Notes under the pieces: model-generated | Seen by the model: the letters and a program-made list of their open reading frames with translations, nothing else | Told to the model about the DNA's origin: nothing | The model's database searches: none | Shown here: positions 1 through 64,000 of the stretch, one piece after another | Numbering within the stretch: the first letter of the stretch is position 1 | Layout of the letters: the number at the start of each line of letters is the position of its first letter | Virus record (IMG/VR): IMGVR_UViG_2513237329_000013 | Location: 32,001-96,000 of that record | Direction: 5' to 3' (one strand) | Length of the DNA: 64,000 nt | DNA from: a virus | Lineage: Duplodnaviria; Caudoviricetes | Position numbers and translations under genes: made by a program

Positions 1-26
1 TTCAAGTCTCTTTTATCCACTTTGTA

Positions 27-491
27 TCACTCCCGATTAAAGTCAACGGTGCGATAGGTAAGAGAACGCCCATGAAAATCGTCAGCAGGTGTAAAACGAT
101 CCCATCCCATAAGCTCAACTCTGCCAAGACCGAATTCTCGACTGCCATTCATAAGCTTGTCTACTTCGCAAGACAGAAGATCCGTAACAAGCCCTTTCGG
201 TGTACGCATTGCTCTTTCATGAGAAATAATCCAGAAGTAAATACGGAAATCAGAAAAAGCACGGTCGATAATACGCGGAGCAGCAACATCAAAACACAGA
301 TATGTACCTACCTCTGTGGTCTTATCCACAATGTAGTCATATGGAAAAATGTATTTATAAGCCATGTCGGAAGCCTTCATATTTGGCTGATCCTCAGGCC
401 GAATCAAATCAATGATTGCGTCGCACTTACAAATCCTCTCCATAACGACATCTCTATATCTCGGTATCTCAGATAAATACATCAATACCAC
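27..491 (-). CDS. Putative tail-completion/neck protein
   Basis: ORF in the virion morphogenesis operon downstream of the head genes; assigned by position only. Confidence 0.55.
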   Translation of the reverse strand: MVLMYLSEIPRYRDVVMERICKCDAIIDLIRPEDQPNMKASDMAYKYIFPYDYIVDKTTEVGTYLCFDVAAPRIIDRAFSDFRIYFWIISHERAMRTPKGLVTDLLSCEVDKLMNGSREFGLGRVELMGWDRFTPADDFHGRSLTYRTVDFNRE

Positions 492-1525
492 CGTCCTATC
501 GTTAGAATAATCGACGCACTTACACCATACTCATCATTGCTCGCTTCAAGAGTAATTTCCTGACCAATATAATCTCGATTATTTAGCGCACGAACAATAA
601 TGTATCCGTCTCCAACTTCTTTAATCTCACCGTATTCATTACCGTCTGTCAGACTGGCATTGACCTCGAAAGAATCAATGGGAACACCATCCTTGAAACA
701 GTGCAGATCGACACGAATATCCTCACCAAATGTAACCTTGTTACCGGACGAATCCGTAGTTAATGTGATAGAATATCCTTCTTTGGGATCTTCTGGCTTA
801 GAATAAATCGACTTGCCATAATAATCGGCAATCATCAGTTCTTTGTTGTCAGTCTCTTTGTCGTACTGACTTTCAATAATCGTCCACTGCAGCAGTCCAT
901 CATCAGCACCGCACGAATAACCTCCGGAGTCCACCTGTGCAAGACGATATGCGGTAGGCTCTTCTCGGTTTTTATCAATCAAGAACCGAAAACCACTATC
1001 GAGCATAATTGTCTCAGAATTATATGGGATATAAACAAGATGCTGCGAAGTACCAATAGTCATATGTGTTTTGGCAGTTTCACCAGAACCATACTGCGTA
1101 CTATTGATATCGTAGACAGGATACTCAACCGCTTTGCCTGTAAGTGGCGAAATAAAGTAGATAGAGTATTTGCACTGCCACGCAATCGCCTTTTCATACA
1201 TTTTGTTGTTATCGGGGAGGGAATAAACCATCCAATACTGACCACGAGCCTTAATATACTGACCTGCTCGAAGCGTCCCAATACGACAAATAAATTGACG
1301 CATAACACTATTGTTATAGGTATCGCTTGTCACACCCTGAATGATTGCTCGTGTCTTCACCGGCTCAACGCTGAGACTCTTTTCAAAAATCTCAATATCA
1401 TCAGCAAGCTCAGACTCTAAAATTTCCTCAAACCCATCTGCGGCATAATTCGCAAACTCATCGCCCTCAAAACCACTGTTATAAGTAGGCTGCTTCATCA
1501 AATACCACTCAATAGGCATATACAA
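482..1525 (-). CDS. Putative head-tail joining/virion structural protein
   Basis: 347 aa, RBS AAGGAGG, SPbeta-like synteny after the capsid genes. Confidence 0.6.
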   Translation of the reverse strand: MYMPIEWYLMKQPTYNSGFEGDEFANYAADGFEEILESELADDIEIFEKSLSVEPVKTRAIIQGVTSDTYNNSVMRQFICRIGTLRAGQYIKARGQYWMVYSLPDNNKMYEKAIAWQCKYSIYFISPLTGKAVEYPVYDINSTQYGSGETAKTHMTIGTSQHLVYIPYNSETIMLDSGFRFLIDKNREEPTAYRLAQVDSGGYSCGADDGLLQWTIIESQYDKETDNKELMIADYYGKSIYSKPEDPKEGYSITLTTDSSGNKVTFGEDIRVDLHCFKDGVPIDSFEVNASLTDGNEYGEIKEVGDGYIIVRALNNRDYIGQEITLEASNDEYGVSASIILTIGRWY

Positions 1526-1533
1526 GCACCTCC

Positions 1534-1935
1534 TTAATCAAAACAGTGTTGTTTTAGCTTATGTAGTCGTTCTTTTACGCGCCCAATCTCAAATTCAAGT
1601 TCTTGCTTCGTTACTCTTTTCGTTCCGTCAGCACCAGTGATCTGGACATCCTTTGTATAAATTCCATTCAGCGCCATTACACGACTAAGCTCTCTTTGTA
1701 AATAGCTGACATACATCATGAGAGCAAGAACACGCACTGTTTGCCGATCCAATACAGAAGAGAAGCAATGATTCTCTTCGTCGTATTCAAGATCACAACT
1801 CAAATCGAGTTCATAATCTGCGACCGCAGATTTTAACCATTCCTGCTCTAACGCTGTCGGAATAATATACTTAGTTAAAGGCATGGAATGAAAGCTGGTC
1901 TCAATCTCTTCAAAAGTAGTTTTCTCCATACCCAA
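1534..1935 (-). CDS. Putative head-tail connector/adaptor
   Basis: 133 aa helical protein, RBS AAGGAGG, synteny. Confidence 0.55.
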   Translation of the reverse strand: MGMEKTTFEEIETSFHSMPLTKYIIPTALEQEWLKSAVADYELDLSCDLEYDEENHCFSSVLDRQTVRVLALMMYVSYLQRELSRVMALNGIYTKDVQITGADGTKRVTKQELEFEIGRVKERLHKLKQHCFD

Positions 1936-1945
1936 ACCTCCTTAA

Positions 1946-2419
1946 TTAAAGAGTGACTGACTCAGCAAGCTTGTTGATTGCATCCATCTTCCAGGCAGCG
2001 ACATCATCTCCGCCATTTTCCTTTGCAATCTGCGCAATCATTTTCTTTTCAGCATCATTAGTGACAAGAGCCTCAAGACGAGCGTTAAACTCATCTTTCT
2101 TTCTGATTGCAAGCAGCTCTCGCACAGAATCAGCATTCAAAACAAGAACATCGTCTGTGGTATCGGCATAGCCAAACAACGCCTTGCGCTGCGCATCATC
2201 TTGAATAAACAGACGAGCATGATCGCCAGGACGAGATGGATCGTTGCCAACAAACATTCTGTTCCCAGACTGAATCTGCATCTGTACCTCTGCAACATCC
2301 AGCATGGCAAATCCAGTTACCTTTGCTGGAATCCGAATATCTCCCACTCCATTTAGGCGGCGGAAGTATAGAGGCCAGCTACACAAATTATCAATTAAAA
2401 CCTTATCGGTTAGTTCCAT
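1946..2419 (-). CDS. Conserved phage protein (YonA-like position)
   Basis: 157 aa, RBS AAGGAG, immediately downstream of the major capsid gene. Confidence 0.6.
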   Translation of the reverse strand: MELTDKVLIDNLCSWPLYFRRLNGVGDIRIPAKVTGFAMLDVAEVQMQIQSGNRMFVGNDPSRPGDHARLFIQDDAQRKALFGYADTTDDVLVLNADSVRELLAIRKKDEFNARLEALVTNDAEKKMIAQIAKENGGDDVAAWKMDAINKLAESVTL

Positions 2420-2494
2420 TTACTTTCGCTCCTTGTTATGAAATAGGAGGGAGGAATATCCCCCCCTCCTTTATATTATCTAACTAATTCCTAA

Positions 2495-3607
2495 TTAAAG
2501 AGAAGGAACCTCAAAGTTAGTGTCGGACAGAAGACCAATCTGATCCTCCATGCCCTCAGCAACACCAGCGCCGATCTCCATATCAAAACGAGTCAAGTGC
2601 TGACGGGTTACAATATCATCACCAGTCATAGTGGTCATGCCGCCACGACGGAAAATCTGCAACGGAGCAACCTTGCCCTGAGGAATGAAGAACAGCAAGC
2701 CCTGTGGCATATACAGCTCGTAAGAAGTCTTGTCGGCATTCATACGAGTGAAGTCCAGAGCGTTGGGCAGCTCAACAATGTGAGAACCATTGTAGAAGCT
2801 CAGCAGGCCGGTCTTGCGGATTTCCTCGGCAACAGCGTCAGCACCAAACGGAATGGTGTTCGCACCGAAAGTCTTATAACCAGCAAAATCGTTGAACTGA
2901 GATACAACAGAATAATCGCCGCAAATGTTCACACGACCATAGCGACGCATCTTCTTCAGCATTTCATCAACAGCAGTCTGCGTAACACCGCTGTTCTCAG
3001 CAAAGTGCTTCACGCCCTTGGCGTTCTTCAGTGCATCGTACAGCTTTGCAATGACATAGTAAACTGCCTTGTTCTGCATGTCGATCTGCACCTGAGAAAT
3101 GCCCTCGGCAATAGTGCCATCAAAGTTGCCGCTCTGTAGCTCACGATAATCTACAGCATAACCAGAAGAAATGGTCTGAGTGCCGATAGGATACTCGCGG
3201 AAGCTGTGAGTAGCAAAAGGCACATCACCGCTTGAAGCCTGGAAACGAGAATCAATGCTCTCGTACTTATAGGTCTTCATCATAGGAACAGTGTCATAAG
3301 GAACGCTCTTGTATGTACCCATGAAATTGAAGATCTTAATAGCCTCGATCAACTTAGGCTCAATAGCAAAACGCTGAATGGCATTCAGCTCAGAAACAGC
3401 CTGATGATCGCCGTCGATAGCACGACCAGCAAGATCCTTGATATGCTCAACTGACTTATCAACGACCTTGCCATCAAAAGAAGACAGGCTCTTGCCCTGC
3501 ACCAACGCAGAGAAAACCTCAACCACCGGAGATGTAGACTTTACCTTAGAAGCGCCAACTTCATCTTTAACATTGTTGACGGTGTTCAGTTCAAAAATGT
3601 TATCCAT
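2495..3607 (-). CDS. Major capsid protein
   Basis: 370 aa, RBS AGGAGG, order portal-protease-decoration-capsid, followed by a hairpin at 2446-2470. Confidence 0.8.
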   Translation of the reverse strand: MDNIFELNTVNNVKDEVGASKVKSTSPVVEVFSALVQGKSLSSFDGKVVDKSVEHIKDLAGRAIDGDHQAVSELNAIQRFAIEPKLIEAIKIFNFMGTYKSVPYDTVPMMKTYKYESIDSRFQASSGDVPFATHSFREYPIGTQTISSGYAVDYRELQSGNFDGTIAEGISQVQIDMQNKAVYYVIAKLYDALKNAKGVKHFAENSGVTQTAVDEMLKKMRRYGRVNICGDYSVVSQFNDFAGYKTFGANTIPFGADAVAEEIRKTGLLSFYNGSHIVELPNALDFTRMNADKTSYELYMPQGLLFFIPQGKVAPLQIFRRGGMTTMTGDDIVTRQHLTRFDMEIGAGVAEGMEDQIGLLSDTNFEVPSL

Positions 3608-3631
3608 TTGTTTTTCCTCCTATACCTATTC

Positions 3632-4093
3632 TTACTGCGCAACAATCTCAGCAAGAATACCATCGTCCATATATGGAGTCTTGCAAATTACCTTGAAGCA
3701 AACAGCATAACCATCTGCACTTGCAGCCTTAACAATCTTACCATCAGTGCCAAACACCAACAGATCCTCAGCCGCCAAGCCAGTAGTGCCACCATTGATT
3801 TCAAAAGCAGCAAACTCAATTTCGAGACCATTTACGGTTCTCAGATCATCGGCACGAACATACTCGCCCTCGTTTACAACATAAGTCTCAGGGCTGTTGT
3901 GCAGCTCAGGCTTATCATTGATATTGGTAACGATGTATACGACCTTCTTTGCATCGTCCTCGGATGCAGGAAGAGTTGCTGTCTTTGCAACACGATCCAA
4001 AATAACGCCCATGCCGACCTTCATATCAGAAGCAGCCTTGCAATAAGGCACATTCTGTACATTCTTAAATGCACCAATAGTCTTGTACTTCAT
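3632..4093 (-). CDS. Head decoration/cement protein
   Basis: 153 aa beta-rich protein between the protease and capsid genes. Confidence 0.65.
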   Translation of the reverse strand: MKYKTIGAFKNVQNVPYCKAASDMKVGMGVILDRVAKTATLPASEDDAKKVVYIVTNINDKPELHNSPETYVVNEGEYVRADDLRTVNGLEIEFAAFEINGGTTGLAAEDLLVFGTDGKIVKAASADGYAVCFKVICKTPYMDDGILAEIVAQ

Positions 4094-4110
4094 TTCTATT
4101 ATCCTCCTTA

Positions 4111-5265
4111 TTAACCAAAGATATCTACGTCGCCTTTATCCTCAGGAGAAGAAACCCCTCCAAAGATATCCGGTGCGCCATTGTTCAATTCAGCGTTGTG
4201 AATTTCCTTGTTTTTGCGAACCATCTCAACGCAAATCTTGCTGGTAATACTGTTGATCTCAACAGTTGTAGGATCAGCCTTAAACGCATCAATTTCAGCC
4301 TGCGCAAGAGCCTGTTCCTCAGCGCTAAACTCTGACAGAGCAGAATTTAGCTCAGCGATTTTCTTCTCTTTCTCCAAAGTAGCATTTGTCTCTTTCAAAG
4401 AATTCAGTTCAGAAGTCTGTGCTTCCATAGCCTCATCCTTTGCGGCCAAATCCGCCTGTGCCGTCGCAAGCTTCTCATTCAGCTCAGCGATTTCCGCATC
4501 CTTTGCGGCCAACTGACCGTTCAACTCGGAAATCTGCCCCTCATACTGCTCGCCTTTATTATTAAGCTCAGTAATTGTCTGAGTAACAGAAGTCTTCACA
4601 AGCTCGACGAATTGTCCCATTACCTTTTCGTCCATAGGTGTTTCCTCCTTGCTGTTTTCCAATTTATTATTTAACTCAACAACGATTGCGGTATCATCTG
4701 CCGGTCTGATACCAAGAATGGCATATCCACTATAATCATAAATCTGAGGAATTCTGCCATGCTCTTTCCAACCGCCATCGTAAATAATACGATTATCATT
4801 TTCTGGGCGACCAACGATTTCAACCGATCCCTTTACGCTGCCATTCTTTAGCTTTTCAGCCAACCACGCAACGAACTTTGGATACCGCATTTCGTCAATA
4901 TATCCCTCACCGACAAGCACCTTTTTTGTTTCGCCGTCGATTTCAATATCTGTGATATAGCCTTTCTCGCAATGGCCTACCACAGTTGCATCCTCCATAT
5001 ATGGCATATTGTCCTTAATATCGGTCAAGCCATGCCCATACGGAAGACGTCGCTCTTCGCTTAGGAATTCAACACAGATGGACATATTCGTAACAGACTC
5101 GATGTTCTGTGCTGTGTATTCCTCATCCCAAGAAATTCCGTTCTCCTGCCATACATCATGAGATGGGAAAATCTCGTGTAATACAATTTTGATCTTTCTA
5201 CGACCAGTAATTTGCCGTTCATTAGAAAGCTCAAAAATACGACCCATAAAACGGTCTCCGTTCAT
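4111..5265 (-). CDS. Prohead protease-scaffold (YonD-like)
   Basis: ATG at 5265 with GGAGGTG RBS; HG...GSVEI protease-like motifs and C-terminal coiled coil. Confidence 0.75.
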   Translation of the reverse strand: MNGDRFMGRIFELSNERQITGRRKIKIVLHEIFPSHDVWQENGISWDEEYTAQNIESVTNMSICVEFLSEERRLPYGHGLTDIKDNMPYMEDATVVGHCEKGYITDIEIDGETKKVLVGEGYIDEMRYPKFVAWLAEKLKNGSVKGSVEIVGRPENDNRIIYDGGWKEHGRIPQIYDYSGYAILGIRPADDTAIVVELNNKLENSKEETPMDEKVMGQFVELVKTSVTQTITELNNKGEQYEGQISELNGQLAAKDAEIAELNEKLATAQADLAAKDEAMEAQTSELNSLKETNATLEKEKKIAELNSALSEFSAEEQALAQAEIDAFKADPTTVEINSITSKICVEMVRKNKEIHNAELNNGAPDIFGGVSSPEDKGDVDIFG

Positions 5266-5281
5266 TTTCCTCACCTCCGAA

Positions 5282-6901
5282 TTACGCCGATAGTTTTGGC
5301 GTATTATTTCCGCCGTTTGTCTTTTGCTGAACAGAAGATGGATTGTCACTATCCGTAGATGGTCTTCCGCCGTCATCACTCGACATCGTATAGGAAGTCT
5401 TATGCACCGGATATCTATTCTCAAAGTCTTCTTCCAGCTCGTGATCCATAAGAGCAATGTAATTATCGGGATTAAAGCCTGTCGCCGCAATCCAGGCATA
5501 TAGACTACCCTTACCGCGAGCATATAGCGACTCCATATATCCAACCATGTTGTTCTTATTCACCATAGTAATTGGAAGAATGTATAGCTCAACACGGCAA
5601 CTCGCATCACTGATGATGTTCTGATTGATACACTTATTCAGCTCATCAACAATGTCCTCAATCCATGAATACACATTGGCTGAAACAAGCTCCAAATTCA
5701 AATTTGCCGTAGAATAGTTACCTGTACTGCTTCCATCCAACGCACTTGCACTAATGCCAAGATCCTTGTTTACAGAATCAATAATGGAATTCTCGTTCTT
5801 CTCGTCCAGCAGAGAAACATCGAGAGAGATACTGTCCAACTTTGTGCCGGCCGCAAGAGAGAAGAAAGATGTGCCGCTCGAATTTCTGCTCTTGCTGGCA
5901 AGCGCATTCTTCACAAGATCGTGCTGCTGTTTCTGTTGCTTCTCACTTAGAGCAGATGTTCCTTTTTCCTTTCCCTCCGGAAAAGTCTCGTACACAATCT
6001 GATTGTTGACTGAATCCAGAACATTTCTTTTGGTGTCTACAAAATACTGCGCATAACTCACATCATCCAGAGCAGCAATCGCAAATGGGATGCCGAACGG
6101 ATCTGTAATTTCGCTCTTGATTTTGGTTACAATCGTTTTGTTGTTATTGAGACGCAACCACGGAGCATCAATCGTCTGGTTCTCATATGCGAGATATCCC
6201 TCTTGAATTTCTTTCGGGAATCCAGCAAGCTTTCTTTTCCTGACATCTTCACTTAGATTAGAAAAATACCGCAGATCAAAAGCTACCTGATAGCTATTGT
6301 TTCTGCGGCCAATAATTCTCACATAATCAATTGGAAGCGGAATAACCATTGCATTCATACCAATCGCGTTGATCTCTGTGATATTTTGAATTTCATAATC
6401 CGTTAAAGCAGTACGATAATCTGGCGTAGCATAATTTGTCTCAAAATAAGCTACATACATACCATCGTTTGCATTCTTAAAAATGGCATCACGGATTACT
6501 TGCTTGTATCGAATGGTGTGAAGAGTTGCCTCCATCTTTTGTTTGTTCATACGATAATTACGCGGTCTTTTACCGTCAGCTCGTTTTGATCTACTGACAA
6601 TAACGCCATCAAGCGTGTGCATCGTCCGCATATAGTCAATTCCGCTTGCAACAACGCCATTAGAATAATAAGCCCAATGCGCTAAATTTCTGATGGATTC
6701 AATATTCGCCATTGGATTTCTAATAAATGTTCTGATTTCCTGAATCGTATATGGCATACGACCAGAACTTTGTAGCATCCGAATATACGCAGTTTCTAAA
6801 TTCGTGTTGAACTCATATGTAGGATCTTGCGGCGCTGAATTTTCCTCGTATACTTCGTTGGTTTTCCAGAAAAACGGAAAGCGTCTTTTATTATTTGGCA
6901 A
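5282..6901 (-). CDS. Portal protein (YonE-like)
   Basis: ~540 aa directly after the terminase; TTG start with GGAGGTG RBS; C-terminal GGRP tail. Confidence 0.8.
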   Translation of the reverse strand: MPNNKRRFPFFWKTNEVYEENSAPQDPTYEFNTNLETAYIRMLQSSGRMPYTIQEIRTFIRNPMANIESIRNLAHWAYYSNGVVASGIDYMRTMHTLDGVIVSRSKRADGKRPRNYRMNKQKMEATLHTIRYKQVIRDAIFKNANDGMYVAYFETNYATPDYRTALTDYEIQNITEINAIGMNAMVIPLPIDYVRIIGRRNNSYQVAFDLRYFSNLSEDVRKRKLAGFPKEIQEGYLAYENQTIDAPWLRLNNNKTIVTKIKSEITDPFGIPFAIAALDDVSYAQYFVDTKRNVLDSVNNQIVYETFPEGKEKGTSALSEKQQKQQHDLVKNALASKSRNSSGTSFFSLAAGTKLDSISLDVSLLDEKNENSIIDSVNKDLGISASALDGSSTGNYSTANLNLELVSANVYSWIEDIVDELNKCINQNIISDASCRVELYILPITMVNKNNMVGYMESLYARGKGSLYAWIAATGFNPDNYIALMDHELEEDFENRYPVHKTSYTMSSDDGGRPSTDSDNPSSVQQKTNGGNNTPKLSA

Positions 6902-6915
6902 TCTTCTCACCTCCT

Positions 6916-8712
6916 TCAATTAAATAGTGGTACATACTCATACTCCGAACTATCCGACAACATATCGTGTTCAAGCATCTGAGCAAAATAATTACCGTAA
7001 GAGACCGAAGTATAGCGGTCTTTACGGTTGTTGTTGTTTACAATCTTAATAAGCCCTGTCTGTTCTCCACGCTCATATTCCAGATCAATCATCTCATTGA
7101 TAAGGGCAACCGTTTCAAGATATGGTCGCTCAAAGAAGAGCTGCGTGTCCACATCGGCAGTAGCATACTCAGGAATAAAGTTTGCAATTTCATCAACCGC
7201 CTCAGTATTACTAATTAACAGATCAATCATTCCGGAATTCAAAGCGTTTCTCATTGACTCAGCAATGTTGCTATTCGTTTCAAGCTGTGCTTTGATAATG
7301 TAAACATTTTCTTCTGCTCCAGCGATCTGAATACGATTAGCAACTTTCTCATCATTCATACATTTCCAAGGCTTATACTCCATATTGCGCTCTTCGTCAT
7401 ATAGAACCTTAGCAAGCATATCGTATACGGAAATACCTGCATTACGACCGTCCAAAACACAGTAATCCGCATTGAAATCAGTGTATAACTGCTTAATACG
7501 AATGGCCTGCTTGGTTGTTTCGCCGCCATGAACAGCCTCCATATAACTGACTTGCCGTCTATATCCACGCTTTACTTCGATATGTTCACCCTGAGTATCC
7601 ATAACTTTATACTCTTGGCTCTCCGGAAGTAAACGAATGCAAGAATAAATAGAGTTATCGGTGGCGTTACCGCCCTCCATAGCGATATCGCAAGACAAAA
7701 TACGAATTTCACCAACTTGCTTTGGAATATCATACTTGTTCTTCTGCTTCAAAAGCGCTTCGTCATTTCTTCTTGGATAGAAAGCTCTCTTCAATCTACG
7801 GTTACGATTAAGCTGTTCATAATTGAAGAAAGATTTTGCATTTTCCGCAATCATCTGGTTTTCATACTCAATCGCCCAGGAAATCGGATCGAGCTTCTTC
7901 CGTTCTTTGATCAAGAAGTTTCTCGTTTTGATATTGTGCTTCAGCGCAATGCTATAATCCATTGCAATTACGCACGAAGAACCATCTGTAAACATATCCT
8001 TAGTAAGAGTCTGGATGAGCTTCCACATCCAGTGGCTTTGATACCACGCAGAAGAAATATAAACTTCTTTTGGTTCTTCGACCATAGAAGAATACTCTGG
8101 AAGCTTCAGATAATCAGCCTGACGGATATATAGGAACGGCGAAAGAACACTATCAATGATATTCTTGACAATCATACGGAATTCTTCGTAGATCATTACG
8201 GTCGCACGATAACCACGAGCATTTTCATTTGCAGCAACAACAACAATGGAACTGCCATTCTTGAAAATCACTTCGATTTCATTTTGGTTATCTTTGAAAC
8301 TATCAATCTCAGCAGCCAATAACGGCGATTTTGGTATAAGCTCCTTTTTGATCTTCTCAGACACAATAAGACGAGCTTGCTTCTTGGTTGCAGACGCAAC
8401 AACAATTTTCGCCCCAGGTCGCAGAATAGCCTCTTTACATGCAAAGATAGCAATTAGAAATGATTTTGCCGCAGATCGCGCAGCGACAATACAAAAGCTC
8501 GGAACGAACTCCATCAAATACAAGATAATATGCTGATATAGATGAAGAACAATTCCAAAATAATGCTCTACAAATCTTGATGGGTTGCGACGATAGAATG
8601 TGATCCATTCCATAAGTCGCATAACATTCTCTGGCTTATGCAAATAATGCGTTGACGGAAAATGCTCATGTAGAGCAGCTTGCCGCTCATCCATTCTCTT
8701 GATATTATCCAT
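6916..8712 (-). CDS. Terminase large subunit (YonF-like)
   Basis: AARSAAKS Walker A-like, RGYRA..YEE Walker B-like, nuclease acidic motifs (CDIA, KDRY). Confidence 0.9.
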   Translation of the reverse strand: MDNIKRMDERQAALHEHFPSTHYLHKPENVMRLMEWITFYRRNPSRFVEHYFGIVLHLYQHIILYLMEFVPSFCIVAARSAAKSFLIAIFACKEAILRPGAKIVVASATKKQARLIVSEKIKKELIPKSPLLAAEIDSFKDNQNEIEVIFKNGSSIVVVAANENARGYRATVMIYEEFRMIVKNIIDSVLSPFLYIRQADYLKLPEYSSMVEEPKEVYISSAWYQSHWMWKLIQTLTKDMFTDGSSCVIAMDYSIALKHNIKTRNFLIKERKKLDPISWAIEYENQMIAENAKSFFNYEQLNRNRRLKRAFYPRRNDEALLKQKNKYDIPKQVGEIRILSCDIAMEGGNATDNSIYSCIRLLPESQEYKVMDTQGEHIEVKRGYRRQVSYMEAVHGGETTKQAIRIKQLYTDFNADYCVLDGRNAGISVYDMLAKVLYDEERNMEYKPWKCMNDEKVANRIQIAGAEENVYIIKAQLETNSNIAESMRNALNSGMIDLLISNTEAVDEIANFIPEYATADVDTQLFFERPYLETVALINEMIDLEYERGEQTGLIKIVNNNNRKDRYTSVSYGNYFAQMLEHDMLSDSSEYEYVPLFN

Positions 8713-8714
8713 AC

Positions 8715-9677
8715 TCAATCCTCCTTGGAGAGATTGAATTCTTTATCAAGCTCCTTTGAACCAGTAAGTAAGTTCTTTAATGGGCGGAAAATAAAACGAC
8801 TTGCATATCCACCAATACCGTCCGCATCTCTGTAAAGATCCTTGTCTTTGTAGTATTCAGCCGGCGTATATTTCTCAATATCGCTGATCCAAACACCGAG
8901 AGGATCTAACTTCACAGAGTCTTCTTTCTTCTGCTTGCGATCCTCCAACTCGGTAGTTGCAGCATTGATATACTCTTTATAAGTTTTAGCCAACGCACCA
9001 ATACCAGCATCGCCATTCTGAACGGACTTCTGAAGCTGCAATTTCAAATAACAGATACTCTTGTATAGCTCGTCTTGACGCTTATCCTCAGGTTCGCCAT
9101 ACTTGCTCACCCAATCATCGTATTCAAACTTCAAAACCTCATAGTCTTGCTCGCTAAAACCAAGACCAAATAGGCGAATGGTTTCAATAGGCACTTCAAT
9201 TTTAGGATTATCTTTTACTTGCTGCACAGAAGTTGCATTTTCAACCTTATTGGATCTTCGCAGCAAAATAGTATCTGCATATGACGCACCTTTCGTCTGC
9301 GCAAGATTCAGTTTTGAAAAATAAGCGCTGACACGGCTTTTGTTTGGCGGACTCTTTTTTGCATTTGTCCAAGCCGTTTCATCGAAACATGTGTTGATGG
9401 TAGCGCACAAAAAGTCCATCGCCTTATCCTGATCACCGTTAAAGACATCATCTGTGTAGTAATCAAATGACTTTTCTAAGCAGCGCTTACAGATAGGCAA
9501 ATAACCATTATTTCTTGCATAGTACGGAGATGGAGACACATTGAAATTATCTTTTTGCCTCATAAATCCCTTGCCACAAGAAGTACAATGAAACGGATAA
9601 CCGTCATCGTTCAAATATGCTTTCTCAGCAGATGCAGACTTTTTAGTACGGGTATTTCTTTTTACTTCTCCTACCAT
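8715..9677 (-). CDS. Putative terminase small subunit (YonG-like, Zn finger)
   Basis: CxxC...CxxC N-terminus, adjacent to the large terminase gene. Confidence 0.6.
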   Translation of the reverse strand: MVGEVKRNTRTKKSASAEKAYLNDDGYPFHCTSCGKGFMRQKDNFNVSPSPYYARNNGYLPICKRCLEKSFDYYTDDVFNGDQDKAMDFLCATINTCFDETAWTNAKKSPPNKSRVSAYFSKLNLAQTKGASYADTILLRRSNKVENATSVQQVKDNPKIEVPIETIRLFGLGFSEQDYEVLKFEYDDWVSKYGEPEDKRQDELYKSICYLKLQLQKSVQNGDAGIGALAKTYKEYINAATTELEDRKQKKEDSVKLDPLGVWISDIEKYTPAEYYKDKDLYRDADGIGGYASRFIFRPLKNLLTGSKELDKEFNLSKED

Positions 9678-9734
9678 GTCTCAACCTCCTTTCCATAAAA
9701 CAAAAAACTCAGAGCAAAGCACTCTGAGTTCATT

Positions 9735-9810
9735 TGGTGCGCCAGAAGGGATTTGAACCCTTGACTTGTCGCTTAAAAGGCGACTACTCTACCCACTGAG
9801 TTACTGACGC
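9735..9810 (-). tRNA. tRNA-Lys(UUU)
   Basis: Cloverleaf, anticodon loop CTTTTAA, 3' CCA. Confidence 0.95.
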
Positions 9811-9970
9811 TTATTCAGTTCCGGTTTGCACGGTTTCCCCACTTATTTTAACTCAGTTGGTAACTCCCATTAGAGTAGCAGTGCTTTCGGTCTGCCAGTC
9901 CGTCCGCTTTTCACGGAGGGCATACGTTCCCAATAGAAGCTCATAAAGAGCAAATTGCCATTTCTGGCTT

Positions 9971-10046
9971 TGGTGGGACAAGAAGGGATCGAACCTTCGA
10001 CGCGCAGGGCTTCAACCTGCCGCTCTTCCATCTGAGCTATCGTCCC
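9971..10046 (-). tRNA. tRNA-Phe(GAA)
   Basis: Cloverleaf, loop TTGAAGC (G37), CCA. Confidence 0.93.
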
Positions 10047-10127
10047 ATATAGAACCATTATGTATAACAAACCTTTCTATCGGAAATGCTCTTTCGTGTA
10101 AACTGATAGAAAAGGAGGCTATGCGTC

Positions 10128-10415
10128 ATGGTTGAATTTTCTCAAAGATTAAAACAACTGCGCAAAGAAAAACATTTAACTCAGGCGCAGGTTGCAGAAA
10201 GAATAGGAGTAACAGCCTCAATGGTGTCCTCATACGAAACGGACATCCGACTCCCATCCTACGAAGTTCTTGTGAAAATCGCTACGCTATTCGGCGTGAC
10301 AGTAGACTATATGCTCTGCCGTGAAGATAAAAGATTTATCGACATATCCAGTCTGTCCGATGATGAAGCTGCGGTTGTGTGTGATATGATAAACATACTC
10401 CTAAAAAAGAAGTGA
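10128..10415 (+). CDS. XRE-family HTH regulator
   Basis: Classic HTH_3 pattern, RBS AAGGAGG, antisense to the tRNA array, terminator at 10421-10444. Confidence 0.9.
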   Translation: MVEFSQRLKQLRKEKHLTQAQVAERIGVTASMVSSYETDIRLPSYEVLVKIATLFGVTVDYMLCREDKRFIDISSLSDDEAAVVCDMINILLKKK

Positions 10416-10451
10416 CTACCAGCCGTCCATTCGGGCGGCTTTTGTCATGTG

Positions 10452-10544
10452 TGGCGACGGAGGTAGGATTTGAACCCACGGACGGCTCATCACCGCCTCT
10501 TGTTTTCAAGACAAGCGCCATAAACCAGACTCGACCACTCCGCC
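10452..10544 (-). tRNA. tRNA-Ser(UGA)
   Basis: Loop CTTGAAA, long variable arm, CCA. Confidence 0.95.
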
Positions 10545-10664
10545 ATATAACTGGCTTTCATATGTATTTCAACGGGAATAGCCATACCCATCCATCCTAA
10601 GCCGCCCATATGCAGGCCAGAATCATATGATCTCGCACCTCATAAAGCGTGGTGCGACACGCTT

Positions 10665-10751
10665 TGGTGAGGGAGGTTGGATTTGAACCAACTCAGCCCG
10701 AAGGCAACGGATTTACAGTCCGCCCCAGCTCTCCAACTCTGGCGCTCCCCC
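10665..10751 (-). tRNA. tRNA-Tyr(GUA)
   Basis: Loop CTGTAAA, variable arm, CCA. Confidence 0.95.
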
Positions 10752-10786
10752 ATATAAGGCCGCATTAGCGACCATAAAAAACCACT

Positions 10787-10861
10787 TGGTACTGGCGGTG
10801 GGGATTGAACCCACGACCTTATGATTAAGAGTCATCTGCTCTTCCTCTGAGCTACGCCAGT
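10787..10861 (-). tRNA. tRNA-Lys(CUU)
   Basis: Loop CTCTTAA, CCA. Confidence 0.95.
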
Positions 10862-10868
10862 ATAAAAC

Positions 10869-10956
10869 AAGACACTTGTAAGGAAAAAGAAAGGGGTAGT
10901 GATACAATGGAGGTTGTAATAGGATGTTTCATTAAACAAATCGCTGCAAGTGTCTT
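10869..10956 (-). ncRNA. RCAGC-motif small RNA, copy A
   Basis: AAGACAC-TT-GCAGCGAT...GTGTCTT closing helix. Confidence 0.65.
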
Positions 10957-10958
10957 TT

Positions 10959-11033
10959 TGGCATGAGGTAAAGGAGTCGAACCCTTATTTACGGTTTTGG
11001 AGACCGCAGTGCTACCATTTACACCAACCTCAT
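10959..11033 (-). tRNA. tRNA-Trp(CCA)
   Basis: Loop CTCCAAA, CCA. Confidence 0.95.
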
Positions 11034-11038
11034 ATATG

Positions 11039-11115
11039 TGGCGACGTATACGGGACTTGAACCCGTGACCTCCGGCGTGACAGGCCGGTGTTCTACTCTT
11101 CTGAACTAATACGCC
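11039..11115 (-). tRNA. tRNA-Asp(GUC)
   Basis: Loop CTGTCAC, CCA. Confidence 0.95.
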
Positions 11116-11117
11116 AT

Positions 11118-11360
11118 TTATTTATCCCAATCTACAAGAGGGTATAAGTCATATGGACTATCGGCAGTTGCGATCTTCTCAAAACCACCATCAACAATGC
11201 ACCATAATGTGTGCTTGTGTTTTTCTGGATTCTGAGAAATGCAATATTCCTTTCCAGATCTGGTCTTGCATAAAACGCCAGTTCCACAATCTGATGCTGG
11301 AATTTTCTTTACAACCTTTCGTTCTTTATCAACTGATAATAAACTTGCTTTTCGCGGCAT
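11118..11360 (-). CDS. Hypothetical protein
   Basis: 80 aa, RBS GAGGTG, fills a tRNA spacer. Confidence 0.7.
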   Translation of the reverse strand: MPRKASLLSVDKERKVVKKIPASDCGTGVLCKTRSGKEYCISQNPEKHKHTLWCIVDGGFEKIATADSPYDLYPLVDWDK

Positions 11361-11380
11361 AGTTTACACCTCTTTCGTGC

Positions 11381-11457
11381 TGGTGATGCGTAAGGGATTT
11401 GAACCCTTAAATTCCGCCGTGAAAGGGCGGTGACTCTACCAATTCGTCCAACGCACC
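11381..11457 (-). tRNA. tRNA-Glu(UUC)
   Basis: Loop CTTTCAC, CCA. Confidence 0.95.
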
Positions 11458-11470
11458 ATAATATAAACTG

Positions 11471-11716
11471 TCATACTCTGACATATCCAGGTTTCATTCT
11501 ACCAGTACAGACATCATGAACCTTACCTATATGATATTTCGCACCGCTTTTATCAACGGCGACACAAAACACGGCTTTCCGATCATTTGGAAACTTCACA
11601 GAATATGACCCATCCGTTTCAAGATATATCGGAATTGGAAAATAATCAGATATTGCACGAGCTTTCTGACGAGCCTCTTTTAATGAAGCGAGTCCCTTCA
11701 TTTTCTTTCTCTTCAT
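11471..11716 (-). CDS. Hypothetical protein
   Basis: 81 aa, RBS AAGGA, fills a tRNA spacer. Confidence 0.6.
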   Translation of the reverse strand: MKRKKMKGLASLKEARQKARAISDYFPIPIYLETDGSYSVKFPNDRKAVFCVAVDKSGAKYHIGKVHDVCTGRMKPGYVRV

Positions 11717-11732
11717 AGATTCTCATTCCTTA

Positions 11733-11807
11733 TGGCTGGGGTAGTTGGACTCGAACCAACGATACGGGAGTCAAAGTCCCGTGCCTTAACCACTTGGCTA
11801 TACCCCA
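11733..11807 (-). tRNA. tRNA-Gln(UUG)
   Basis: Loop CTTTGAC, CCA. Confidence 0.95.
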
Positions 11808-11816
11808 ATATTGATT

Positions 11817-11893
11817 TGGTACGCCAGACAGGACTTGAACCCATGACCTAAAGATTAGAAATCTTTTGCTCTATCCGATTGAGCTACTGGCGC
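11817..11893 (-). tRNA. tRNA-Arg(UCU)
   Basis: Loop TTTCTAA, CCA. Confidence 0.95.
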
Positions 11894-11896
11894 ATA

Positions 11897-11983
11897 TGGT
11901 GCTGGCGGTGGGACTTGAACCCACACGGTATCTCTACCAACGGATTTTGAGTCCGTCGCGTCTGCCGATTCCACCACGCCAGC
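11897..11983 (-). tRNA. tRNA-Leu(CAA)
   Basis: Loop CTCAAAA, variable arm, CCA. Confidence 0.95.
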
Positions 11984-11996
11984 ATATTTTAATTGC

Positions 11997-12061
11997 AGAG
12001 CGCCTTGTTTGGCTGATCAGTTAAAAGTTGATTCCATAAATAAGGTTGCTGTATGCGCTCT
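11997..12061 (-). ncRNA. RCAGC-motif small RNA, copy B (Lys-UUU anticodon mimic)
   Basis: AGAGCGC-AT-ACAGCAAC...ATCAA-CTTTTAA-CTGAT...GCGCTCT. Confidence 0.75.
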
Positions 12062-12064
12062 TCG

Positions 12065-12147
12065 TGGTACGGGTAACAGGAATCGAACCTGCACGGTTGC
12101 CCACCAGATCCTAAATCTGGCGCGTCTGCCAGTTCCGCCATACCCGC
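12065..12147 (-). tRNA. tRNA-Leu(UAG)
   Basis: Loop TTTAGGA, variable arm, CCA. Confidence 0.95.
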
Positions 12148-12156
12148 ATATTTCCC

Positions 12157-12310
12157 ATCGCAATTATATAGCCGTCGCCATACAACAAGAGATGCGACCA
12201 TCTCATACGACAGGTTATATTCCACTTGGTTCTACATTCACTGACGGGCTGTGGACTACCGTGAGATTACCAACTCTCAAAAGGTTCGACGATTATTGAA
12301 TGCCTGCGAT
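12157..12310 (-). ncRNA. Putative ~150-nt structured RNA
   Basis: Closing helix ATCGCA/TGCGAT, internal hairpins; shares ordered motifs with 50292-50442. Confidence 0.45.
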
Positions 12311-12364
12311 CATAGCATTTCTCCAAACCAATTTGTCAAGTAGAGATGTCACAAATGTTCGGAG

Positions 12365-12441
12365 TGGAGTGGATAGCGGGATTTGAACCCGCACAGTCTG
12401 CTTGGAAGGCAGAAATGCTTGCCGTTAAACATCATACCCAC
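12365..12441 (-). tRNA. tRNA-Gly(UCC)
   Basis: Loop CTTCCAA, U73, CCA. Confidence 0.95.
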
Positions 12442-12492
12442 ACAAAGAAGACAATCATTTTTTAGAGTCTTAGTTGTCTTAATAATGACTCG

Positions 12493-12569
12493 TGGTGTCC
12501 CGTGACGGAATCGAACCGCCGACCTCCTGCTTGTAAGGCAGATGCTCTAACCTGCTGAGCTAACCGGAC
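12493..12569 (-). tRNA. tRNA-Val(UAC)
   Basis: Loop CTTACAA, CCA. Confidence 0.93.
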
Positions 12570-12729
12570 AAATAGGCCAATTCAAGGCATTGGCCTTGCC
12601 TCCAACTCTATGCTGTTGGGTCGCAGCAAGGTTTTACTCTAAAATCTTGCAAAAAGTCATCACTGCCAGACATGACGGTTTCATTCCCACTACGGTTTAT
12701 AGAGTAACCACCTCTTATGTGGACGGGCA

Positions 12730-12804
12730 TGGGGGCGGAGGTTGGATTTGAACCAACGACCACCAGCTTATGAGGCTGGTAAGCTACCACTGCTACACTC
12801 CGCT
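12730..12804 (-). tRNA. tRNA-Met(CAU), initiator-like
   Basis: Loop CTCATAA, A1-C72 mismatch, fMet-like D arm. Confidence 0.88.
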
Positions 12805-12869
12805 AAGTAAAATTGGCGCTGTCATCCATTCAGACAGTCATTAAGTCGCAGTACGTTGTGACACCAATA

Positions 12870-12944
12870 TGGCTGGAACGATAGGACTCGAACCTACAAC
12901 CCTCCGATTAACAGTCGGATGCTCTACCATTGAGCTACGAACCA
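12870..12944 (-). tRNA. tRNA-Asn(GUU)
   Basis: Loop CTGTTAA, CCA; two U-U mismatches in the acceptor stem. Confidence 0.9.
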
Positions 12945-12955
12945 ATATTCTCACC

Positions 12956-13038
12956 GAGACGCAACATCATTTACACCCAATAGATAAAATCAAACTCATC
13001 TTTTATGTATAGAAATTTGAAGTTGCTGTAAGCGTCTC
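12956..13038 (-). ncRNA. RCAGC-motif small RNA, copy C
   Basis: GAGACGC-TT-ACAGCAAC...GCGTCTC. Confidence 0.7.
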
Positions 13039-13048
13039 TAACAACTGC

Positions 13049-13110
13049 AAGGCACTTATGTACTTTCTATTATCCGCAAGAAAATCCTCCAAAGTTGCTG
13101 CGTGTGCCTT
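13049..13110 (-). ncRNA. RCAGC-motif small RNA, copy D
   Basis: AAGGCAC-AC-GCAGCAAC...GTGCCTT. Confidence 0.7.
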
Positions 13111-13113
13111 TTA

Positions 13114-13189
13114 TGGTCTGAGTAGCTGGTCTCGAACCAGCGACCTCGTGATCCCAAATCACGCGCTCTACCTACTGAGCTATACCCAG
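13114..13189 (-). tRNA. tRNA-Pro(UGG)
   Basis: Loop TTTGGGA, CCA. Confidence 0.95.
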
Positions 13190-13199
13190 ATTTGCTTTT

Positions 13200-13251
13200 G
13201 AGAGAATCAGTAAAAGCAGCATCGCCACGAGCAGGCTTCTCTCCTGATGCC
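13200..13251 (-). ncRNA. Minimal HDV-like (theta-type) self-cleaving ribozyme
   Basis: P1 GGCATC/GATGCT (G1-U wobble), P2 GAGAGAA/TTCTCTC, P3 GCC/GGC, L3 TGCTCGT, J4/2 CTGA; abuts the tmRNA 3' end. Confidence 0.8.
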
Positions 13252-13252
13252 G

Positions 13253-13667
13253 TGGAGCAGAGGGGAATCGAACCCCTGTCCGAAATTCCTACATGAACAA
13301 AACATTCTTACGCAATAGATAACAATTTGCATTTTGTCCTAAGACGAGCTGCGTGGTGCTATCAACCAGCTCAGAGCCGCACCAGTTTTGCGACCTCCAC
13401 CACCTTATTTCTTTTCACAGTGATAAGGAAAACTGCAATGTCAGTCTGATTCTTTATTACCGCAGATGCTTACCCAGACTAAAAGTGCATCGTTTAAGCA
13501 TTCATCAACTGCAATTAAGCAGCAATACCCTCCATAACAGCATACAGAGCGGGATGAATCATAACCACAATAGAATCGTTGTCATTTCATTTTTGTTTGA
13601 GCCTTAGGCGGTCTCCATACCTGCGTATTTCGTCCTATCAAAACCCCGTCGAACCCATTACTGCCCC
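13253..13667 (-). ncRNA. ssrA: tmRNA
   Basis: 5' GGGGCAGTAATGGGTTCGAC, 3' T-arm GGTTCGATTCC, acceptor with G3-U70, tag ORF ending IAA-stop; CCA not encoded. Confidence 0.95.
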
Positions 13668-13680
13668 ATATTTAATTTTA

Positions 13681-13756
13681 TGGTCGGAGTAGAAAGAGTC
13701 GAACTTTCGACCTCACGATTATCAGTCGTGCGCTCTACCTACTGAGCTATACTCCG
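13681..13756 (-). tRNA. tRNA-Ile(GAU)
   Basis: Loop CTGATAA, CCA. Confidence 0.95.
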
Positions 13757-13871
13757 AAATAGACCATGCGTCCGTAGAACCTCGTCTGCAGCAGATAGGT
13801 TTTTAGCTGGAATAGCAGTCAAGTAATGAACTGAACCGCACAAACGCCAACATAACCAACATGGCACGATT

Positions 13872-13947
13872 TGGTGGAAACAATGAGAATCGAACTCACG
13901 ACCTCCTGCTTGCAAGGCAGGCGCTCTCCCAACTGAGCTATGTCCCC
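13872..13947 (-). tRNA. tRNA-Ala(UGC)
   Basis: Loop CTTGCAA, G3-U70, CCA. Confidence 0.95.
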
Positions 13948-13991
13948 ATGTAACCGTCCTCTTTCGAGGACGGATTTTATTTGATTTGAGA

Positions 13992-14807
13992 TTAGGAGCT
14001 AAAAGCGGGGGCGAGGCCAAAAGAACCCCTGGCGTCGCCGGTGCCCGCGTTGCCGTTCGCGGACACACCGCAGAAGGTGCCGCTGGCGTCGTAGCACGGA
14101 GAACGCAACAGGTTACAACGACGATTTCCGTCATCATCTTCCTTATAGTAAGGAACATCCTCTTGCTTATAATATTCGTACCAATGCCCCTCGCCAGGCA
14201 TCGAATAGAAACAACGACCATACAGCTCTTTCTCGCTCTTGAGCCAAATCTTACAAACGCTCTTGATAATTTCCTTACTGCAATCGCCAGCGCTTGTAAG
14301 TTTAACAACCGGCTTAATAATTGCCTGCAACTCATCAGAGCAAAGAGAGAAGAACTCCGTATCCAGCCTACGTCTTACAACAGAAGCTTCATATCCGCCG
14401 CAATTCGTACTTTCGTCGTTCCACGACCAGTCCTCGTTGTAAACTCTGACCATATCCCAAGAGAGAGGTGCTTTTCCAGTCCCATCAGCAAGATCATCAT
14501 GGTTAAATCCGATAATCTGCCACACAGCAACAAATCCGTTCTTCATGTGGTCTTTCTTTTGTGCGCCAAGCGCAAATACTTCACGCGCCTTACCAGACAA
14601 TCCGATCTGATCAATTTCACCCCAAGAAAGATGGTTCAAATCCTTCAAAGGCATTGCAAGCGGCGCTTTACAAACAGTGTCAACAATATGTTCACTCGCC
14701 AAGCTATCATCGAAACTGAGAGTCACAGCATCGCCATCACAGACGATATTCATTGCCGAAAATTTGCTAAGATCCTTTGTTGCAATTTTGAACTGCATGA
14801 AACACAC
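13992..14807 (-). CDS. DUF6273-like C-type-lectin-fold protein, putative DGR target
   Basis: IIGFNHD...N.GGY..S...LRSP...FC.V..NG....A...FG.APAF pattern; NNC-rich 3' variable-region-like segment. Confidence 0.75.
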   Translation of the reverse strand: MCFMQFKIATKDLSKFSAMNIVCDGDAVTLSFDDSLASEHIVDTVCKAPLAMPLKDLNHLSWGEIDQIGLSGKAREVFALGAQKKDHMKNGFVAVWQIIGFNHDDLADGTGKAPLSWDMVRVYNEDWSWNDESTNCGGYEASVVRRRLDTEFFSLCSDELQAIIKPVVKLTSAGDCSKEIIKSVCKIWLKSEKELYGRCFYSMPGEGHWYEYYKQEDVPYYKEDDDGNRRCNLLRSPCYDASGTFCGVSANGNAGTGDARGSFGLAPAFSS

Positions 14808-14841
14808 CCCTATAAAAATTATTTTGCTAATTCCTTAGAAA

Positions 14842-15472
14842 GAAAATTCAATACTTGAATCATACCTATCATTGAGCCTTCGCTCTACCTCCATTACCTT
14901 CTCACAATGTTCAGCCACCAGGGAGATAAGTCTGAGCTTCAAGGAGCGACCTTTAACTTCTTACCCCAGCCTTACACAGCGAACTGTATTAGGCCAATTC
15001 CTGCGCGGGATTGTTTACCCGCAAATTTCACCGTTCGTTCAGAAAATTTGATAGTTTCATACAATTTCTTTTTCATCATATCGTATTAAAGATCAAACAC
15101 CAAAACTGTCCTACGGCTACTTTAACCGACGACTTTCGTTATAGTCGAGTTTCTTCGACATCAAGACAGGAGCGCATTGTTGGCATTTCCTCTGGTTGTA
15201 CTGGTTGCCACGCCAGTATCCTTGAGGATTATTCTCCACAGGAGCGTCTATTGCTGCGCCCGAAAGTTCCGTGCTTTTTGTAGCGATAACTCTTGGCAAC
15301 ACACATTTTCGTTGGCAGTTTCCGCCTCCCAGCAATACATCACTGCATCACTGCCGTCTGGACAATAAAAGGTATCCCTCGTAAATCCAGCGGGAACTAT
15401 TGTGCGTCTCGGAGTGCTGACACACTTTATTCACCGAGTTAATCATAAGCATGATTCAAATATTGAATTTTC
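14842..15472 (-). ncRNA. Large ornate ncRNA, probably ROOL family
   Basis: ~630 nt with no convincing ORF; 28-bp terminal helix needing G-U pairs on the minus strand; phage tRNA-array context. Confidence 0.7.
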
Positions 15473-15480
15473 AAAGATCA

Positions 15481-15556
15481 TGGAGCTGGCGACAGGACTT
15501 GAACCCGCAACCTGATGATTACAAATCACCTGCGCTACCAATTGTGCCACGCCAGC
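15481..15556 (-). tRNA. tRNA-Thr(UGU)
   Basis: Loop TTTGTAA, CCA. Confidence 0.95.
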
Positions 15557-15589
15557 ATATTGTTTAACTATGTCCTCTTGACATTATTG

Positions 15590-15618
15590 AGTATAACATA
15601 TAAGCACACGGTTGTCAA
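15590..15618 (-). promoter_or_regulatory. SigmaA-type promoter of the tRNA island
   Basis: TTGACA-17 nt-TATACT. Confidence 0.75.
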
Positions 15619-15648
15619 TAGGAATTAGCAAAATAATTTTAGATTTTT

Positions 15649-15724
15649 TGGTGGCTGAGGCTGGACTTGAACCAGCGTCTCCGCTTTATGGGAGCGGCAA
15701 GAAAACCAGCTTCTCCACTCAGCC
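15649..15724 (-). tRNA. tRNA-Met/Ile2(CAU)
   Basis: Cloverleaf, loop CCCATAA (atypical C33), CCA. Confidence 0.85.
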
Positions 15725-15756
15725 AAATAGGGAGGGGCAAAAGCCCCATCCCATAG

Positions 15757-16041
15757 TCATTCTCGAATACTTCTTAAAAGTTCTGCTCCGGACTTAAACA
15801 CGACATTCTGGAACTCCGGAACAACGATGCTCTCTTTCGTCACTGGATGAAGAGCTGGATGCGACTTATACTTTTTCACATCAAATGTTCCAAACCCATA
15901 AATCGAAACTCGATCTCCGTTTCTAAGAGCATTCGCAATTTCATCAAAGATATCGTCAACGATATCCTTGACCATATACTTCTTATACGCCTTATTCTTC
16001 TGAGCAAGCGTATTTACCAAATCTGCTTTATTGATATTCAT
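15757..16041 (-). CDS. hup: HU family DNA-binding protein
   Basis: NKADLV...GDRVSIYGFGTF...HPVTKE.I.VP...V.FK.G..L. Confidence 0.92.
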   Translation of the reverse strand: MNINKADLVNTLAQKNKAYKKYMVKDIVDDIFDEIANALRNGDRVSIYGFGTFDVKKYKSHPALHPVTKESIVVPEFQNVVFKSGAELLRSIRE

Positions 16042-17276
16042 GCTGATGTATCGCTCCTTTGCGGGCGATAACGAGTCGTATCAAAGTCAATATCGTAAAA
16101 TGCTTTGACACCATTATAATCACAGACGCAAACCAACTGTTGCTGCGCTCCATAAATGCGCTTTCCAACACAGTAGTCATCCATACCGAGAAAGCTGCCA
16201 GCCATAATCGTTTTCACGCCTTGAACACTATCGGTCTTATTGTGATGCAAATGACCTGAAAGAATGGCGTACACAGGTTCTTTTGCCATTGTCTGAAGCG
16301 ATTGAACTTTTCCAGCAGATCCATCATAATCGCCATGTACACCAAGATAAGTCTTGCCGCGAATATCAAGCAAATACATCGTATCGTCGATCTTTCTGTA
16401 ATGATCAAACGACACATTCTCAAAAGATTGTAGACGAGCTTTCAAATACCACTCAACTAAATCGTCAAGACGCTCATGAATCGAGGCAACATCTTTCTCT
16501 TCAAGCCGAGAATGATTCCCAGCAACAGAAGAAAAGTAAACATTCTTAAAGTACCGGCTTAATGTAGACAAAAACTCCGCAAGAAGTTCAGACACTCCAA
16601 CGACCTGTTGAATAACATTTTCTCTGTTCGACACGGCAATAGACTTATGAATATTTCCGCTAATCAAGTCTCCATTTGCCCATACATAACAACTTTCCGA
16701 TCCATGCAAGGCGGAGATTTCAAGGATGCGATCCAGATATTCATTAAGAAGTTGCACACAAACATCGGAATTATAGTAGTTCCAATAGTTGTCCACACAC
16801 GCTCCAAAATGCAAATCGTTTAAGCTTACAAGCAAATCGCTCCCGCTCGACTCCATTACACATGGAACATAGTCAAGCCGAGGAATTACACCAGAAGTAA
16901 TTGCCCTCTCAAAAATATCAGAGTTTTCATCCTTGCGAGCCAGGTCACGCACAACTTTATTAAGAGCATTTCTCTGGTCGAAAAACCGCTGGCGTTCTTT
17001 CTTGAATTCAAGCATCTTCTGCTCAATCTCGTCAAGATATGCACTTCCGAGATCTTGCGTAGCTTTCTGCTTGAAGTATTTCATCACATGATAGCCAGAA
17101 TACGGCGTTACATTCGCCGCTTTACGAAGGCTGTCGTAATGAACATCAAGACCAAGCAGGTCAACGATATCCGACCACTCTAAGTCAGAAGGGTTCTGCT
17201 CAACCTTTATTTCAATCAGTCGTAGGCCATACTCATAACTATCTTCGTTTTCAAGCTGTTTATATTTTGGATTCAA
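16038..17276 (-). CDS. Metallophosphoesterase (YonJ-like)
   Basis: DLHFG, GDLI, GNH, HGD, GHLH motifs. Confidence 0.88.
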   Translation of the reverse strand: MNPKYKQLENEDSYEYGLRLIEIKVEQNPSDLEWSDIVDLLGLDVHYDSLRKAANVTPYSGYHVMKYFKQKATQDLGSAYLDEIEQKMLEFKKERQRFFDQRNALNKVVRDLARKDENSDIFERAITSGVIPRLDYVPCVMESSGSDLLVSLNDLHFGACVDNYWNYYNSDVCVQLLNEYLDRILEISALHGSESCYVWANGDLISGNIHKSIAVSNRENVIQQVVGVSELLAEFLSTLSRYFKNVYFSSVAGNHSRLEEKDVASIHERLDDLVEWYLKARLQSFENVSFDHYRKIDDTMYLLDIRGKTYLGVHGDYDGSAGKVQSLQTMAKEPVYAILSGHLHHNKTDSVQGVKTIMAGSFLGMDDYCVGKRIYGAQQQLVCVCDYNGVKAFYDIDFDTTRYRPQRSDTSA

Positions 17277-17476
17277 TATTCATTCCTCCCATCATTGGGC
17301 GGCAACTGAATACTGCGGCGAATTGTCAGAGTAACGCCAACAACGCCGTCCCAGCGTTTTAACAGCTCTAAAAGGCTGTATGTTCTTACGGAATCAGTAT
17401 CATATTCTGTGATTGTCATATCACTGGTGTCAATTATGGCATTTTCAAAGCTTTCGCTTTTAACCACCATTGACAT
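17273..17476 (-). CDS. YonK-like protein
   Basis: 67 aa; TITEY...TYSLLELLKRWDG...LTI....LP pattern and SPbeta synteny. Confidence 0.7.
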   Translation of the reverse strand: MSMVVKSESFENAIIDTSDMTITEYDTDSVRTYSLLELLKRWDGVVGVTLTIRRSIQLPPNDGRNEY

Positions 17477-17711
17477 TATGCTTTCCTCGCTGCTGAATGA
17501 TTCGTTTGCGACGAATCTCACGCTCTCGATCAATCCGTGCAACAATTTCGGCGGCGAGATGGTTCGTACTCGCAATCGCCCTCATGTTTCCTTCACTCTC
17601 TGTTGCGTAGTAATGATGCCGCTTTGAATCCTGCATCATTGTTCGCGTCACCTTGTACTCAGGATACAATTCTCTGAGAATACGAGATTCTTCCTTAGTT
17701 ACTGGAATCAT
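17460..17711 (-). CDS. Hypothetical protein
   Basis: 83 aa, RBS AAAGGA, coupled to the next gene. Confidence 0.7.
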   Translation of the reverse strand: MIPVTKEESRILRELYPEYKVTRTMMQDSKRHHYYATESEGNMRAIASTNHLAAEIVARIDREREIRRKRIIQQRGKHNVNGG

Positions 17712-17841
17712 ATAAAGTCTTCATTCCTTTTCAAAAAAGATGTCTGGGCTGCGGGTATCGCACCGCAGCCATAGACAGGAGAATCCCGAATAGTTTAGTA
17801 AATACGGTTTTCTTCCCTTAAAGGTCTTTTTCTTTTTGGTT

Positions 17842-17940
17842 GCAAACATTCCGTTGAACAACGGGTGTTTCGTCATATTTACCAAGCGTTATTTGACAAA
17901 TTGGATAGGCAAACATTCCGTTGAACAACGGGTGTTTCGT
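17842..17940. repeat. Two 32-bp direct repeats, each containing the palindrome CGTTG-AA-CAACG
   Basis: GCAAACATTCCGTTGAACAACGGGTGTTTCGT at 17842 and 17909. Confidence 0.9.
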
Positions 17941-18003
17941 AATATCAGACTTCAAAATAAAACATGGGGACATTTTGTGCTATTTAGCTAATTCCTAACA
18001 ACA

Positions 18004-20778
18004 TCATGCGACGCTACGCTGACGTCGTTTCTTCTCACGCTCATAATTGCGAATATGGATAGCCTGACAGTCATCGCAGCGCTTCTTATTTTTCACGATA
18101 CCGTCTACCTCAAACTCTTTTCCACAATCAATACACCGCAGTTTCTTTTTGCCGAGTGGGTGATATCCAGAGCAGCTCGTACATACCTTTTGCTGCGGTG
18201 AAAGAGGAACAAAACGCTCTCCACATTTCTTGCACTGAATAGAACCATCTGGGATATTTCGCTTGAGGTTTTCCAGAACGATATCACCAAAGCACATCCA
18301 GAAAACATTTTTCCTACGGCTATTCTTACTATGAAATAGATATTTCACAAGAATGTCGCAAACATCTAAGCGCTCAAGACAAATCTCGTCGAATTGCTTC
18401 AAGATATTGTCCCGAATATATGCAAAGTTCGAGTCATCATCATAAAAGCTGATCGAATAGCGATACTGCTTTTCCACATCATTGTACAGGTCAGTCACAG
18501 ACGATAGTAACTCAACCTGTTTCATCGGGTTACTAAGCATATACTGATATCTGAAGACACCAATATTCTTCGCGGCAAAAGACATCCGCTTATTAGGAAC
18601 GATGTGTTCAAGCTGATTCACAACACTATTGTTCATTCGCTGAACCTGAAATTTTGTTTTCTTTTTAGCGTGGATAAAAAAATGCGGCGCTTTCATACTC
18701 GTAATTCTTGCAAGACGAGCATTGATTTCATCTGGTCGAGTTGGCTTATACAGCGTCTTGGCATAGTCGATACAGAAGTTATTCTCCATACATAAGATTT
18801 TAATTGCTTCTATGTCAACATCCTCACCGTTCCAAATCTTCGTAATATCATTGCTAATAACACCGATATTGCCACCAGTCCATGCGGCGCGAAGCCCTTT
18901 GAAAATTTCCTCTGGTGTAATCGTAACAGCGCCAGCCTTTGCCATCTCGTAGTATAAAGGAACGATTCCTTCCATATTGCGCTCAGCAATAGACACAAGT
19001 AAGGAATCAGCGCATACGAGACTTTTATCTCCGTCGCAATCAAATTGTAGGATCTTTGAAATTAGATCATGACAGCTCGTATAGATAGCATTTTGAGAAA
19101 ACCACTTTTTCGTTGCACTGGTTACAACATTTTTACGAACAGCATGTTCACGATATAAGTGGGGTGAACGCAGACAGTCCAATTTACTCACTGTGCGATA
19201 AAGATAGCAAGACACCTCTCCATCTGCAAGCAAGCCAACAGGACTGCGATTTCCAAGAAACAGCCATTCGCAGAAAGCATAGAGATCTGGAATCAAGAAC
19301 ATATACTTTGCGCTCAAATCAATCTTTGCTGCTCTTGCCTCAGTAACAAGATTCTTCTTGATTTGCCGTAGCATCTCTTTTGTGTATGGGTCGGAGAGCA
19401 ATTCCGGATAGATACTAAGACACTCCTGAAAAGCATTCTTATTGCGATACTGTGTAGAAGCCCCGAACACATCCAGCATAGTATTCTTATCCGATGCAAT
19501 TTTAGCAATTTTGTCAATCGTCTTTCCAGCAAGCTGCTCAAGTTCATCTGTACTCAAATCTGTGAGTGTTTGAAGCATTTGATAGTTAAGCTTTGCATCA
19601 GGAATGAAGTCCTCTTCCTCATTACACTTACCGACAGTGCATCCATTTGCTAAAAACAAATCAATGTACTCTTGCCAATTCGCGTAATACTTGTACATCT
19701 TAAATTGACTTTTTGTAAAAATGACCTGGATACCCTCTGCGATTACATCATGTTCAAAACCATAGATGTCTGTTACCAAACCATGATTTACGGACGGATC
19801 GCGTTCGTTTGATTCTAAGATAAACTTATCAAACGGGAATACAGCAAGAAGCCCTTTTACCCACGGAAGACGAACCATAGTGTTTTTTGCATTACAAGAG
19901 GGAAGAACCATTCCGCAGCCATCCGTATGTGTAATTGGAATCTCCATATCTCTGCGCTCAACACTGTATGTTTTGTGATCAATAAAATCAACAGTTCCAC
20001 CAACCATCGTTTCCATATCATCTACAACGATAGTCTTTCTAATATCGAAATCTTCCCACAAATCAGTTGCGCTATTGCACAGTGCAAGATACGCCAGATA
20101 CTTATTGATATTGATTCCACCAAGCTCGTTGATTTTTTGAACGCTCAGTCCACACATAATGGTTTTTTGATACTTCTCCCAAACTCTTTCCTTAATGAAA
20201 ACAGTTTTCTTTGTTCTGATCTGTCCAGCAGATGCCGTAAAACAAATGTAGCGTTCTCCGTTAAAGGTATACCCATTTAGGATAAGATCTTCAATCACAT
20301 CGAAATAATATGTGCGAATAACCATGAAATCGTCATACAGCTTTCCTGTTTCCATGCCAAGTGTTCTTGTAAGCATCGACTCAAAAACAGAAATCACATT
20401 CTTATCAACCACATATTCAGTCCGTAACTCACGTTGCGAGCGATGTGCTTGAAGAAGTGATACAAGTTCAGACTTCTTAATCTTAATCATCTGGTTCGTA
20501 CCGCGAATTTCTTTCGCAATCTGTTTTACACGGGAACTATCCATCGCAACAGAAATCGGATCTGACTTTCCCATGCCATACAATTTACGAAACTGAGATT
20601 CAGCCTTCTCTTGTGTTATTTCTCCAGCACACAGCCGCTCAATAATTTCTCGCTCTGATTTTAATTTCGATTTTGAAGAGCAGTGCTTATTGATCTCAAC
20701 CTCAAGTGCCTTTTCTTCGTCGGTGTAAAACGCACTCGTGTCAAAACTATAAATATGGATTTGCCGATCAAGACTAAT
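18004..20778 (-). CDS. yonO: Single-subunit DNA-dependent RNA polymerase, YonO family (ATT start inferred)
   Basis: RSPHLYREH and catalytic FDCDGD; frame open to 20778 encoding QIHIYSFDTSAFY, resembling the YonO N-terminus; C-terminal Zn ribbons. Confidence 0.9.
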   Translation of the reverse strand: MSLDRQIHIYSFDTSAFYTDEEKALEVEINKHCSSKSKLKSEREIIERLCAGEITQEKAESQFRKLYGMGKSDPISVAMDSSRVKQIAKEIRGTNQMIKIKKSELVSLLQAHRSQRELRTEYVVDKNVISVFESMLTRTLGMETGKLYDDFMVIRTYYFDVIEDLILNGYTFNGERYICFTASAGQIRTKKTVFIKERVWEKYQKTIMCGLSVQKINELGGININKYLAYLALCNSATDLWEDFDIRKTIVVDDMETMVGGTVDFIDHKTYSVERRDMEIPITHTDGCGMVLPSCNAKNTMVRLPWVKGLLAVFPFDKFILESNERDPSVNHGLVTDIYGFEHDVIAEGIQVIFTKSQFKMYKYYANWQEYIDLFLANGCTVGKCNEEEDFIPDAKLNYQMLQTLTDLSTDELEQLAGKTIDKIAKIASDKNTMLDVFGASTQYRNKNAFQECLSIYPELLSDPYTKEMLRQIKKNLVTEARAAKIDLSAKYMFLIPDLYAFCEWLFLGNRSPVGLLADGEVSCYLYRTVSKLDCLRSPHLYREHAVRKNVVTSATKKWFSQNAIYTSCHDLISKILQFDCDGDKSLVCADSLLVSIAERNMEGIVPLYYEMAKAGAVTITPEEIFKGLRAAWTGGNIGVISNDITKIWNGEDVDIEAIKILCMENNFCIDYAKTLYKPTRPDEINARLARITSMKAPHFFIHAKKKTKFQVQRMNNSVVNQLEHIVPNKRMSFAAKNIGVFRYQYMLSNPMKQVELLSSVTDLYNDVEKQYRYSISFYDDDSNFAYIRDNILKQFDEICLERLDVCDILVKYLFHSKNSRRKNVFWMCFGDIVLENLKRNIPDGSIQCKKCGERFVPLSPQQKVCTSCSGYHPLGKKKLRCIDCGKEFEVDGIVKNKKRCDDCQAIHIRNYEREKKRRQRSVA

Positions 20779-20931
20779 GGCTAATCACTCCTTGCCGTTA
20801 TTTATTCTGTATCTCTTATCTTTTAACAAACCATTTTCAACATACCGTTGAACAACGGGTTATTTAGAAGCAGTCTGAATGAGGTTCATTCAGATGACCT
20901 CTTCGGAAAGCCATTTTTCAACCAAAACGAG

Positions 20932-21297
20932 CTACTCCGCCAAATCCACTGAACTATCAATCTTTTGCAAATCACCAGTCCAGAAAAGCCAGCCATCTGG
21001 ATCTTCTTTCAAGATAACAACCGAGTTTAGCTTTTGAATAGAAGCAGATCTATCATACTGCACGGTAAAGACATCTCCAGCATGAGTTTCTACAAAATCA
21101 CGATAGCGCTCGGACAGACGCAAATAATCTGGATGTTTCATGATCTGTTCAACATTCAATCGAACCAAATCACCCTCATGTAAATCCTGCGGTGCAGAAC
21201 CACGATTTCGCATAGAAATATACATCTCAGCCAAACTGTGAGAAATGCCTTTCTTCTTCGCCAGGCTCCTAAACTTCCTTGTTTGCGATCTGTTCAT
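20932..21297 (-). CDS. Hypothetical protein
   Basis: RBS GAGGT, co-directional with the operon. Confidence 0.7.
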   Translation of the reverse strand: MNRSQTRKFRSLAKKKGISHSLAEMYISMRNRGSAPQDLHEGDLVRLNVEQIMKHPDYLRLSERYRDFVETHAGDVFTVQYDRSASIQKLNSVVILKEDPDGWLFWTGDLQKIDSSVDLAE

Positions 21298-21298
21298 A

Positions 21299-21847
21299 TC
21301 AACCTCTTGCCGCAATATAGCTATCAAGCAAATCAAGAATCTCTTCTACAAGAGATACCCAATTCGGATCAATCTTAATTTCATCCTTGTGATTTCGGTA
21401 ATACTCCGGAGCAGAATCACCATTAACATACCCCATAGCTTGCCAATCACAAATCATTTCCAGATAAGCACAGATTTTCGTGTCAACATCGTAATAGGAC
21501 ATAAAGTCTCCATTACAATCAATCCAATACTGCCAATGATGATCGTTAGTACGATAATGGCGCTCCCATGCCAGTTCAAAAGCCGCGTCATCAACCACTT
21601 CGCCCGCAACAGGATAAAAATGTTGACGATACGGTAAGAATTCTTCCTCAGACATCTTGCTGTCATCGTGATTGCGGATACGCCATTCCATCTCATCAAG
21701 AATTTTAGGACGCTGGAATAAATCAATTCCCTTTAAGGCATCACGCAATTCCAGCCATGCTTTTCTAATGTTCTCCTTGTGCTGAGCAATGTAATTCATA
21801 TACTCAGTTGTCTTTTCTAATAACTCTGTCTTATTAAACTCGCTCAT
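21299..21847 (-). CDS. DUF5662-like HD-type protein
   Basis: H...HDDSK...H...N.HH..YW...EMICDW. Confidence 0.7.
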   Translation of the reverse strand: MSEFNKTELLEKTTEYMNYIAQHKENIRKAWLELRDALKGIDLFQRPKILDEMEWRIRNHDDSKMSEEEFLPYRQHFYPVAGEVVDDAAFELAWERHYRTNDHHWQYWIDCNGDFMSYYDVDTKICAYLEMICDWQAMGYVNGDSAPEYYRNHKDEIKIDPNWVSLVEEILDLLDSYIAARG

Positions 21848-21855
21848 ATTTCCTC

Positions 21856-23022
21856 CTATGACCTGTACATCTTTCTGATTCTAACGATATTCTTTCCAAG
21901 CAATTCGGCGGCACGAGTGACTTCTTCAACCGTCGTATTCCATCCGAACGAAACTCTAATTGTAGACTTCGCCTGCGTATAATTCCGCCCAATGGCGCTT
22001 AGAACATGACTTGGTTCTAAACTGCCGGCAGAGCAAGCAGAAGCAGCAGAAATACATACACCGTCCGAATTCATCAGATGAAGAATAGCCTCAGATTCAA
22101 CATCATTTATTGTAATACTCAAAATACTGCTTAGCTGATATGATTTCTCATAATGCTCATTGACCTTGATTCCTTCGTCGCATACAGAATATAGCTTTTT
22201 CAAAAATGCTTTCCGTAGCACCAATGCGTCACGAGAAAATTCGGTTGGTATTGAAAACTTTGCTGCAGTACCAAGCGCAACAATACCAGCTACATTCTCC
22301 GTGCCGGCTCTCACGCCAAATTCTTGTCCGCCGCCGTATATAATCGGCTCAATATGCTTTTTAAGCCCGCCGCGCACATACAAAGCTCCAACACCAATCG
22401 GCGCACCGAACTTATGCCCACTGATAGACAGCATATCAATTCCGTAAGCATTTACATTGACATCAATATGCCCAACCGCTTGCACTGCATCTGTATGGAA
22501 TACCGCACCATAGCAATTACAAAGATCTGCAATGCTTTTTATGTCCTGAATAACACCGATTTCGTTATTTACCCACATGACAGACACAAGACCTACATTG
22601 TCTTCTTTGAGATATTTTTCAAGTTCAAATAAATCAACCTGACCATATGTATCAACGGAAAGCGGTTTCACGACTATTCCAAGGCGAGTCAGTAAGTTAC
22701 ACTGGTTCAAAATGGCGTGATGCTCAATTTGGCTAACAAGCATTACATTATGATTCGTTGCATTTAGAGCAGATGCCATTCCTGTGAGAGCCAAATTATC
22801 TGACTCAGATCCACCAGAAGTAAAAATGATTTCTTCTGGGCTATCCGCACCGATTAGCTTAGACACATCAAAACGAGCCTGATAAATGGCTTGGTGTGCT
22901 TGTCGGCCAGCGGAATGAAGAGAACTTGGATTGCCACATTTTCCAGAACTATACCAATAATTCAAAGCTTCATATACAGGCGGTCGAATGCTTGTTGTCG
23001 CTGCATGATCTAAATAAATCAT
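21856..23022 (-). CDS. iscS: Cysteine desulfurase (IscS/NifS family)
   Basis: YLDHAATT, GNPSSLH, HTDAVQ, SGHK (PLP Lys), SACS (catalytic Cys). Confidence 0.93.
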   Translation of the reverse strand: MIYLDHAATTSIRPPVYEALNYWYSSGKCGNPSSLHSAGRQAHQAIYQARFDVSKLIGADSPEEIIFTSGGSESDNLALTGMASALNATNHNVMLVSQIEHHAILNQCNLLTRLGIVVKPLSVDTYGQVDLFELEKYLKEDNVGLVSVMWVNNEIGVIQDIKSIADLCNCYGAVFHTDAVQAVGHIDVNVNAYGIDMLSISGHKFGAPIGVGALYVRGGLKKHIEPIIYGGGQEFGVRAGTENVAGIVALGTAAKFSIPTEFSRDALVLRKAFLKKLYSVCDEGIKVNEHYEKSYQLSSILSITINDVESEAILHLMNSDGVCISAASACSAGSLEPSHVLSAIGRNYTQAKSTIRVSFGWNTTVEEVTRAAELLGKNIVRIRKMYRS

Positions 23023-23102
23023 CGTTTTCTCCTTTATGGGTGGACGGGCAAAGCCCGTCCGCGCCACGCTATCACAAAAATTACACACTAACATTTAGAT
23101 TG

Positions 23103-23279
23103 TTAGTATAGGTCGCCTACACACTCCGAAAAATATGTCTCTTGGTTTTCTTGCAAGATGCTTTCGTAATACGGAATATCTTCCGATTGCTCAATAGGAG
23201 TAAAATCTTCACATCTTTTATCACATAAACACTTGTCAACCCAATAACATCCATGACAAGTCAAAGCATTGTCGTTCAT
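23103..23279 (-). CDS. Small Cys-rich hypothetical protein (58 aa)
   Basis: MNDNALTCHGCYW..., RBS AAAGGA; below the ORF-track cutoff. Confidence 0.55.
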   Translation of the reverse strand: MNDNALTCHGCYWVDKCLCDKRCEDFTPIEQSEDIPYYESILQENQETYFSECVGDLY

Positions 23280-23616
23280 ATTTCATTGTTCCTTTCATCT
23301 GTCACATGCGCATCATCTCCTAACATCTCCAATCTTTTTAACCTGCCCCTTTCAAGACGCGCTTTGGAGGCGGCAATCTGCTCCTCCGTCAAAACTACCT
23401 TCTTTTTGGTTTTACCTTGAACCATTCCGCTGGAATATGAGCAATCAAACTTCCGTCCGGATTCACATGCCGAATCTCTACTTCATCTGGGTATTGCTCT
23501 TTAAGCTTCCATATTTGATTGATCCATCTTGTTTCGCTACTAAAGAATGTTGCAATCTTTTCTCCTGCAACATGATCAATAGCTGTCTCTCTAATATCAC
23601 CCGTCATGTGCTTCAC
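23276..23616 (-). pseudogene. Hypothetical protein with an apparent -1 frameshift near 23405
   Basis: Frame stops at KPKRR*, but the -1 frame continues KKVVLTEEQIAASKARL up to the next gene. Confidence 0.45.
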
Positions 23617-23806
23617 CTATATATTCCAATAGAAATTTCTTGATTTTTCTTTGACACTGAACTTCTGGCTTATCAGAGAAGCCCTGAATTGCACAGCACC
23701 TTCCGCCACAAACAACATCGCACAATGTAAAAATCGGAATCGCAGCCAAAAGACAGGAAACATCGTCTATATCAACTAAATTCTTATTTTTGCTCTCCAT
23801 TGTCAT
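23597..23806 (-). CDS. Hypothetical protein
   Basis: Overlapping operon gene. Confidence 0.6.
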   Translation of the reverse strand: MTMESKNKNLVDIDDVSCLLAAIPIFTLCDVVCGGRCCAIQGFSDKPEVQCQRKIKKFLLEYIGEAHDG

Positions 23807-24356
23807 CCTCTACATAAACACATCGGTCAAAATCAAAAACCCAAACAAAAGGATTTTGCTCCCATCCGATCTTGGATCGTTTCTTCTCCGATACCCCACT
23901 GTTCCACTTAGAAGCAAAGGCAAGCTCAGGCGATAAAACACCTGGCAACCAAATACCTTCTCGTTCGATATCATTAAGTGAGATATCCTGTAATCGTTCT
24001 ACACGAACATCTATGATTCTTATAAAATGCCTTGCAGCATCATTTTGCATTTGAACAGATGGTTTCCAATTGAACAAGAGATAGCCTTGCGGTGGATCTC
24101 TATCCAAACGATACACATACTTGTCACCAATCATTGCCCATGTTTCTTTTAGAGCAAGAATATCTCCATTTTCGTATGGCGGCTTAATGACCTTGCGCTC
24201 TTCTTCTGCATCTTGCGCATCCAATAAAAATCCCGCTTCGGTCATTTCTCCACCTGAGATATCTTGCTTATTCATGGCAATGCGAAAACAATGCTTTTCA
24301 TTTTCAACGATTTGTCTTAGCGCATCGCCATTAAGCCTTATGTACTTCACGCTCAT
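23784..24356 (-). CDS. ASCH/PUA-like phage protein
   Basis: PY..GD.L..KETW, WKPS..M, VRVERLQDI, W..NP.VWV..F. Confidence 0.7.
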   Translation of the reverse strand: MSVKYIRLNGDALRQIVENEKHCFRIAMNKQDISGGEMTEAGFLLDAQDAEEERKVIKPPYENGDILALKETWAMIGDKYVYRLDRDPPQGYLLFNWKPSVQMQNDAARHFIRIIDVRVERLQDISLNDIEREGIWLPGVLSPELAFASKWNSGVSEKKRSKIGWEQNPFVWVFDFDRCVYVEDDNGEQK

Positions 24357-24376
24357 ATTCGCACTCTGATTCCTCC

Positions 24377-24973
24377 TTATACATGAGTCCATATCTGACC
24401 ACTTACTATTTTAGAAATTAAATTCGCAGACACTCCATATTGATTTGCTAATTCCTTTCTGTTACACCTTACACCAGAACCTCTTGGTATATAGTTCATA
24501 CGGATTTCTCGCACATCATCCTCAGTCAGTTTCGACATACCATTACAGCTTCCGGTATAAGCGCCAAGGTGTGACAGATATCCGAGTTGTGCCGGTACAT
24601 CATAGTCGATCAGTTCAAGGTCAACGGCATGAAAATAATTTTCCTGCCTTGTACACCATTCGAGGTTATCTACCCAATTATGCTGCTTGCAGCCGTCAAT
24701 ATGATTGACGATTTCATACCCAATAGGATTCGGAATAAAAGTCTCAGCAACACACCGATGTATTCTCACATTAAGCCGACGTCCAAACACAGAAATGCAA
24801 ACTTGCTGATATCCGCCAGCACCATAACCGCAAGAGTAGATCTTGCCAGTAATGGCATTTCGTATTCTGCCGAAAGTAGACACTTCAAACCGCCATGAGT
24901 AATCGACACCCTGATATACAGCACCTTGCCATACTTCGCTATCGAAATCACGAAACACCAAATCACTTCCCAA
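24377..24973 (-). CDS. HNH homing endonuclease
   Basis: IHRCVAETFIPNP...VNHIDG.K.HN..DNLEW, C-terminal HTH. Confidence 0.9.
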   Translation of the reverse strand: MGSDLVFRDFDSEVWQGAVYQGVDYSWRFEVSTFGRIRNAITGKIYSCGYGAGGYQQVCISVFGRRLNVRIHRCVAETFIPNPIGYEIVNHIDGCKQHNWVDNLEWCTRQENYFHAVDLELIDYDVPAQLGYLSHLGAYTGSCNGMSKLTEDDVREIRMNYIPRGSGVRCNRKELANQYGVSANLISKIVSGQIWTHV

Positions 24974-24975
24974 TA

Positions 24976-25218
24976 TTATTGTGCCAGAACCTTATCCGCT
25001 ACGGAATCGTAATATCGCATCCAAAGATGTTGAATGAGAGCTTTTCTATGCGGCTGCTCCAAACGATCAAGCACATCAAGAAGCCCTTTAATCGCTGTGT
25101 CATTCTTCTCAACGATGTTCAAAACACGCCACACTTCGATTCCAAACTCATTTCCGTAATTCTTTTGCAGCTCAGCCGGCAAAATCTGTTTAGCAACTCG
25201 TTCACTGATATTACCCAT
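24976..25218 (-). CDS. Hypothetical protein
   Basis: RBS AAGGAG, operon-coupled. Confidence 0.6.
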   Translation of the reverse strand: MGNISERVAKQILPAELQKNYGNEFGIEVWRVLNIVEKNDTAIKGLLDVLDRLEQPHRKALIQHLWMRYYDSVADKVLAQ

Positions 25219-25480
25219 TGGCTTCACCAGACTCCTTTGGAGTAAAACCATTACAGTTGCGTAGCCATATAGGATCGAAGTTGACAGGCCACATAAACCA
25301 GCCGCTCATAACGCCATGCTTCTCAGCACGAATATCCAGCTTTGCGGCCTGAAGAAAATTTGTCGGCTCAAACATGGAAAATAAATTCGTATCGTTCCCA
25401 GGATAGCAACAACAACTATGTGCATCGCCTGGAACATCACCCCTATATTTGCACTTATAACACATTCCTAACTCATACAC
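25211..25480 (-). CDS. Cys-rich hypothetical protein
   Basis: CxxC...WP.NFDP.W...C.GF. Confidence 0.65.
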   Translation of the reverse strand: MYELGMCYKCKYRGDVPGDAHSCCCYPGNDTNLFSMFEPTNFLQAAKLDIRAEKHGVMSGWFMWPVNFDPIWLRNCNGFTPKESGEANG

Positions 25481-25758
25481 GATTTTTCACCTCGCAAAGA
25501 AGACCGACTAAGCCGTTCAACAGACTTACGCAATCTTAGGTTTTCTTTTTCAAGCTCGTGAAGCTGGACATCATAACTAACAACAGATCCAGCAAGCTCT
25601 AAATTTTGTTCTTTCAGGTCTTCAACGCCGGTTCGCAGCGAAGCAACAAAGACACACGCACTGTAATCCTCGATCCACCACGCACACTGTTCTCCGATGC
25701 ACTTTGATCCAACACCGCCCCTGATAGAAGCAAGAGGACAATACTTCTCATTCTCCAT
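25468..25758 (-). CDS. Hypothetical protein
   Basis: CPL...C....CAWW, RBS GGAGG. Confidence 0.65.
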   Translation of the reverse strand: MENEKYCPLASIRGGVGSKCIGEQCAWWIEDYSACVFVASLRTGVEDLKEQNLELAGSVVSYDVQLHELEKENLRLRKSVERLSRSSLRGEKSCMS

Positions 25759-25760
25759 GC

Positions 25761-26216
25761 TTAATAAACCTCCCACTTATAGTCAAAAGAACGCCGATAT
25801 CCGCCTTTGCCAGCACCACCGATTTTTCCTCTACGAACCAGACGATTTGAATAATTGCGGTAATACTTTTTGGCTTTTGAATTCTTTGGATAGACGATAT
25901 ACGCACCCTTGCGATGCCAGATATCTCGCACATAGCATCCTTCAATAGCCCGCATCAAATCATTGCGCTTTTTCACGCGCATCTTTCTTCGATACGCCTT
26001 GCCAGTCTTACGCCTTCCAATTCGTTCAAAATCATCTTTCTGGCAAAAGGCATCATCACAATAACCACCAACAAAGAAAGGATAATCAATCTTATCACAT
26101 CCGCAATGGTCATATTGAAAAGCGCCGGCTTCATCAGCATTGCGATATCTTCTTTCTACATCCTCCGAAATAGGGCATTCATCACAGCAGAAATAAGCAG
26201 ATCCAACATCAATCAT
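25761..26216 (-). CDS. Hypothetical protein (Cys-rich N-terminus, basic C-terminus)
   Basis: RBS GAGGTG, operon-coupled. Confidence 0.65.
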   Translation of the reverse strand: MIDVGSAYFCCDECPISEDVERRYRNADEAGAFQYDHCGCDKIDYPFFVGGYCDDAFCQKDDFERIGRRKTGKAYRRKMRVKKRNDLMRAIEGCYVRDIWHRKGAYIVYPKNSKAKKYYRNYSNRLVRRGKIGGAGKGGYRRSFDYKWEVY

Positions 26217-26657
26217 TCAGCTCACCTCAGTATCGTAGTTGTTTTTAAGGACTTTCTTTACCATAGCCCATCCATCGTCAGTTAGCTTCTTCTCATAACC
26301 ATAGCGTGTCAGCGCCCGCTCGTAAAAACGAAAACGCCGATGATCTTCACCATAAACAACGATTTTTGTCTCAAATGTCTCTGACAGAAAGACTTCATTC
26401 TCAAATTCGAGAAGTTTATCCCTGCACCAGATCAGAGCCTCAGCGCCGCAGCGTCCAGTGTACTTCAAAGAAATATTGTTATCCTTGGTCTGATTGAAAT
26501 AGCCATTTAATGCTTTCTTCTTATCTGCTACAGCGAATACGACCTGATACTCAACGGATCTCGACCGATAGAAGCGATAGAACGCGATCATGCAATACTG
26601 CCCGTTTGAGAGCCTATGTCGCTCGTAGTAGCACTCGTTTTTACTGTTCCATATCAT
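26217..26657 (-). CDS. Hypothetical protein
   Basis: Operon-coupled ORF. Confidence 0.6.
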   Translation of the reverse strand: MIWNSKNECYYERHRLSNGQYCMIAFYRFYRSRSVEYQVVFAVADKKKALNGYFNQTKDNNISLKYTGRCGAEALIWCRDKLLEFENEVFLSETFETKIVVYGEDHRRFRFYERALTRYGYEKKLTDDGWAMVKKVLKNNYDTEVS

Positions 26658-26822
26658 CAGCGTGATTCTGCGGATGACAGCGCGGAAATGGGCAGTTATC
26701 ACAATCATTGCCATCGCAACACTCGCCGTCATTTCTAAGTGCGCGAACAATCACATAGCAAATAGCGAAAATAGCAAAAATCAGACCAATAAGAGTCAGT
26801 ACATCATCAATTTTCATATGGT

Positions 26823-28061
26823 TTAACTAATTCCTTTACTCGTTTTTTCAATCCACTCCGTAAGCAAATCCCTCATGCGCTTACTTGGCAGATATAAGCT
26901 GATTTCTTCACCGTTTCTAATTGCAGAACGCCAGATCCACTGAATCATAGTTGACAACGCATAATGGTCGTTATCAAAAATTACACCCTTACTCGCGTAA
27001 TAGTGAACGATATCGCCATTCGCAAAAAGATTGATTGGGTAGGCCAGCGCCCGACAATGGCTAAATTGGTTGGTTGCCTTTGCATTAAAGACTACAGATG
27101 AGTTCCAATAGCCCTTTCCTCTGATTCTCCCCCAATACTCCTTGTAAGTACCGCACATTCGCTCTTGTGCTGGAATATCACCGCTTCGCTTTTGAAAGTA
27201 GTTCATCAAATTGCGGCGAACCTGATTCACACCATCTGTTTTTGACTTGTACCAGTTCATAGAAAGCGCGTGTTTCATATCGCCAACACTATTGATTCGC
27301 TGACCGTCATCAATATGAATCATGTCTTTCAGCCGATACACATAATCCGGAACATACTCTGGTTTGTCGGAAAAGATATACCCTCCGCCCTCTGTACGGC
27401 GAATACCGATATTCACATATGGGATATTGTTGATCTGCATAAACAGATCCATTTCAGAGTTTTTGAACAGATAAGTAAGCACGAACACATCATCAACAGC
27501 TTCCAACAGCTCTTTGGAGAATAGCCAGTACCACACGCACCCATTCTGCTTGGATTTGTTATAAACCAGCGGTCTTGATGCCATAAGGCGAAACATGTGA
27601 GAAAATACGCCGCCGTCATACGGCTTATCGGTTCTACGGTATTCGTCCGGAGCAGCCTCATAAACATATCCGGCATCAATAGCGAGCTGGATATCGGAAT
27701 AGGCGATCTGTTTATCCGCCTGTAGCACGGTCACTTCCTCGTCGATGATAATACAGTATCCATTTTCCTTTAGGAGCTGGATCGTCTCTGGCGTATAGTA
27801 CATAAGGCACTGATGTGTCGATGTAATATTGCGCCCCTGCCGAATCAGCCCTAATGTGTGCATAGCCTTAGAAAATAGGAATTCCGGAATCCTGTCACTC
27901 GGCTCAACGAAATCTGCCTGAGGACAGTTATTCTTAATTCTTTCCGCTTCTGGGAGGTACGGCGTGATATAGAGAAACTTCTTTTCCGGATGTGCGTTAA
28001 TATAGCCAATCGTCGCGCTGGTCTTGCCACTGCCCATAATAGCATCACACACTTTGACCAT
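26823..28061 (-). CDS. SF2-like helicase / phage replication protein
   Basis: DAIMGSGKT Walker A, IIDEE Walker B, QWIWRSAIR motif VI. Confidence 0.8.
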   Translation of the reverse strand: MVKVCDAIMGSGKTSATIGYINAHPEKKFLYITPYLPEAERIKNNCPQADFVEPSDRIPEFLFSKAMHTLGLIRQGRNITSTHQCLMYYTPETIQLLKENGYCIIIDEEVTVLQADKQIAYSDIQLAIDAGYVYEAAPDEYRRTDKPYDGGVFSHMFRLMASRPLVYNKSKQNGCVWYWLFSKELLEAVDDVFVLTYLFKNSEMDLFMQINNIPYVNIGIRRTEGGGYIFSDKPEYVPDYVYRLKDMIHIDDGQRINSVGDMKHALSMNWYKSKTDGVNQVRRNLMNYFQKRSGDIPAQERMCGTYKEYWGRIRGKGYWNSSVVFNAKATNQFSHCRALAYPINLFANGDIVHYYASKGVIFDNDHYALSTMIQWIWRSAIRNGEEISLYLPSKRMRDLLTEWIEKTSKGIS

Positions 28062-28392
28062 CTTCGTCTACCTCGTCATCAAAGCCTTCTTCAAAATAGT
28101 CGCAGTATGTTTCATCCGGAACGCAATACGAATACGGTTCCCAGAAACTCACACGATCTACGGAGATATAATCGACCGAAGCATCGTCACCATAGCGGAC
28201 TTTCAAACAAACCGGAATGCCCAAGCGGTTTCTGATAATGGACTCTACAACACCGGCCTGCTGCGAAGAAGCAGCTTCAACATAACAGCCCTTATGAACA
28301 TTGTCGATCAGATTCCGATAAGAGTATGTGGACATTTCATGGCTTTCCAGCTTCATAATATCCTCGTATGCGGGTTGTGTTTTACGCCTCAT
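28045..28392 (-). CDS. Hypothetical protein
   Basis: RBS GGAGG. Confidence 0.7.
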   Translation of the reverse strand: MRRKTQPAYEDIMKLESHEMSTYSYRNLIDNVHKGCYVEAASSQQAGVVESIIRNRLGIPVCLKVRYGDDASVDYISVDRVSFWEPYSYCVPDETYCDYFEEGFDDEVDEDGQSV

Positions 28393-28551
28393 TTTCAGCC
28401 TCCAAAGTCACTCGATTTTCCGTGTTTTCGACCGAGTTGGTCGAAAATTAAGAAATTTAGATGCCAAACATACCGTTGTTCAACGCATTTCTTGTATCCG
28501 TACCCCTTAATACCAGACAAATCTTTTTTGTTTGTAGCAATGGAATAATCA

Positions 28552-29316
28552 TCACCCTACGAAATCATGATCTGAGACTACATTGATGCACATGTTTTTG
28601 TAGAGAGCTTTGTCTTCCTCATCGGTAATACCGAGGTAGCGCAAGGTCACTTCTGGAGAACTATGTCCAAATGCTCTTTGCAACATGGTAATGTCCAAAT
28701 TTGCCTTTTCACTATTGTACTTGTACTGATGCCATCCCCATGTTTTACGGCAGGTGTGAGTACCGATATTCTGTTTCAGTCCGCAAGCTGCCGCTGCTTC
28801 TTTCAAAACCTTACGGAAAGTACCAACCTGAATAGCACCGCCCTCTCTTGATGGAAAGAGATATTCTCCAGAGTGTAGATACGCACCTTTGATTGGAAAT
28901 GCCCACTCAAGAGCATCCTTACAAGCAGTATTCAGGAAAACAGTTCTATGTTTCTTTGTTTTGCTCTGGTAGATGTCGATTCCGTCTGAGGTGTTTTCCT
29001 CATCCTCAATCAGCCTTACAGAACCATCAGGGGAGAATACCTGGTTCATCTTCAAATCCAAAAGCTCATTTGCTCTTAATCCGAGATTGATGCCTAAGGT
29101 GAATGCAAGCACATACTTATTATTCTTATGCTCATACAGCCAGTTTGCCATAGCAATAATGTCCTTATGAGTTTTGATGGGATATACAGTTTGGCGTTCA
29201 CCAGTTTTGCAGTTATTGGGTTTCTTCTTGCTAAGCAGCTTTTCAATCTCCGGATGTAAGGTTATTTGTAGGATCGCACCTTCGGTAGACTGCCCCATAT
29301 TCACCACTCCTTGCAT
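28552..29316 (-). CDS. Tyrosine recombinase/integrase
   Basis: Catalytic R (GLRANE), K, HTCR, GHSS, Y (RYLG). Confidence 0.92.
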   Translation of the reverse strand: MQGVVNMGQSTEGAILQITLHPEIEKLLSKKKPNNCKTGERQTVYPIKTHKDIIAMANWLYEHKNNKYVLAFTLGINLGLRANELLDLKMNQVFSPDGSVRLIEDEENTSDGIDIYQSKTKKHRTVFLNTACKDALEWAFPIKGAYLHSGEYLFPSREGGAIQVGTFRKVLKEAAAACGLKQNIGTHTCRKTWGWHQYKYNSEKANLDITMLQRAFGHSSPEVTLRYLGITDEEDKALYKNMCINVVSDHDFVG

Positions 29317-29380
29317 ATTGTTTAGCTAATTCTTTAGTGGAAGAAAAAGCGTTGTTCAACGAACAATCCTTACATAAGAT

Positions 29381-29408
29381 ATTATACCACAAATCGGTCT
29401 AAAGTCAA
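29381..29408 (-). promoter_or_regulatory. SigmaA-type promoter of the left arm
   Basis: TTGACT-16 nt-TATAAT with extended -10 TG. Confidence 0.65.
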
Positions 29409-29779
29409 TAAAAATCGGATAGAAAATATTGTTTGGCTAATTCCACTGATTTGCAAATTCGATAGAAGTGCGTTGATTAAGGCGTATTCCGTAGCATAAA
29501 AATATGAAAATGTATTTTTGCATGTTGCCAAGAAGACGAAGAATAAGCGTTGATTAAGGCATTCTTCCGAAGAGAAGTCTGTAGCAGAGGATATTTATAT
29601 TTGTAAGGAAATATATCGTTGATGAACGGTGTGTTTGTGAGATGATGGTTCGGTGAAAAAGATAGAGGCGTGGAGAAGAGGGTACAAAGCCAAATTTTTG
29701 GCGTTGGTGAGGTCGTGAAAATATGAACCGTCCCCGCCTTCCGTATGGTCAAAACTGGCGTTGATCTCCGTTGATTCCG

Positions 29780-30240
29780 CATACTCCACAAAAGCGGAAC
29801 CGAAAAAGGCGGCGTTTCTGCTGCTGTCCGTGTCTGTCGGTGCTGGGCTGGCTCTGGTGGTTGATCTGCTGGGCGTTCGGTGAGACGGGGAGAAAAGCGG
29901 CGTTTTACTGTCGTTTTCTCTTCGTTCCCTCTCTTCTCATGGTCTACAGTGCCGCGCTTCTGGCTCTCTGGCTCTGGCTCGATCTCTGCGGCTCTGGTGG
30001 GGCTTAGTGTCTGCTGGGCGGTCTTGTCTCCGCTGCTGCCGTCGTGCTGGCTCTGGCTTTTCTGGCGTTTCGCTTCTGGGCTTGATCTCTGGGGCGGCTC
30101 TGCCGCTGGTGCTGTCTCCGTGTCCTTTCTGTCCGTGTGTCGCTTCTGGGGCTGGCGCTTCGTCCGCTCCGGTGCTGTCTGAGCGTGTCCAGGCGTTCCC
30201 GTGTCCAGTGCTGCGGCTCTGGTGGGGCTGGGCTGGGAGA
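29780..30240. repeat. A-poor, GC-rich non-coding tract with oriented GCTCTGG repeats
   Basis: 19-bp direct repeat CTGCGGCTCTGGTGGGGCT at 29986 and 30211; several more GCTCTGG copies. Confidence 0.65.
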
Positions 30241-30385
30241 CGATGCAGGCCAAAAGGATATAGCAGAATGCACAATTCTGAAATGGTGTATTTGTATGAT
30301 ATGCTAATGGCATATTGCACAAAAAGATGCTGTTTTTGACTTGCTATTTTTACATTCTGTCAAGATATTATTTAGCTATTCCCTA

Positions 30386-30414
30386 TTGCAAATTCCGCTT
30401 TTGTGTGGTATAAT
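30386..30414 (+). promoter_or_regulatory. SigmaA-type early promoter
   Basis: TTGCAA-17 nt-TATAAT with extended -10 TG. Confidence 0.75.
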
Positions 30415-30510
30415 CCTTTATGTAAGGTAAAGGAAACGAGATCGACGGCGGCGGGTGCGCCGCTGCTGGACGGTCTAAGGAAGTAGTTAAATAATACGGA
30501 GGTTATAATC

Positions 30511-30858
30511 ATGAATAAACTGTCGGCTCTCGTCCCTCTGAAAAGCAAAATCACTGTCTATGTTCCCGCTACGGTATCCGTAGATCAGGAGATCGACAAT
30601 GCTGCATACGTTGAGCGCGTCGCGCGTACTCTCTCCGCCTGTTTCGGCGGTGCTACGGCTTCGCCGGTGCGCGGTTATTGGGTTTCCGACTCTGGGGAGC
30701 TGGTAAAAGAGGCCACAACAATGGTTTTCGCGTACTGCTCCACGGCTGACGCTGAAAAGTATATTGATGATGTTGTTTCCCTCTGCTACGAGCTGAAGCG
30801 CGAAATGGGTCAAGAAGCGATTGCCCTTGAATATAACGGCGAGATGTATTTCATCTGA
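30511..30858 (+). CDS. DUF3574/SAM-lyase-like small protein
   Basis: FGGAT...GYW...G.LV.E...L....QEAI pattern; RBS GGAGG. Confidence 0.55.
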   Translation: MNKLSALVPLKSKITVYVPATVSVDQEIDNAAYVERVARTLSACFGGATASPVRGYWVSDSGELVKEATTMVFAYCSTADAEKYIDDVVSLCYELKREMGQEAIALEYNGEMYFI

Positions 30859-30923
30859 TTGAGTAAAACAGCGGCGGCGGGGTCATTCCCGCCGCGCCGG
30901 TAAAATGAAAGCGGGGTTTTGAA

Positions 30924-31211
30924 ATGAAAGCAACGAGAAAGCAAATCAAGGCGGCAAACGAGATCGCGGCGCGGTTTAGCGGATGGCACGAGCCGCACGA
31001 GATCGCGGCGATGTATGACGAGCTGGAGAAGATCGGCGTTTCTACTGGCTGCATCACAAACCGGCAGGACTTCCCGAATCTTGGATGCTGGCAAGGCCAT
31101 TGCGAGTGGTACATAAACGGCGAGGAAGTGGAAAACAGCGTTTTTGTGTACTCCGTCTATGAAGGAAATCCGAATATCACGCGCAACGATTACAACATTT
31201 ACTTTTCTTGA
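30924..31211 (+). CDS. Hypothetical protein
   Basis: 95 aa early-region ORF. Confidence 0.7.
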   Translation: MKATRKQIKAANEIAARFSGWHEPHEIAAMYDELEKIGVSTGCITNRQDFPNLGCWQGHCEWYINGEEVENSVFVYSVYEGNPNITRNDYNIYFS

Positions 31212-31213
31212 AA

Positions 31214-31274
31214 TCCCGCCTGATGATGGTTAGATGGTAACTAACCGAAACGGCCACGGCTGGCCGTCGTGGGA
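31214..31274 (+). ncRNA. Type I hammerhead ribozyme
   Basis: TCCCGC-CTGATGA-T-GGTTAG/CTAACC-GAAA-CGGCCA/TGGCCG-TC-GTGGGA; predicted cut after 31268. Confidence 0.85.
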
Positions 31275-31326
31275 AACCGAAATTAAAACGCGCTGCGGCG
31301 CTGGTCAATGAAATGAGGTAAACGAA

Positions 31327-32109
31327 ATGAAAAAGTACAATGTCAAGTCGATCATGTCACGCGCCTGGGCTATCTATCACGAAACCGACAAAGGCGATGG
31401 CCTGCGCCCTGTGTTCTCTCTCTGTCTGGCTATGGCGTGGGAAGACGCAAAGAACACGCCGGAAAACATCCTGCATCAGTGGGCGGCGATGGATACCAAA
31501 GCGCAGATCAACATGCTGACGGCTAACATCAAGAAGGCGGCAAAGAACGAAATCGGATACAGCACAGAAGATCACTATGCAGAGTTTAACGAGACTGTCG
31601 CATGGTTCTTGAATCATCACGGGATCGACGGCCTTGTAAATGAGGCTTGGGTAAAGCTGGCGGAACGGCTGGATGCTGACTATCTGGACAAGCTCAACGC
31701 AAAACGCGCCGCGTCTGGCAAGGTCAATATTTCTCTGGTGGCTCTGGTGTATCGCAGTGCGAAAGATGCAATCCGCGCCGTATATCGTGACGATATCAAA
31801 CACGGACGCGCCCGCGTTCACGAGATCACCGACAAGAACGGCGAGAGCCGCGACTATCTGGACACGATGGCAAGCACCGGCAAGGATGAGACGGCAAGCA
31901 CTGCAACGCTGCGCGTAGCGCTGGAACAGTTTGTAAACAGCCGCGATGAAATCGACCGCATGATTATTGAATGCAAGCGCGACAATTACACGGAACGCGA
32001 GATTGCGGAAGTTGTCGGAATCAATCGCGCCGCCGTTCATAAGCGCATTGACAAGATGCGCGAGGCTCTGCGGAACATCGGCCTTACACCTGCGGAAGTT
32101 GCGGCGTAA
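31327..32109 (+). CDS. Phage sigma70/ECF-like factor
   Basis: Region-2-like LVNEAWVKL, C-terminal region-4 HTH YTEREIAEVVGINRAAVHKRI. Confidence 0.7.
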   Translation: MKKYNVKSIMSRAWAIYHETDKGDGLRPVFSLCLAMAWEDAKNTPENILHQWAAMDTKAQINMLTANIKKAAKNEIGYSTEDHYAEFNETVAWFLNHHGIDGLVNEAWVKLAERLDADYLDKLNAKRAASGKVNISLVALVYRSAKDAIRAVYRDDIKHGRARVHEITDKNGESRDYLDTMASTGKDETASTATLRVALEQFVNSRDEIDRMIIECKRDNYTEREIAEVVGINRAAVHKRIDKMREALRNIGLTPAEVAA

Positions 32110-32310
32110 GGAAGTAGTTAAACAGTATGAGCGCCGCTCCGGTAGGAGCTGGGGCGGCTGCTCTGAAAAAATCTTGAACGACGGTAAGCAAACGGCGGAA
32201 ACGCTTGGAGGGTGTAGAGGATGGATGCAAACAAAGCTTTTCAGATGATTGAAAAAGCCTTTTCAGATAAGCGGCTTGTACTGGTAACGGATGGAACGGT
32301 AACGCATGGA

Positions 32311-32341
32311 AAAAGCCTGAGAAATTCTCAGGCTTTTTTTT
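32311..32341. terminator. Rho-independent terminator (possibly bidirectional)
   Basis: AAAAGCCTGAGA-AAT-TCTCAGGCTTTTTTT. Confidence 0.8.
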
Positions 32342-32349
32342 GTTGCTTG

Positions 32350-32385
32350 GTAAGCAAAATCAAGTTTTTATCGGTAGTTATAGTG
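32350..32385 (+). promoter_or_regulatory. Phage-specific promoter motif GTAAGCAA-N15-GGTAG (first of ~10 copies)
   Basis: Also at 33515, 34465, 35449, 37220, 38824, 41541, 44650, 53104, 56086 with an invariant 15-nt spacer. Confidence 0.8.
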
Positions 32386-32875
32386 TGGAGGCAAAGCGCC
32401 GCTTGAAATCGACATGCTGGCGTTCAAAGCAAGAGCAGATATCAGATCGCAGGCCGGTTTTCTTTCGATTGAAAAAACGGTTTAGTGTGTTTGTGATTTG
32501 TTTTTGGCTTGCCTCTGCAACGAAAAACTGTTCGGATTCATAGCCGCTTTTCGTTATGTAGTTGATCTGAAAAACGATGATCGGCTTGCTACGTGATGTT
32601 TTCAGCCCGATATATGTATGGCAGTCGGAAATGATGTTTCCAAAGGTGTCTGAATGAGTCGCTTGCATTTTCTGCATCTCTTTAACGGTGTAGCAGGTTT
32701 CCAGTGCGTCGTTGATGATGTATTGCTGGATGACCTGTGGAAGATCGCCGGTATACGGAAGCAGAATCTTGTCATGGTATGCGCTGATGAATTGGATGTC
32801 GCGGAAAGAGATTTGCAAAGCTGCTTTTAACGGGCGAATGCGGAGAGCGAGATCGCATTTTGTATTGTTATTCAT
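32378..32875 (-). CDS. Hypothetical protein, antisense to the early operon
   Basis: RBS AAAGGAG and its own sigmaA-like promoter near 32900-32935. Confidence 0.6.
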   Translation of the reverse strand: MNNNTKCDLALRIRPLKAALQISFRDIQFISAYHDKILLPYTGDLPQVIQQYIINDALETCYTVKEMQKMQATHSDTFGNIISDCHTYIGLKTSRSKPIIVFQINYITKSGYESEQFFVAEASQKQITNTLNRFFNRKKTGLRSDICSCFERQHVDFKRRFASTL

Positions 32876-33065
32876 TTGTTGTACGCTCCTTTCATGCTCT
32901 AATAATAGCATAAAAGCGGCGAAAACTCAAGCAAAATGCACATTTTTGAGATGATTTCGTGCAATTTATTGTATATTTTGCACAATGAGCATCGGTGAAT
33001 AAAATTCAGAGTTTTATACATGAACAGCAGCTACAAATGTTGAAAGGTCTGGAGGAAGATACTAA

Positions 33066-33515
33066 ATGACTTCGTTTGATGGAGATAAAAAGATCGAAAC
33101 GAAATATACTGCGGAATTTGTCACGGATAAAAAGGACTATGCCTATATTATCGGTGGTCGTTATAACGATGGCGAGCCGTGGGAGAAATATCAGAAAAAA
33201 GAGTTTGATGACCTGGACAAAGCGCTGGAGTTTTATATGCGCGGTCTTGTGGATGATTCCTTTTTAGATATCAAGCTTTTTGAGCAGATTTTTGTAGACG
33301 GCGTTTGTCAAAGAGAGTCGTTTATCGAGCCGCCGAATACACTGCGCTTCTATCTCCGTACAACGGTCAATAAAGAGTTGGAGAAAGAAATCCGCTCTTT
33401 GCGCGAGAAAAATGAGCGATTGAATGAGGTCGGAGAGCTGATGCGCGAGTTTGTTCGTATGTATCACATGGAAAATCATCTTAATGAGTTTATCAAAGAA
33501 AAATCAAAAATTTAG
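33066..33515 (+). CDS. Hypothetical protein
   Basis: RBS GGAGG. Confidence 0.75.
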   Translation: MTSFDGDKKIETKYTAEFVTDKKDYAYIIGGRYNDGEPWEKYQKKEFDDLDKALEFYMRGLVDDSFLDIKLFEQIFVDGVCQRESFIEPPNTLRFYLRTTVNKELEKEIRSLREKNERLNEVGELMREFVRMYHMENHLNEFIKEKSKI

Positions 33516-33582
33516 TAAGCAACCGCTCCATTTGGAGGGTAGTTGTAATAGGGAAACCTAAAAATTAAAGGAGGATTCAAAA

Positions 33583-33828
33583 ATGTCTGTCAATCTCAAC
33601 AAGTCTGGTCTCGGTAAGTTTGCTGGTATGCGCGGTACGATTTTCAAGTCGGAGATCGCCGCTGCCAAGCCCAGCAAGCAGATCGTCGGCAAGGGTATCG
33701 GCAAGGGCTGCAACTATCCGATGGATTCCGATGCGGAGTTTGAGAAGCGCCTGCGCCGCTATGAGCGCAAGAAGCAGGCCGAGGAAGCTGCTGCCGCTGC
33801 TTCGGCGGCCAGTACGATGGAGGCGTGA
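33583..33828 (+). CDS. Hypothetical protein
   Basis: RBS AAGGAGG. Confidence 0.75.
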   Translation: MSVNLNKSGLGKFAGMRGTIFKSEIAAAKPSKQIVGKGIGKGCNYPMDSDAEFEKRLRRYERKKQAEEAAAAASAASTMEA

Positions 33829-33831
33829 GAT

Positions 33832-34143
33832 ATGTTTAATGGCAAGCCTGTCTGGAAGCAGGACAATTTCACATATGAAGCTGTAAAGGTTGGTGACTAT
33901 GTGGAGCAGGCAATCGTAGATGCTGCAATGGATTGTGTGCCGCCCGCTTGTATGCGGGCAGACTGCTCCCAGATGGGCGAGCCTTATTCTGCCAGGATGG
34001 ATGAAAAGACCGGCAGATGGAGAGACACTTACGAAACTTTCCGTAAGGTCGGTGGAGAGTGGCCTAATGGCATTTGGGAGTATTGCGGTCACTGTTTCAG
34101 AGGTGAAACGGTTGAGCGTGGAATCGAGCCGTATCATATCTGA
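33832..34143 (+). CDS. Hypothetical protein
   Basis: RBS GGAGG; QMGEPYS motif. Confidence 0.75.
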   Translation: MFNGKPVWKQDNFTYEAVKVGDYVEQAIVDAAMDCVPPACMRADCSQMGEPYSARMDEKTGRWRDTYETFRKVGGEWPNGIWEYCGHCFRGETVERGIEPYHI

Positions 34144-34159
34144 GATGAGAGGTGTATGT

Positions 34160-34375
34160 ATGAATGATATCGAAAAGATCAATGTAGCTCCCAATAGTTA
34201 TTTCCAGCGTATTGTAAAGCCGTGTTTGCTGGATTTGCGCAAGCGCAAGGACAATGCAAAGACGGATATGGAGCGCGGATATTACGAAGATCGCTATGTT
34301 GCACAAGCGAAAGACTTCGCGGAGGCGCTACATATTTCTGCGGAGGCGCTGGATGAATTGATCGGAGGTGTTTGA
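34160..34375 (+). CDS. Hypothetical protein
   Basis: RBS GAGGTG. Confidence 0.65.
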   Translation: MNDIEKINVAPNSYFQRIVKPCLLDLRKRKDNAKTDMERGYYEDRYVAQAKDFAEALHISAEALDELIGGV

Positions 34376-34513
34376 AATGAAGAAGATCATCGGCTAAAAG
34401 CGGCGCAGTTTTGGAATGGTGTCTGCGAAATCAAAAACCATACCCCATTTTTTTCATTTTATGAGTAAGCAAAACTCAGCTTTTGAGGGTAGATATAATA
34501 GGAGGTGTTTTCA

Positions 34514-34966
34514 ATGAAAACTTGTAAGATTTGTGGTCGATCTTTTGACGATGAGAACTGTGTGGGCGTTGTTGTCAACGAAGGTACGGATAACGAATAT
34601 TTTGTTTGCGAGGATTGTGTTCCGGATGAATGCAACAATGGGCATATTATTTCCTGTGAAAATTGTGGTTCGTATTTTACTCCTGATAGGCTGCACGATG
34701 AGCATATTGGGGGCTTTACTTTTACCGAATGTCCGGCCTGCGGGAAAGATATAGTGGAATGTGTATCACGAGAAGAGTTTGAGGAAGAGCATTTTCTTTC
34801 TAAATATTCCGTCATTGTTAGAATGGGCAATTATTCCCGTGGATATGTAATTTCTGCGCAGAATCCCACTGACATGATGAAAAAGTTGATGCGTCGTACT
34901 GAGCTTTGCTCCGCCGCTGAGATCTCATATTCCGAAATTCTTATGGATGAGGATGTGATAAAATGA
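34514..34966 (+). CDS. Zn-finger hypothetical protein
   Basis: Four CxxC pairs, RBS AGGAGGTG. Confidence 0.75.
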   Translation: MKTCKICGRSFDDENCVGVVVNEGTDNEYFVCEDCVPDECNNGHIISCENCGSYFTPDRLHDEHIGGFTFTECPACGKDIVECVSREEFEEEHFLSKYSVIVRMGNYSRGYVISAQNPTDMMKKLMRRTELCSAAEISYSEILMDEDVIK

Positions 34967-35199
34967 GCGCTTTTACACTGAGAAATAAAATCGAAGAGTC
35001 AAAAGCAATGTATTTAGAGCGTTGTGGAAAGCTTGATTGGCAGTGGACGGACGAGGGACTTCCTTATGCAATCATGGACTATCATAGCTGCGTCGGTTCG
35101 ATTTTGGATTTCACAGATGATGACTGGCAGGCCGCTGAGGAAAATGGATTTTCTCGTGAGGAAGTCATTACTTTATGCGAAGATCGTGAGGATGAATAA
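34963..35199 (+). CDS. Hypothetical protein
   Basis: ATGA coupling. Confidence 0.65.
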   Translation: MSAFTLRNKIEESKAMYLERCGKLDWQWTDEGLPYAIMDYHSCVGSILDFTDDDWQAAEENGFSREEVITLCEDREDE

Positions 35200-35436
35200 A
35201 TGACAGAAAAAGATATTGTGAATGTGCTGTATCGTGACGGATATCACGCTGCGGCAAAGCTGATCGAAAAGAAGTCTGAGACAATCGAAAGCAGAAAATC
35301 TCTGATACTGTGGAAAGATGATTTTACCAGTGAAAACAAGTGGAAATCACTTTGTGTGGCTCTTGATGTTCCGGAAGATACAGTCACGCTGGAGCTGAAA
35401 TGCAATGTTGTAGCAGTATTTCCATATAAAAAATAA
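35200..35436 (+). CDS. Hypothetical protein
   Basis: Coupled ORF. Confidence 0.65.
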   Translation: MTEKDIVNVLYRDGYHAAAKLIEKKSETIESRKSLILWKDDFTSENKWKSLCVALDVPEDTVTLELKCNVVAVFPYKK

Positions 35437-35538
35437 TTTCAACGGCTGGTAGGCAAAGCCGAAATTTTAGGGGTAGATATAATAGAAAGCCCAAAACAAT
35501 CATCACAAATTACTTTCTACTTTAAGGAGGATTCAAAA

Positions 35539-36465
35539 ATGGCAGCAAATGTCGAAACTATGTTCTATGTGCGTGAAAAGCCCTGGCACGGTCTGGGTGT
35601 TGAGGTTCAGGAAGCGTTGAATAGCGCTGATGCGCTGAAAATGGCTGGTCTTGATTGGGAGGTCAAGCAGAGAAACATTCAGGTATGTGGCGGTGCAAAG
35701 ATCGAGAATTACAAGGCGAATGTTCGTAGCACAGACGGTCGTGTGCTTGGTGTTGTCTCTGACCGCTATCAGATCGTGCAGAATAAGGATGCTTTCAGCT
35801 TTACCGATGAGCTGATCGGCGGCGATGTCCGTTATGAGACCGCTGGTAGCTTGCAGAATGGCAAGAAGATTTGGCTGCTGGCAAAGATGCCTGAGCGCGA
35901 GGTCGTTGGCGATAAGGTCGAGCCGTATCTTTGCTTCTCGAATACGCACGACGGGAGCGGTTCTATCCGTGTCTGCATGACTCCGATTCGTGTTGTCTGC
36001 AACAATACTTTGAATCTTGCGCTGAATAGCGCGAAGCGTCAGTGGGCAACAAAGCATGTCGGCAATATCGACGAGAAGATGCAAGAAGCGCGTATGTGTC
36101 TCCAGCTTGCGGATGCCTACATGGATGAGCTGGCTGTTTGCGCAGATCGCCTTGCAAATACGACAATCACCGATGAACAGCTTGATAAGCTTCTGGATGA
36201 GATGTTCCCTGTTGACGATGACGATACCGAGCGCAAGAAGAACAGCGTGAAAAAGGCAAAGGACGAGTTTATGATCTGCTATTTCCGTCCGGATATCATG
36301 AAGTTCCTTAACACTGGTTGGGGCGTTGTGAATGCTATGAGCGATATGATTTCTCATTCTGCCCCGCGCCGTCAGACTGGCAGCTACCGTGAAAACAACT
36401 GGAACAGAATCATGGACGGGCACAAGATGCTCGACCGCATGACAGAGCTTGTTTGCGCACGATAA
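35539..36465 (+). CDS. DUF932 family phage/plasmid protein
   Basis: PWHGLG...AGLDWEV...ETAGSL..GK...HDGS...TPIRVVCNNTL. Confidence 0.9.
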   Translation: MAANVETMFYVREKPWHGLGVEVQEALNSADALKMAGLDWEVKQRNIQVCGGAKIENYKANVRSTDGRVLGVVSDRYQIVQNKDAFSFTDELIGGDVRYETAGSLQNGKKIWLLAKMPEREVVGDKVEPYLCFSNTHDGSGSIRVCMTPIRVVCNNTLNLALNSAKRQWATKHVGNIDEKMQEARMCLQLADAYMDELAVCADRLANTTITDEQLDKLLDEMFPVDDDDTERKKNSVKKAKDEFMICYFRPDIMKFLNTGWGVVNAMSDMISHSAPRRQTGSYRENNWNRIMDGHKMLDRMTELVCAR

Positions 36466-36475
36466 ACAGTGATTG

Positions 36476-36503
36476 AGAGCCGCCCATTCGGGCGGCTCTT
36501 TTC
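36476..36503 (+). terminator. Rho-independent terminator
   Basis: AGAGCCGCCC-ATTC-GGGCGGCTCT followed by TTT. Confidence 0.8.
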
Positions 36504-36518
36504 GTAGAGAGGTGTAAC

Positions 36519-36710
36519 ATGGAAGAAAATCGCGTTGTCTGGTTCAAAACACATTTAGATGCAATTCCGGATAGCTGCAAAGATTGCGCCTGTCACTGGT
36601 GCTATCTTCCGTTGAAAAAGCGGAAGTGGGGCTATTCTGATGAGTTGAAAAAGAAATACTTGACTCAGCGGCACGAAGATTGTCCGCTGCATTTGGAGGT
36701 TATGAAATGA
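36519..36710 (+). CDS. Cys-rich hypothetical protein
   Basis: RBS GAGGTG; P.SC.DC...CPL. Confidence 0.65.
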   Translation: MEENRVVWFKTHLDAIPDSCKDCACHWCYLPLKKRKWGYSDELKKKYLTQRHEDCPLHLEVMK

Positions 36711-37144
36711 AGCTTTTCCTTTTGATTCATGAACAGGATACGGATGCCGCTTGGGGTTCGTCTGTCGATCTTTTCTCGACGCTGGAAGCGGCGCAGGCCA
36801 AGATGAAAACGGTTTATGAGAAGACAGTCGAAAGTTGGGATTTCGATATTGAAAATCAAACGGACGATTATTGCTGCGAGTTTTCCGATATGGATGCCTC
36901 TATTCGAGACGGTTCTGATGTTGAGGTGTGGCGTATCGAAGAAAAAGAGCTTGATGTCAATATCGCTGTCAAGGTTCATGGCGGGATGGTGCAAGAGGTG
37001 TATTCCGATGCTGATGTCGGTGTCGAGGTTTATGATCTTGACTCTTCTGATTTTGCGGAGGAAAGCGAGCTGACCGAAACGGAGCAGCGTGAGCGCGAGC
37101 TTGACGAGCAGATTGCTCAGCCTGGTTGGAGAGCTGTATGGTAA
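36707..37144 (+). CDS. Acidic hypothetical protein
   Basis: RBS GGAGG. Confidence 0.7.
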   Translation: MKLFLLIHEQDTDAAWGSSVDLFSTLEAAQAKMKTVYEKTVESWDFDIENQTDDYCCEFSDMDASIRDGSDVEVWRIEEKELDVNIAVKVHGGMVQEVYSDADVGVEVYDLDSSDFAEESELTETEQRERELDEQIAQPGWRAVW

Positions 37145-37146
37145 AA

Positions 37147-37203
37147 CTGTCCTGATGAGTCTTTGGAAAGTAAGACGAAACTGCCCTATTGGGCAGTCGG
37201 CAG
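37147..37203 (+). ncRNA. Type I hammerhead ribozyme
   Basis: CTGTC-CTGATGA-GTCTT/AAGAC-GAAA-CTGCCC/GGGCAG-TC-GGCAG; predicted cut after 37198. Confidence 0.92.
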
Positions 37204-37267
37204 AAAAAACTATATTCTGGTGGGCAAAAGCCTATTTGAATGGGTAGATATAATAGGAGGCGATAAT

Positions 37268-37801
37268 ATGTCGATGCCAAATTTTAATACGATGAGAAAT
37301 TTTCCTCTCTATGTGAGAGATTTCGTTTCTGAGGTGGATTATTGTCCAGCTTGCAATACATATGGAGAAGATGGTGTATGCCCGATTTGTGGCGCAGCCA
37401 CGGAGCGGAAAGTATATCTGGATGAGGTAGCAGCATTTGAGTTCGCGGAAGAGATGGAGACGCGGTTGAGTGATGCAAATGCAAAGCTTGAATTTCATTC
37501 TATTTCAACTGTTGGCGGAAAATATTATGGGGTTCAGTTCTATGTGGAGGAAAAGCATGACCCGAATGAGTATGATAATGACGATTGCCATTATTATTTC
37601 GATGTATGCCGTAGTGTAGCAATTCGTCGGTATAACAGTGAGATCAATAAGATCAATCGAATTTTGAAAATGCTTGCGAAAGAATATGGGTTTGATGAGG
37701 TCTATTGTTCCGCTGTATTTGGAAACGGTGAAGCGATTTACACAAAGGTGGAAAATACACAGCGAGCGCGTATTGTTCGCGCCATAAAAGAAATTGCGTG
37801 A
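37268..37801 (+). CDS. Hypothetical protein (Zn ribbon)
   Basis: RBS AGGAGG; the ORF-track start upstream overlaps the ribozyme. Confidence 0.75.
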   Translation: MSMPNFNTMRNFPLYVRDFVSEVDYCPACNTYGEDGVCPICGAATERKVYLDEVAAFEFAEEMETRLSDANAKLEFHSISTVGGKYYGVQFYVEEKHDPNEYDNDDCHYYFDVCRSVAIRRYNSEINKINRILKMLAKEYGFDEVYCSAVFGNGEAIYTKVENTQRARIVRAIKEIA

Positions 37802-37814
37802 TGGAGGGATTACG

Positions 37815-38036
37815 ATGAAATCAAAATGCTTGACTTATACCGTGGAGCTTACACGAGAAGAAATAGACACTGTAACGACAGCGTTAAATAGCGAGTACAA
37901 ATTCTTGAAAGAAAAATATGCAAATGCGCGTCAACAGAATGCTGCGGAAGTATATGAACGCATGGATGAGGCGCGTACTTTGCGGAATGATTTTGCAAGG
38001 CTCATCGGTGTGACTTTTATGGGCGAAGATGCCTAA
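37815..38036 (+). CDS. Hypothetical protein
   Basis: RBS GGAGG. Confidence 0.65.
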   Translation: MKSKCLTYTVELTREEIDTVTTALNSEYKFLKEKYANARQQNAAEVYERMDEARTLRNDFARLIGVTFMGEDA

Positions 38037-38083
38037 ACGATTCTTGAAGAAAAACGGAAATGATGATATAATGCGGAGGTAAC

Positions 38084-38551
38084 ATGAACGGAAACAAGGT
38101 GATTCGAGTGACTTTTGGTGAACGGGTTGAGCAGGCCAAGAAAAAAGCTGAGGAAGAATATCAGGAGAAGCTGGAGCGCTCAAAGCAGTCTGATGTTGAT
38201 GTAAGAGATTTTTTTGATGATGAAGAGCTTGACCGCATTCTTTCGGATAACGAGTTTTTCAATGGAAGAGTTGCCGATCTGTCTAAAATGCAGCGGTATG
38301 AAAAGCTGAAGCTTGCAGCTCGATGGATGAACGATCATAGCATGGAGGTCGTTTGTGTTGACATTGACAAGCCGTCTCAGTCCAGACCGAATGTGGTCGT
38401 TTCGATGGAGCTACGACGTCTCTCTTCCCTTCGCGGACGCGAGTTAAAAATCTTTTCTGCAATGAATGCACTGGCAGACACCGTATTTTTGAGCGGTCTG
38501 AAAGATGAAGCTATTCGTTTCAGCTTTGGAATTGAAAGCCTCTGGCAGTAA
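38084..38551 (+). CDS. Hypothetical protein
   Basis: RBS GGAGGT. Confidence 0.7.
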   Translation: MNGNKVIRVTFGERVEQAKKKAEEEYQEKLERSKQSDVDVRDFFDDEELDRILSDNEFFNGRVADLSKMQRYEKLKLAARWMNDHSMEVVCVDIDKPSQSRPNVVVSMELRRLSSLRGRELKIFSAMNALADTVFLSGLKDEAIRFSFGIESLWQ

Positions 38552-38561
38552 GGAGAAATAT

Positions 38562-38768
38562 ATGAAAGTCCTATATCCGTGGAAAATGATTGGCAGATAT
38601 GCTGATGATGAAGAGATCGAGGTCGGCGGCTTTGACGAAGAAGATTGCATGACACGTCTGATTTCCATGATAGATAAGCATGGCGATTTAGTCTGGTATT
38701 CCGGTGTTTCTGACGAGGATTATGTAGCTGGTGAGTATATCGGACGAGAAAACTTCATCTACGATTAA
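38562..38768 (+). CDS. Hypothetical protein
   Basis: RBS AAGGAG; terminator at 38784-38815. Confidence 0.65.
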   Translation: MKVLYPWKMIGRYADDEEIEVGGFDEEDCMTRLISMIDKHGDLVWYSGVSDEDYVAGEYIGRENFIYD

Positions 38769-38891
38769 CTGAATATAACGACGAAAGACGCTGGAAAAAC
38801 CAGCGTCTTTTTTTTGCACTTTGGTAAGCAAATAGAATTTTTACAAGGTAGTTGTAGTGAGAGAACAACACAACGAGAAAGGATGATTTTG

Positions 38892-39611
38892 ATGACAGTC
38901 AATTACGATAAGTCCTATTTGCCTGCGGGCTATGAAAGGTTCGTGTCTCGCGGATGCGCTGCTGAGGACATTTACCACCTGCGTTTCAACTTCTGCTACA
39001 CGGACGCACAGAGAGATGAAAACAGGCGCGAGCATGACACACTTCCGGAGGACGCTTTGCGCGAGCGGCACAGACAGGCTTGTGAAACCAACAACACCTT
39101 CATGCACAAGGTCATGGAGACCATCGCACAGCAATTTATCTGCTATCAGTACGACAAAGAGCAGGAGCGCAAGATCAACTATGACAGCAATCAGTGGGAT
39201 TTGTTCTTCTGGTGCAGCCATTGGACGAAAGAGAGCGGCTTGACCGGTCGCGACTATACCTACTTCACCCTCGGCATGAATAAGGCGAATACGGTGGAGC
39301 AAAACGCAGAGCTTTGCAAGGAGCTGTTGGAGTTGCTGGAAAGAGCTTTCGGCGACAGCGAAAACCTTGATGTCGCGATTCAGTATTGTCTCCGCTGGGA
39401 TAAGGAGAGGCTGGCAAACGATGCCAAGCTCGCCGCGAAAAAGCTCGTGGGAAAGCGCGTGTCCTTTTACGGCATGGATGGACGGCTGGTGGAGTCAAAC
39501 GGCAAGGTTTATTTTATGAAAAAATATGCAAAAAGCAAGGGCTGCCTGGTTGACGATTCTGATTTGATTCGTTTTGCGGATGAGCTGGAAGAAACGGAGG
39601 CTTTACAATGA
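38892..39611 (+). CDS. Hypothetical protein
   Basis: RBS AAAGGA, downstream of a promoter motif. Confidence 0.7.
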   Translation: MTVNYDKSYLPAGYERFVSRGCAAEDIYHLRFNFCYTDAQRDENRREHDTLPEDALRERHRQACETNNTFMHKVMETIAQQFICYQYDKEQERKINYDSNQWDLFFWCSHWTKESGLTGRDYTYFTLGMNKANTVEQNAELCKELLELLERAFGDSENLDVAIQYCLRWDKERLANDAKLAAKKLVGKRVSFYGMDGRLVESNGKVYFMKKYAKSKGCLVDDSDLIRFADELEETEALQ

Positions 39612-39970
39612 GATATTTCAGTACACAGCGTCCCGTAGCGCCTGGGGCATTTCCAAAGCCCGCTGATAATAAGGTGCTGGCCGTGGACAACTTCGACACC
39701 TTTGATGGGCGCAAGTTATGCCCAGCTATTGGGCTGGAAGCTTACGGTTATATTGACTATGAAAAACCTCTGACGGCAGAACAGTCAGCCGATTATGAGC
39801 TGATTCCGCAGAAGTTCCCGCAGTATGTTAAGACATATGATGGATATATTGGCGTTCTGGTTGGCTTAGACTACGGGGAATTTCCAATCTATCGTTTCCC
39901 AGGCGGCGAGCGGGTTGCAGATCGGTACGAGATTGAGACTGGCAGCAACGCCCGCTCCGATCTTGAATGA
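39608..39970 (+). CDS. DarA C-terminal-like domain protein
   Basis: YFSTQRPVAPGAFP...GYIDYEKPLT.EQ..DYEL pattern. Confidence 0.65.
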   Translation: MRYFSTQRPVAPGAFPKPADNKVLAVDNFDTFDGRKLCPAIGLEAYGYIDYEKPLTAEQSADYELIPQKFPQYVKTYDGYIGVLVGLDYGEFPIYRFPGGERVADRYEIETGSNARSDLE

Positions 39971-40137
39971 AAACATAGGAGGTATGAACATTGGCTGTAC
40001 TGTGTTTTGTTTTTCTGGTAGTCAAGCTGACTTATGATGGTTGTAAAACGGCGTATGCAAAATGGTACGCGGAAAACTGTAACCCGTACCGCGCATATCG
40101 TCAGGCAGTGAATGAGAACAGATGATGGAGGTCATAT

Positions 40138-41052
40138 ATGAGCTTACTTGATAAGTTTAACAGTATTGAGGTAAAGGCGGATACTCGTATTTCGGAGTGT
40201 GATCGTGAGTTTTGCATGGTCTATCATGAGGCTTATGTCAAAGGTCGCGCTGCATTGAAGTCCTTGCGTCAGTCAGTTGAGGAATATTTGAATGAGCAGC
40301 AGTCGATCATCTCTCGCGTTGTTCCAAAAGATGAGATGTACGACAGGTCGTTTTTTCTTGGGGACAGCGTACATGTCCATGATATCACAAGCCGTTTGCG
40401 TAACGCACATCATGTTCTCATTAGCGTCCTTGTTTCCTACTTTGAGAGAACATATAAGGTTTCGTTGGAGGCAAGCAAAATTGAAGAAGTTCTTCTTCCG
40501 AAAGAGCCAGATCGTTATGCGTCGCTCAGCAGTGCTGAATACAAAGAATATTATGATGCTGTGGAAAACACGGAATTGAAGTACGAAGACATTCTCGACC
40601 AAATTTTCATTCAGCTTGGCGGTTTTTCGTTCCAGGAAAAGGCACTGAACGAGCTGAAGCAGAAAGCTCACGATGCTGCATGGAACAAATATTACGGGAA
40701 CAAGTGTTATGAACAGAAAAAGGCTGTCATTTCCTTTTCTCACTATGCTTGTAGCTTTGATAGCTGGCACGAAGAGTATTATCACGGTGAGCATGAGATT
40801 CAGCTTACTGACGGAATGAAAAATGTCGTTCGCGCTCTTGCATATTTTGAGTGCGGCACTGCGGATAACATTCCTTGGATGCTCAATACTCTGCTTGGAT
40901 ATCAGTGGAAAACTTACAACACGGAAATGCAGCTTGGATTGGAAAAGCTGAAGAGTATCAAGTGTTTCAAAAACGGTCGCGTGGATGTTCGCTTTACCAG
41001 CGAGGCATTCGCCCGTGAGTTTGCAGAGATGTTTCTTGGAAATGAACTTTGA
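40138..41052 (+). CDS. DUF4942-like protein
   Basis: C-terminal IKCFKNGRVDVRF motif. Confidence 0.6.
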   Translation: MSLLDKFNSIEVKADTRISECDREFCMVYHEAYVKGRAALKSLRQSVEEYLNEQQSIISRVVPKDEMYDRSFFLGDSVHVHDITSRLRNAHHVLISVLVSYFERTYKVSLEASKIEEVLLPKEPDRYASLSSAEYKEYYDAVENTELKYEDILDQIFIQLGGFSFQEKALNELKQKAHDAAWNKYYGNKCYEQKKAVISFSHYACSFDSWHEEYYHGEHEIQLTDGMKNVVRALAYFECGTADNIPWMLNTLLGYQWKTYNTEMQLGLEKLKSIKCFKNGRVDVRFTSEAFAREFAEMFLGNEL

Positions 41053-41064
41053 TGGAGGTACGTT

Positions 41065-41259
41065 ATGACAAAGCAAGAACGGCTTATTGTATCGGCTTAT
41101 ACCGGTGTGTTGATGTGTGACTTTTCGGAGTTTCAGATTTATGTGGAACAGCTCTTACAGCGACCAATTTTCACACATGAGCTTGCAATGGCAGATGTAT
41201 GGCAAGAGATCAAGGAAAAATCTAAACCGGCGTTTCTGGCTCTATGTCGGGATGAATAG
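41065..41259 (+). CDS. Conserved phage hypothetical protein
   Basis: SAYTG.L...F....E.LL.RP..THEL. Confidence 0.7.
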   Translation: MTKQERLIVSAYTGVLMCDFSEFQIYVEQLLQRPIFTHELAMADVWQEIKEKSKPAFLALCRDE

Positions 41260-41268
41260 GAGGCATAT

Positions 41269-41544
41269 ATGGGAAAGTGCATTACAAGTTGTGGGAAGGA
41301 CAAAGCTCGTTGCTGTACAGATGATTGTTTTCTTCGTGTTACAGAAGGTAGCCGCCTGAGAGATTTGAAGTACAACAATATTGCGTGTTTCTGTAGCGGA
41401 TTGTCCATCTATGATGACGGAAAAGAGGTTTCCTGCGGTTTTATTGGAGAGGTTCTTCGTTCCGTTGCACATCTGGCGGATCGTGAGGTCGAGAGCTGCA
41501 ACACATTTTTCGATATGTTTGTGATTCGCCTTAAAAAGAAGTAA
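41269..41544 (+). CDS. Cys-rich hypothetical protein
   Basis: RBS AGGAGG. Confidence 0.65.
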   Translation: MGKCITSCGKDKARCCTDDCFLRVTEGSRLRDLKYNNIACFCSGLSIYDDGKEVSCGFIGEVLRSVAHLADREVESCNTFFDMFVIRLKKK

Positions 41545-41591
41545 GCAAATCAATATACCAGTGGGTAGTTATAGTGTATTGGAGGTGTAGC

Positions 41592-44500
41592 ATGAAATAC
41601 AAATATTTAGGCCAGTCGATTCCGCAAGATAGCCGCCGTGAATTAAATAATAAGATTCTTTATCTTGTAGATAACGATTTGGTTGAGTCTTCCGGTATTA
41701 CCTGCGAGGATATCTATAACGCTTACACTGGCGATGGTGGATTGCACGGTCTGCGCTATTCTGATTACAACAGCTATTCCGAATACTCCAGCGCAAAGAA
41801 AGAAATTGAAAACGGTCAATTTTTCACACCGGATAGCGTGTGCAAGTTTATCATGGATTGTCTCTCGTTGAGCAATCAGGATGTTTTTGCAGATCTGACA
41901 TGTGGGATGGGCAATTTTTTCAATTACGCACCGATGGAGGCAAACGCTTATGGTTGCGAATTGGATGCGAAAGCTTATAAGGTTGCACATTATCTATATC
42001 CAAAAGCAAATTTGACCTGTGGAGATATTCGCAGTTATGAACCTGGTATCAAGCTGGACTATGTTATTGGGAATCCTCCTTTCAATCTTCGTTGGTGGGT
42101 GGATGGCGCACAGATTCTTTCTCAGCTTTACTATTGCCAGAAAGCCGCAGCTTTGCTAAAGCCTATGGGCATTATGGCGCTTGTTGTGCCGAAGTCATTT
42201 CTTGCGGATGATTTTAGTGATAGCGGATTGATTAAGGAGATGGAAAAGCATTTTAGTTTCCTTGGTCAGTTTATGCTTCGCGCAGATACTTTCGCATCAA
42301 TGGGAGTTGCCGATTATGAGACAAAGGTGCAATTTTGGCAGCGTAATAGTGATATGGATAGCTGGAAACGGAATCCGTACTCCACAGAGATGACAATGCA
42401 AGTGGATTGTATGAACGCAGCTATGGTCAGAAAGGTTCGTGAACAGATCGTAGCGGATGCTCAGGCGGTATTCGTGAAAAATCGTTCGCACATTTTACTG
42501 GAACTCGCAAGAGATCATGATTCATCTGCTGAGTTTTTGTACAATGTGAAGAAATACCTATACGCAATTAAAACGCACCCAAATCTCAAAGAAAAATACA
42601 CGAAATGCTGTGAATATCTCAATCGTTACTATACGGAGAAACAGCCTGAAAGTATGTCTTATGAAGAGTGGTGTCGCGTCCGCTTGACTGAGGCAAAAGT
42701 ATTGGCTTATTTACGGAATGTCGTAAAGTATCAGCACCCCGCTCAGTACGAGGATAAAATTTGTCTTGTAAAACGAGACTATGATCTTGTGTATAAGGCA
42801 TATAGCCCCAAAATGGCGCGTCAATTATCGGATGAGATGAAAACGCCTACTCCGATTTATGATATTGCCATCAGTGAAGAAGATACAGAGCGATATGGAA
42901 GATACGCTCGGCTTTTGCGTCGCAAACAGCACGAATACAGTATTGAACAGCAAAAGTTTTCTGAAATGATTGAAGATGCTGACATTAAGTCGTGGCTGGA
43001 TGGTTTTGTTCTGCATGATGAAGAAAATGAAGAAGATATTATGCTGAACAATTTGCAAAAACACGACATCAATCTTGTTCTACAAAAGCGATATGCTCTT
43101 TTGCAGTGGGAACAGGGCTGCGGTAAGACTCTTGCTGGTATTGCTATTGGGCGTTATAGGATGGAACAGAAGAATGCGTTTTGCACGTTTGTTGTCTCTT
43201 CTGCAATCTCAATCAAGAACACCTGGGATGTCATGCTCCCTAATTTCGGAGTCAGATATGTTATGGTGAACAAGCTCGTTGATCTTGACAAGGTGCAGCG
43301 TGGAGATTTTGTCCTTATTACGCTGAACAAGCTTGGCAAATATCGTAAACAAGTAAAGCGCTGGGTGAGGATTCATAATCAAAATGTCGCACTTTGCTTT
43401 GATGAGAGCGATGAGATGACGAATCCATCCAGTTTACGCACGAAGTCTGTTCTGGACTGCTTTCGACGCTGCCGTTTTAAGCTTGAGATGACCGGTACAA
43501 GTACACGGAATAATATCAGCGAGTTTGCGCCGCAGTTGGAATTGGCCTATAACAATTCGTTCAACATGATTTCCTGGTGCAATACAATCTATCATTATGA
43601 TCGAGCCAGCAAGAAAGACGGCGTTGAAGAAGGTCTCCATGTATATGGGAATCCGTATTATGGACAGCCTATCCCCGCATATCACAAGGGGTATAACCTT
43701 TTTGCAGATTCTCACCTTCCGGAAAAGATCACGGTCTTTGGCGTTGGACAGAGAACACAGGATATTTATAATGCGGACGAACTGGATAACATTCTTTCCA
43801 GATTTGTGATTACACGGACGCTGGAAGAAATATCAGGCAGAGATATCAAGCGTATCCACCAAGTCCCCGTTCGTTTTACGGAAAGCGAACGCGCGGTTTA
43901 TACCAAAGCGATTGAAGAGTTTCATGTCATGCGTGGTAATTATTTTGCTTCGACTGGAAATTCTCGCAAGGATTCCATGATGCGGCTTATTCAGCAAATT
44001 ACGCTATTGCTCAGAATCAGCGCAGCCCCTAATACAATTCGTGAGTATGACGGAGGTTTGCCGACGAAAATTGCAAAAGTGATTGAAATGCTGCAGAGCA
44101 TGAGCGGTGAGATCGTAGCAATCGGTGTACGGCACAAGGTTGTTGTTGATGCTTATGCAAAGGCAATTCGAGAGATCATGCCAGACAGACCTCTGTTTGT
44201 TGTTACGGGATCTACCACGACGCTTGCAAAGCGTAGAGCATTGCGTAAGACCTTAAAAGAAAGCAAGAATGGAATCTTACTTTGTACACAGCAAAGCTTG
44301 CCAAGTTCTGTGAGCTTTGAATATGTGGATAAGGTAATAATTCCGGAGCTGCACTACAACAATTCTCGGATGAGCCAGTTTTATATGCGTTTTATTCGCT
44401 TTACTTCTAAGCGGATGAAGGATATCTATTTTGTTACCTATCTTGGTAGCATTGAGTCGAACCAGATGCAGATGGTGCTTGCCAAGGAAAAGATCAATAT

Positions 44501-44645
44501 GTTCATGCGAGGGAAAGATACCGACTTGGATGAAATCTATAATCGGTTTGGTGTGGACTATAATCTTCTGTCTGCTCTGATGTCACGCGAGGTGGATGAG
44601 AACGGGAAATTCCATATCAGGTGGGGCGAACAAGAAATTGCATGA
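41592..44645 (+). CDS. N6-adenine methyltransferase-SNF2 helicase fusion (DarB-like)
   Basis: GQFFTP, DLTCGMGNF, GNPPF; QGCGKT, DESD, TGT, motif VI QFYMRF.R. Confidence 0.85.
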   Translation: MKYKYLGQSIPQDSRRELNNKILYLVDNDLVESSGITCEDIYNAYTGDGGLHGLRYSDYNSYSEYSSAKKEIENGQFFTPDSVCKFIMDCLSLSNQDVFADLTCGMGNFFNYAPMEANAYGCELDAKAYKVAHYLYPKANLTCGDIRSYEPGIKLDYVIGNPPFNLRWWVDGAQILSQLYYCQKAAALLKPMGIMALVVPKSFLADDFSDSGLIKEMEKHFSFLGQFMLRADTFASMGVADYETKVQFWQRNSDMDSWKRNPYSTEMTMQVDCMNAAMVRKVREQIVADAQAVFVKNRSHILLELARDHDSSAEFLYNVKKYLYAIKTHPNLKEKYTKCCEYLNRYYTEKQPESMSYEEWCRVRLTEAKVLAYLRNVVKYQHPAQYEDKICLVKRDYDLVYKAYSPKMARQLSDEMKTPTPIYDIAISEEDTERYGRYARLLRRKQHEYSIEQQKFSEMIEDADIKSWLDGFVLHDEENEEDIMLNNLQKHDINLVLQKRYALLQWEQGCGKTLAGIAIGRYRMEQKNAFCTFVVSSAISIKNTWDVMLPNFGVRYVMVNKLVDLDKVQRGDFVLITLNKLGKYRKQVKRWVRIHNQNVALCFDESDEMTNPSSLRTKSVLDCFRRCRFKLEMTGTSTRNNISEFAPQLELAYNNSFNMISWCNTIYHYDRASKKDGVEEGLHVYGNPYYGQPIPAYHKGYNLFADSHLPEKITVFGVGQRTQDIYNADELDNILSRFVITRTLEEISGRDIKRIHQVPVRFTESERAVYTKAIEEFHVMRGNYFASTGNSRKDSMMRLIQQITLLLRISAAPNTIREYDGGLPTKIAKVIEMLQSMSGEIVAIGVRHKVVVDAYAKAIREIMPDRPLFVVTGSTTTLAKRRALRKTLKESKNGILLCTQQSLPSSVSFEYVDKVIIPELHYNNSRMSQFYMRFIRFTSKRMKDIYFVTYLGSIESNQMQMVLAKEKINMFMRGKDTDLDEIYNRFGVDYNLLSALMSREVDENGKFHIRWGEQEIA

Positions 44646-44747
44646 TGTGGTAAGCAAACGCAATATCTTGTGGGTAAATATATCAGAGGACACAAAAAGC
44701 CTTTTATCTTAGCAAAGGAGTTAGCAAATCAATATTGGAGGTGTCAT

Positions 44748-44888
44748 ATGAGCTACTCTTTCATCCATCGCGGAGGGCATATTGAAGTTGTTGACGCTAT
44801 GGGACGATTTGTTTTGTCGGCAGATACAATAGCGGAAGCGTATAAGGAGTTGGCAAAAGAACTGGAAGCGTCAAGAAAGATCGAATAA
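44748..44888 (+). CDS. Small hypothetical protein
   Basis: RBS GGAGGTG. Confidence 0.6.
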   Translation: MSYSFIHRGGHIEVVDAMGRFVLSADTIAEAYKELAKELEASRKIE

Positions 44889-44929
44889 AATAAGCCTCCC
44901 CGAAACGGGGAGGCGGAAAGAGAGCATAT

Positions 44930-45133
44930 ATGGAAGAGACTTTCGTAAGAATGCGCAAAGCAAATGGTGTAACGCAGCGAATGAAAGATTTCTGGACGGT
45001 TTCTGTGAAGGATGGAAAATATGTGATATCAGCTAATGGACAACCGATTTGTCATGGCACTGTTCAACTTGGACAGACATGCGAAGTCATTCTTCGTGAG
45101 TGTTGCGGCGGAGTTTTCAGTAGGGTTAGTTAG
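44930..45133 (+). CDS. Hypothetical protein
   Basis: 67 aa ORF, weak RBS. Confidence 0.45.
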   Translation: MEETFVRMRKANGVTQRMKDFWTVSVKDGKYVISANGQPICHGTVQLGQTCEVILRECCGGVFSRVS

Positions 45134-45740
45134 TAATTCTCTTCTGAAGATATACACGGCGCATGTCATTCTCCCAGGCGGTTTTTCTGTGATATCTTGT
45201 CCATTTCACATATTCAGACCAGCGGTGTTCAGATGCTTCTTTGGATAGGCCAAATACGCGCTTGATATCTGATGGAGATTCAATTCTGAGTATCTCATAC
45301 AGCGGCATAGGGCAAAGTAATGTGGCGGCAAATTGATCTGCCTCCGATTCAAACTCCGGAGCAGTAAGGTTGTTAAAACCGTTTTCTGCAAGCATTGGTT
45401 CTGCGACCAGCGGAAGGTGCTTTAGGATGACATGTCCAAGTTCATGTGCTTTTGTCCATAATCTTCTCCCATCAACATTGTTATCGGCGCAATCTTCATT
45501 CCACAAGATAAGATAACGGTCATTTGCAATGTCATAGTGCGTACAGCCAGATTTACTTTCACACAGAATGATTACATCCAGAACGGTACACTGGTTGATT
45601 GTAGCAAACTCCTGATAGGTCAGCGCTCTACAGTTTGGCAATTGTGCAAGGATATCGTAGGTGCAGATTGGGAATGAGATGCTGTCCATTCCCCTATACA
45701 CTTGCAATACTTGATTGTATATGTAAGGATATCTAATCAC
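45126..45740 (-). CDS. ImmA/IrrE metallopeptidase
   Basis: RRLWTKAHELGH...E.EADQFA..LLCP. Confidence 0.9.
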   Translation of the reverse strand: MIRYPYIYNQVLQVYRGMDSISFPICTYDILAQLPNCRALTYQEFATINQCTVLDVIILCESKSGCTHYDIANDRYLILWNEDCADNNVDGRRLWTKAHELGHVILKHLPLVAEPMLAENGFNNLTAPEFESEADQFAATLLCPMPLYEILRIESPSDIKRVFGLSKEASEHRWSEYVKWTRYHRKTAWENDMRRVYLQKRITN

Positions 45741-45796
45741 GGATATATACCTCCAGTGGGATGTAGTATATCATATTCGGTGTCCAATAAAGCGGA

Positions 45797-46144
45797 CTAA
45801 TTCTCGTCCTTAAAGGCATATTCAAAGCCAAGACGGATCATCTTCATCATTTTTTCACGATCTTGTGCTGACATTTTTGATTTTGCTCGCTGCAAGGATA
45901 CAAAATCATCATCCGATAACAGTTCTTCCGCAGATGACGGAATGTCTGATAGTCCAATTAAGTAATCAGATGAAACGCCAAAGTATTTTGCGATGATCTT
46001 AACCTTATCAATAGACGGTGAAGTGTTTGTTTTCCATTTGCGGATTAAGGATGTCCCGATTCCGAGATCTTCTTCCAATTTTGCCATAGTGATCCCGCGC
46101 TCAGCGCAAAGCTCCTTTATTCTAAGATACAAAATTGATTCCAT
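45797..46144 (-). CDS. XRE/CI-like repressor
   Basis: HTH_3 pattern, paired with the ImmA gene. Confidence 0.9.
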   Translation of the reverse strand: MESILYLRIKELCAERGITMAKLEEDLGIGTSLIRKWKTNTSPSIDKVKIIAKYFGVSSDYLIGLSDIPSSAEELLSDDDFVSLQRAKSKMSAQDREKMMKMIRLGFEYAFKDEN

Positions 46145-46160
46145 ATGGTTGTCCTCCAAT

Positions 46161-46245
46161 GCAGATAATATTTTCACGCTTTTCTATTGACAGCGATAAG
46201 ATATTCTGCTATACTGCGTAGTGTCGATAAGATATTATCGCTATG
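46161..46245 (+). promoter_or_regulatory. Divergent promoter with putative repressor operators
   Basis: TTGACA(46187)-17-TATACT overlapped by the repeat CGATAAGATATT (46194, 46226). Confidence 0.7.
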
Positions 46246-46313
46246 GTTGAAATTATAGACCATATTTTCGCGGCTGTCAACATGATAATCAATATTGGAG
46301 GGTGTGTATCAGG

Positions 46314-46745
46314 ATGAATGTATTAAACGGTTCAGAGCAGTATGAGATGAGAGCAGAAGATTTTGGTATGGAGAGCGCACAGTCCGATAAGATCGTCCTC
46401 CCGTATCTTGGGATGTTATGGGGAGATTTTCTTTTGGATATTATGAACGCCGTATCTCGAAAGATGACGCTTCCTCATGACGCATTGTATGAGCAGCTTG
46501 TAAAACAAGTTTCTGCTGGATTCTCTTTTAATGTTCAGCCGGCGCAAATTCGTATCATTGCCTATGTTGATGTATTCCCGTTTGACGGAACATCGTTTCG
46601 TGATAGAGTTTTTGTTCAGGCCAGTAATGATGAGATTGCCTCGGTGTTGGACAGGTTTTTTCAATGTGGTTGTTGTGGATTGGATGATGACTATTCTACA
46701 TATTATCACGAAAAATATATGGCGTGGCGCGAAGCAAAAAAATAA
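46314..46745 (+). CDS. Hypothetical protein
   Basis: RBS GGAGG. Confidence 0.65.
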   Translation: MNVLNGSEQYEMRAEDFGMESAQSDKIVLPYLGMLWGDFLLDIMNAVSRKMTLPHDALYEQLVKQVSAGFSFNVQPAQIRIIAYVDVFPFDGTSFRDRVFVQASNDEIASVLDRFFQCGCCGLDDDYSTYYHEKYMAWREAKK

Positions 46746-46849
46746 AACTTATTTAGCAATTTCCTATTGACAAACGGCTTCCGCTGCGCTATACTATCAC
46801 TTGTAAGGAACAAGTTAAACAACTTATAATTTGAATAGGAGGGTGGCGC

Positions 46850-47809
46850 GTGGATAACAGTAGTTACCGTAGCCAGTATATTGCCTCTGATACTGCGAAA
46901 GTGTCTGAACAGTCCGCAAATGCGGTAATTGCATTTTGGAGGCGTGTCGCAAAGGCAGAGGGTGAAATCGGAAAGAATCTGGAAGATGGGTATTCAAAAG
47001 CAGAATACATCGAGCTGATCTCGAAGTTGAATATCACAAGCCCCAACGTCCTGCTTCCTACAAAAAGCCGAATCGGAAAGTATTTGAAGTGGCTGCGAGA
47101 AAAAGGTGTTCTTGAAAAAGAGTATGTCGATAATCTTTACGCCATTCGATACAATGCGATTAACGCAAATCATGTTTACGACAGCAAGTATTTCAAGGAT
47201 TTTGAGTCGTTACAATCTGCGATTGAATCTACCTTGTGGGCTGCTGAGAAAGTTGATGATAGCGTCTTTGCTCTTCAAATCTCTGCAATTTACTTTGCGT
47301 GGCTTGGTTTACACATCGAGGAGGCACTTCAAATCAAGAAAGATGATATTAAAGATGATTGTGTAAAAATCGGAGATCGAACCATCATTCCAAACAGTAC
47401 GATTATGGCGTATCTTTGTGATTACCGTGATGCGGTTGACTACGAGTCTCAAGCAAAGGGTGTCATTCGTTTGAAGTATACAAACTCCGAATGGCTGTTT
47501 CGCACCGCTCGCTCGACGCATGTGGATGTACCTAAGGTAATGAGGATCTTCATTCGTAACTTCGGTTTGGCCGGCAATGAAGAAGCAAATATCTTTAATT
47601 ATGATAAGGTGTACTGGTCTGGCATATTCAGCCGTGCGTATGAATATGAGCAGGAAAACGGTGAAATTGAGGCTGGCAACATCCCACTTCTTGAAAATTT
47701 GTTTAATGAAAAGTATCCATCTGTTTCTGTAGCGCATAAGCGTTTGCATGAATATCAAGGTTTCAAGCAGCATTTCTTTTCTGATATCGCCTCCAATGAG
47801 GAAGCTTAA
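46850..47809 (+). CDS. MrpR/YopR-like repressor (degenerate tyrosine-recombinase fold)
   Basis: LGL..EE.LQIKKDDI and VYWSG segments, no intact catalytic set; promoter TTGACA(46767)-17-TATACT. Confidence 0.65.
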   Translation: MDNSSYRSQYIASDTAKVSEQSANAVIAFWRRVAKAEGEIGKNLEDGYSKAEYIELISKLNITSPNVLLPTKSRIGKYLKWLREKGVLEKEYVDNLYAIRYNAINANHVYDSKYFKDFESLQSAIESTLWAAEKVDDSVFALQISAIYFAWLGLHIEEALQIKKDDIKDDCVKIGDRTIIPNSTIMAYLCDYRDAVDYESQAKGVIRLKYTNSEWLFRTARSTHVDVPKVMRIFIRNFGLAGNEEANIFNYDKVYWSGIFSRAYEYEQENGEIEAGNIPLLENLFNEKYPSVSVAHKRLHEYQGFKQHFFSDIASNEEA

Positions 47810-47858
47810 AAGGCGAAAAGCCTTTTAGGTTTTACATAGGAATTAGCTAAACAAGATA

Positions 47859-47916
47859 TGTCTGAATAGTTTCCGGTGAAACGCAGTTGAGAGCAGGTTC
47901 AACTCCTGAGCGGATA
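47859..47916 (+). ncRNA. tRNA-like element lacking an anticodon arm
   Basis: Acceptor-like TGTCTG/CGGATA, D-like arm, T arm CAGG-TTCAACT-CCTG. Confidence 0.4.
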
Positions 47917-47929
47917 CAAAGCTAATCTT

Positions 47930-48208
47930 ATGAACGAGAGAGGGGTGATGCGATTGGTTGGGTGTCAGTATTGCAAGAAAGCTCGTGCTTTCTGGGCTTA
48001 CGATAGCCACGGAAGTCCTCACGGAAGCTATCAGAACGCACATATTGAGGTTGGAACGAATATCTTCCACGATACCGCTGGGCGGCAAATGCGCATTCGT
48101 TACTGTCCTATGTGCGGAAGATCTCTGCTGGATACCTCAGATGCGGGGGGGGTAACACAAGTGTTGTTTCCATTTTTGCAGCCCCGAAATCGTCTCGCCG
48201 TATCCTAA
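47930..48208 (+). CDS. Zn-ribbon hypothetical protein
   Basis: CQYC...IRYCPMCGRSL. Confidence 0.65.
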   Translation: MNERGVMRLVGCQYCKKARAFWAYDSHGSPHGSYQNAHIEVGTNIFHDTAGRQMRIRYCPMCGRSLLDTSDAGGVTQVLFPFLQPRNRLAVS

Positions 48209-48230
48209 CTTAAATTAAGGAGTGTATGAA

Positions 48231-48470
48231 ATGGCTAACAAGCGAAACGACAGCGGTTACTTCTGGGTTGATAAGACTTTGACCTGTAACGGCTGTAAGT
48301 TCCTCAACTTTTACAAGTGTGGTTGCCGACGCAACCAAGAGCCTGGAAAGGTTCGTCCGCTTTCGTCCTATACCAATGGCGATGATTATGTCGCGGTTCT
48401 CAAGCCTACGGACTGCGATTATCAGAAAGAGCAGAAGCCGCAGGTTAAGGATGATAAGGAGAATGAGTAA
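48231..48470 (+). CDS. Hypothetical protein
   Basis: RBS AAGGAG. Confidence 0.65.
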   Translation: MANKRNDSGYFWVDKTLTCNGCKFLNFYKCGCRRNQEPGKVRPLSSYTNGDDYVAVLKPTDCDYQKEQKPQVKDDKENE

Positions 48471-48640
48471 TGCCCATATTTGTTCTCCTTGTGTTTGTGG
48501 GTGCAGCTCTTTTGTGGCTGCTACTGTCCTTTGGCTTTATCCCTATCGGTAAGTTGTCCAACAGACTTCTGAAAGATGCTTCTGATGCAATGTCAAAGGA
48601 TGAAAAAGATGAAAAAATTGAAGATAAGGAAGAAAAATAA
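48470..48640 (+). CDS. Small membrane protein (56 aa)
   Basis: Hydrophobic N-terminus, coupled to the SPFH gene; not in the ORF track. Confidence 0.6.
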   Translation: MPIFVLLVFVGAALLWLLLSFGFIPIGKLSNRLLKDASDAMSKDEKDEKIEDKEEK

Positions 48641-48643
48641 CCT

Positions 48644-49543
48644 ATGAGAAAGAATGGTTTTGTTGGTGCTATCGTTTTGGCGATCATCATTTTTGGCGGC
48701 GTGATTCTCGGTTTTAGCTGTACATCGCGTGTCCCTACCGGTTATGTCGGAGTCGTTTATAATATGAACGGCGGCGTTGATGGTGAGGTTCTGAGTCAGG
48801 GCTGGCATCTTGTAGCGCCTACAAAGAAAGTAACCACCTATTCTATCGGTTTGGAGCAGTCCTACCTTACAAGCGAGGAAAAGGGTGACTCTCCGAACGA
48901 TGAGAGCTTTTCCATTCCGACGTCCGATGGCAAGACTGTTCGTGTAAATCTTGAGTTCTCTTACAGATTTGACGAAGAGCGTGTTGCTGAAACATTTACG
49001 ACTTTCAAGGGCAAGTCTGGAGAACAGATTAAGGATACATTTATTAAGCCTAAGATTATTGCGTGGACGCAGGAGGTTTCTGCAAATTACCCCGTCACTG
49101 ACATCTTTGGCGATAAGCGTACTGAAATCAATGCTGAGTTGGACACCTATTTGCGTGATAAGTTCGATAAGTACGGCATTATTATCGACACAGTAAACTT
49201 CACTGATATCAGTGTAGATGATGAAACCGCCGCCGCAATTCAGAAGAAGGTCACTGCGCAGCAGGAACTTGAACTGGCTAATATCGAGGCTCAGACTGCC
49301 AAGGTTCAGGCCGAAAAGGATCGTCAGGTTGCTGAAATCAACGCTGAGAAGCAGATCATTGATGCAAATGCGAAGGCTGAGGTAACGCGCATTGAAGCAG
49401 AAGCAGAAGCTCAGGCAAACCGTGAGATTGCCGCATCCCTCACCCCAAATCTGATTGAGAAGATCAAGTACGAGCGCTGGAATGGTGAGCTTCCTACCGT
49501 ATCTGGTTCTGGAGCAATCGTCAGTATTGACGGCGTTGACTGA
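48644..49543 (+). CDS. SPFH/prohibitin (Band 7) protein
   Basis: N-terminal TM, VPTGYVGV, AEAEA repeats, WNGELP. Confidence 0.9.
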   Translation: MRKNGFVGAIVLAIIIFGGVILGFSCTSRVPTGYVGVVYNMNGGVDGEVLSQGWHLVAPTKKVTTYSIGLEQSYLTSEEKGDSPNDESFSIPTSDGKTVRVNLEFSYRFDEERVAETFTTFKGKSGEQIKDTFIKPKIIAWTQEVSANYPVTDIFGDKRTEINAELDTYLRDKFDKYGIIIDTVNFTDISVDDETAAAIQKKVTAQQELELANIEAQTAKVQAEKDRQVAEINAEKQIIDANAKAEVTRIEAEAEAQANREIAASLTPNLIEKIKYERWNGELPTVSGSGAIVSIDGVD

Positions 49544-49556
49544 TCGGAGGATATGA

Positions 49557-49841
49557 ATGAAAAATAAGGTTCGTGATATCCTTGCGGATAAGAAAGTGAA
49601 GCTGCAAGAATTGACTGCACAGGCAGAAGCGGCGGTTGATCTTGTAACGAGAACAATTTCTGGTTTGGAGCTTGTCAACCAAGAAATTGATGACACGGTT
49701 GCAGAAATTGACAAGTATTCTGCTGAGCTTGCGTGTACGCGAGTGGAGCTTAGCAAGAATCGTACACACAATGCTGCGATCATTGCAAATTTTGCAAGAC
49801 TTCTGGAAGTTCCGGAAACAGAAAGTCAGCCAGTAGCCTAA
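49557..49841 (+). CDS. Coiled-coil hypothetical protein
   Basis: RBS GGAGG. Confidence 0.7.
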   Translation: MKNKVRDILADKKVKLQELTAQAEAAVDLVTRTISGLELVNQEIDDTVAEIDKYSAELACTRVELSKNRTHNAAIIANFARLLEVPETESQPVA

Positions 49842-49853
49842 TAGCTACTTGTA

Positions 49854-49909
49854 ACGACGCGAACAGCAATTTTCTTACATATATTTGGGTTATATCGTAC
49901 ATGCGTCGT
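49854..49909 (+). ncRNA. RCAGC-motif small RNA, copy E (Pro-UGG mimic)
   Basis: ACGACGC-GA-ACAGCAAT...ATATA-TTTGGGT-TATAT...GCGTCGT. Confidence 0.78.
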
Positions 49910-49937
49910 GTGAAATAAAACTTGGAGGAATAACATC

Positions 49938-50117
49938 GTGAAGCTGAAGTTCAATGTTGGTGATCGTGTTTTTGATAAGAAGTACGGTCATGGTGTGGTT
50001 CAGAGAGTTGATGCTGGAAACAGCGAGTTCCCGTATCTTATCTTCTACGAAGATGGGACGAAGATCTGGTATAAGGCAAAGGGTGTAACTCTTGCCCCTG
50101 CGGAACAGCAGGATTAA
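49938..50117 (+). CDS. 59-aa Tudor/SH3-like protein (PcrA/UvrD C-terminal-domain-like)
   Basis: KFNVGDRVFDKKYGHGVV; GTG start, RBS GGAGG; not in the ORF track. Confidence 0.65.
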   Translation: MKLKFNVGDRVFDKKYGHGVVQRVDAGNSEFPYLIFYEDGTKIWYKAKGVTLAPAEQQD

Positions 50118-50127
50118 GTAAGTTAGA

Positions 50128-50184
50128 AAGACGCAAACAGCAATCTAACAAAATCAAACTTGAAATTTGACAGATAAGCGTCTT
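50128..50184 (+). ncRNA. RCAGC-motif small RNA, copy F (Ser-UGA mimic)
   Basis: AAGACGC-AA-ACAGCAAT...TCAAA-CTTGAAA-TTTGA...GCGTCTT. Confidence 0.8.
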
Positions 50185-50196
50185 GTGGTGTGATAT

Positions 50197-50287
50197 GGAG
50201 TAGTAATCCTAACTGGTAAGGAAGTAGTTTGCTAAACTACCAGTAATCGGGAACGATGTGCAGGTTCGAGTCCTGTCTACTCCGCCA
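50197..50287 (+). tRNA. tRNA-Ser(GCU)
   Basis: Loop TTGCTAA, variable arm, CCA. Confidence 0.92.
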
Positions 50288-50291
50288 ACAA

Positions 50292-50442
50292 AAGCAAGTA
50301 GACAAAGAGAAAGTCTGTTCGCAATCGAAGCCGGCAATCATTGATTATTTTGTCCGCTTTCTTCACGGTAACTGCATGGCAGGAGTGCGAATACAAAACA
50401 GATTGGGTTCTGTTGTATGGGAGCGTGGCCTATACCTTGCTT
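50292..50442 (+). ncRNA. Putative ~150-nt structured RNA
   Basis: Closing AAGCAAG/CTTGCTT; TCACGGTA and ATACAA/TTGTATGG as in 12157-12310. Confidence 0.45.
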
Positions 50443-50449
50443 GATATAT

Positions 50450-50536
50450 GCTGATGTGATGGAACTGGCATACATGGGGGACTTAAAATCCCCCGCCGAT
50501 TGTGGATTATGGGTTCGACTCCCATCATCAGCACCA
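50450..50536 (+). tRNA. tRNA-Leu(UAA)
   Basis: Loop CTTAAAA, variable arm, CCA. Confidence 0.93.
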
Positions 50537-50617
50537 GCCGTTGTGATGATCGGCTTTCATCTCCTTCTTTGTGTGACGGTGGGACAGACCACTACTGCCG
50601 TGTAAGTGCGGCATAAA

Positions 50618-50730
50618 TGAGGGCGTCTGGATGACAGCTTTAAGGTGTATCGAACGGCGGACACCTACAGCAATGTTCTTTAAGAAAACTGGAATTTTTC
50701 TGCTTGCGGGTTCGATTCCCGTAGCTCTCA
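50618..50730 (+). ncRNA. tRNA-like RNA with RCAGC insert, copy G (Ser-GGA loop)
   Basis: Acceptor TGAGGGC/GCTCTCA, T loop TTCGATT, ACAC-CT-ACAGCAAT, AGAAAA-CTGGAAT-TTTTCT. Confidence 0.7.
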
Positions 50731-50799
50731 AAGCCGTTAAATAATCTTCTCGAATTGGTGAGCAATTCACAACTTCTCTGGGAAGATGTAATAAGAAAT

Positions 50800-50910
50800 G
50801 CAGAGGTAGCTCAGTCGGTAGAGCATCAGACAAAAAATGTGCTAAGCATTAGCACTAACAGCAATGTTAAAGGAATCCGAGTGTCGGAGGTTCGAGTCCT
50901 CCCCTCTGCG
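50800..50910 (+). ncRNA. tRNA-like RNA with RCAGC insert in the anticodon loop, copy H
   Basis: Canonical acceptor, D and T arms; GTGCTAA/TTAGCAC-TA-ACAGCAAT inserted. Confidence 0.8.
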
Positions 50911-50917
50911 TCTATAT

Positions 50918-50989
50918 TCGTGTGTAACATTTACGAAAGTACACCGTGGATGCGATTGGTATATGTCAGTTCGATTCTGACCGCACGAG
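50918..50989 (+). ncRNA. Degenerate tRNA-like element
   Basis: Acceptor TCGTGTG/CGCACGA and T arm intact; D and anticodon arms aberrant. Confidence 0.5.
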
Positions 50990-50997
50990 CCTATAAT

Positions 50998-51112
50998 GCC
51001 AGGGTAGCTCAACTGGTAGAGCGCGTAATAATGCGACTTGTTAAGCCGCTTACAGCAAATTTCTTTTGGTCTGTTAAACCCGTGGTTGCAGGTTCGATTC
51101 CTGCCCCTGGCT
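50998..51112 (+). ncRNA. tRNA-Asn(GUU)-like RNA with RCAGC insert in the anticodon stem, copy I
   Basis: CG-[hairpin-TT-ACAGCAAA]-GGT-CTGTTAA-ACCCG; canonical D and T arms. Confidence 0.8.
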
Positions 51113-51198
51113 CAACGTGAATGACTGCTTAAACCATTCTAAACCGACACGACAAAAGGGTAGAAATGGTGACAGCTCGGAGAGACGGGCATCTATAT

Positions 51199-51316
51199 AC
51201 GGCAGTGGTGAAGCGGTAACACAGCAGCCATACAAATGCGAAAAGTGGATTTTCGCTAACAGCTATTTCACACTCCAAGCTGCCAATCGTAGGTTCGATT
51301 CCTACCTGCCGTTCCA
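51199..51316 (+). ncRNA. tRNA-Gly(UCC)-like RNA with RCAGC insert in the anticodon loop, copy J
   Basis: GCAGC-[GCGAAAA/TTTTCGC-TA-ACAGCTAT]-CTCCAA-GCTGC; ends U73-CCA. Confidence 0.8.
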
Positions 51317-51376
51317 CGGGTATAGAGTTGACTTTTCCGTTCAAACAGCCCCTTATAAAGTTGGTAGTAACGGTAT

Positions 51377-51440
51377 GAGACGCACACAGCAATTTGTAAG
51401 TAAAGTATTTGGCCTGATAAGCGGATTTCTTTTGCGTCTC
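51377..51440 (+). ncRNA. RCAGC-motif small RNA, copy K (Ile-GAU mimic)
   Basis: GAGACGC-AC-ACAGCAAT...TTGGC-CTGATAA-GCGGA...GCGTCTC. Confidence 0.78.
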
Positions 51441-51450
51441 GCCCCCTCCT

Positions 51451-51490
51451 TTAAGACACAAACAGCATCGAGTGTGAAATGGTGTCTTGA
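51451..51490 (+). ncRNA. RCAGC-motif minimal copy L in the DUF2828 leader
   Basis: AAGACAC-AA-ACAGCATC...GTGTCTT, 53 nt before the start codon. Confidence 0.65.
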
Positions 51491-51543
51491 AGGCTATTTC
51501 AAGCGAAAAGAAATTAGTTAAACAATTCAAGGAGGAAGTAGGT

Positions 51544-53088
51544 ATGAGTGGTTTTATGTCTGCTATGAAAAGCACTTTGAACGATGAGTTCAATGTTTCT
51601 GTTACTGAGAACGGTGCTATTGGCTATCGCACTACTGGCAAGGAACTGTTGGATCTCAACTTTGCCGTTGCATCTCTTCGTAAGGCATCTCCGAGCGATA
51701 TTGCAAATCGTTTCGTCAGAGCGTTTTTCGAGGATAAGATCACGGCAATGAAATGGCTGTTCTTTGCGCGTGATGTTCGTGGAGGTCTTGGTGAACGCCG
51801 TTTGTTCCGCATTGTGTTTCAGCGCATGGCTGAGGAAAATCCGGAATACATCATTCCGCTGCTTCCTCTCGTTCCTGAGTATGGACGCTATGATGACCTG
51901 TGGTGTTTGTTTGATACAAAGCTTGCACCTAATGTACTGAACATCATTGCGCAGCAGCTCCGCGAGGACATTCAGAACTTGAGTGATGGCAATGGTATTT
52001 CTCTTCTCGCAAAGTGGCTTCCGTCTGCGAATGCTCATTCCGCTGACGCAAAGCGTTATGCTAAGCAGATTTACAAGTTTATGGGCATTTCTGAGCGCGA
52101 CTACCGTAAGGTGCTGTCCAAGCTGCGTTCTAAGCTGGATATCGTGGAGAAGAAAATGTCCGAAAAGCGTTGGGATGAGATTGCGTATGAAGCTGTCCCG
52201 TCTCGTGCAAATCTGATTTACAACTCTGCGTTCCTTCGTAACGACGAAGATCGTCGCCGTGATTTCCTATCCCGTTTGGAAAAGGGCGAAACGAAAATCA
52301 ATGCGTCTACGCTTTTCCCGCATGACATTGTTGCAAAGTATAGCGATGGTTGGCGTGGTCTGAAGCCTACGGATAAGACGCTTGAAGCTCTTTGGAACGC
52401 GCTTCCCGATACCGTAAACGGATGCGGCAATACAATTGTTGTTGCGGATGGCAGCGGCAGTATGACCGTGAATGTTGGCGGCGGCAATGTTACTGCGCTG
52501 GCTGTGGCAAACGCGCTTGCAATTTATTTCGCAGAGCGTTCCTCTGGTCAGTTCAAGGATAATTACATTACATTTTCTGAGCGTCCTCAGCTCGTCGATT
52601 TGAGTAAGGGTAAGAATCTCCGTGAGAAGATTCAGATTGCGCTTAAACACAGCGAGGTAGCAAACACAAATATCGAAGCGGTGTTTGATCTTATCCTGAC
52701 TACGGCAAAGAAAAACAATATGGAACAGAGCGACCTTCCCGCAAACATCCTTATTATCTCCGATATGGAGTTTGACTACTGCGCAACATCGAATGGCGGA
52801 AGCCGATATACTCGTGGTAGTGTTGATTCTCGTCTGTTTGACAAGATTGCAAAGCGCTACGAGGACGCTGGGTATAAGTTACCAAGGCTTGTGTTCTGGA
52901 ATGTGAATAGCCGCACGAATACTATTCCTATTAAGGAAAACGAGATGGGAGTTGCGCTTGTAAGCGGTTTTAGCCCGAACATCGCAAAGATGGTGATGAG
53001 CGGTCAAACCGATCCGTATGAGTGCTTGCTTGAAACGCTGAACTCTGATCGTTATAAGCCTATCGGTGACGCTCTGGAAAATCAGTAA
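51544..53088 (+). CDS. DUF2828 family protein (helical domain + vWA, Ro60/TROVE-like)
   Basis: ARDVRGGLGER, YGRYDD, AKWLPS, MIDAS DGSGSM, T, SDMEFD, VFWNV; RBS AGGAGG. Confidence 0.88.
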   Translation: MSGFMSAMKSTLNDEFNVSVTENGAIGYRTTGKELLDLNFAVASLRKASPSDIANRFVRAFFEDKITAMKWLFFARDVRGGLGERRLFRIVFQRMAEENPEYIIPLLPLVPEYGRYDDLWCLFDTKLAPNVLNIIAQQLREDIQNLSDGNGISLLAKWLPSANAHSADAKRYAKQIYKFMGISERDYRKVLSKLRSKLDIVEKKMSEKRWDEIAYEAVPSRANLIYNSAFLRNDEDRRRDFLSRLEKGETKINASTLFPHDIVAKYSDGWRGLKPTDKTLEALWNALPDTVNGCGNTIVVADGSGSMTVNVGGGNVTALAVANALAIYFAERSSGQFKDNYITFSERPQLVDLSKGKNLREKIQIALKHSEVANTNIEAVFDLILTTAKKNNMEQSDLPANILIISDMEFDYCATSNGGSRYTRGSVDSRLFDKIAKRYEDAGYKLPRLVFWNVNSRTNTIPIKENEMGVALVSGFSPNIAKMVMSGQTDPYECLLETLNSDRYKPIGDALENQ

Positions 53089-53185
53089 AACTCCAACCCA
53101 AAAGTAAGCAAACCACGAAATAAGTGGGTAGTTAAGTAGGGCGGCGGGTGTCCGCCGCCCTATCATTATATCCGGAGGTTCGTTT

Positions 53186-53470
53186 ATGGACTTGGTTACA
53201 AAATATATTATGACGCATTCTGATGGTCGCAGTCATCCTATTTGCGGTTCTGCTATTGCTGCTGCATTTTGTGTGTCGAGCGTTGAAGTGAGACGGCTTG
53301 TAAACGCCGCTCGTACAAATGGTGATCCGATTTGTTCCAGTGGGCGTGGATACTACATTGCAAAGGACAAAGATGAAATCCAGAAGACAATCGAGTCTCT
53401 ACAAGGTCGCATCGCTGGCATGAGTAACGCTGTGTCCGGACTGCAGCAGTATATGGAAGGAGCGCTCTAA
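53186..53470 (+). CDS. Winged-helix DNA-binding protein
   Basis: VRRLVN.AR..G.PICS...GYY. Confidence 0.7.
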   Translation: MDLVTKYIMTHSDGRSHPICGSAIAAAFCVSSVEVRRLVNAARTNGDPICSSGRGYYIAKDKDEIQKTIESLQGRIAGMSNAVSGLQQYMEGAL

Positions 53471-53781
53471 TGCCAGATGTTGTTATGACGAATCATAGCG
53501 TGAAGCGAACAAAAGAAAGAATCGGACTAAGCAAGAAAATTGCCGATAAGAATGCGCAGAGAGCGCTTGAATACGGTATTACACACTCTGAGGCAAAGGG
53601 TGGTTTGTGTCGGTATCTTGATAAGCTGTATCTGTCGAATGGTAATGCAAATAATGTTCGTGTTTATCACAGATATGTATATCTCTTTCGTGGGAACACG
53701 CTTTTGACAATCATTCCATTACCAAACAAATTCTATGCTCTGGCGGACAAACTTCAAAAACAGAAAGGCGAAGTAGAATGA
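53470..53781 (+). CDS. Hypothetical protein
   Basis: TNHS..R..ER pattern, coupled. Confidence 0.7.
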   Translation: MPDVVMTNHSVKRTKERIGLSKKIADKNAQRALEYGITHSEAKGGLCRYLDKLYLSNGNANNVRVYHRYVYLFRGNTLLTIIPLPNKFYALADKLQKQKGEVE

Positions 53782-54734
53782 GGATCGTAAAAACACATAC
53801 CGGAAAAATTTATGTTGATAAGGATAAGAAACTGGAGTTTTTAACGGTTGGCGACTATGGCAAGGAAAACAATATTAAAGCAAGTTTTCTTGGTTTGAAC
53901 AAAGAAATCAATGGTGTTCGACATCATGCGGTTGACCTGGCGGATAAGTGGGTTGCTACTATCAGCACTCAGAAAGGTTGCCCGATGAATTGTCAGTTTT
54001 GTGATTGTCCGAAGTATGGATTTCACGGAAATGTATCTCGTGAAGAACTGGTTTATGAAATTGAGACAATTCTTGCAAACGAACGAGTAACACATACTAA
54101 TCGTTTCAATGTTCACTTTGCTCGTATGGGTGAACCTACATTCAACGATGCCGTTCTTCCGTTTGCTGAATTTGATTTGAAGTCGCTGGTGAATCGGTTC
54201 ATTACGGCAGACACAATTCATCCTGTTGTTTCAACTATGCTTCCGAAAGTAAATGCCAATTTGAAGTCATTCATCATGGAATGGTGTCGCATCAAGAACA
54301 GTGTGTACAGTGGAGAAGCTGGTCTGCAATTTAGCATCAACTCGACTGATCAGGCGCAGCGTAATGAACAGTTCAACGGAAAGAGCTTATCATTATCAGA
54401 AATTTCAAGTCTCGCATCTAAGCTTCCTATGCCAGTCGGTAGAAAATACACATTGAATTTTGCGGTAACGGCTGACACGATTTTGGATGCGGTGGAGCTT
54501 GGAAAGTTGTTCGATAAGGAAAAGTTTATCGTAAAAATTACGCCGATTCACCAGACAAATGCAGCCATTAAGAATGGATTTGATGTGACCACGGAATATA
54601 CCGACTACGATGTTTACCGCAAGTTTGAAGATCCGCTTGTTGCTGCTGGATGGGATGTCATTGTGTTCGTGCCGAGCGAGGAAGAAGATAGCGACCGTAT
54701 TACTTGCGGAAATGCCTTAATTTCAGATAAGTGA
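53778..54734 (+). CDS. RlmN-like radical SAM RNA methyltransferase
   Basis: STQKGCPMNCQFC, MGEP, C-terminal TCG. Confidence 0.78.
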   Translation: MRIVKTHTGKIYVDKDKKLEFLTVGDYGKENNIKASFLGLNKEINGVRHHAVDLADKWVATISTQKGCPMNCQFCDCPKYGFHGNVSREELVYEIETILANERVTHTNRFNVHFARMGEPTFNDAVLPFAEFDLKSLVNRFITADTIHPVVSTMLPKVNANLKSFIMEWCRIKNSVYSGEAGLQFSINSTDQAQRNEQFNGKSLSLSEISSLASKLPMPVGRKYTLNFAVTADTILDAVELGKLFDKEKFIVKITPIHQTNAAIKNGFDVTTEYTDYDVYRKFEDPLVAAGWDVIVFVPSEEEDSDRITCGNALISDK

Positions 54735-54742
54735 GGTGCAGG

Positions 54743-55150
54743 ATGTACAAGCACTACGAAAATATTACAAGAGAAGTTTTGGATACGATAAAGGCTGGAG
54801 ATTTGGTTAGAGTAAACGATTGGACGTGTCCAATGCTTGTGAAAGCAGTATCTAAGAATTTCTTTGTAATGACTTGTAAGAAAGAAAAAGATACATATTA
54901 CTCTGTGTGTTCAAAACTGCCGTGGAACGGTATTCGTCACAACGCTATGGTTGGCGGCATGTTCCATTGTGGATGTGATGATTGGATTTTCGGGACACCT
55001 CTTGGAATTAGACACGAAAACATCTACCAGTTTAATGATCCGGAGTTAAATAGATTGTATCTACAAGAGTTTGAGGATGGTAAAACGCACATTTCTGAAC
55101 GAAATGGAGTTGCTATCTATGACTTGTATGTAGAGCGCTGTGATGACTAA
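54743..55150 (+). CDS. Hypothetical protein
   Basis: RBS GAGGTG. Confidence 0.7.
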   Translation: MYKHYENITREVLDTIKAGDLVRVNDWTCPMLVKAVSKNFFVMTCKKEKDTYYSVCSKLPWNGIRHNAMVGGMFHCGCDDWIFGTPLGIRHENIYQFNDPELNRLYLQEFEDGKTHISERNGVAIYDLYVERCDD

Positions 55151-55164
55151 GGAGGTTATGCAAG

Positions 55165-55440
55165 ATGGTGGTAAGCCTACGCGAGATTGTGATGTCACAT
55201 GAAAAGATTTATTCGCTGCTCTATTCTCCGTGTAAAATCGAGAGTGACCCGATTGAAAAGCAGATTGTAGAAATTAGTACGAAGTCTCTGCGTTGGTCGG
55301 ATGATGGGACAATGTTTGTCTATGTTTGGGGTTGGCCTGGGCCGGACTTTAACAGATATTCTGCACAGACATACGGAAAAGGCTGGGCATTTACAAAACA
55401 AGAAATCATTGATGCCTGGGAGAACGAGAATAGGAAGTAG
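55165..55440 (+). CDS. Hypothetical protein
   Basis: RBS AAGGAGG. Confidence 0.65.
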   Translation: MVVSLREIVMSHEKIYSLLYSPCKIESDPIEKQIVEISTKSLRWSDDGTMFVYVWGWPGPDFNRYSAQTYGKGWAFTKQEIIDAWENENRK

Positions 55441-55543
55441 TAAATCAATCCTATGTACAGTTCATTTCTTAAAATAATTCACTGAAAAACACAGAGTTTT
55501 TCGTTGCAAGCAAGCGCAACTAACGATTGGAGTGTAATTTGCC

Positions 55544-55924
55544 ATGCCCATTAAAACACATGAATCACAGCGAAGAATGGCTGAAATGCAGCACATGAGA
55601 GACTGCGGATTTACTTTGCAGCAAATCGGAGATCAATACGGAATAAGCCGAGAGCGAGTTCGTCAGATTGTAAATAACATTCACAAGAAAAAGCGTACTT
55701 GTGGTGTGAAAAATATCTGCTATCCAAATTTCAAAAAATGGGCGCTTGATAATGGGTATTCCACTTTAACAAAGCTGGCTAATGATATGGATATGTGTTC
55801 ATCTCTTGTTAGAAGTCTTCTGATTAAGGGTGAATCCCCTACAAAGCGCTCAATTAGGAAGATAACTGAATTCACTGGAATGTCTGCGGATGAAGTGTTT
55901 TATCTACCAGATGTTGCAGCATAA
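55544..55924 (+). CDS. HTH protein (sigma region-4-like plus second HTH)
   Basis: TLQQIGDQYGISRERVRQI. Confidence 0.75.
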   Translation: MPIKTHESQRRMAEMQHMRDCGFTLQQIGDQYGISRERVRQIVNNIHKKKRTCGVKNICYPNFKKWALDNGYSTLTKLANDMDMCSSLVRSLLIKGESPTKRSIRKITEFTGMSADEVFYLPDVAA

Positions 55925-56137
55925 AGAGCTGTAATCTCAACAAAGCCTTGGAGACCAAGTGGTTGTTTGTGTACTCGGTGTAACGCTGAGTTAGATAGAG
56001 AGTTCAATACTCTTTGGCGATTCAAAGGCAACGCGATATCAGAATCAAATGATTTTCTTGTTATCCAAATGAATCGCAGAACTTAGTAAGCAAATTGTTA
56101 TTACGATGGGTAGTTATAACGAAAGAGGTGTGTTTGC

Positions 56138-56449
56138 ATGAGCGGTCTTGGTGAGGCTGTGATGATAACATGGGCTGAATATGGTCTGAAAATCGAAAAT
56201 ACGAGCGAAACAACAGAGTCGCTTGTGATTTATGTCTCTGTTCCAGAGCATAGCTACAAAAGAAATGCAAAAGGCTCTGAAATGGCTGCTATGGATCTCG
56301 CAAAACGATTTAAGACCGTAATGACAGAGATGGGCGTTAAGCGTTTGACCGTTAAAGCCCGCGTTCGTGCTGGTGAATACTGGACGAAAGAAATGGCTGA
56401 TAGCGCCAATATCGAGATGCGAAAAAACATCTATGGAAGTCAATATTAA
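56138..56449 (+). CDS. Hypothetical protein
   Basis: RBS GAGGTG after a promoter motif. Confidence 0.65.
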   Translation: MSGLGEAVMITWAEYGLKIENTSETTESLVIYVSVPEHSYKRNAKGSEMAAMDLAKRFKTVMTEMGVKRLTVKARVRAGEYWTKEMADSANIEMRKNIYGSQY

Positions 56450-56463
56450 GGAGGGTGTAATAG

Positions 56464-57543
56464 GTGATTAAGAAGGTTGATCGGAAAAATCGGTTTGTAG
56501 CGATGTTTAATCCTACGACTGGCTTTTATGCTCGTAGCGGTGTGATTGATGAGAATGGTCATGACACCGGCGTAGATCCGTTTATGACAGCGTTCCCAGA
56601 GCTGATTGATGTCGGCGTGATGGGGCATTGTGTTCACGGAGCAAGCGGTCTTTGCTTTAAGTCTGGCGTTCAGTGCTATCAGAACGGATTAAAAACCAAA
56701 GAGCCAAATATGACGCTTGAAAATTTCAAACGCATTGTTGACGAATGTAAGGGTAAAACATTTCAGCTCGCGCTTGGCGGTCGTGGTGATGTTGACCAGC
56801 ACGAAAATTTTGCTGAGATTTTGCAGTATTGTAGGGAAAACAATATCGTGCCGAATTTCACTTCTTCTGGGCTTGGCTTTACAGATGAGATTGTAGATCT
56901 GTGTAGAAGATACTGTGGTGCAGTAGCAATCTCCTGGTATCGTCAGAAACATACATACCGTGCGATTCAGATGCTTTTGGATGCTGGCGTAAAAACGAAC
57001 ATTCATTATGTTCTTGGAAACAATTCTGTTGAAGAAGCAATTATGCGGCTAAAAAATAATGGTTTTCCTGCTGGCATTAACGCAGTGATTTTCCTTCTTC
57101 ACAAACCCGTTGGACTCGGAAGCGAAGAGAATGTTTTGCAGATGGATAACCCGCTCGTAAGACAGTTCTTTGAGATCGTGGATACACAGAAATTCAATTT
57201 CAAAATTGGCTTCGACTCATGTTCTATTCCAGCCGTTTTGAATCTGACTCACAATATTGACCACGATAGTATTGATACTTGCGAGGGTGGCAGATGGAGC
57301 ATGTATATTACAAGCGATATGAAAGCTTTGCCTTGTAGCTTCGATAATCAAGAGCTGCGTTGGGCGTTTGATATTAGCAATGCAAGTATCGAAGAAGCTT
57401 GGAATAGTCAGCAGTTTGAAAGCTTCAGAAGCCATTTCAGAAATTCTTGCCCGAATTGTCAGTGCCAACACGCTTGTATGGGCGGTTGTCCGATTCGTCC
57501 GCAAGTAGTTTTGTGCGATAAGGTAGAAAAGGAGCTGTATTAA
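56464..57543 (+). CDS. Radical SAM/SPASM-domain protein
   Basis: Expanded Cys motif C-x7-C-x6-C (CVHGASGLCFKSGVQC), GGRGD, SPASM CEGG...PCSF...CxxC...C.GGC. Confidence 0.85.
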   Translation: MIKKVDRKNRFVAMFNPTTGFYARSGVIDENGHDTGVDPFMTAFPELIDVGVMGHCVHGASGLCFKSGVQCYQNGLKTKEPNMTLENFKRIVDECKGKTFQLALGGRGDVDQHENFAEILQYCRENNIVPNFTSSGLGFTDEIVDLCRRYCGAVAISWYRQKHTYRAIQMLLDAGVKTNIHYVLGNNSVEEAIMRLKNNGFPAGINAVIFLLHKPVGLGSEENVLQMDNPLVRQFFEIVDTQKFNFKIGFDSCSIPAVLNLTHNIDHDSIDTCEGGRWSMYITSDMKALPCSFDNQELRWAFDISNASIEEAWNSQQFESFRSHFRNSCPNCQCQHACMGGCPIRPQVVLCDKVEKELY

Positions 57544-57732
57544 ATGAGAGATCCGAAGCGAATCCGAAAATTCTGCAATGAGCTTGCAGATTTATGGGAG
57601 AGCAAATGTCCAGATTTGAGATTTGGTCAGATAATGGCTTATGTTTCAAGCAAATGCGGAGATCCATTTTATACGGAAGATGAAGAGCTGATGAATCAGC
57701 TAAAGAAAATATTTGAACGAGGTACAATATGA
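57544..57732 (+). CDS. Conserved phage protein (MRDPKRI...PDLRFGQ)
   Basis: Recognisable small phage family motif. Confidence 0.7.
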   Translation: MRDPKRIRKFCNELADLWESKCPDLRFGQIMAYVSSKCGDPFYTEDEELMNQLKKIFERGTI

Positions 57733-58280
57733 AAAATAAAACTACATGGATTATCGTTGGCATTGTCCTTGCCGTCATCATTCTGATTGTCGGCATTTTT
57801 GCCGGTGCGAACAACAAAGCTATATTTTTGGAAGAGCAGATTAACGGCGCTCAGGCCAATATCAATGTTGCCGAAAAACGCCGCGTTGATCTGGTTTATA
57901 ACCTCGTGGATGCAGTGCAGGCATATCAGGATTATGAGGGCAAAACGCTTGAGGCCATTACCGCTGCCAGATCCAGTGTGAGTAATGGCGATATTGATGA
58001 GGCTAAGGTGTCTATCAATGCCGTGGCAGAAGCGTATCCGGAGCTGAAAGCAAATGAAAATTATCAACAGCTTATGAATGAGCTTGCTATGACAGAAAAC
58101 CAGATCGCACAGTATCGCAATAATTATAATGAGCAAGTTCGAGCATATAACAAGATGATTCGTTCTTTCCCAAACAATGTTATCCTGAGTATTCTTGGAT
58201 ATGAACGAATTGAAACGATCTATACCGATTATGGTGCGCCGGTCGATGCACCGCAGAATCTCTTTAATAATGGTAATTAA
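57729..58280 (+). CDS. lemA: LemA family protein
   Basis: TM helix, RR.DL..NLV, EAYPELKANENY, YN..IRSFP. Confidence 0.9.
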   Translation: MKNKTTWIIVGIVLAVIILIVGIFAGANNKAIFLEEQINGAQANINVAEKRRVDLVYNLVDAVQAYQDYEGKTLEAITAARSSVSNGDIDEAKVSINAVAEAYPELKANENYQQLMNELAMTENQIAQYRNNYNEQVRAYNKMIRSFPNNVILSILGYERIETIYTDYGAPVDAPQNLFNNGN

Positions 58281-59025
58281 AAAACGAGAACTGCTTTTCA
58301 GCGTAATTATTGTCTGCGTCCTACTTTGCCTTGGTCTATTTATAAGTGGAAAGATTTCATATGGCGCGGCGCAGACAGCGGAGAAGTATGCAACCGCAAC
58401 GATTATTGAGGATCATTCACAATTCCGGTACGGTATGAATACTGACTTCGGCAATGTGTTGCTGTATGGAGAGCTGAGTACGGATTCGCCTGTGACTTTC
58501 GATGAGATTGGTAATGGTTATATTTACATTGAGAAAGTTCGTGAGGATTACACAAGACATACCAGAACCGTTACAAAGAAAGACAGCAATGGCAATACAT
58601 ACACAGAAACAGAGGTCTACTACTCATGGGACTATGTTTCCAGTGAACATCTTGCTACGGATACGATTGTGTTTTTGGGTGAACCATTTTCATATGGCAC
58701 AATTTCTTTGCCAGTGCGACGTCTGAACTTAGCTGATGCAGGTGTTGAAAAGCAGCGATGGAACTATATTTATAAGAACAGCGATACAAGGTACTATTAC
58801 AATGTAACAGATGTATCTCTTGTCGGGACTGTCTTTGCTACATTGAGTGATGGGACAATAAAGAACGCTTCTTCTCTATACGAAAATGACACTCCGGTGG
58901 AAGTGATTGAATCTGTACAACAGTCAGAAACGCTTTATTTGATTTTCTTTTGGCTGGCTTGGGTTGTTTTTATGGCCGGCTGTGTTTATGGATTTTTGTA
59001 TTTAGAGAATCGTTGGCTCGATTGA
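58270..59025 (+). CDS. LemA-associated membrane protein
   Basis: N- and C-terminal TM helices. Confidence 0.75.
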   Translation: MVIKKRELLFSVIIVCVLLCLGLFISGKISYGAAQTAEKYATATIIEDHSQFRYGMNTDFGNVLLYGELSTDSPVTFDEIGNGYIYIEKVREDYTRHTRTVTKKDSNGNTYTETEVYYSWDYVSSEHLATDTIVFLGEPFSYGTISLPVRRLNLADAGVEKQRWNYIYKNSDTRYYYNVTDVSLVGTVFATLSDGTIKNASSLYENDTPVEVIESVQQSETLYLIFFWLAWVVFMAGCVYGFLYLENRWLD

Positions 59026-59044
59026 ACGTCTGGAGGACAATGAC

Positions 59045-59251
59045 ATGAACCTATATGCTGTTTTTGCAGATTATAGAAAGAACAATGAGCATAGATATCC
59101 GTATTATGTTCGTGCAAATTCTATTCGTGAGGCTCGAACAAAATTTCAAGACAAAATATCTTGGCTTACGATATTAAAGATCGAGCCTGTAACGGATAAG
59201 GAGCTGTGTCATAAGGTTTTCAGCAATCCATTGGGGTACATTTTCTTTTGA
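59045..59251 (+). CDS. Hypothetical protein
   Basis: RBS GGAGG. Confidence 0.65.
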   Translation: MNLYAVFADYRKNNEHRYPYYVRANSIREARTKFQDKISWLTILKIEPVTDKELCHKVFSNPLGYIFF

Positions 59252-59270
59252 TTTGTTTTGGAGGGGCAAA

Positions 59271-59882
59271 ATGATTATTGAAGACAAACGATACGAGATT
59301 GATGAAGTCTTTCGTATGATCGGAGAAGAGTATTTATCTCTTGACACAGATAAAGGGAAGAAAAACTCAGATATCGTAGTGGACGGGTTTCGCGTTCATC
59401 CGATTTCTCTCCGTTATATGACTTTCTATCAGAAAGGTACTGCATGTGCATATTGCGGAAAAGTCGGAACGCATTTTAAGCTTTGTGGCGATCCAGATTC
59501 GCAGCGTAGACATTTCAACTTGTTTGCAGATGACGGCTCTCTGATTACGAAGGATCATATTGTTCCGAAAAGTAAAGGCGGAAAAGACTGTGTTTCTAAC
59601 ATGCAGCCGATGTGCAAGGCGTGTAATGAATAGAAAGGTAACTATCATCCTGAAATTAAAGTTGATTACATCGCAGCATTCAATCAGAGAACGGGTAACA
59701 CTTCCCTTTTTAGAACAATTAACAAAGCAGCATACCATGTTATTTCTGCGCATTTGCGTCCACCCAAGAAAGACAAGGATCTTATCATTAACACCTCGAT
59801 CAATGCGGTACTTGCAATTCAGAACGCTATCAAAACTGGCTGTTCGTATTGCGGATACACATGGTCTATTGAGCAACGGTAA
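59271..59882 (+). pseudogene. HNH endonuclease interrupted by an in-frame TAG at 59631
   Basis: TKDHIVPKSKGG...NMQPMCKACNE*KG; frame continues 82 codons to TAA. Confidence 0.7.
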
Positions 59883-59915
59883 GGAGCTTGTTAAATAATA
59901 TCAAGGAGTGAAATT

Positions 59916-60431
59916 ATGAAAGTTAGGCGCGATTTTGTGACAAACAGTAGCTCCAGCAGTTTTATTATCGCTTTTGCGGATAAGGCTGATGGTCTACAAC
60001 AGATTGATGATCTCAGACATAGATACGGCTCTGATTATGTCGATCAGCTTTTGACGGACTTCTCAAACAGCGAACCGATTTCTCATGACAAAATCAGAGA
60101 GCGTTTTGAGGATGAGTTTGAGTGCGAAGCAAGTTACATTCTCAATTATGGTAGTGATGGTTGGTGGTCTGACGATAAACCGACCTTTAGAAAAAAGTGG
60201 GAGGACGCTCATCCTGGCGCAACTGGCGCTGATTACTATAATTCTCCGGAACGGAAAGCTACTATCAAAGAGTATGTGGAAAATGCTTTCAAGAAGTTGT
60301 TTAACGACATTGATTCTTCTCCATATTTGGTTGAGCTTGAATATGAAGACCATACGGATGTTGGCAGTGCGTTAGAACATGACATTCTTCCAAACTGCGA
60401 TTTTACGGTGCGCAGATTCAGTCATCATTAA
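59916..60431 (+). CDS. DFVTNSSSSS-leader protein 1
   Basis: MKVRRDFVTNSSSSSF. Confidence 0.8.
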   Translation: MKVRRDFVTNSSSSSFIIAFADKADGLQQIDDLRHRYGSDYVDQLLTDFSNSEPISHDKIRERFEDEFECEASYILNYGSDGWWSDDKPTFRKKWEDAHPGATGADYYNSPERKATIKEYVENAFKKLFNDIDSSPYLVELEYEDHTDVGSALEHDILPNCDFTVRRFSHH

Positions 60432-60445
60432 AAGGAGGATACGAT

Positions 60446-61006
60446 TTGAAGTTTCGCAAAGATTTTGTAACCAATTCCAGTAGTTCCAGTTATACATGTG
60501 ATATCTGCGGTGCAACGGAATCTGGTTGGGATATAAGTTTAGAAGAAGCCGGCATGGTTGAATGCGTAAATGGGCATACAATCTGCAATGATGAGTTACT
60601 TGAGATTCCGCGCAAAGAACTGATTAAAAAGATTTTGGAGTCAGGCTACGAAAAAGAAAGTGAAGAAGAGCTGAATGGTCAGTACGACGATGATTCACTT
60701 CTCGATATCTTCTGGGATCAGGCAGACAATCGTTATGCTGCTCCGGAAGAGTTTTGTCCGATTTGCCAGTTTATCGAGTATTCGCAGTACGACCTTGGAA
60801 AGTATCTCGAAAAAGAATACAAGGTTTCCCGCAGTGATGTATTTGCAAAGGTAAAAGCAGTGAATAAGCGTCGCAAGAAGCTGTACGATAGCGAATATGT
60901 GACAGAGGTATGTAAGCAGTTCGACCTTAATCCTGTCGATATTGTAGCTGGCCTGAAGAAGAGATTTGTTACCTACCGTGCATTCAGCGATTATATTCTG
61001 AGGTAA
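60446..61006 (+). CDS. DFVTNSSSSS-leader protein 2 (Cys-rich)
   Basis: MKFRKDFVTNSSSSSY, TTG start. Confidence 0.8.
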   Translation: MKFRKDFVTNSSSSSYTCDICGATESGWDISLEEAGMVECVNGHTICNDELLEIPRKELIKKILESGYEKESEEELNGQYDDDSLLDIFWDQADNRYAAPEEFCPICQFIEYSQYDLGKYLEKEYKVSRSDVFAKVKAVNKRRKKLYDSEYVTEVCKQFDLNPVDIVAGLKKRFVTYRAFSDYILR

Positions 61007-61011
61007 TTGAA

Positions 61012-61446
61012 ATGAAAATTAGAGAAGACTTTGTAACGAATAGTAGTAGCTCAAGCTATGTTATCGCCTATAAAGCATCTCCAAACTTCGACGAAGAGAC
61101 TATTCGGCGTTATCCAATTCTGAAAGGGGTTACAACCGTTTTAGAGAGTGTTTTGCTTGCCGCAAATGATTATGGCGACACGACAGAGGGTGAACAGATT
61201 AAAACTGTTGAGGAACTGGATAAATATTTTGTCGGATGCTATGGATATGGGGAGATCAATACGCTTCCCCGCATCTTGGATGATGACCATTATCTAAAAG
61301 AGCATTATGATAAGTGTTCTAAGCTGTTAAACGATGGTTATAACATCGTTTTCAAGCAGGTTGATTATAATGATAGCACTTTTGATTCTATCATTCGTAA
61401 CCTGGCAAACACAGATGGCATTGTTCAGATTATTGCTGATGAATAA
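61012..61446 (+). CDS. DFVTNSSSSS-leader protein 3
   Basis: MKIREDFVTNSSSSSY. Confidence 0.8.
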   Translation: MKIREDFVTNSSSSSYVIAYKASPNFDEETIRRYPILKGVTTVLESVLLAANDYGDTTEGEQIKTVEELDKYFVGCYGYGEINTLPRILDDDHYLKEHYDKCSKLLNDGYNIVFKQVDYNDSTFDSIIRNLANTDGIVQIIADE

Positions 61447-61459
61447 TTGGAGGTGAATT

Positions 61460-62899
61460 ATGTACGCAGCATATGTAACTCGTATTAAGAATTTGCGCAA
61501 ACATTCAAACGCGGATCGACTTCTCTGCGGTGAATGTTTTGGCAATACGGTAATTGTGGGCTTGGATACAAAGCCAGAAGAGCTTGGTGTTTATTTCCCC
61601 GTAGATGGCAAGCTTGGAACTGAGTATGCGGTGAAGAATGACCTGCTTCGGCGTAAGGATGAAAACGGTAAGCCGGCTGGTGGTTATCTCGATCCTGAAA
61701 AGCGCAATATTAAGGCGTTGAAGCTTCGTGGCGAAAAGAGCGATGGCTTGTTTATGCCGTTGTCCAGTTTGAACGGGTTTACGGATATTGCAAAGCTCCG
61801 TGAGGGCGATGTAATTACCATTTTGAATGGTGTCACAATTTGTGAGAAGTATATCCCACGTCGTAAGAAGAGTACCATTATGGTTGGGGGGGGTAGGACT
61901 CGTAAGCATCACGATCCTATTGCCCCGCTCTTTGCGGAACATGCTGACACGGAACAGCTTGCATATAACCTCAGCGCATTTCACCAAGGCGATCTTGTTG
62001 AGATTACTTTGAAAATGCACGGTACATCTCAGCGAACCGGATATCTGCCAACGCTTAAAGGATATAAGAGGACATTGCTTGATAAACTCCTACATCGCGT
62101 TGGTTCTCCGATTTATAATTGGGGATATGTAACTGGCACTCGTCGTGTTGTTCTGGATGATTTTGACGGCGGCTTCTATGGCAGCAATGCTTTCCGTGAA
62201 CAGCATAGCAAGGTTTTTGAAGGTAAGCTTCATAAGGGCGAAACCGTGTACTATGAAGTCGTTGGCTTTACGCAAGACAAGCAGCCTATTATGGCATCTT
62301 GCGACAATAAAAAAGTCGGTGATAAGGAATTTGTTAAACAATACGGAGAAAAGACAGTGTTTAGCTATGGTTGCTATCCGGACGGTGTAAAGGAAGTAAC
62401 AAATCCGAAAATTACATACGCAACAGTAATGATTGGCGATACCTCTTTTACAGCAAATGAGATTACGGAATATGAATCTGCTCCGCAGTCTGATTTTTAT
62501 GTGTATCGAATGACGATGACAAATGAGGATGGCGATGTTGTCGAATACACACCTGACTTTATGCGTTATCGTTGTGAGCAGATGGGTGTTAAGTGCGTTC
62601 CGCTATTCGCTCGATTCATCATTCCGGATTACATCCAGCTTCCTGATGCTGTTGGATCTCCGATGGCTGTCAATGCTGGCGAATATGTCAAGGAGATTGC
62701 CGAAAACTTCTATGATGGTGCAGACCCGATTGGTAAGTCGCATGTCCGAGAGGGCGTTGTTTGCCGTATCGTAAACCGCCCAAAGTTTACAGCATATAAG
62801 CACAAGAATTTTGCATTCAAGGTACTTGAGGGAATTGTAAAGGATATTGCGTCTGCTCCGGACATGGAAGAAGCGCAGGATGAGACAAGCGCCGCGTAA
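61460..62899 (+). CDS. RNA ligase (Rnl2/DRB0094-like) with N-terminal tRNA-binding OB fold
   Basis: HSNADRL, LRGEKSDG, motif I KMHGTS, YYEVVG, FYVY, REGVV, YKHKN. Confidence 0.85.
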   Translation: MYAAYVTRIKNLRKHSNADRLLCGECFGNTVIVGLDTKPEELGVYFPVDGKLGTEYAVKNDLLRRKDENGKPAGGYLDPEKRNIKALKLRGEKSDGLFMPLSSLNGFTDIAKLREGDVITILNGVTICEKYIPRRKKSTIMVGGGRTRKHHDPIAPLFAEHADTEQLAYNLSAFHQGDLVEITLKMHGTSQRTGYLPTLKGYKRTLLDKLLHRVGSPIYNWGYVTGTRRVVLDDFDGGFYGSNAFREQHSKVFEGKLHKGETVYYEVVGFTQDKQPIMASCDNKKVGDKEFVKQYGEKTVFSYGCYPDGVKEVTNPKITYATVMIGDTSFTANEITEYESAPQSDFYVYRMTMTNEDGDVVEYTPDFMRYRCEQMGVKCVPLFARFIIPDYIQLPDAVGSPMAVNAGEYVKEIAENFYDGADPIGKSHVREGVVCRIVNRPKFTAYKHKNFAFKVLEGIVKDIASAPDMEEAQDETSAA

Positions 62900-63018
62900 C
62901 GACATTACGCATCTTATCCATCAATGCTGAACGGTGTGCTGGAATATGCACGAATTTGTAGTTCCAGCACACTGCAGGCATATTGCCAGAGATTGTATTT
63001 TGAAAGAGAGGTGCTGTG

Positions 63019-63840
63019 ATGAGTGACAGAGTAAAGATTATGAAACGGCTTTCTGAACACCTCGAAGCAGTAAGAGACAAACACCCTGAGTGGGTTGGTA
63101 TTTTTCTTCAAGGTTCACAAAACTACAACTTAGACTATGAGGGAAGCGATATTGATTCCAAGCTGATTGTCCTCCCTTCGTTTGAAGATTTTGTTTTGAA
63201 CAAAAGACCATATAGTTACACACACATCATGGAAAACGATGAACATGTAGATGTTAAGGATATTCGTCTGATGCTCGATTGCTTCAAAAAGCAGAATGTA
63301 AATTTTGTTGAGATTCTTTTTACGCCGTACCGTATCTTGAATCCAAAGTACGAAGCTTTGTTCCAGCCGATTCTTGATATTGCAGAGAGAGTCGGTCGAT
63401 ATAACAACTATGCCGCATTGAATTGCATGGTAGGAATGGCGCTCGAAAAGCAAAAGGCATTGTGCCACCCATATCCTGCAACAAAAGACAAGATTGATAA
63501 ATACGGGTTCGATAGCAAACAGTATCATCACATTGAGCGTCTTTATGAATTCATGCAGCGTTGGCTTAATGGCGAGCCATATCGTGATTGCCTCGTTTCT
63601 AAACAAGTGGAGCGTCTTAGAGAAATCAAGCTTTATATTAACTGCGATCTTACAACGGCGCAGGTCAATTCGGATAGAATCGTATCTGAGATGAAATCAA
63701 TCAAGGACACTTATATGCAGCAGAATCCAGTTGTAGTAGACCGTGAGGTTGATTCGGTTTTCAATAAAGTTCTGCTTGATTTATTTAAGTTCAACTTCCA
63801 GTGCGAGCTTGGTAACGACTCGCCCAATAAAAAGGAGTAA
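63019..63840 (+). CDS. Pol-beta-type nucleotidyltransferase
   Basis: LQGSQNY.LD...SDIDSK, N.NFVE.L. Confidence 0.82.
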   Translation: MSDRVKIMKRLSEHLEAVRDKHPEWVGIFLQGSQNYNLDYEGSDIDSKLIVLPSFEDFVLNKRPYSYTHIMENDEHVDVKDIRLMLDCFKKQNVNFVEILFTPYRILNPKYEALFQPILDIAERVGRYNNYAALNCMVGMALEKQKALCHPYPATKDKIDKYGFDSKQYHHIERLYEFMQRWLNGEPYRDCLVSKQVERLREIKLYINCDLTTAQVNSDRIVSEMKSIKDTYMQQNPVVVDREVDSVFNKVLLDLFKFNFQCELGNDSPNKKE

Positions 63841-63844
63841 GAAT

Positions 63845-64000
63845 ATGTCTATCTTTTTTATGATGGTAGGTCTTCCGTACAGCGGAAAATCTGTTTATGC
63901 GGAGGGGCTGCGAGAGAAGTTCGGCGCAGAGATTCATTCCAGCGATGCAATTCGAGCAGAGATTCTTGGAAATGTACAGGATCAGACAAACAATCAGATT
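63845..64000 (+). CDS. Polynucleotide-kinase-like P-loop protein (partial)
   Basis: MVGLPYSGKS...SSDAIR; truncated by the window end. Confidence 0.8.
   Translation, partial: MSIFFMMVGLPYSGKSVYAEGLREKFGAEIHSSDAIRAEILGNVQDQTNNQI

Follow-up and report, generated by a model that had tools for sequence, protein, structure and literature searches.

HDV-like ribozymes cleave at their own 5' end, so that the cut makes the 3' end of the upstream RNA and the ribozyme itself stays on the RNA that lies downstream. The maturation of tmRNA of the E. coli type proceeds by an endonuclease cut and exonuclease trimming to an encoded CCA, and the protein RNases involved leave no cyclic phosphate. An encoded 3'-terminal CCA is common in tmRNA genes, not universal. 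Among the closest described systems are the theta ribozymes, minimal HDV-like ribozymes that gut phages carry behind many of their tRNAs, at the tRNA 3' end (Kienbeck et al. 2024, Nat Commun, PMC10879173). In that study, the tRNAs were called with tRNAscan-SE, the tRNA-associated subgroup consisted of ribozymes with a cut site no more than 5 nt away from where such a tRNA ends on its 3' side, and 95.5% of the ribozyme-linked tRNAs had no CCA. An enzyme of the PolyA_pol kind was present in 20.6% of the ribozyme-bearing phages as compared to 0.08% of all phages (PMC10879173). Cleavage was assayed for four theta ribozymes, all with a C-C/G-G P1.1 and none with the G-C/C-G form and a 5-nt linker; the fastest of them, number 0046, has a 6-bp P1 with G1-U, as derived here from the published primers (PMC10879173). 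Another relevant group are the RlaP enzymes, which are reported to extend the 3'-OH ends of RNA by one or two nucleotides (preprint doi 10.64898/2025.12.29.696909). Here we describe a phage locus in which a theta-class ribozyme stands directly behind a tmRNA gene and very probably makes the 3' end of the tmRNA.

The window that was analysed is a stretch of 64,000 nucleotides, corresponding to bases 32001-96000 of an IMG/VR virus record of 127 kb that is classed as a provirus and estimated to be 96% complete. It carries an array of RNA genes on the minus strand, in the order tRNA-Met, tRNA-Thr, ROOL RNA, tRNA-Ala, tRNA-Ile and tmRNA, followed by 17 further tRNAs. The array is headed by a promoter-like site, the best scoring one (15590-15618, minus strand), which was recognized by its match to the consensus (11 of 12 positions, with an extended -10 element), and a sequence scan placed a terminator-like hairpin with a T run past the last tRNA (9705-9731, minus strand). 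Next to the tmRNA lie tRNA-Ile (13681-13756, minus strand), which has an encoded CCA and is separated by 13 nt from the 5' end of the tmRNA that follows it, and tRNA-Pro (13114-13189, minus strand), which starts 10 nt downstream of the ribozyme. The ROOL RNA inside the array is full-length (14855-15462, minus strand; Rfam 394 bits). ROOL RNA also lies beside the array in the relatives L016, L022 and L036, and it occurs in unrelated arrays with orphan theta ribozymes (L053, L054). The 127-kb phage genome yielded no suppressor tRNA. Judged by the record names, relatives come from human-gut metagenome assemblies.

Several other genes in the window are of interest for RNA metabolism. A gene at 18004-20583 (minus strand) encodes an 859-aa protein that matches the Pfam RdRP family PF05183 (E 4e-15) and phrog_8308. 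In all likelihood this protein is a phage RNA polymerase of the two-barrel, YonO-like type, and it could be the transcriber of the RNA-gene array. On the plus strand, three tRNA-like RNAs of 111-115 nt (50800-50910, 50998-51112 and 51199-51313) score 47-53 bits with the Rfam tRNA model and were not called by ARAGORN; they have an insert of about 45 nt in place of the anticodon arm, and CCA is not encoded. Directly downstream follows a Ro60-like gene (51487-53088, plus strand) with DUF2828, DUF7788 and VWA domains, which belongs to phrog_850 ('RNA-binding protein'), and together these RNAs and this gene look like a phage Ro/Y-RNA (YrlA-like) set. A further plus-strand gene (41574-44645) encodes a protein of 1023 aa in which an N6-adenine methylase domain is fused to a SNF2/ResIII helicase domain.

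The tmRNA gene occupies positions 13252-13667 of the minus strand, with its 5' end at 13667. Its match to Rfam RF00023 is of full length (model positions 1-374, span 13250-13667) and reaches 86.5 bits against a cut-off of 47. The acceptor stem is formed by 7 bp, 13667-13661 with 13260-13254, and includes the G3-U70 pair; the discriminator A (13253) is followed by C74 (13252). Translation gives a tag reading frame of 22 codons (13515-13583, minus strand) that ends with Ala-Ala and is followed by a stop codon; according to the Rfam alignment, the resume codon lies at 13583. Thus, the features expected of an RF00023 member are present, i.e. the full-length match, G3-U70, the discriminator A and the Ala-Ala-stop tag frame, with the exception of an encoded CCA: the discriminator is followed by C-G-G where CCA would stand. 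All 21 tRNAs of the array, as well as the two tRNAs elsewhere in the window, do have an encoded CCA. ARAGORN gave no call on this tmRNA, and a blastn search against 50,697 phage records returned tRNA matches only and no relative of the tmRNA.

Behind the tmRNA lies a theta-type minimal HDV-like ribozyme of 52 nt (13200-13251, minus strand), as indicated by a descriptor parse, by near-identical published theta sequences and by covariation. In the parse, P1 has 6 bp, of which the first, G1-U, is a wobble pair (13251-13246 with 13223-13218, G1 being 13251), and is followed by two unpaired J1/2 bases (13245-13244), a P2 of 7 bp (13243-13237 with 13206-13200) and a P3 of 3 bp (13236-13234 with 13226-13224) that closes the 7-nt loop L3 (13233-13227). 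Two L3 bases, 13232-13231, pair with 13217-13216 to give a P1.1 of 2 bp (G-C/C-G), and a linker of 5 nt (13215-13211) replaces P4. The J4/2 segment C-U-G-A (13210-13207) fits C-N-R-A, with 13210 as the candidate catalytic C. All pairs of P1, P2, P3 and P1.1 are standard, and the element displays the characteristics of the theta class, namely a fold without P4, a C-N-R-A segment with its catalytic C and a paired G at position 1. The 6-bp P1 with G1-U is no defect, since the fastest assayed theta ribozyme has the same arrangement. An alternative P1 of 7 bp starting at C13252 was rejected because it would destroy P1.1. The predicted cut lies between 13252 and 13251, with G1 located 1 nt past the tmRNA discriminator. 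A sequence-only reading of the same DNA had claimed a complete minimal nested double pseudoknot that starts 1 nt after the discriminator of a tmRNA without encoded CCA, in an array of which the 21 tRNAs all encode it; every listed element was recovered in the sequence, and the contrast in CCA is borne out.

A theta-type descriptor modelled on the published delimited hits matched once in the window when both strands were scanned and once in the whole 127-kb genome, in both cases at 13200-13251. The P3/L3 core is expected by chance 0.33 times per window, as determined with 300 dinucleotide-preserving shuffles, and the combination of core, P1.1 and P1 occurred in none of these shuffles. The HDV-type families of Rfam gave no match at 13150-13300, even at E values up to 10, which is to be expected for a ribozyme that lacks P4. 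The nested minimum-energy fold of the element is no better than that of shuffled sequences (z = -0.04), a figure that is uninformative here because pseudoknots are not scored. We conclude that 13200-13251 is a genuine feature that represents a known ribozyme class in a new context.

The relation to the published theta ribozymes is close. The exact window sequence was not found among the entries listed from the supplements of PMC10879173, but three of the hits that were filed there as "non-tRNA-associated" are very similar: number 1831 differs from the window ribozyme only at one of the two J1/2 positions, number 1783 has substitutions in J1/2 and at a single position of J4/2, and number 1794 has a different P1 that is fully complementary. 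Since number 1831 is in the published list and J1/2 is unconstrained, the window element fits the final search motif of those authors, and the membership of the theta class proposed in the sequence-only reading is thereby supported. Because tRNAscan-SE misses tmRNA, ribozymes of this kind were filed as orphans in PMC10879173. The predicted cut at the window locus, 1 nt past the discriminator of the tRNA-like domain of a tmRNA, agrees with the spirit of the 5-nt rule for tRNA association but falls outside the definition of that paper, which requires a tRNA called by tRNAscan-SE. At least the orphan numbers 1761, 1783, 1794 and 1831 abut tmRNAs, and together they account for 763 listed occurrences.

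The possibility that most orphan theta ribozymes are linked to tmRNA was considered and rejected, because unknown RNAs that end with a hairpin precede the two orphans found to be most abundant in viral contigs; a third orphan was not found in the viral contigs. Number 1754, the most abundant orphan, and number 1756, the third most abundant one, are not located behind tmRNAs. Number 1754 (L053:3363-3420 and L054:1079-1136) follows a stable hairpin at which some 300 nt of unannotated sequence, lying between tRNAs and ROOL RNA, come to an end, and number 1756 (L055-L058) follows a hairpin similar to that of 1754. Ribozymes may also make the 3' ends of the RNAs that precede here, which would then be additional unknown RNAs of this type.

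Relatives of the window element were collected with a ribozyme-only pattern that comprised P3, L3, a free P1 strand, P1.1, the linker and J4/2. In viral contigs this pattern matched 10 times, and each match is a near-identical copy that follows the same tmRNA. In metagenome contigs it gave 18 loci, 15 of which abut the 3' end of a tmRNA whereas the remaining three are free-standing; there was no match in species-representative genomes. The published variants 1831, 1783 and 1794, as well as a P1 variant (L045), are all located behind tmRNAs. In the relative L038 the tmRNA is only 74% identical to that of the window, with compensatory changes in the acceptor and T stems, and the ribozyme is 86.5% identical, with changes restricted to compensated P1 pairs and unpaired bases. 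This tmRNA keeps the G3-U70 pair, although another pair of its acceptor stem has changed in a compensatory way, and its tag frame is conserved.

A gap-free alignment of nine distinct sequences was used to examine covariation. Standard pairs were observed in 96% of the cells, as compared to 86% in shuffles and at most 69% in any slid register, and nine pairs had changed on both sides against 2.4 in shuffles, none of 500 shuffles reaching nine. P1 is completely paired in all nine sequences, with compensation in four of its six pairs and an invariant G1-U. P2 is invariant among the tmRNA-linked copies and compensated in two of the free-standing relatives, and the invariance of P3 and P1.1 is uninformative because the search pattern fixed those bases; among tmRNA-linked copies, direct support by covariation is thus confined to P1. 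A pattern in which the catalytic C was replaced matched none of the viral contigs, as compared to the 10 matches obtained with C. A MAFFT alignment of all lineages (A2) was excluded from the counts because unequal linkers caused misalignment of P1 and P2.

The same junction was also approached from the side of the tmRNA. A second scan required a T-arm of the tmRNA type, followed after 22-34 nt by the P3/L3 core, and left P1, P1.1, P2 and C-N-R-A unconstrained. Beyond the window family, it uncovered nine further phage tmRNA lineages. Rfam recognized a full-length tmRNA in eight of these, the ninth (L027) being cut by the end of the locus, and all nine have a complete ribozyme with P1, P1.1, P2 and C-N-R-A. 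Eight of the further lineages were parsed automatically, whereas L019 and a locus from a metagenome-assembled genome (MAG; L050) were parsed by eye. The C-N-R-A segment is present at J4/2 in 11 of the 11 lineages that were retrieved without a constraint on that segment. In the nine further lineages the ribozyme begins on the base next to the discriminator, and none of the nine has an encoded CCA, even though the gap in the pattern permitted one. Throughout the tmRNA lineages, 0 or 1 nt separates the discriminator from the ribozyme. One of them, L023, scores 46.2 with RF02682 (HDV-F-prausnitzii; cut-off 44), and the base that follows its discriminator is aligned with model position 1. The sequence-only reading had linked the ribozyme to tmRNA on the basis of one locus; the 15 of 18 metagenome loci and the nine further lineages lend support to this link.

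The lineages show some variation. Six of them (L019, L021, L023, L024, L026 and L027) have A1-U in place of the otherwise near-universal G1, and because many tmRNA-linked ribozymes start with A1, descriptors that fix G1 will miss or under-count them. Several of the A1-U ribozymes retain a P4 hairpin. L018 and L025 have orphan number 1761 as their ribozyme, and the L025 contig carries in addition the experimentally validated number 0009 behind a tRNA-Leu. In the species-representative genomes, the T-arm and core pattern matched one Erysipelotrichaceae MAG contig (L050), with a good HDV-like ribozyme behind a tmRNA-like 3' end for which no Rfam tmRNA score was obtained. A match to an archaeal tRNA had no ribozyme fold and was taken as a chance hit.

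Comparison with the neighbouring tRNAs is also instructive. In the window family, all 69 tRNAs have an encoded CCA (23/23, 22/22, 19/19 and 5/5) and none is followed by a ribozyme core, whereas the tmRNA alone lacks CCA and alone has a ribozyme. In the stretches that were fetched from other phages, the neighbouring tRNAs are mostly without CCA and a ribozyme core follows one of 46, a count that is descriptive and does not serve as a test since the loci were selected for the tmRNA-ribozyme pair.

It is conceivable that the ribozyme serves to cut the polycistronic transcript of the RNA genes in general, or serves the maturation of tRNA-Pro, and that its position behind tmRNA is incidental. The location in a dense array, with tRNA-Pro only 10 nt away, would agree with such a role, as would the theta ribozymes that stand behind hairpin-ended RNAs other than tmRNA in similar arrays. 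Nevertheless, we regard this as very improbable: an HDV-like cut defines the 3' end of the upstream RNA and leaves the ribozyme on the downstream one, the junction is exact in all tmRNA lineages whatever follows, the L019 ribozyme precedes an apparent ribosome-binding site and start codon instead of a tRNA, and none of the 69 tRNAs of the window family was provided with a ribozyme.

Another explanation accepts cleavage and holds that the product is a decoy tmRNA, which would bind host SmpB or ribosomes and thereby block trans-translation by the host. The phage itself has neither SmpB nor a CCA-adding enzyme, and the tmRNA database paper cites phage DS6A as a recorded case of a phage tmRNA-like RNA that inhibits the host system. 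On the other hand, the tag frame is intact up to Ala-Ala-stop and is conserved in the relative with a 74% identical tmRNA (L038), in which G3-U70 was kept while the acceptor stem changed in a compensatory way elsewhere. Conservation of the tag frame and of G3-U70 argues for charging and tagging of the phage tmRNA, so that the chances of the decoy explanation appear slight.

The least probable explanation, that the fold is an inactive relic, a weak terminator or a protein-binding structure and that the 3' end is made by host RNase Z or exonucleases, could point to the terminator-like hairpin with a short T run that was scored at 13228-13216, to the folding z-score obtained with a method that cannot score pseudoknots, to the missing Rfam HDV match and to the restriction of the four published assays to the C-C/G-G type of P1.1, but a 5-bp hairpin leaves P1 and P2 unexplained, P1 covaries against a background of retained G1-U, P1.1 and C-N-R-A, and no copy with a replaced catalytic C turned up in viral contigs.

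Contigs from RNA libraries touch on the junction as well. Some gut RNA-library contigs span the tmRNA-ribozyme junction, although assembled contigs cannot prove an RNA end. Short and very abundant contigs from the runs X1, X2 and X4 match only 13252-13285, which are the 34 bases at the 3' end of the tmRNA, and differ from it beyond that point; they come from other tmRNAs with which this 3' end is shared. In one RNA run, the sequencing adapter abuts the base equivalent to 13252, without CA, where again contigs cannot prove the RNA end.

If the theta-class ribozyme makes the 3' end of the tmRNA, a maturation route can be envisaged, of which we infer the cleavage, the cyclic phosphate, the healing and the CA addition from the known chemistry of HDV-like ribozymes. 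During transcription, the array transcript would fold behind the tmRNA into the double pseudoknot without P4, and self-cleavage between 13252 and 13251 would free a tmRNA that ends with A73-C74 and carries a 2',3'-cyclic phosphate. The ribozyme, with a 5'-OH, would stay on the tRNA-Pro precursor, where RNase P may remove it from the 5' side of tRNA-Pro. The cyclic phosphate at C74 would have to be opened and removed, and charging by alanyl-tRNA synthetase would require the prior addition of C75 and A76. Healing and CA addition could be carried out by host enzymes, or by a phage kinase-HD protein and an RlaP-like nucleotidyltransferase. A CCA-adding enzyme of the PolyA_pol kind, SmpB, RtcB and a 2H phosphoesterase are absent from the phage genome, so that these steps would rest either on host enzymes, which may be sufficient, or on the assumed activities of the two phage proteins. 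Among the 10 other virus records with a tmRNA-ribozyme pair, many of which are fragments, a PolyA_pol-type enzyme is present in three, which resembles the enrichment described for ribozyme-bearing phages in PMC10879173.

The phage candidates for RNA repair are encoded by adjacent plus-strand genes about 49 kb from the ribozyme. The first encodes an RNA ligase (61460-62899), identified by phrog_968 (E 2.4e-64), with weak matches below the cut-offs to Pfam RNA_ligase and TIGR02306. The second encodes a Pol-beta-type nucleotidyltransferase of 274 aa (63016-63840; phrog_388, E 6e-11) with the conserved G-S...D-x-D motif. The match of this protein to RlaP family PF10127 remains under the cut-off (E 0.028, 14.6 bits vs 23), but 5 of 16 close homologues with 54-68% identity do match this family, the best with E 9.7e-6; a match in the PDB was not obtained, either by sequence or by profile. 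By these similarities it is a candidate distant relative of RlaP that could add bases to a healed 3' end. The third gene, of which only the start lies in the window (63743-64000) and which runs 759 bases past the window end, encodes a 338-aa protein with a kinase domain (AAA_33) and an HD-phosphohydrolase domain. Its polynucleotide-kinase-like domain and HD domain make it a candidate end-healing enzyme. The repair row (61460-64000, plus strand) continues to G000:96759, and a PAPS-reductase-like gene is next. A Metallophos_2 protein encoded beside the array (16038-17276) was rejected as a healing enzyme, since it belongs to the SbcD-type exonuclease family (phrog_284).

One may speculate that the ribozyme-made end is a deliberate gate and more than a low-cost means of cutting, with the tmRNA staying uncharged until the phage kinase-HD protein has opened the cyclic phosphate at C74 and the RlaP-like transferase has supplied the two bases that are lacking. 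We consider this rather unlikely. If it were true, the phage would time or privatise ribosome rescue and tagging, and ribozyme-made ends would be a natural substrate of the RlaP-type 'repair' cassettes.

The sequence-only reading knew of no described association of theta ribozymes with tmRNA, and our literature searches agree. Among the publications searched, none joins "theta ribozyme" and "tmRNA", and publications that name tmRNA and HDV-like elements, judged mostly by title, revealed no link. In a microbiome-RNA paper that names both tmRNA and a self-cleaving ribozyme the two are not linked, the word 'ribozyme' does not occur in the 2025 tmRNA database paper, and 'tmRNA' does not occur in the theta ribozyme paper (PMC10879173). 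The ribozyme class and its mechanism are already known, whereas tmRNA as its substrate and context is new. Also new are the finding that tmRNA-linked ribozymes already sit in the published orphan list and the restriction of the ribozyme to tmRNA in the window phage family.

These results have several implications. Part of the published pool of "orphan" theta ribozymes gains a function, and ribozyme-made 3' ends are extended from tRNAs to tmRNA. The locus points to a route of tmRNA maturation that would start at a 2',3'-cyclic phosphate, after which end healing and completion of the CCA must follow. Furthermore, the window family offers a clean natural contrast between tRNAs and tmRNA, which makes the question of why it is tmRNA that carries the ribozyme directly testable.

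It is worthwhile to compare the locus with the known systems. As in RlaP repair cassettes (doi 10.64898/2025.12.29.696909), genes for a ligase, for an RlaP-like nucleotidyltransferase and for a kinase-HD protein follow one another in the phage, and of the one or two nucleotides that RlaP is reported to add, two is the number that would be missing on the cleaved tmRNA; the role usually proposed for such cassettes is the repair of nuclease-damaged tRNA, however, whereas the connection to tmRNA is one that we infer here. With tmRNA maturation of the E. coli type the locus shares the required product, a free CCA end that can be charged by AlaRS via G3-U70, the difference being that CCA is not encoded in the window tmRNA and that the end is predicted to be made by RNA and to carry a cyclic phosphate. 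The ribozyme of F. prausnitzii (RF02682) has the same topology and is cut at the place predicted here, the 5' end of P1, whereas the window copy has no P4 and matches no HDV family of Rfam. The resemblance to the theta ribozymes (PMC10879173) includes the double pseudoknot without P4, the conserved features of L3 and J4/2, an upstream gene without CCA, and a location in a Caudoviricetes genome, with the cut site where a tRNA-shaped acceptor/T-arm module has its 3' end. The window ribozyme departs from them in its P1.1, which is G-C/C-G instead of the usual C-C/G-G, and in its upstream RNA, which is a tmRNA that keeps one C (C74) before the cut, in a phage of which the ordinary tRNAs all have CCA and none has a ribozyme.

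What the first reader, a model, noticed from the sequence alone, without database searches (positions are those of the whole stretch)
49854..53088. Candidate new ribonucleoprotein system: 12-copy helix-CRC-NN-RCAGC RNA motif plus a Ro60-like DUF2828 protein
Seen: 12 non-coding elements share a helix strand ending CRC, exactly 2 nt, then RCAGC-WAY-like sequence. Minus-strand copies are at 10869, 11997, 12956 and 13049. Plus-strand copies are at 49854, 50128, 50618, 50800, 50998, 51199, 51377 and 51451. The helix sequence varies with compensatory changes (GACGC/GCGTC, GACAC/GTGTC, GGCAC/GTGCC, GAGCGC/GCGCTC), and every copy is on the transcribed strand, which points to an RNA-level signal. Eight copies form a cassette that ends at the start of the DUF2828 gene. 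Known: Ro60/TROVE proteins (helical ring + vWA MIDAS) bind Y RNAs through a conserved helix and are often linked to tRNA-like YrlA and RNA repair genes. Inference: the motif is the DUF2828 docking site, making these a Y-RNA-analogous family with interchangeable effector modules. I do not recognise it as a described family.
Basis: partly seen in the sequence, partly recalled or inferred. Interest (0 to 1): 0.95.

Follow-up and report, generated by a model that had tools for sequence, protein, structure and literature searches.

The report
Phage Ro60-like protein with handle RNAs
A gut-bacterium prophage encodes a protein predicted to fold like the RNA-binding ring protein Ro60, preceded by small RNAs that share one conserved "handle" joined to tRNA look-alike parts; the pairing recurs in very different phages, matched no Rfam family, and is probably an undescribed kind of Y-RNA particle.

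Summary
Eleven of the 12 copies are significant hits to covariance models built mostly or wholly from other phages. The twelfth (50618) is a degenerate copy.

There are two architectures. In one, a 7-bp closing stem, 2 nt and ACAGCAA enclose a variable insert. The other is its circular permutation, a hairpin handle grafted into the anticodon arm of tRNA-shaped RNAs.

The handle tracks the gene. Across 74 viral loci, all 183 model hits lie on the gene's strand. Thirteen of 14 whole records with DUF2828 gave a model hit, against none of 7 without a full-length match. It occurs in phages of Clostridia, Bacillus, Listeria, Staphylococcus, Enterococcus, Mycobacterium and E. coli. Inserts often mimic anticodon stem-loops or YrlA-like permuted tRNA bodies.

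No Rfam family matched and my paper searches found no description. Protein-RNA binding is inferred, not shown, and the function is unknown; I favour tRNA-linked counter-defence or quality control.

This scan's notes report the same system in at least 146 other genomes.

The parts
49851..49912 (+). Handle RNA, type A. Stem ACGACGC/GCGTCGT, spacer GA, then ACAGCAAT. The insert holds an anticodon-loop-like hairpin (loop UUUGGGU).
   Evidence: R1 39.2 bits, E 2.5e-6; fold; loop
50125..50187 (+). Handle RNA, type A. Stem AAGACGC/GCGTCTT, spacer AA, then ACAGCAAT. The insert holds an anticodon stem-loop mimic (UCAAA-CUUGAAA-UUUGA).
   Evidence: R1 51.8 bits, E 3.7e-9
50197..50287 (+). Ordinary tRNA-Ser(GCU) inside the cassette (context)
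   Evidence: ARAGORN; Rfam tRNA 49.8 bits
50450..50536 (+). Ordinary tRNA-Leu(UAA) inside the cassette (context)
   Evidence: ARAGORN; Rfam tRNA 52.9 bits
50618..50735 (+). Degenerate tRNA-like RNA (T arm GCGGG-UUCGAUU-CCCGU). It has the hairpin AGGUGU...ACACCU followed by ACAGCAAU. Probable decayed type B copy.
   Evidence: Sequence; fold. R2 only 12 bits, E 0.62; Rfam tRNA-Sec 17 bits, not significant.
50800..50910 (+). Type B. A tRNA-shaped RNA whose anticodon loop is replaced by 44 nt: hairpin GUGCUAA-GCA-UUAGCAC, spacer UA, then ACAGCAAU.
   Evidence: Rfam tRNA 52.6 bits with a 44-nt insert; R2 31.9 bits at 50837-50866
50998..51112 (+). Type B. A tRNA-shaped RNA with the handle hairpin (GCGACUU-GUU-AAGCCGC, spacer UU, ACAGCAAA) inserted in the anticodon arm. 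It keeps an Asn-like loop, GGU-CUGUUAA-ACC.
   Evidence: Rfam tRNA 46.8 bits; R2 38.1 bits at 51031-51060; similar RNAs in L029, L022, L013 and L027
51199..51313 (+). Type B. A tRNA-shaped RNA with anticodon stem GCAGC/GCUGC enclosing hairpin GCGAAAA-GUGGA-UUUUCGC, spacer UA, then ACAGCUAU.
   Evidence: Rfam tRNA 48.6 bits with a 49-nt insert; R2 20.2 bits at 51236-51267
51374..51443 (+). Handle RNA, type A. Stem GAGACGC/GCGUCUC, spacer AC, then ACAGCAAU.
   Evidence: R1 36.5 bits
51450..51491 (+). Minimal handle RNA, 36 nt between the stem ends. Stem AAGACAC/GUGUCUU, spacer AA, then ACAGCAUC. It ends 52 nt before the DUF2828 start codon.
   Evidence: R1 29.9 bits; not in the seed. The same placement recurs elsewhere: median gap 55 nt in 56 loci.
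51544..53088 (+). Gene for a 514-aa DUF2828 + DUF7788 (vWA, MIDAS) protein with a predicted Ro60-like ring fold
   Evidence: Pfam PF11443 and PF25043; PHROG 850 'RNA-binding protein'; AF2 pLDDT 91.2; Ro60 matches
13046..13113 (-). Handle RNA, type A. Stem AAGGCAC/GUGCCUU, spacer AC, then GCAGCAAC. It abuts the 3' end of tRNA-Pro.
   Evidence: R1 41.6 bits; sequence
12953..13041 (-). Handle RNA, type A. Stem GAGACGC/GCGUCUC, spacer UU, then ACAGCAAC.
   Evidence: R1 36.3 bits; not in the seed
11994..12064 (-). Handle RNA, type A. Stem AGAGCGC/GCGCUCU, spacer AU, then ACAGCAAC. It abuts the 3' end of tRNA-Leu(UAG).
   Evidence: R1 37.4 bits; not in the seed
10866..10959 (-). Handle RNA, type A. 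Stem AAGACAC/GUGUCUU, spacer UU, then GCAGCGAU. It abuts the 3' end of tRNA-Trp.
   Evidence: R1 24.3 bits; not in the seed

Best explanation
The window is part of a 127-kb provirus. Its nearest bacterial match is an Oscillospiraceae genome. It encodes a family of small non-coding RNAs that share one structural 'handle':
- a 7-bp helix with consensus (A/U)AGRCRC paired to GYGYCU(U/A);
- a G after the 3' strand;
- exactly 2 unpaired nt after the 5' strand;
- then single-stranded ACAGCAA.

The handle either closes the RNA (type A) or sits as a hairpin where the anticodon loop of a tRNA-shaped RNA would be (type B). In both, the same strand of the helix runs 3' into NN-ACAGCAA.

The RNAs lie in tRNA arrays and directly in front of the gene for a DUF2828/DUF7788 protein predicted to have the Ro60 fold (helical ring plus vWA/MIDAS domain).

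Inferred mechanism:
- The RNAs are transcribed with the tRNAs and the gene, and are released by tRNA-processing enzymes.
- The protein binds the handle as Ro60 binds the conserved stem of Y RNAs.
- The variable part is displayed by the particle to tRNA-recognising factors. It can be an anticodon stem-loop mimic, a tRNA body or almost nothing.
- The particle serves either as a decoy or sponge for host tRNA-cleaving defence nucleases, or as a tether for RNA decay or repair enzymes during infection.

Shown here: the RNA family, its helix, its permutation, its linkage to the gene, and the predicted Ro60-like fold. Inferred: binding, processing and the biological role.
For: Helix. In 78 DUF2828 loci, ACAGCAA occurs 362 times on the gene strand and 57 times on the other strand. 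Of the 362, 187 have a perfect 7-bp stem at spacer 2, against 8 of 362 after shuffling the downstream sequence. All 7 pairs covary in both architectures.

Linkage to the gene.
- Stem-plus-motif hits pile up just before and just after the gene on its strand: 94 in the bin -250 to 0, 35 in -500 to -250 and 40 in +1500 to +1750. Background is roughly 3-22 per bin, mostly under 12, and minus-strand bins hold 0-16, mostly 7 or fewer.
- All 183 R1 hits in 74 viral loci are on the gene's strand. All 34 in 57 bacterial-genome loci are too.
- In five whole phage genomes (955 kb), all 19 hits lie within about 2.6 kb of the gene on its strand.
- Staphylococcus, Listeria and Mycobacterium phages have 2-3 copies abutting the gene. 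E. coli phage momo has two by eye.
- Records with DUF2828 gave an R1 hit in 13 of 14 cases. Records without a full-length match gave none in 7.
- From the motif alone, 14 of 34 stem-closed matches have DUF2828 in the same short locus on the same strand, against 1 of 49 stemless matches. Seven of 9 further records carry the gene elsewhere.

Modules. Sixty-seven of 242 type A inserts have a canonical anticodon-type loop, against 6.2 expected. Several inserts are YrlA-like permuted tRNAs with sub-threshold Rfam YrlA hits of 38-42 bits.

Permutation. Fifty-two unique hairpin handles of the form GUGUCUWG-loop-WAGACAC-NN-ACAGCAA lie in tRNA-like RNAs.

Precedent. A Thermus phage Ro60 binds two phage Y-like RNAs (PMC12135203). 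Bas63 gp130 is described as Ro60-like, lies next to tRNA genes and counters the Ppl defence (PMC11482910).
Against: - There is no direct evidence of protein-RNA binding.
- Pfam TROVE is not matched, and the profile search against PDB sequences gives Ro60 only at E 0.05-0.1. Homology therefore rests on predicted structure.
- The handle lacks the GNCGAAN0-1G Ro-binding motif of bacterial Y RNAs.
- Four of this provirus's copies lie about 38 kb from the gene on the other strand. In some genomes the copies lie 4-30 kb away. Linkage there is at genome level, not always operon level.
- Expression evidence is weak. One metatranscriptome has contigs over the gene and over 51025-51222 only, and DNA carry-over cannot be excluded.
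- R1 missed the E. coli phage copies, so model-based counts are lower bounds.
- Many DUF2828-positive records were also sources of the seed.
Confidence: 0.65

Rival explanations
1. The handle is recognised by some other factor, such as a host RNase, PNPase, a tRNA-processing or modifying enzyme, or another phage protein. On this reading its association with DUF2828 only reflects residence in the same tRNA-linked gene module.
For: - Copies abut tRNA 3' ends in the window.
- Four copies lie 38 kb from the gene. In G014 and G015 the copies lie 4-30 kb from it.
- Host PNPase binds phage Y-like RNAs directly in the Thermus system (PMC12135203).
Against: - Five tRNA-carrying phage genomes without a full-length DUF2828 match (985 kb) have no hit.
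- Phages with few nearby tRNA genes still have handle RNAs abutting the gene. Examples are Staphylococcus SEP9 and Mycobacterium phage Nicholas.
- The last copy usually sits 20-70 nt before the gene (36 of 56 loci).
Confidence: 0.15
2. The elements are mainly cis-acting leader or spacer structures. On this reading they act as autoregulatory operators or processing and stability signals for the DUF2828 mRNA and the tRNA transcript, not as free-standing RNAs.
For: - The proximal copy lies a median 55 nt upstream of the start.
- No promoter-like or terminator-like site on the + strand separates the cassette from the gene.
Against: - Copies also lie downstream of the gene and in remote tRNA arrays.
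- Many carry elaborate tRNA-like bodies or anticodon mimics that a leader would not need.
- The handle is also grafted into tRNA-shaped RNAs with open acceptor stems.
Confidence: 0.08
3. The inserts in the tRNA-shaped RNAs are small introns or processing tags. On this reading they are removed to give working tRNAs, with DUF2828 (and RtcB where present) acting in splicing.
For: - The inserts sit in the anticodon arm of RNAs that score 47-53 bits as tRNA.
- RtcB lies beside the gene in a fecal phage contig and in a Listeria phage.
Against: - Removing the insert from 50800-50910 or 51199-51313 leaves no canonical 7-nt loop with U33 (sequence).
- Eight of the 12 copies are not in tRNAs at all.
- RtcB is absent from this provirus and from all but 2 of the loci screened.
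Confidence: 0.05
4. The copies are DNA-level repeats, such as a miniature mobile element, a recombination site or a protein-binding inverted repeat, with no function as RNA.
For: They are short inverted repeats present in many copies per genome.
Against: - Strand bias is absolute relative to the gene (183 of 183 and 34 of 34).
- Stems covary while their sequence drifts.
- Arm spacing ranges from 3 nt to more than 100 nt, yet the single-strand geometry (helix end, 2 nt, ACAGCAA) is kept. That fits a folded single strand, not a duplex site.
- The inserts carry tRNA-type modules.
Confidence: 0.03

Closest known systems
Ro60 (Rsr) with Y RNAs: bacterial and phage YrlA, YrlB and Yrn1 (Rfam RF02553; Chen et al. 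2014, PMC4201824)
   Same: - A ring-plus-vWA protein is encoded next to, and on the same strand as, one or more small RNAs.
- The RNAs have a closing stem formed by their ends, with conserved nucleotides at the inner end of the 5' strand and in the adjoining unpaired stretch.
- They also have a variable module that in YrlA is a permuted tRNA-like body (T arm, acceptor hairpin, D arm).
- Such bodies occur inside the handle in other phages: L050, L201 and L200.
   Different: - The protein belongs to Pfam DUF2828/DUF7788, not TROVE. It shares 11-16% identity with Ro60 in the structural alignments.
- The conserved RNA element is helix-NN-ACAGCAA rather than GNCGAAN0-1G.
- Rfam YrlA scores 21-42 bits against a threshold of 69.
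- Copy number is high (12 here).
- Many inserts are anticodon stem-loop mimics or minimal forms.
- The handle is also found circularly permuted inside tRNA-shaped RNAs.
Thermus phage phiLo Ro60 with Yrl1 and Yrl2 (PMC12135203; PDB 9KOP, 9L5Y)
   Same: - It is a phage-encoded Ro60-fold protein with phage-encoded partner RNAs just upstream of its gene.
- The authors propose a role in escaping host defence through host PNPase.
   Different: - The phiLo protein is a TROVE-domain protein.
- Its RNAs carry the CGAA motif in a stem-bulge-stem.
- Binding there is shown by EMSA and cryo-EM. Here binding is only inferred.
Bas63 gp130, a Ro60-like counter of the Ppl defence system (PhageMaP preprint, PMC11482910)
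   Same: - It is described as Ro60-like in structure and as lying directly upstream of the tRNA genes of an E. coli phage.
- The authors speculate that some of those 'tRNAs' are Y RNAs.
- In the Felixounavirus momo I find a DUF2828 relative in that position. I also find two handle RNAs in its tRNA array, one with a permuted tRNA body.
   Different: - That work names no RNA partner or motif.
- I did not examine Bas63 itself, so whether gp130 is the DUF2828 protein is not tested here.
tRNA (Rfam RF00005)
   Same: Three window RNAs have acceptor, D and T arms and score 47-53 bits as tRNA.
   Different: The 7-nt anticodon loop is replaced or interrupted by 44-55 nt carrying the handle. ARAGORN does not call them.

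Membership tests
Ro60 / TROVE proteins | Ring of helical (HEAT-like) repeats followed by a vWA domain, matched over the full length | tested here: met
Ro60 / TROVE proteins | MIDAS motif (DxSxS...T...D) in the vWA domain | tested here: met
   D302, S304, S306, T375 and D407 are invariant in 65 homologues. Pfam VWA_2 matched weakly, 22.7 bits.
Ro60 / TROVE proteins | Sequence match to Pfam TROVE (PF05731) | tested here: not met
   Only DUF7788, DUF2828 and VWA_2 were reported at E <= 0.01. The family profile reaches Ro60 chains only at E 0.05-0.1, in the vWA part.
Ro60 / TROVE proteins | Binds Y RNA on the outer ring surface and misfolded RNA ends in the central hole | not testable with these tools
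   Needs EMSA, CLIP or a structure of the complex.
Y RNA / YrlA (RF02553) | Encoded close to the Ro60-type gene, on the same strand | tested here: met
   with the caveat that the partner gene is DUF2828, not TROVE.
Y RNA / YrlA (RF02553) | Closing stem carrying the Ro-binding motif GNCGAAN0-1G | tested here: not met
   The conserved element is helix-NN-ACAGCAA. No such motif appears in the family consensus.
Y RNA / YrlA (RF02553) | Score at or above Rfam's gathering threshold (69 bits) | tested here: not met
   The window's best is 21.3 bits. Related loci reach 41.7, 37.9, 27.7 and 25.4 bits.
Y RNA / YrlA (RF02553) | tRNA-like module (T arm, acceptor hairpin, D arm) attached to the stem | tested here: met
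   Permuted bodies lie inside the handle in L050, L201, L200, L074 and L029. In the window the same parts occur in the opposite permutation (type B). Many members lack it.
tRNA (RF00005), for the three type B RNAs | Cloverleaf with acceptor, D and T arms above Rfam's threshold | tested here: met
   52.6, 46.8 and 48.6 bits against a threshold of 29.
tRNA (RF00005), for the three type B RNAs | Seven-nucleotide anticodon loop on a 5-bp stem | tested here: not met
   There are inserts of 44, 55 and 49 nt at the loop. ARAGORN does not report these RNAs.

The most novel reading that the evidence does not exclude
The DUF2828 protein and its handle RNAs form a modular display particle for the phage-host conflict over tRNA. 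On this reading each phage carries a set of handle-tagged anticodon stem-loops (Lys-UUU-like most often) and tRNA bodies. The ring protein holds them out as decoys for host anticodon nucleases, or as tethers that bring repair or decay enzymes to damaged tRNAs. That would make it a second, independently elaborated Ro/Y-RNA system, widespread in phages of Firmicutes, Actinobacteria and Proteobacteria.
Probability: 0.3. Interest if true: 0.9.

Novelty: new variant of a known kind. Interest (0 to 1): 0.78.

Why it matters
Ro60 and Y RNAs are studied in human autoimmunity and in bacterial RNA quality control, yet few partner RNAs and functions are known outside animals and a handful of bacteria.

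Here a very large protein family gains a candidate RNA partner with a simple, searchable signature:
- at least 7,000 cluster representatives in the metagenomic library match the protein;
- 711 GenBank phage records carry it;
- PHROGs already labels it 'RNA-binding protein'.

The RNAs are modular and often mimic anticodon stem-loops or whole tRNA bodies. This links the family to the current question of why phages carry tRNA arrays and how they resist tRNA-cleaving defences.

Members occur in tractable phages of E. coli (Felixounavirus), Listeria, Staphylococcus, Bacillus and Mycobacterium. Binding and knockout tests are therefore straightforward. One relative is already reported to counter a defence system.

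The handle also explains unannotated gaps in phage tRNA arrays, and 'tRNAs' with long inserts that tRNA finders skip.

Tried and rejected
- Rfam. The gathering scan of the window and permissive scans of 49780-51560 and six related loci gave no family for the handle. YrlA reached only 21-42 bits, below its threshold.
- tRNA-intron reading. Rejected, because excision leaves no canonical anticodon loop, and most copies are not in tRNAs.
- General RtcB or RNA-repair linkage. RtcB is adjacent only in L008 and in the Listeria phage. PF01139 is absent from the provirus.
- Local GNRA-type hairpin formed by ACAGCAAU. It is not conserved across copies (by eye).
- Single-sequence AF2. It gave pLDDT 43 and was unusable. 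It was replaced by the alignment-based model.
- Nucleotide search of GenBank phages. It found only tRNA similarities, with no close relative.
- The look-up of encoding contigs.
- Chen 2014 supplementary tables. They are not held, so I could not see which 22 phages had YrlA.
- Literature. Searches for DUF2828, Ro-like RNA binding protein, YrlA with phage, Ro60-like with phage, and ACAGCAA with phage and tRNA found no description of this RNA family.
- Expression. Only assembled contigs were available, from one true metatranscriptome. Uncovered parts of the cassette cannot be interpreted.
- R1 gave no hit in E. coli phage momo, although two copies are visible by eye.
- L091 (GVMAG contig) could not be searched as a whole record.

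Full report
**What is in the window**

The window is part of a 127,251-base provirus record. A 98%-identical DUF2828 gene lies in an Oscillospiraceae genome bin.

On the minus strand, 9735-15724 holds 21 tRNA genes, a tmRNA and a ROOL RNA.

On the plus strand, 49850-51500 is non-coding. It holds two ordinary tRNAs (Ser-GCU, Leu-UAA) and three sequences that Rfam scores as tRNA at 47-53 bits but that carry 44-55-nt inserts at the anticodon loop.

It is followed at 51544-53088 by a 514-aa gene matching Pfam DUF2828 and DUF7788 (vWA) and PHROG 850, 'RNA-binding protein'.

**The observation**

CRCNNRCAGC occurs 17 times, against 6.6 +/- 2.4 expected. Twelve of these lie in the two RNA arrays, all on the strand of the neighbouring tRNA genes.

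The copies fall into two architectures.

- Type A has eight copies: 49851, 50125, 51374 and 51450 on the plus strand, and 13046, 12953, 11994 and 10866 on the minus strand. It is a 7-bp stem formed by the two ends, 2 nt, RCAGCNAY, then 12-65 nt of variable sequence.
- Type B has three clear copies at 50800, 50998 and 51199, plus a degenerate one at 50618. It is a tRNA-shaped RNA in which a 7-bp hairpin ending CRC, 2 nt and ACAGCWAT sit in the anticodon arm.

**Relatives**

The protein family is very large. At least 8,000 word-index hits and 7,057 cluster representatives match it, and 711 GenBank phage records carry it.

The same RNA element stands beside the gene in distant phages, seen first by eye:
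- Bacillus phage Nate and Enterococcus phage VRE9_4;
- a human-fecal phage contig, where RtcB lies between the RNAs and the gene.

I then fetched 80 IMG/VR loci at 44-98% protein identity.

A simple scan for a 7-bp stem, NN and RCAGC gave these counts on the gene's strand:
- 94 hits in the 250 nt before the gene;
- 35 in the 250 nt before that;
- 40 just after the gene.

Background on that strand is roughly 3-22 per bin, mostly under 12. Minus-strand bins hold 0-16, mostly 7 or fewer.

**Models and tests**

R1 was built from 74 type A elements.
- It finds exactly the eight type A copies in the window and in the whole provirus (24-52 bits; next best 11.6).
- It finds 183 hits in 74 viral loci, all on the gene's strand.
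- It finds 34 hits in 57 bacterial-genome loci, all on the gene's strand and 33 of them upstream.

In whole genomes the hits cluster at the gene:
- in five phage genomes (955 kb), all 19 hits lie within about 2.6 kb of the gene on its strand;
- Staphylococcus phage SEP9 has three tandem copies right after it;
- Mycobacterium phage Nicholas has two after it;
- a Listeria phage has two before it.

Thirteen of 14 DUF2828-positive records gave a model hit. The exception is E. coli phage momo, which has two copies visible by eye. None of 7 records without a full-length DUF2828 match gave a hit, and five of those are tRNA-carrying phages totalling 985 kb.

The reverse search started from the bare pattern AAGACACNNACAGCAA in IMG/VR.
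- Of 34 matches with a closing stem, 14 have DUF2828 in the same short locus on the same strand.
- Of 49 matches without a stem, 1 does.
- Seven of 9 further stem-bearing records carry the gene elsewhere. The two that do not are 33% and 80% complete.

Selecting elements by their stem makes stem statistics circular, so I also tested ACAGCAA sites chosen without regard to pairing.
- There are 362 on the gene strand and 57 on the other.
- Of the 362, 187 have a perfect 7-bp stem at spacer 2.
- Shuffling the downstream sequence leaves 8.

**The permutation**

In type B the hairpin reads GUGUCUWG-loop-WAGACAC-NN-ACAGCAA.
- This is the type A 3' strand with its trailing G, joined by 3-8 nt to the type A 5' strand.
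- The D arm leads into the strand that is 3' in type A.
- ACAGCAA leads towards the T arm.
- That is the same connectivity as in the handle-closed, YrlA-like permuted tRNAs of other phages.

R2 was built from 32 such hairpins of other phages, and all 7 of its pairs covary. It ranks the window's three type B handles first, second and third in 64 kb.

A duplex DNA site would not survive a change of arm spacing from about 4 nt to over 100 nt. A folded single strand would.

**Modules**

Of 242 unique type A elements, 67 contain a 5-bp hairpin with a 7-nt loop of anticodon type (Y-U-NNN-R-N), against 6.2 expected. UUU is the commonest triplet, with 14 cases. The CGA class is really T loops.

Twenty-three carry a T-loop motif. 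Several are complete permuted tRNA bodies that Rfam's YrlA model reaches at 38-42 bits, below its 69-bit threshold.

The window shows:
- Pro-like and Ser-like loops in 49851 and 50125;
- an Asn-like loop retained in 50998-51112;
- a minimal 36-nt element just before the gene.

The proximal element lies a median 55 nt from the start in 56 loci. No promoter-like or terminator-like site splits the cassette from the gene.

**The protein**

With a 65-sequence alignment, AF2 gives pLDDT 91.2.
- Foldseek's 13 best PDB matches are all Ro60/TROVE proteins.
- The MIDAS residues are invariant.
- Sequence methods alone do not establish the link.

**Reading**

The best-supported explanation is a Ro60/Y-RNA-like particle, in which the handle is the protein's docking site and the insert is what is displayed.

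Precedents are the Thermus phage Ro60 that binds two phage Y-like RNAs (PMC12135203) and Bas63 gp130. The latter is described as Ro60-like, lies beside tRNA genes and counters Ppl (PMC11482910).

Binding, processing and role remain inferred. RNA evidence is limited to contigs of one metatranscriptome over the gene and 51025-51222.

**Novelty**

No Rfam family and no paper in the searchable library describes the handle. The protein's Ro-likeness is already reflected in phage annotations such as 'Ro-like RNA binding protein'.

Notes of this scan report the same system in at least 146 other genomes, and for the minus-strand copies of this provirus. I reached my conclusions from my own tests.

Noticed in passing
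window 9735-15724 (-): A dense RNA-gene array holds 21 tRNAs, a tmRNA (13250-13667, 86.5 bits) and a ROOL RNA (14855-15462, 394 bits). Four handle RNAs lie between the tRNAs.
   Followed up: partly
window 48644-49540 (+): A Band 7/SPFH gene lies just upstream of the RNA cassette. Relatives at 26-100% identity lie within a few kb of DUF2828 in 21 other fetched loci. Mycobacterium phage Nicholas has a 'Band7-like' gene 48 upstream of its DUF2828 gene.
   Followed up: partly
window 50943-50997 (+): An orphan T-arm-like hairpin (GUCAG-UUCGAUU-CUGAC) lies between two type B RNAs. Together with the next D arm it gives a weak YrlA match (21.3 bits, E 0.17). It may be a remnant of a permuted tRNA body.
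   Followed up: no
window 50998-51112 and L029:3587-3706, L022, L013, L027: In one conserved group of type B RNAs the handle is inserted into the 5' strand of the anticodon stem. An Asn-like loop (GGU-CUGUUAA-ACC) is retained, so these may still present an anticodon.
   Followed up: partly
L091:157-714 (-): Three tandem stem-closed handle RNAs (50-51 nt) lie at the end of a 15.6-kb contig labelled as a giant-virus bin (GVMAG). No DUF2828 lies in the 11.3 kb held, and the record could not be searched.
   Followed up: partly
G005:C1:204505-205995, G011:C1:4126-5622, G014:C1:2091-3593: The DUF2828 matches in three large viral records contain 1-2 in-frame TAA codons. This could be match overrun, a broken gene or stop-codon recoding.
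   Followed up: no
L200:7268-7495: E. coli phage momo (Felixounavirus) has two handle RNAs in a gap of its tRNA array, 0.9-1.1 kb after its vWFA/DUF2828 gene. One has a full permuted tRNA body. R1 missed both.
   Followed up: yes
window 53778-54731 (+): An ORF of 318 aa downstream of the DUF2828 gene has a weak radical SAM match (25.7 bits, below the cut-off).
   Followed up: no
MT774378.1 32965-33219 (record W11): The crAss-like phage cr106_1 has only a partial, weak match to the DUF2828 profile (30.5 bits, positions 245-331, in a 479-aa frame). It has no handle RNA.
   Followed up: no

What the first reader, a model, noticed from the sequence alone, without database searches (positions are those of the whole stretch)
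49854..51440. Stand-alone motif RNAs display a panel of different anticodon stem-loop mimics
Seen: inside the closing helix sits a 5-bp stem with a canonical 7-nt Y-U-NNN-R-N loop. These are TT-TGG-GT (Pro, 49879-49895), CT-TGA-AA (Ser, 50154-50170), CT-GGA-AT (Ser, 50683-50701), CT-GAT-AA (Ile, 51409-51425, one mismatch) and CT-TTT-AA (Lys, 12016-12032 minus, one mismatch). Copies E, F, K and B have no acceptor, D or T arm and so cannot be charged. Known: anticodon nucleases (PrrC, RloC, PARIS AriB, VapC) cut specific anticodon loops, notably tRNA-Lys(UUU). Inference: the panel acts as protein-scaffolded decoys or sensors for host anticodon nucleases, or as bait for synthetases and modification enzymes. 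Copies A, C, D and L have weak or no such loop.
Basis: partly seen in the sequence, partly recalled or inferred. Interest (0 to 1): 0.9.

Follow-up and report, generated by a model that had tools for sequence, protein, structure and literature searches.

The report
Anticodon-arm mimics on phage Y-like RNAs
This gut phage makes small RNAs that share one conserved "handle", lie beside a Ro60-shaped protein gene, and in several copies display a faithful imitation of a tRNA anticodon arm with a different anticodon each; I found no paper describing this design, which may bait proteins that read or cut tRNA anticodons.

Summary
All five hairpins are at the stated coordinates. E (Pro UGG), F (Ser UGA) and G (Ser GGA) have perfect stems. 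B (Lys UUU) has a loop-closing A.C mismatch that recurs in homologues. K (Ile GAU) is broken in every close relative. G is not stand-alone: it lies inside a chimeric tRNA-like gene.

The hairpins are far more than chance. Among 200 distinct short homologous elements from about 140 phage loci, 48 carry a perfect 5-bp stem with a 7-nt YU-NNN-RN loop. Shuffles give 4.6 +/- 2.2. Thirty-five loops are identical to real phage tRNA anticodon loops, against 0.5 expected. Stems covary under fixed loops, and anticodons switch on otherwise identical scaffolds. Phages rarely repeat an anticodon.

The handle is a 7-bp clamp followed by ACAGCAA. It is tightly linked and co-oriented with a DUF2828/DUF7788 gene, whose model folds like Ro60.

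My reading is that these are Y-RNA-like partner RNAs whose cargo is an anticodon arm shown to some anticodon-reading factor. The nuclease-decoy idea is plausible but untested. No expression or binding data exist.

I found no Rfam family and no paper. The same handle defines the unexplained Class I RNAs of Dictyostelium. This scan has already noted the same design on other phage DNA.

The parts
49854..49909 (+). Copy E: stand-alone handle RNA. Clamp helix 49854-49860/49903-49909, core ACAGCAAT 49863-49870, anticodon-arm mimic 49879-49895 (loop UUUGGGU, Pro UGG with G37).
   Evidence: The MFE contains the 5-bp stem and 7-nt loop. Homologues with other stems and the same loop type are L015, L022, L023 and L185.
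50128..50184 (+). Copy F: stand-alone handle RNA. Clamp 50128-50134/50178-50184, core 50137-50144, anticodon-arm mimic 50154-50170 (loop CUUGAAA, Ser UGA).
   Evidence: L013, L017, L025 and L077 keep the loop with compensatory stem changes. The single-sequence MFE prefers a shifted pairing.
50619..50729 (+). Copy G: chimeric tRNA-like unit. Acceptor-like stem 50619-50624/50724-50729, handle as hairpin 50644-50665 plus core 50667-50674, anticodon arm 50683-50701 (loop CUGGAAU, GGA), T arm 50706-50722. No encoded CCA.
   Evidence: The L015:9163 homologue has the same layout with loop CUGGUAC. Weak Rfam tRNA-Sec hit.
50800..50910 (+). Copy H: tRNA-like gene in which a hairpin (50839-50855) plus core ACAGCAAT (50858-50865) replaces the anticodon loop.
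   Evidence: Rfam tRNA hit at 52.6 bits with a 44-nt insert in the anticodon loop; homologues in L013 and L015.
50998..51112 (+). Copy I: tRNA-like gene with handle hairpin 51033-51049 and core 51052-51059, followed by a short-stem anticodon-like loop CUGUUAA (51068-51080, Asn GUU).
   Evidence: The L015 homologue keeps CUGUUAA. L022 and L024 homologues carry CUUUUAA and CUUGUAA.
51199..51313 (+). Copy J: tRNA-like gene in which a hairpin (51238-51256) plus core ACAGCTAT (51259-51266) replaces the anticodon loop. It encodes CCA.
51376..51441 (+). Copy K: stand-alone handle RNA about 100 nt upstream of the DUF2828 start. The claimed arm 51409-51425 (loop CUGAUAA, Ile GAU) has a G.G mismatch and a G.U, so it is a doubtful mimic.
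   Evidence: Close relatives keep the mismatch and change the loop. L025/L037 have a perfect Ile arm in the same gene-proximal place.
51448..51493 (+). Copy L: minimal handle (12-bp clamp, core ACAGCATC) with a 12-nt cargo and no anticodon arm, in the 5' leader of the DUF2828 gene.
51544..53088 (+). DUF2828/DUF7788 (vWA) protein, Ro60-like fold. It is the presumed protein partner of the handle.
   Evidence: Pfam hits DUF7788 at 1.6e-43 and DUF2828 at 1.8e-33; PHROG 850 'RNA-binding protein'; AF2 model pLDDT 71; the Foldseek top 10 are all Ro60/TROVE, probability 1.0.
11997..12061 (-). Copy B: stand-alone handle RNA between two tRNA-Leu genes. Anticodon-arm mimic 12016-12032 (loop CUUUUAA, Lys UUU) with an A.C at the loop-closing pair.
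   Evidence: The same A.C next to CUUUUAA occurs in L026 and L167.
10869..10956 (-). Copy A: handle RNA directly after tRNA-Trp. Cargo of 64 nt without an anticodon-like loop.
12956..13038 (-). Copy C: handle RNA. The cargo is a long irregular hairpin with no anticodon-like loop.
13049..13110 (-). Copy D: handle RNA directly after tRNA-Pro. No anticodon-like loop.

Best explanation
E, F and B (K doubtfully) are small Y-RNA-like RNAs. They are transcribed within the phage's tRNA operons and probably released by tRNA processing. Each has a conserved handle: a 7-bp clamp with consensus AAGRCRC/GYGYCUU joining the two ends, followed on the 5' side by two variable bases and the single-stranded ACAGCAA. 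The handle is most likely the binding site of the phage's Ro60-like DUF2828 protein. The cargo held by the handle is swappable. In about a quarter to a third of family members it is a faithful copy of a tRNA anticodon arm: a 5-bp AU-rich stem and a 7-nt loop identical to a real tRNA loop, often stacked on a further 3-bp helix. The anticodon differs from copy to copy within one phage. The particle would then show isolated anticodon arms to a factor that reads anticodon loops, acting as bait, competitor or adaptor for that factor. Shown here: the mimicry, its conservation, and the linkage of the handle to the gene. Inferred: that the protein binds the handle, and that an anticodon-reading factor is the target. 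Host anticodon nucleases or tRNA-repair enzymes are the best candidates.
For: Hairpins are present as described. Family level: 383 handle elements against 40 in reversed-sequence controls. Of 200 short distinct cargos, 48 have perfect anticodon-arm hairpins against 4.6 +/- 2.2 in shuffles. Only 7-nt loops are enriched, 102 against 48. Thirty-five loops are identical to real phage tRNA anticodon loops against 0.5 +/- 0.7. The same loop sits on many different complementary stems: Lys 7, Asn 6, Pro 5, Cys 4, Ser 4. RNAalifold independently predicts the stem, with compensatory changes at all 4 pairs. Anticodons switch on otherwise identical scaffolds: L025 versus L034, L049 versus L190, L001 versus L002. 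Of 30 loci with two or more such cargos, only 1 repeats an anticodon. Link to the protein: 230 elements are on the gene's strand against 10 opposite, and 55 of 94 loci have an element within 150 nt upstream of the start. A handle-first search returned 33 closed elements. Thirteen of them have DUF2828 within the fetched locus, against 2 of 50 unclosed chance hits. Of 9 further contigs checked, 7 hold the gene elsewhere. The motif is present next to DUF2828 in Bacillus, Enterococcus, Listeria, Mycobacterium, E. coli and Vibrio phages. The protein model matches Ro60 structures. Ro60 partners are known to mimic tRNA (PMC4201824). An RNA ligase and a nucleotidyltransferase lie 8-10 kb downstream, and RtcB plus an RNA ligase lie beside the gene in a Listeria phage.
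Against: There is no expression, end-mapping or binding evidence. The stems are AU-rich and weak, and single-sequence folding is unimpressive (E z = -1.07; F's MFE uses a shifted pairing). Cargos are perfect mimics in 24% of cases, one-mismatch mimics in 18% (about 13% expected by chance), and nothing of the kind in 58%. K is broken in all close relatives. The loci are related, so counts are not fully independent, although identical cargos were merged. About 10% of detected elements are expected to be false. The sequences aligned for one search were chosen for having the hairpin.
Confidence: 0.6

Rival explanations
1. Specific decoy or trap for host anticodon nucleases. The particle offers anticodon loops of the tRNAs that host defence nucleases cut, soaking up or capturing the nuclease and sparing host and phage tRNAs.
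For: Lys UUU, the classic target of PrrC and PARIS AriB (PMC12409363 and PMC1484252, listed), is among the commonest cargos, alongside Asn, Ser, Pro and Cys. Anticodon switching between close relatives looks like an arms race. The cargo repertoire is skewed relative to the phages' own tRNA repertoire. The phages carry large tRNA sets and RNA ligases, which fits pressure from tRNA cleavage.
Against: Nothing here tests cleavage or binding. Nucleases turn over, so a cleavable decoy must be very abundant or bind without release. Several anticodon nucleases need base modifications or the whole tRNA body (established knowledge). Ser, Pro and Cys are not classic phage-defence targets. Most family members carry no anticodon arm.
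Confidence: 0.22
2. The anticodon arms are leftovers of tRNA genes from which handle RNAs arose, kept only as a stable spacer hairpin. The anticodon identity has no function.
For: The family includes every intermediate: whole tRNAs inside the clamp, anticodon arm plus T arm, and chimeric tRNAs. That fits an origin from tRNA genes. Many cargos have no such hairpin.
Against: A leftover would decay, yet full 7-nt loops are kept over 45-98% protein identity while the stems change by compensatory pairs. Isoacceptor details are retained, such as G37 and U32 with UGG. The stems differ from those of the phage's own tRNAs, so these are not recent copies. Changes inside loops keep the YU...RA frame.
Confidence: 0.1
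3. The handle is mainly a cis-acting signal, either an operator for autoregulation of DUF2828 translation or a processing site in tRNA operons. The cargo is incidental.
For: Fifty-five of 94 loci have an element within 150 nt upstream of the start codon. In Vibrio phage nt-1 the clamp's 3' strand overlaps the start codon and the cargo holds the ribosome-binding site (L009:3965-4005). Copies A, B and D start 3-4 nt after a tRNA 3' end.
Against: Copies A-D lie 40 kb from the gene in another operon. Arrays of 3-14 units with different cargos are not needed for an operator. This reading does not explain the tRNA-identical loops. It can hold for K and L alongside the main explanation.
Confidence: 0.08

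Closest known systems
Ro60 (Rsr) with Y RNAs, especially the tRNA-like YrlA of bacteria and phages (Rfam RF02553; Chen et al. 2014, PMC4201824; Thermus phage phiLo Ro60 with Yrl1/2, PMC12135203)
   Same: A ring-shaped HEAT-repeat plus vWA protein is encoded next to small RNAs whose two ends pair into a stem and whose other part imitates tRNA. Both occur in phages with many tRNA genes. Some relatives here (E. coli phage Alf5 L091:10420-10545, mycobacteriophage Faith1 L092:9536-9657) even enclose a YrlA-style permuted T-arm/acceptor/D-arm domain.
   Different: The protein is DUF2828/DUF7788, not Pfam TROVE, with no sequence-level match to solved Ro60. The handle is a clamp plus ACAGCAA, not the bulged Ro-binding helix. 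The best Rfam YrlA hit in the region searched (49700-51700) is 21 bits against a cut-off of 69, and it lies elsewhere. The part of tRNA imitated here is the anticodon arm, which YrlA lacks.
Class I (type-I) non-coding RNAs of Dictyostelium (Aspegren 2004; Kjellin 2021, PMC7919456; search pattern in PMC5054030)
   Same: These are RNAs of 42-65 nt with a 6-bp stem joining the two ends, a conserved 11-nt motif directly after the 5' stem strand, and a variable remainder. The published search pattern is GTTGRCCTTACAGCAA ... GTCAACTG. That is the same clamp-NN-ACAGCAA arrangement as the handle here.
   Different: They are eukaryotic, have their own upstream promoter element and many dispersed genes, and are reported as restricted to dictyostelids. 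The only known protein partner is an RRM protein. No anticodon-like cargo is reported. Whether they are related or convergent was not tested here.
Genuine tRNA anticodon stem-loops and synthetic ASL minihelices
   Same: A 5-bp stem, a 7-nt loop with Y32, U33 and R37, and loops identical to those of the phage's own tRNA-Ser(UGA), Lys(UUU) and Ile(GAU). The Pro loop differs only at position 38.
   Different: There is no acceptor, D or T arm, so no charging. The stems are AU-rich and unrelated to those of the phage's tRNAs. The hairpin is embedded in a clamp-closed RNA.

Membership tests
tRNA anticodon-arm mimic (structural definition) | 5-bp stem closing a 7-nt loop with Y32, U33 and R37 | tested here: met
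   E, F and G are perfect. B has a recurrent A.C at pair 31-39. K has a G.G mismatch. Family excess is 48 against 4.6.
tRNA anticodon-arm mimic (structural definition) | Loop sequence equal to that of a real tRNA isoacceptor, including positions 32, 37 and 38 | tested here: met
   Thirty-five loops are identical to real phage tRNA loops against 0.5 expected. In the window, F, B and K match the phage's own Ser, Lys and Ile loops. E differs from the Pro loop only at position 38.
tRNA gene | Cloverleaf with acceptor, D and T arms | tested here: not met
   ARAGORN and the Rfam tRNA model do not call E, F, K or B. Their cargos are 32-41 nt.
Y RNA / YrlA (Ro60 partner RNA) | Encoded next to a Ro60 gene | tested here: inconclusive
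   The neighbouring gene has a Ro60-like fold (Foldseek probability 1.0, TM 0.4-0.55 on a pLDDT 71 model). By sequence it is DUF2828/DUF7788, not TROVE.
Y RNA / YrlA (Ro60 partner RNA) | Match to the YrlA covariance model with its conserved Ro-binding helix | tested here: not met
   No hit on E, F or K at E <= 10 (region 49700-51700). Copies A-D got only the gathering-threshold scan of the whole window, which found nothing. The only hit is 21.3 bits against a cut-off of 69, at 50943-51050.
Y RNA / YrlA (Ro60 partner RNA) | Physical binding to the Ro60-type protein | not testable with these tools
   Only genomic linkage is available.
Dictyostelium Class I RNA | Short terminal stem, then the motif ..UUACAGCAA next to the 5' strand, total length about 42-65 nt | tested here: met
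   The handle consensus is AAGRCRC-WW-ACAGCAA and the published pattern is GTTGRCCTTACAGCAA..GTCAACTG. E, F, B and K are 56-66 nt.
Dictyostelium Class I RNA | Dictyostelid origin with the DUSE promoter element | tested here: not met
   These are phage genes inside tRNA operons. No eukaryotic context.

The most novel reading that the evidence does not exclude
DUF2828 particles are a programmable, RNA-based anti-defence device. Each handle RNA presents one anticodon arm so that the Ro60-like ring captures or diverts the host nuclease (or other effector) that attacks that tRNA, and phages retune the panel by point changes in the anticodon. The shared handle with Dictyostelium Class I RNAs would then point to an ancient, cross-kingdom RNA-protein module.
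Probability: 0.2. Interest if true: 0.92.

Novelty: new variant of a known kind. Interest (0 to 1): 0.77.

Why it matters
tRNA cleavage is now recognised as a common bacterial defence, and phage tRNA genes as a counter-measure. A family of phage RNAs that display isolated anticodon arms on a protein-binding handle would be a second, RNA-based way for phages to deal with factors that read anticodons. It would also give the widespread but uncharacterised DUF2828 'RNA-binding protein' of phages (711 phage records) a concrete set of ligands to test. It extends Ro60/Y-RNA biology from imitation of the tRNA elbow to imitation of the anticodon arm. The identical handle in Dictyostelium Class I RNAs offers a testable lead for a 20-year-old orphan RNA class.

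Tried and rejected
RNA-seq: the look-up of sequencing runs listed no holder on record as RNA, so I laid no reads.

Promoter and terminator scan of 49400-53400: no more sites than in shuffles, so uninformative.

Sequence search of the DUF2828 profile against PDB chains: no Ro60 match. The fold search was needed instead.

RtcB in the phage record: none found.

Anticodon inserts of H, I and J read as introns: rejected. No reading of the flanks restores a 7-nt loop with U33 (sequence).

Covariance model of the handle: not built. The variable cargo length misaligns the 3' clamp strand in MAFFT, so I used a regex-plus-helix detector with reversed-sequence controls.

Conserved neighbours: the two radical-SAM genes downstream of DUF2828 are conserved only among close relatives, so I did not link them to the RNAs.

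Extra 3-bp helix under the anticodon arm: present in 28 of 48 cases against 18.4 +/- 3.0 with shuffled flanks. This is only modest support and I do not rely on it.

Synthetase bait: judged unlikely for the Ser cargos.
Full report
What the window is. The window is the 32-96 kb part of a 127-kb virus record. It has two RNA-gene regions. A minus-strand array at 9.7-15.7 kb holds 21 tRNAs, a tmRNA and a ROOL RNA. A plus-strand cluster lies at 49.85-51.5 kb. The second cluster ends 50 nt before a 514-aa gene (51544-53088) that matches Pfam DUF7788 (1.6e-43), DUF2828 (1.8e-33) and PHROG 850 'RNA-binding protein'.

The repeated unit. Twelve places share a 'handle'. It is a helix of about 7 bp, then two variable bases, then ACAGCAA(U). 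In eight copies the helix joins the two ends of a 37-88-nt unit: A, B, C, D on the minus strand and E, F, K, L on the plus strand. In four copies (G, H, I, J) the helix is a local hairpin followed by the same core, set inside a tRNA-like gene. A scan of the whole virus record finds no further copies and no further tRNAs outside the window.

The observation. The five hairpins are there, letter for letter. E, F and G have perfect stems with loops UUUGGGU, CUUGAAA and CUGGAAU. B has an A.C at the loop-closing pair. K has a G.G mismatch and a G.U. E, F, K and B have cargos of 32-41 nt, and neither ARAGORN nor the Rfam tRNA model calls them. They therefore cannot be charged.

- G is not stand-alone. 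It sits in a unit (50619-50729) with an acceptor-like stem, the hairpin form of the handle, the anticodon arm and a T arm.
- K keeps its mismatch and lets its loop drift in all close relatives.

Single-sequence folding is weak evidence. E has z = -1.07, and F's MFE uses a shifted pairing. The case rests on comparison with homologues.

Homologous elements. The protein has more than 8000 relatives and occurs in 711 phage records. I fetched 94 loci around homologues at 43-98% identity, plus Bacillus, Enterococcus, Vibrio, E. coli, Mycobacterium and Listeria phages. I also fetched about 110 loci found by the handle pattern alone. A detector (RCAGCDA, 2-nt spacer, clamp of at least 7 bp) finds 383 elements in 2.7 Mb, against 40 in the reversed sequences.

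Linkage to the gene:
- Elements lie on the gene's strand 230 times and on the opposite strand 10 times.
- 161 lie within 2 kb upstream of the gene.
- 55 of 94 loci have an element ending within 150 nt of the start codon.
- Starting from the handle instead, 33 hits are closed by the matching 3' strand. Thirteen of them have DUF2828 in the short locus, and 7 of 9 further contigs have it elsewhere. Only 2 of 50 unclosed chance hits have it.

Is the anticodon arm more than chance?
- Among 200 distinct cargos of 50 nt or less, 48 hold a perfect 5-bp stem with a 7-nt YU-NNN-RN loop, T-loops excluded. Dinucleotide shuffles give 4.6 +/- 2.2, with a maximum of 13.
- Only 7-nt loops are enriched (102 against 48). 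Other loop sizes are not.
- Thirty-five loops are identical to anticodon loops of real tRNAs in the same loci, against 0.5 +/- 0.7 expected.
- The same loop sits on many different complementary stems: CUUUUAA on 7, CUGUUAA on 6, UUUGGGN on 5, CUGCAAA on 4, CUUGAAA on 4.
- RNAalifold on a MAFFT alignment of 26 such elements predicts just this stem, with compensatory changes at all four pairs. Those sequences were chosen for having the hairpin.
- Isoacceptor details are kept. G37 and U32 go with UGG, and A37 goes with the others.
- The stems are AU-rich and unlike those of the phages' own tRNAs, so these are not recent gene copies.
- The hairpin sits at a fixed place, 8-10 nt after the core.

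Is it a panel? Of 30 loci with two or more such cargos, only one repeats an anticodon. Otherwise identical scaffolds differ only in the loop: Ser UGA against Lys UUU (L025 and L034), CCGUUAA against CUUUUAA (L049 and L190), UGG against UUG (L001 and L002). The cargo repertoire is Ser UGA, Lys, Asn, Pro, Cys and Ser GCU. It is skewed relative to the phages' tRNA repertoire, though numbers are small and the loci are related.

Limits. Twenty-four per cent of short cargos are perfect mimics. Eighteen per cent have one mismatch, where about 13% is expected by chance. Fifty-eight per cent show nothing of the kind. Other cargos are an anticodon arm plus T arm, whole tRNAs, or YrlA-like permuted tRNA domains. 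The family is modular, and the anticodon arm is one of its cargos.

The protein. An AlphaFold2 model (pLDDT 71) has Ro60/TROVE structures as its ten best Foldseek matches in the PDB, including the Thermus phage phiLo Ro60 (probability 1.0, TM 0.4-0.55). A sequence profile finds no solved relative. Ro60 binds Y RNAs through a terminal stem, and bacterial and phage YrlA RNAs imitate the tRNA elbow (PMC4201824; PMC12135203).

Mechanism. I read the handle as the protein's binding site and the cargo as what the particle shows to other factors. An isolated anticodon arm can be read by anticodon nucleases, by enzymes that modify or repair the anticodon loop, and by the ribosome's decoding site. Seryl-tRNA synthetase does not read the anticodon, which weakens the synthetase-bait idea for the commonest cargo. 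An RNA ligase (phrog_968, 2.4e-64) and a nucleotidyltransferase lie 8-10 kb downstream. In a Listeria phage the gene sits beside RtcB, an RNA ligase and phosphoesterases. That context fits tRNA damage and repair. Which factor is engaged remains open, and the nuclease-decoy reading gets about 0.2.

Known or new. No Rfam family matches. The whole window was scanned at gathering thresholds and 49700-51700 at E <= 10. Searches for DUF2828, phage Ro60/Y RNA, anticodon-nuclease decoys and phage tRNA mimics found no description. The published search pattern is GTTGRCCTTACAGCAA ... GTCAACTG, and the RNAs have a 6-bp terminal stem, an 11-nt motif and a variable rest. That is the same handle. This scan has already reported the same handle-plus-anticodon-arm design on other phage DNA. 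My counts were made independently and agree with those notes.

Noticed in passing
window 50619-51313: Four chimeric tRNA-like genes carry the handle as a local hairpin plus ACAGCAA. In H and J it replaces the anticodon loop. In G and I it sits between the D-arm region and a retained anticodon-like arm. Only J encodes CCA. Homologues with the same layouts exist at 68-75% protein identity (L013, L015, L022, L024).
   Followed up: partly
handle of all copies, e.g. window 12956-13038 (-): The handle (clamp, NN, ACAGCAA) equals the published search pattern of the unexplained Dictyostelium Class I RNAs, GTTGRCCTTACAGCAA..GTCAACTG (PMC5054030; PMC7919456).
   Followed up: partly
L009:3965-4005 (Vibrio phage nt-1): A handle lies in the DUF2828 leader. 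Its 3' clamp strand overlaps the start codon and the ribosome-binding site is inside the cargo, which suggests translational autoregulation. K and L occupy the equivalent leader in the window (51376-51493).
   Followed up: no
L091:10420-10545 (E. coli phage Alf5); L092:9536-9657 (mycobacteriophage Faith1): Handle RNAs whose cargo is a permuted tRNA-like domain (T arm, acceptor-like hairpin, D arm), the same topology as YrlA, next to DUF2828 rather than a TROVE Ro60.
   Followed up: no
window 50943-51050: An orphan T-arm hairpin (50965-50981) lies between H and I, and a weak Rfam YrlA match (21 bits, E 0.19) spans it and the 5' half of I.
   Followed up: no
window 61460-62899 and 63016-63840: An RNA ligase (phrog_968, 2.4e-64) and a nucleotidyltransferase (phrog_388) lie downstream of the DUF2828 gene. 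A homologue of the ligase lies within 10 kb of DUF2828 in 24 of 93 loci. There is no RtcB in this virus record.
   Followed up: partly
L049:11606-11669, L110, L154 and others: Some cargos, and at least one called phage tRNA (L057), have C instead of the universal U at loop position 33 (CCGUUAA, CCUGUAC, CCUUUCU).
   Followed up: no
window 13250-13667 and 14855-15462 (-): A tmRNA (86.5 bits) and a full-length ROOL RNA (394 bits) lie inside the phage tRNA array, and handle RNAs A-D are interleaved with the tRNAs.
   Followed up: no
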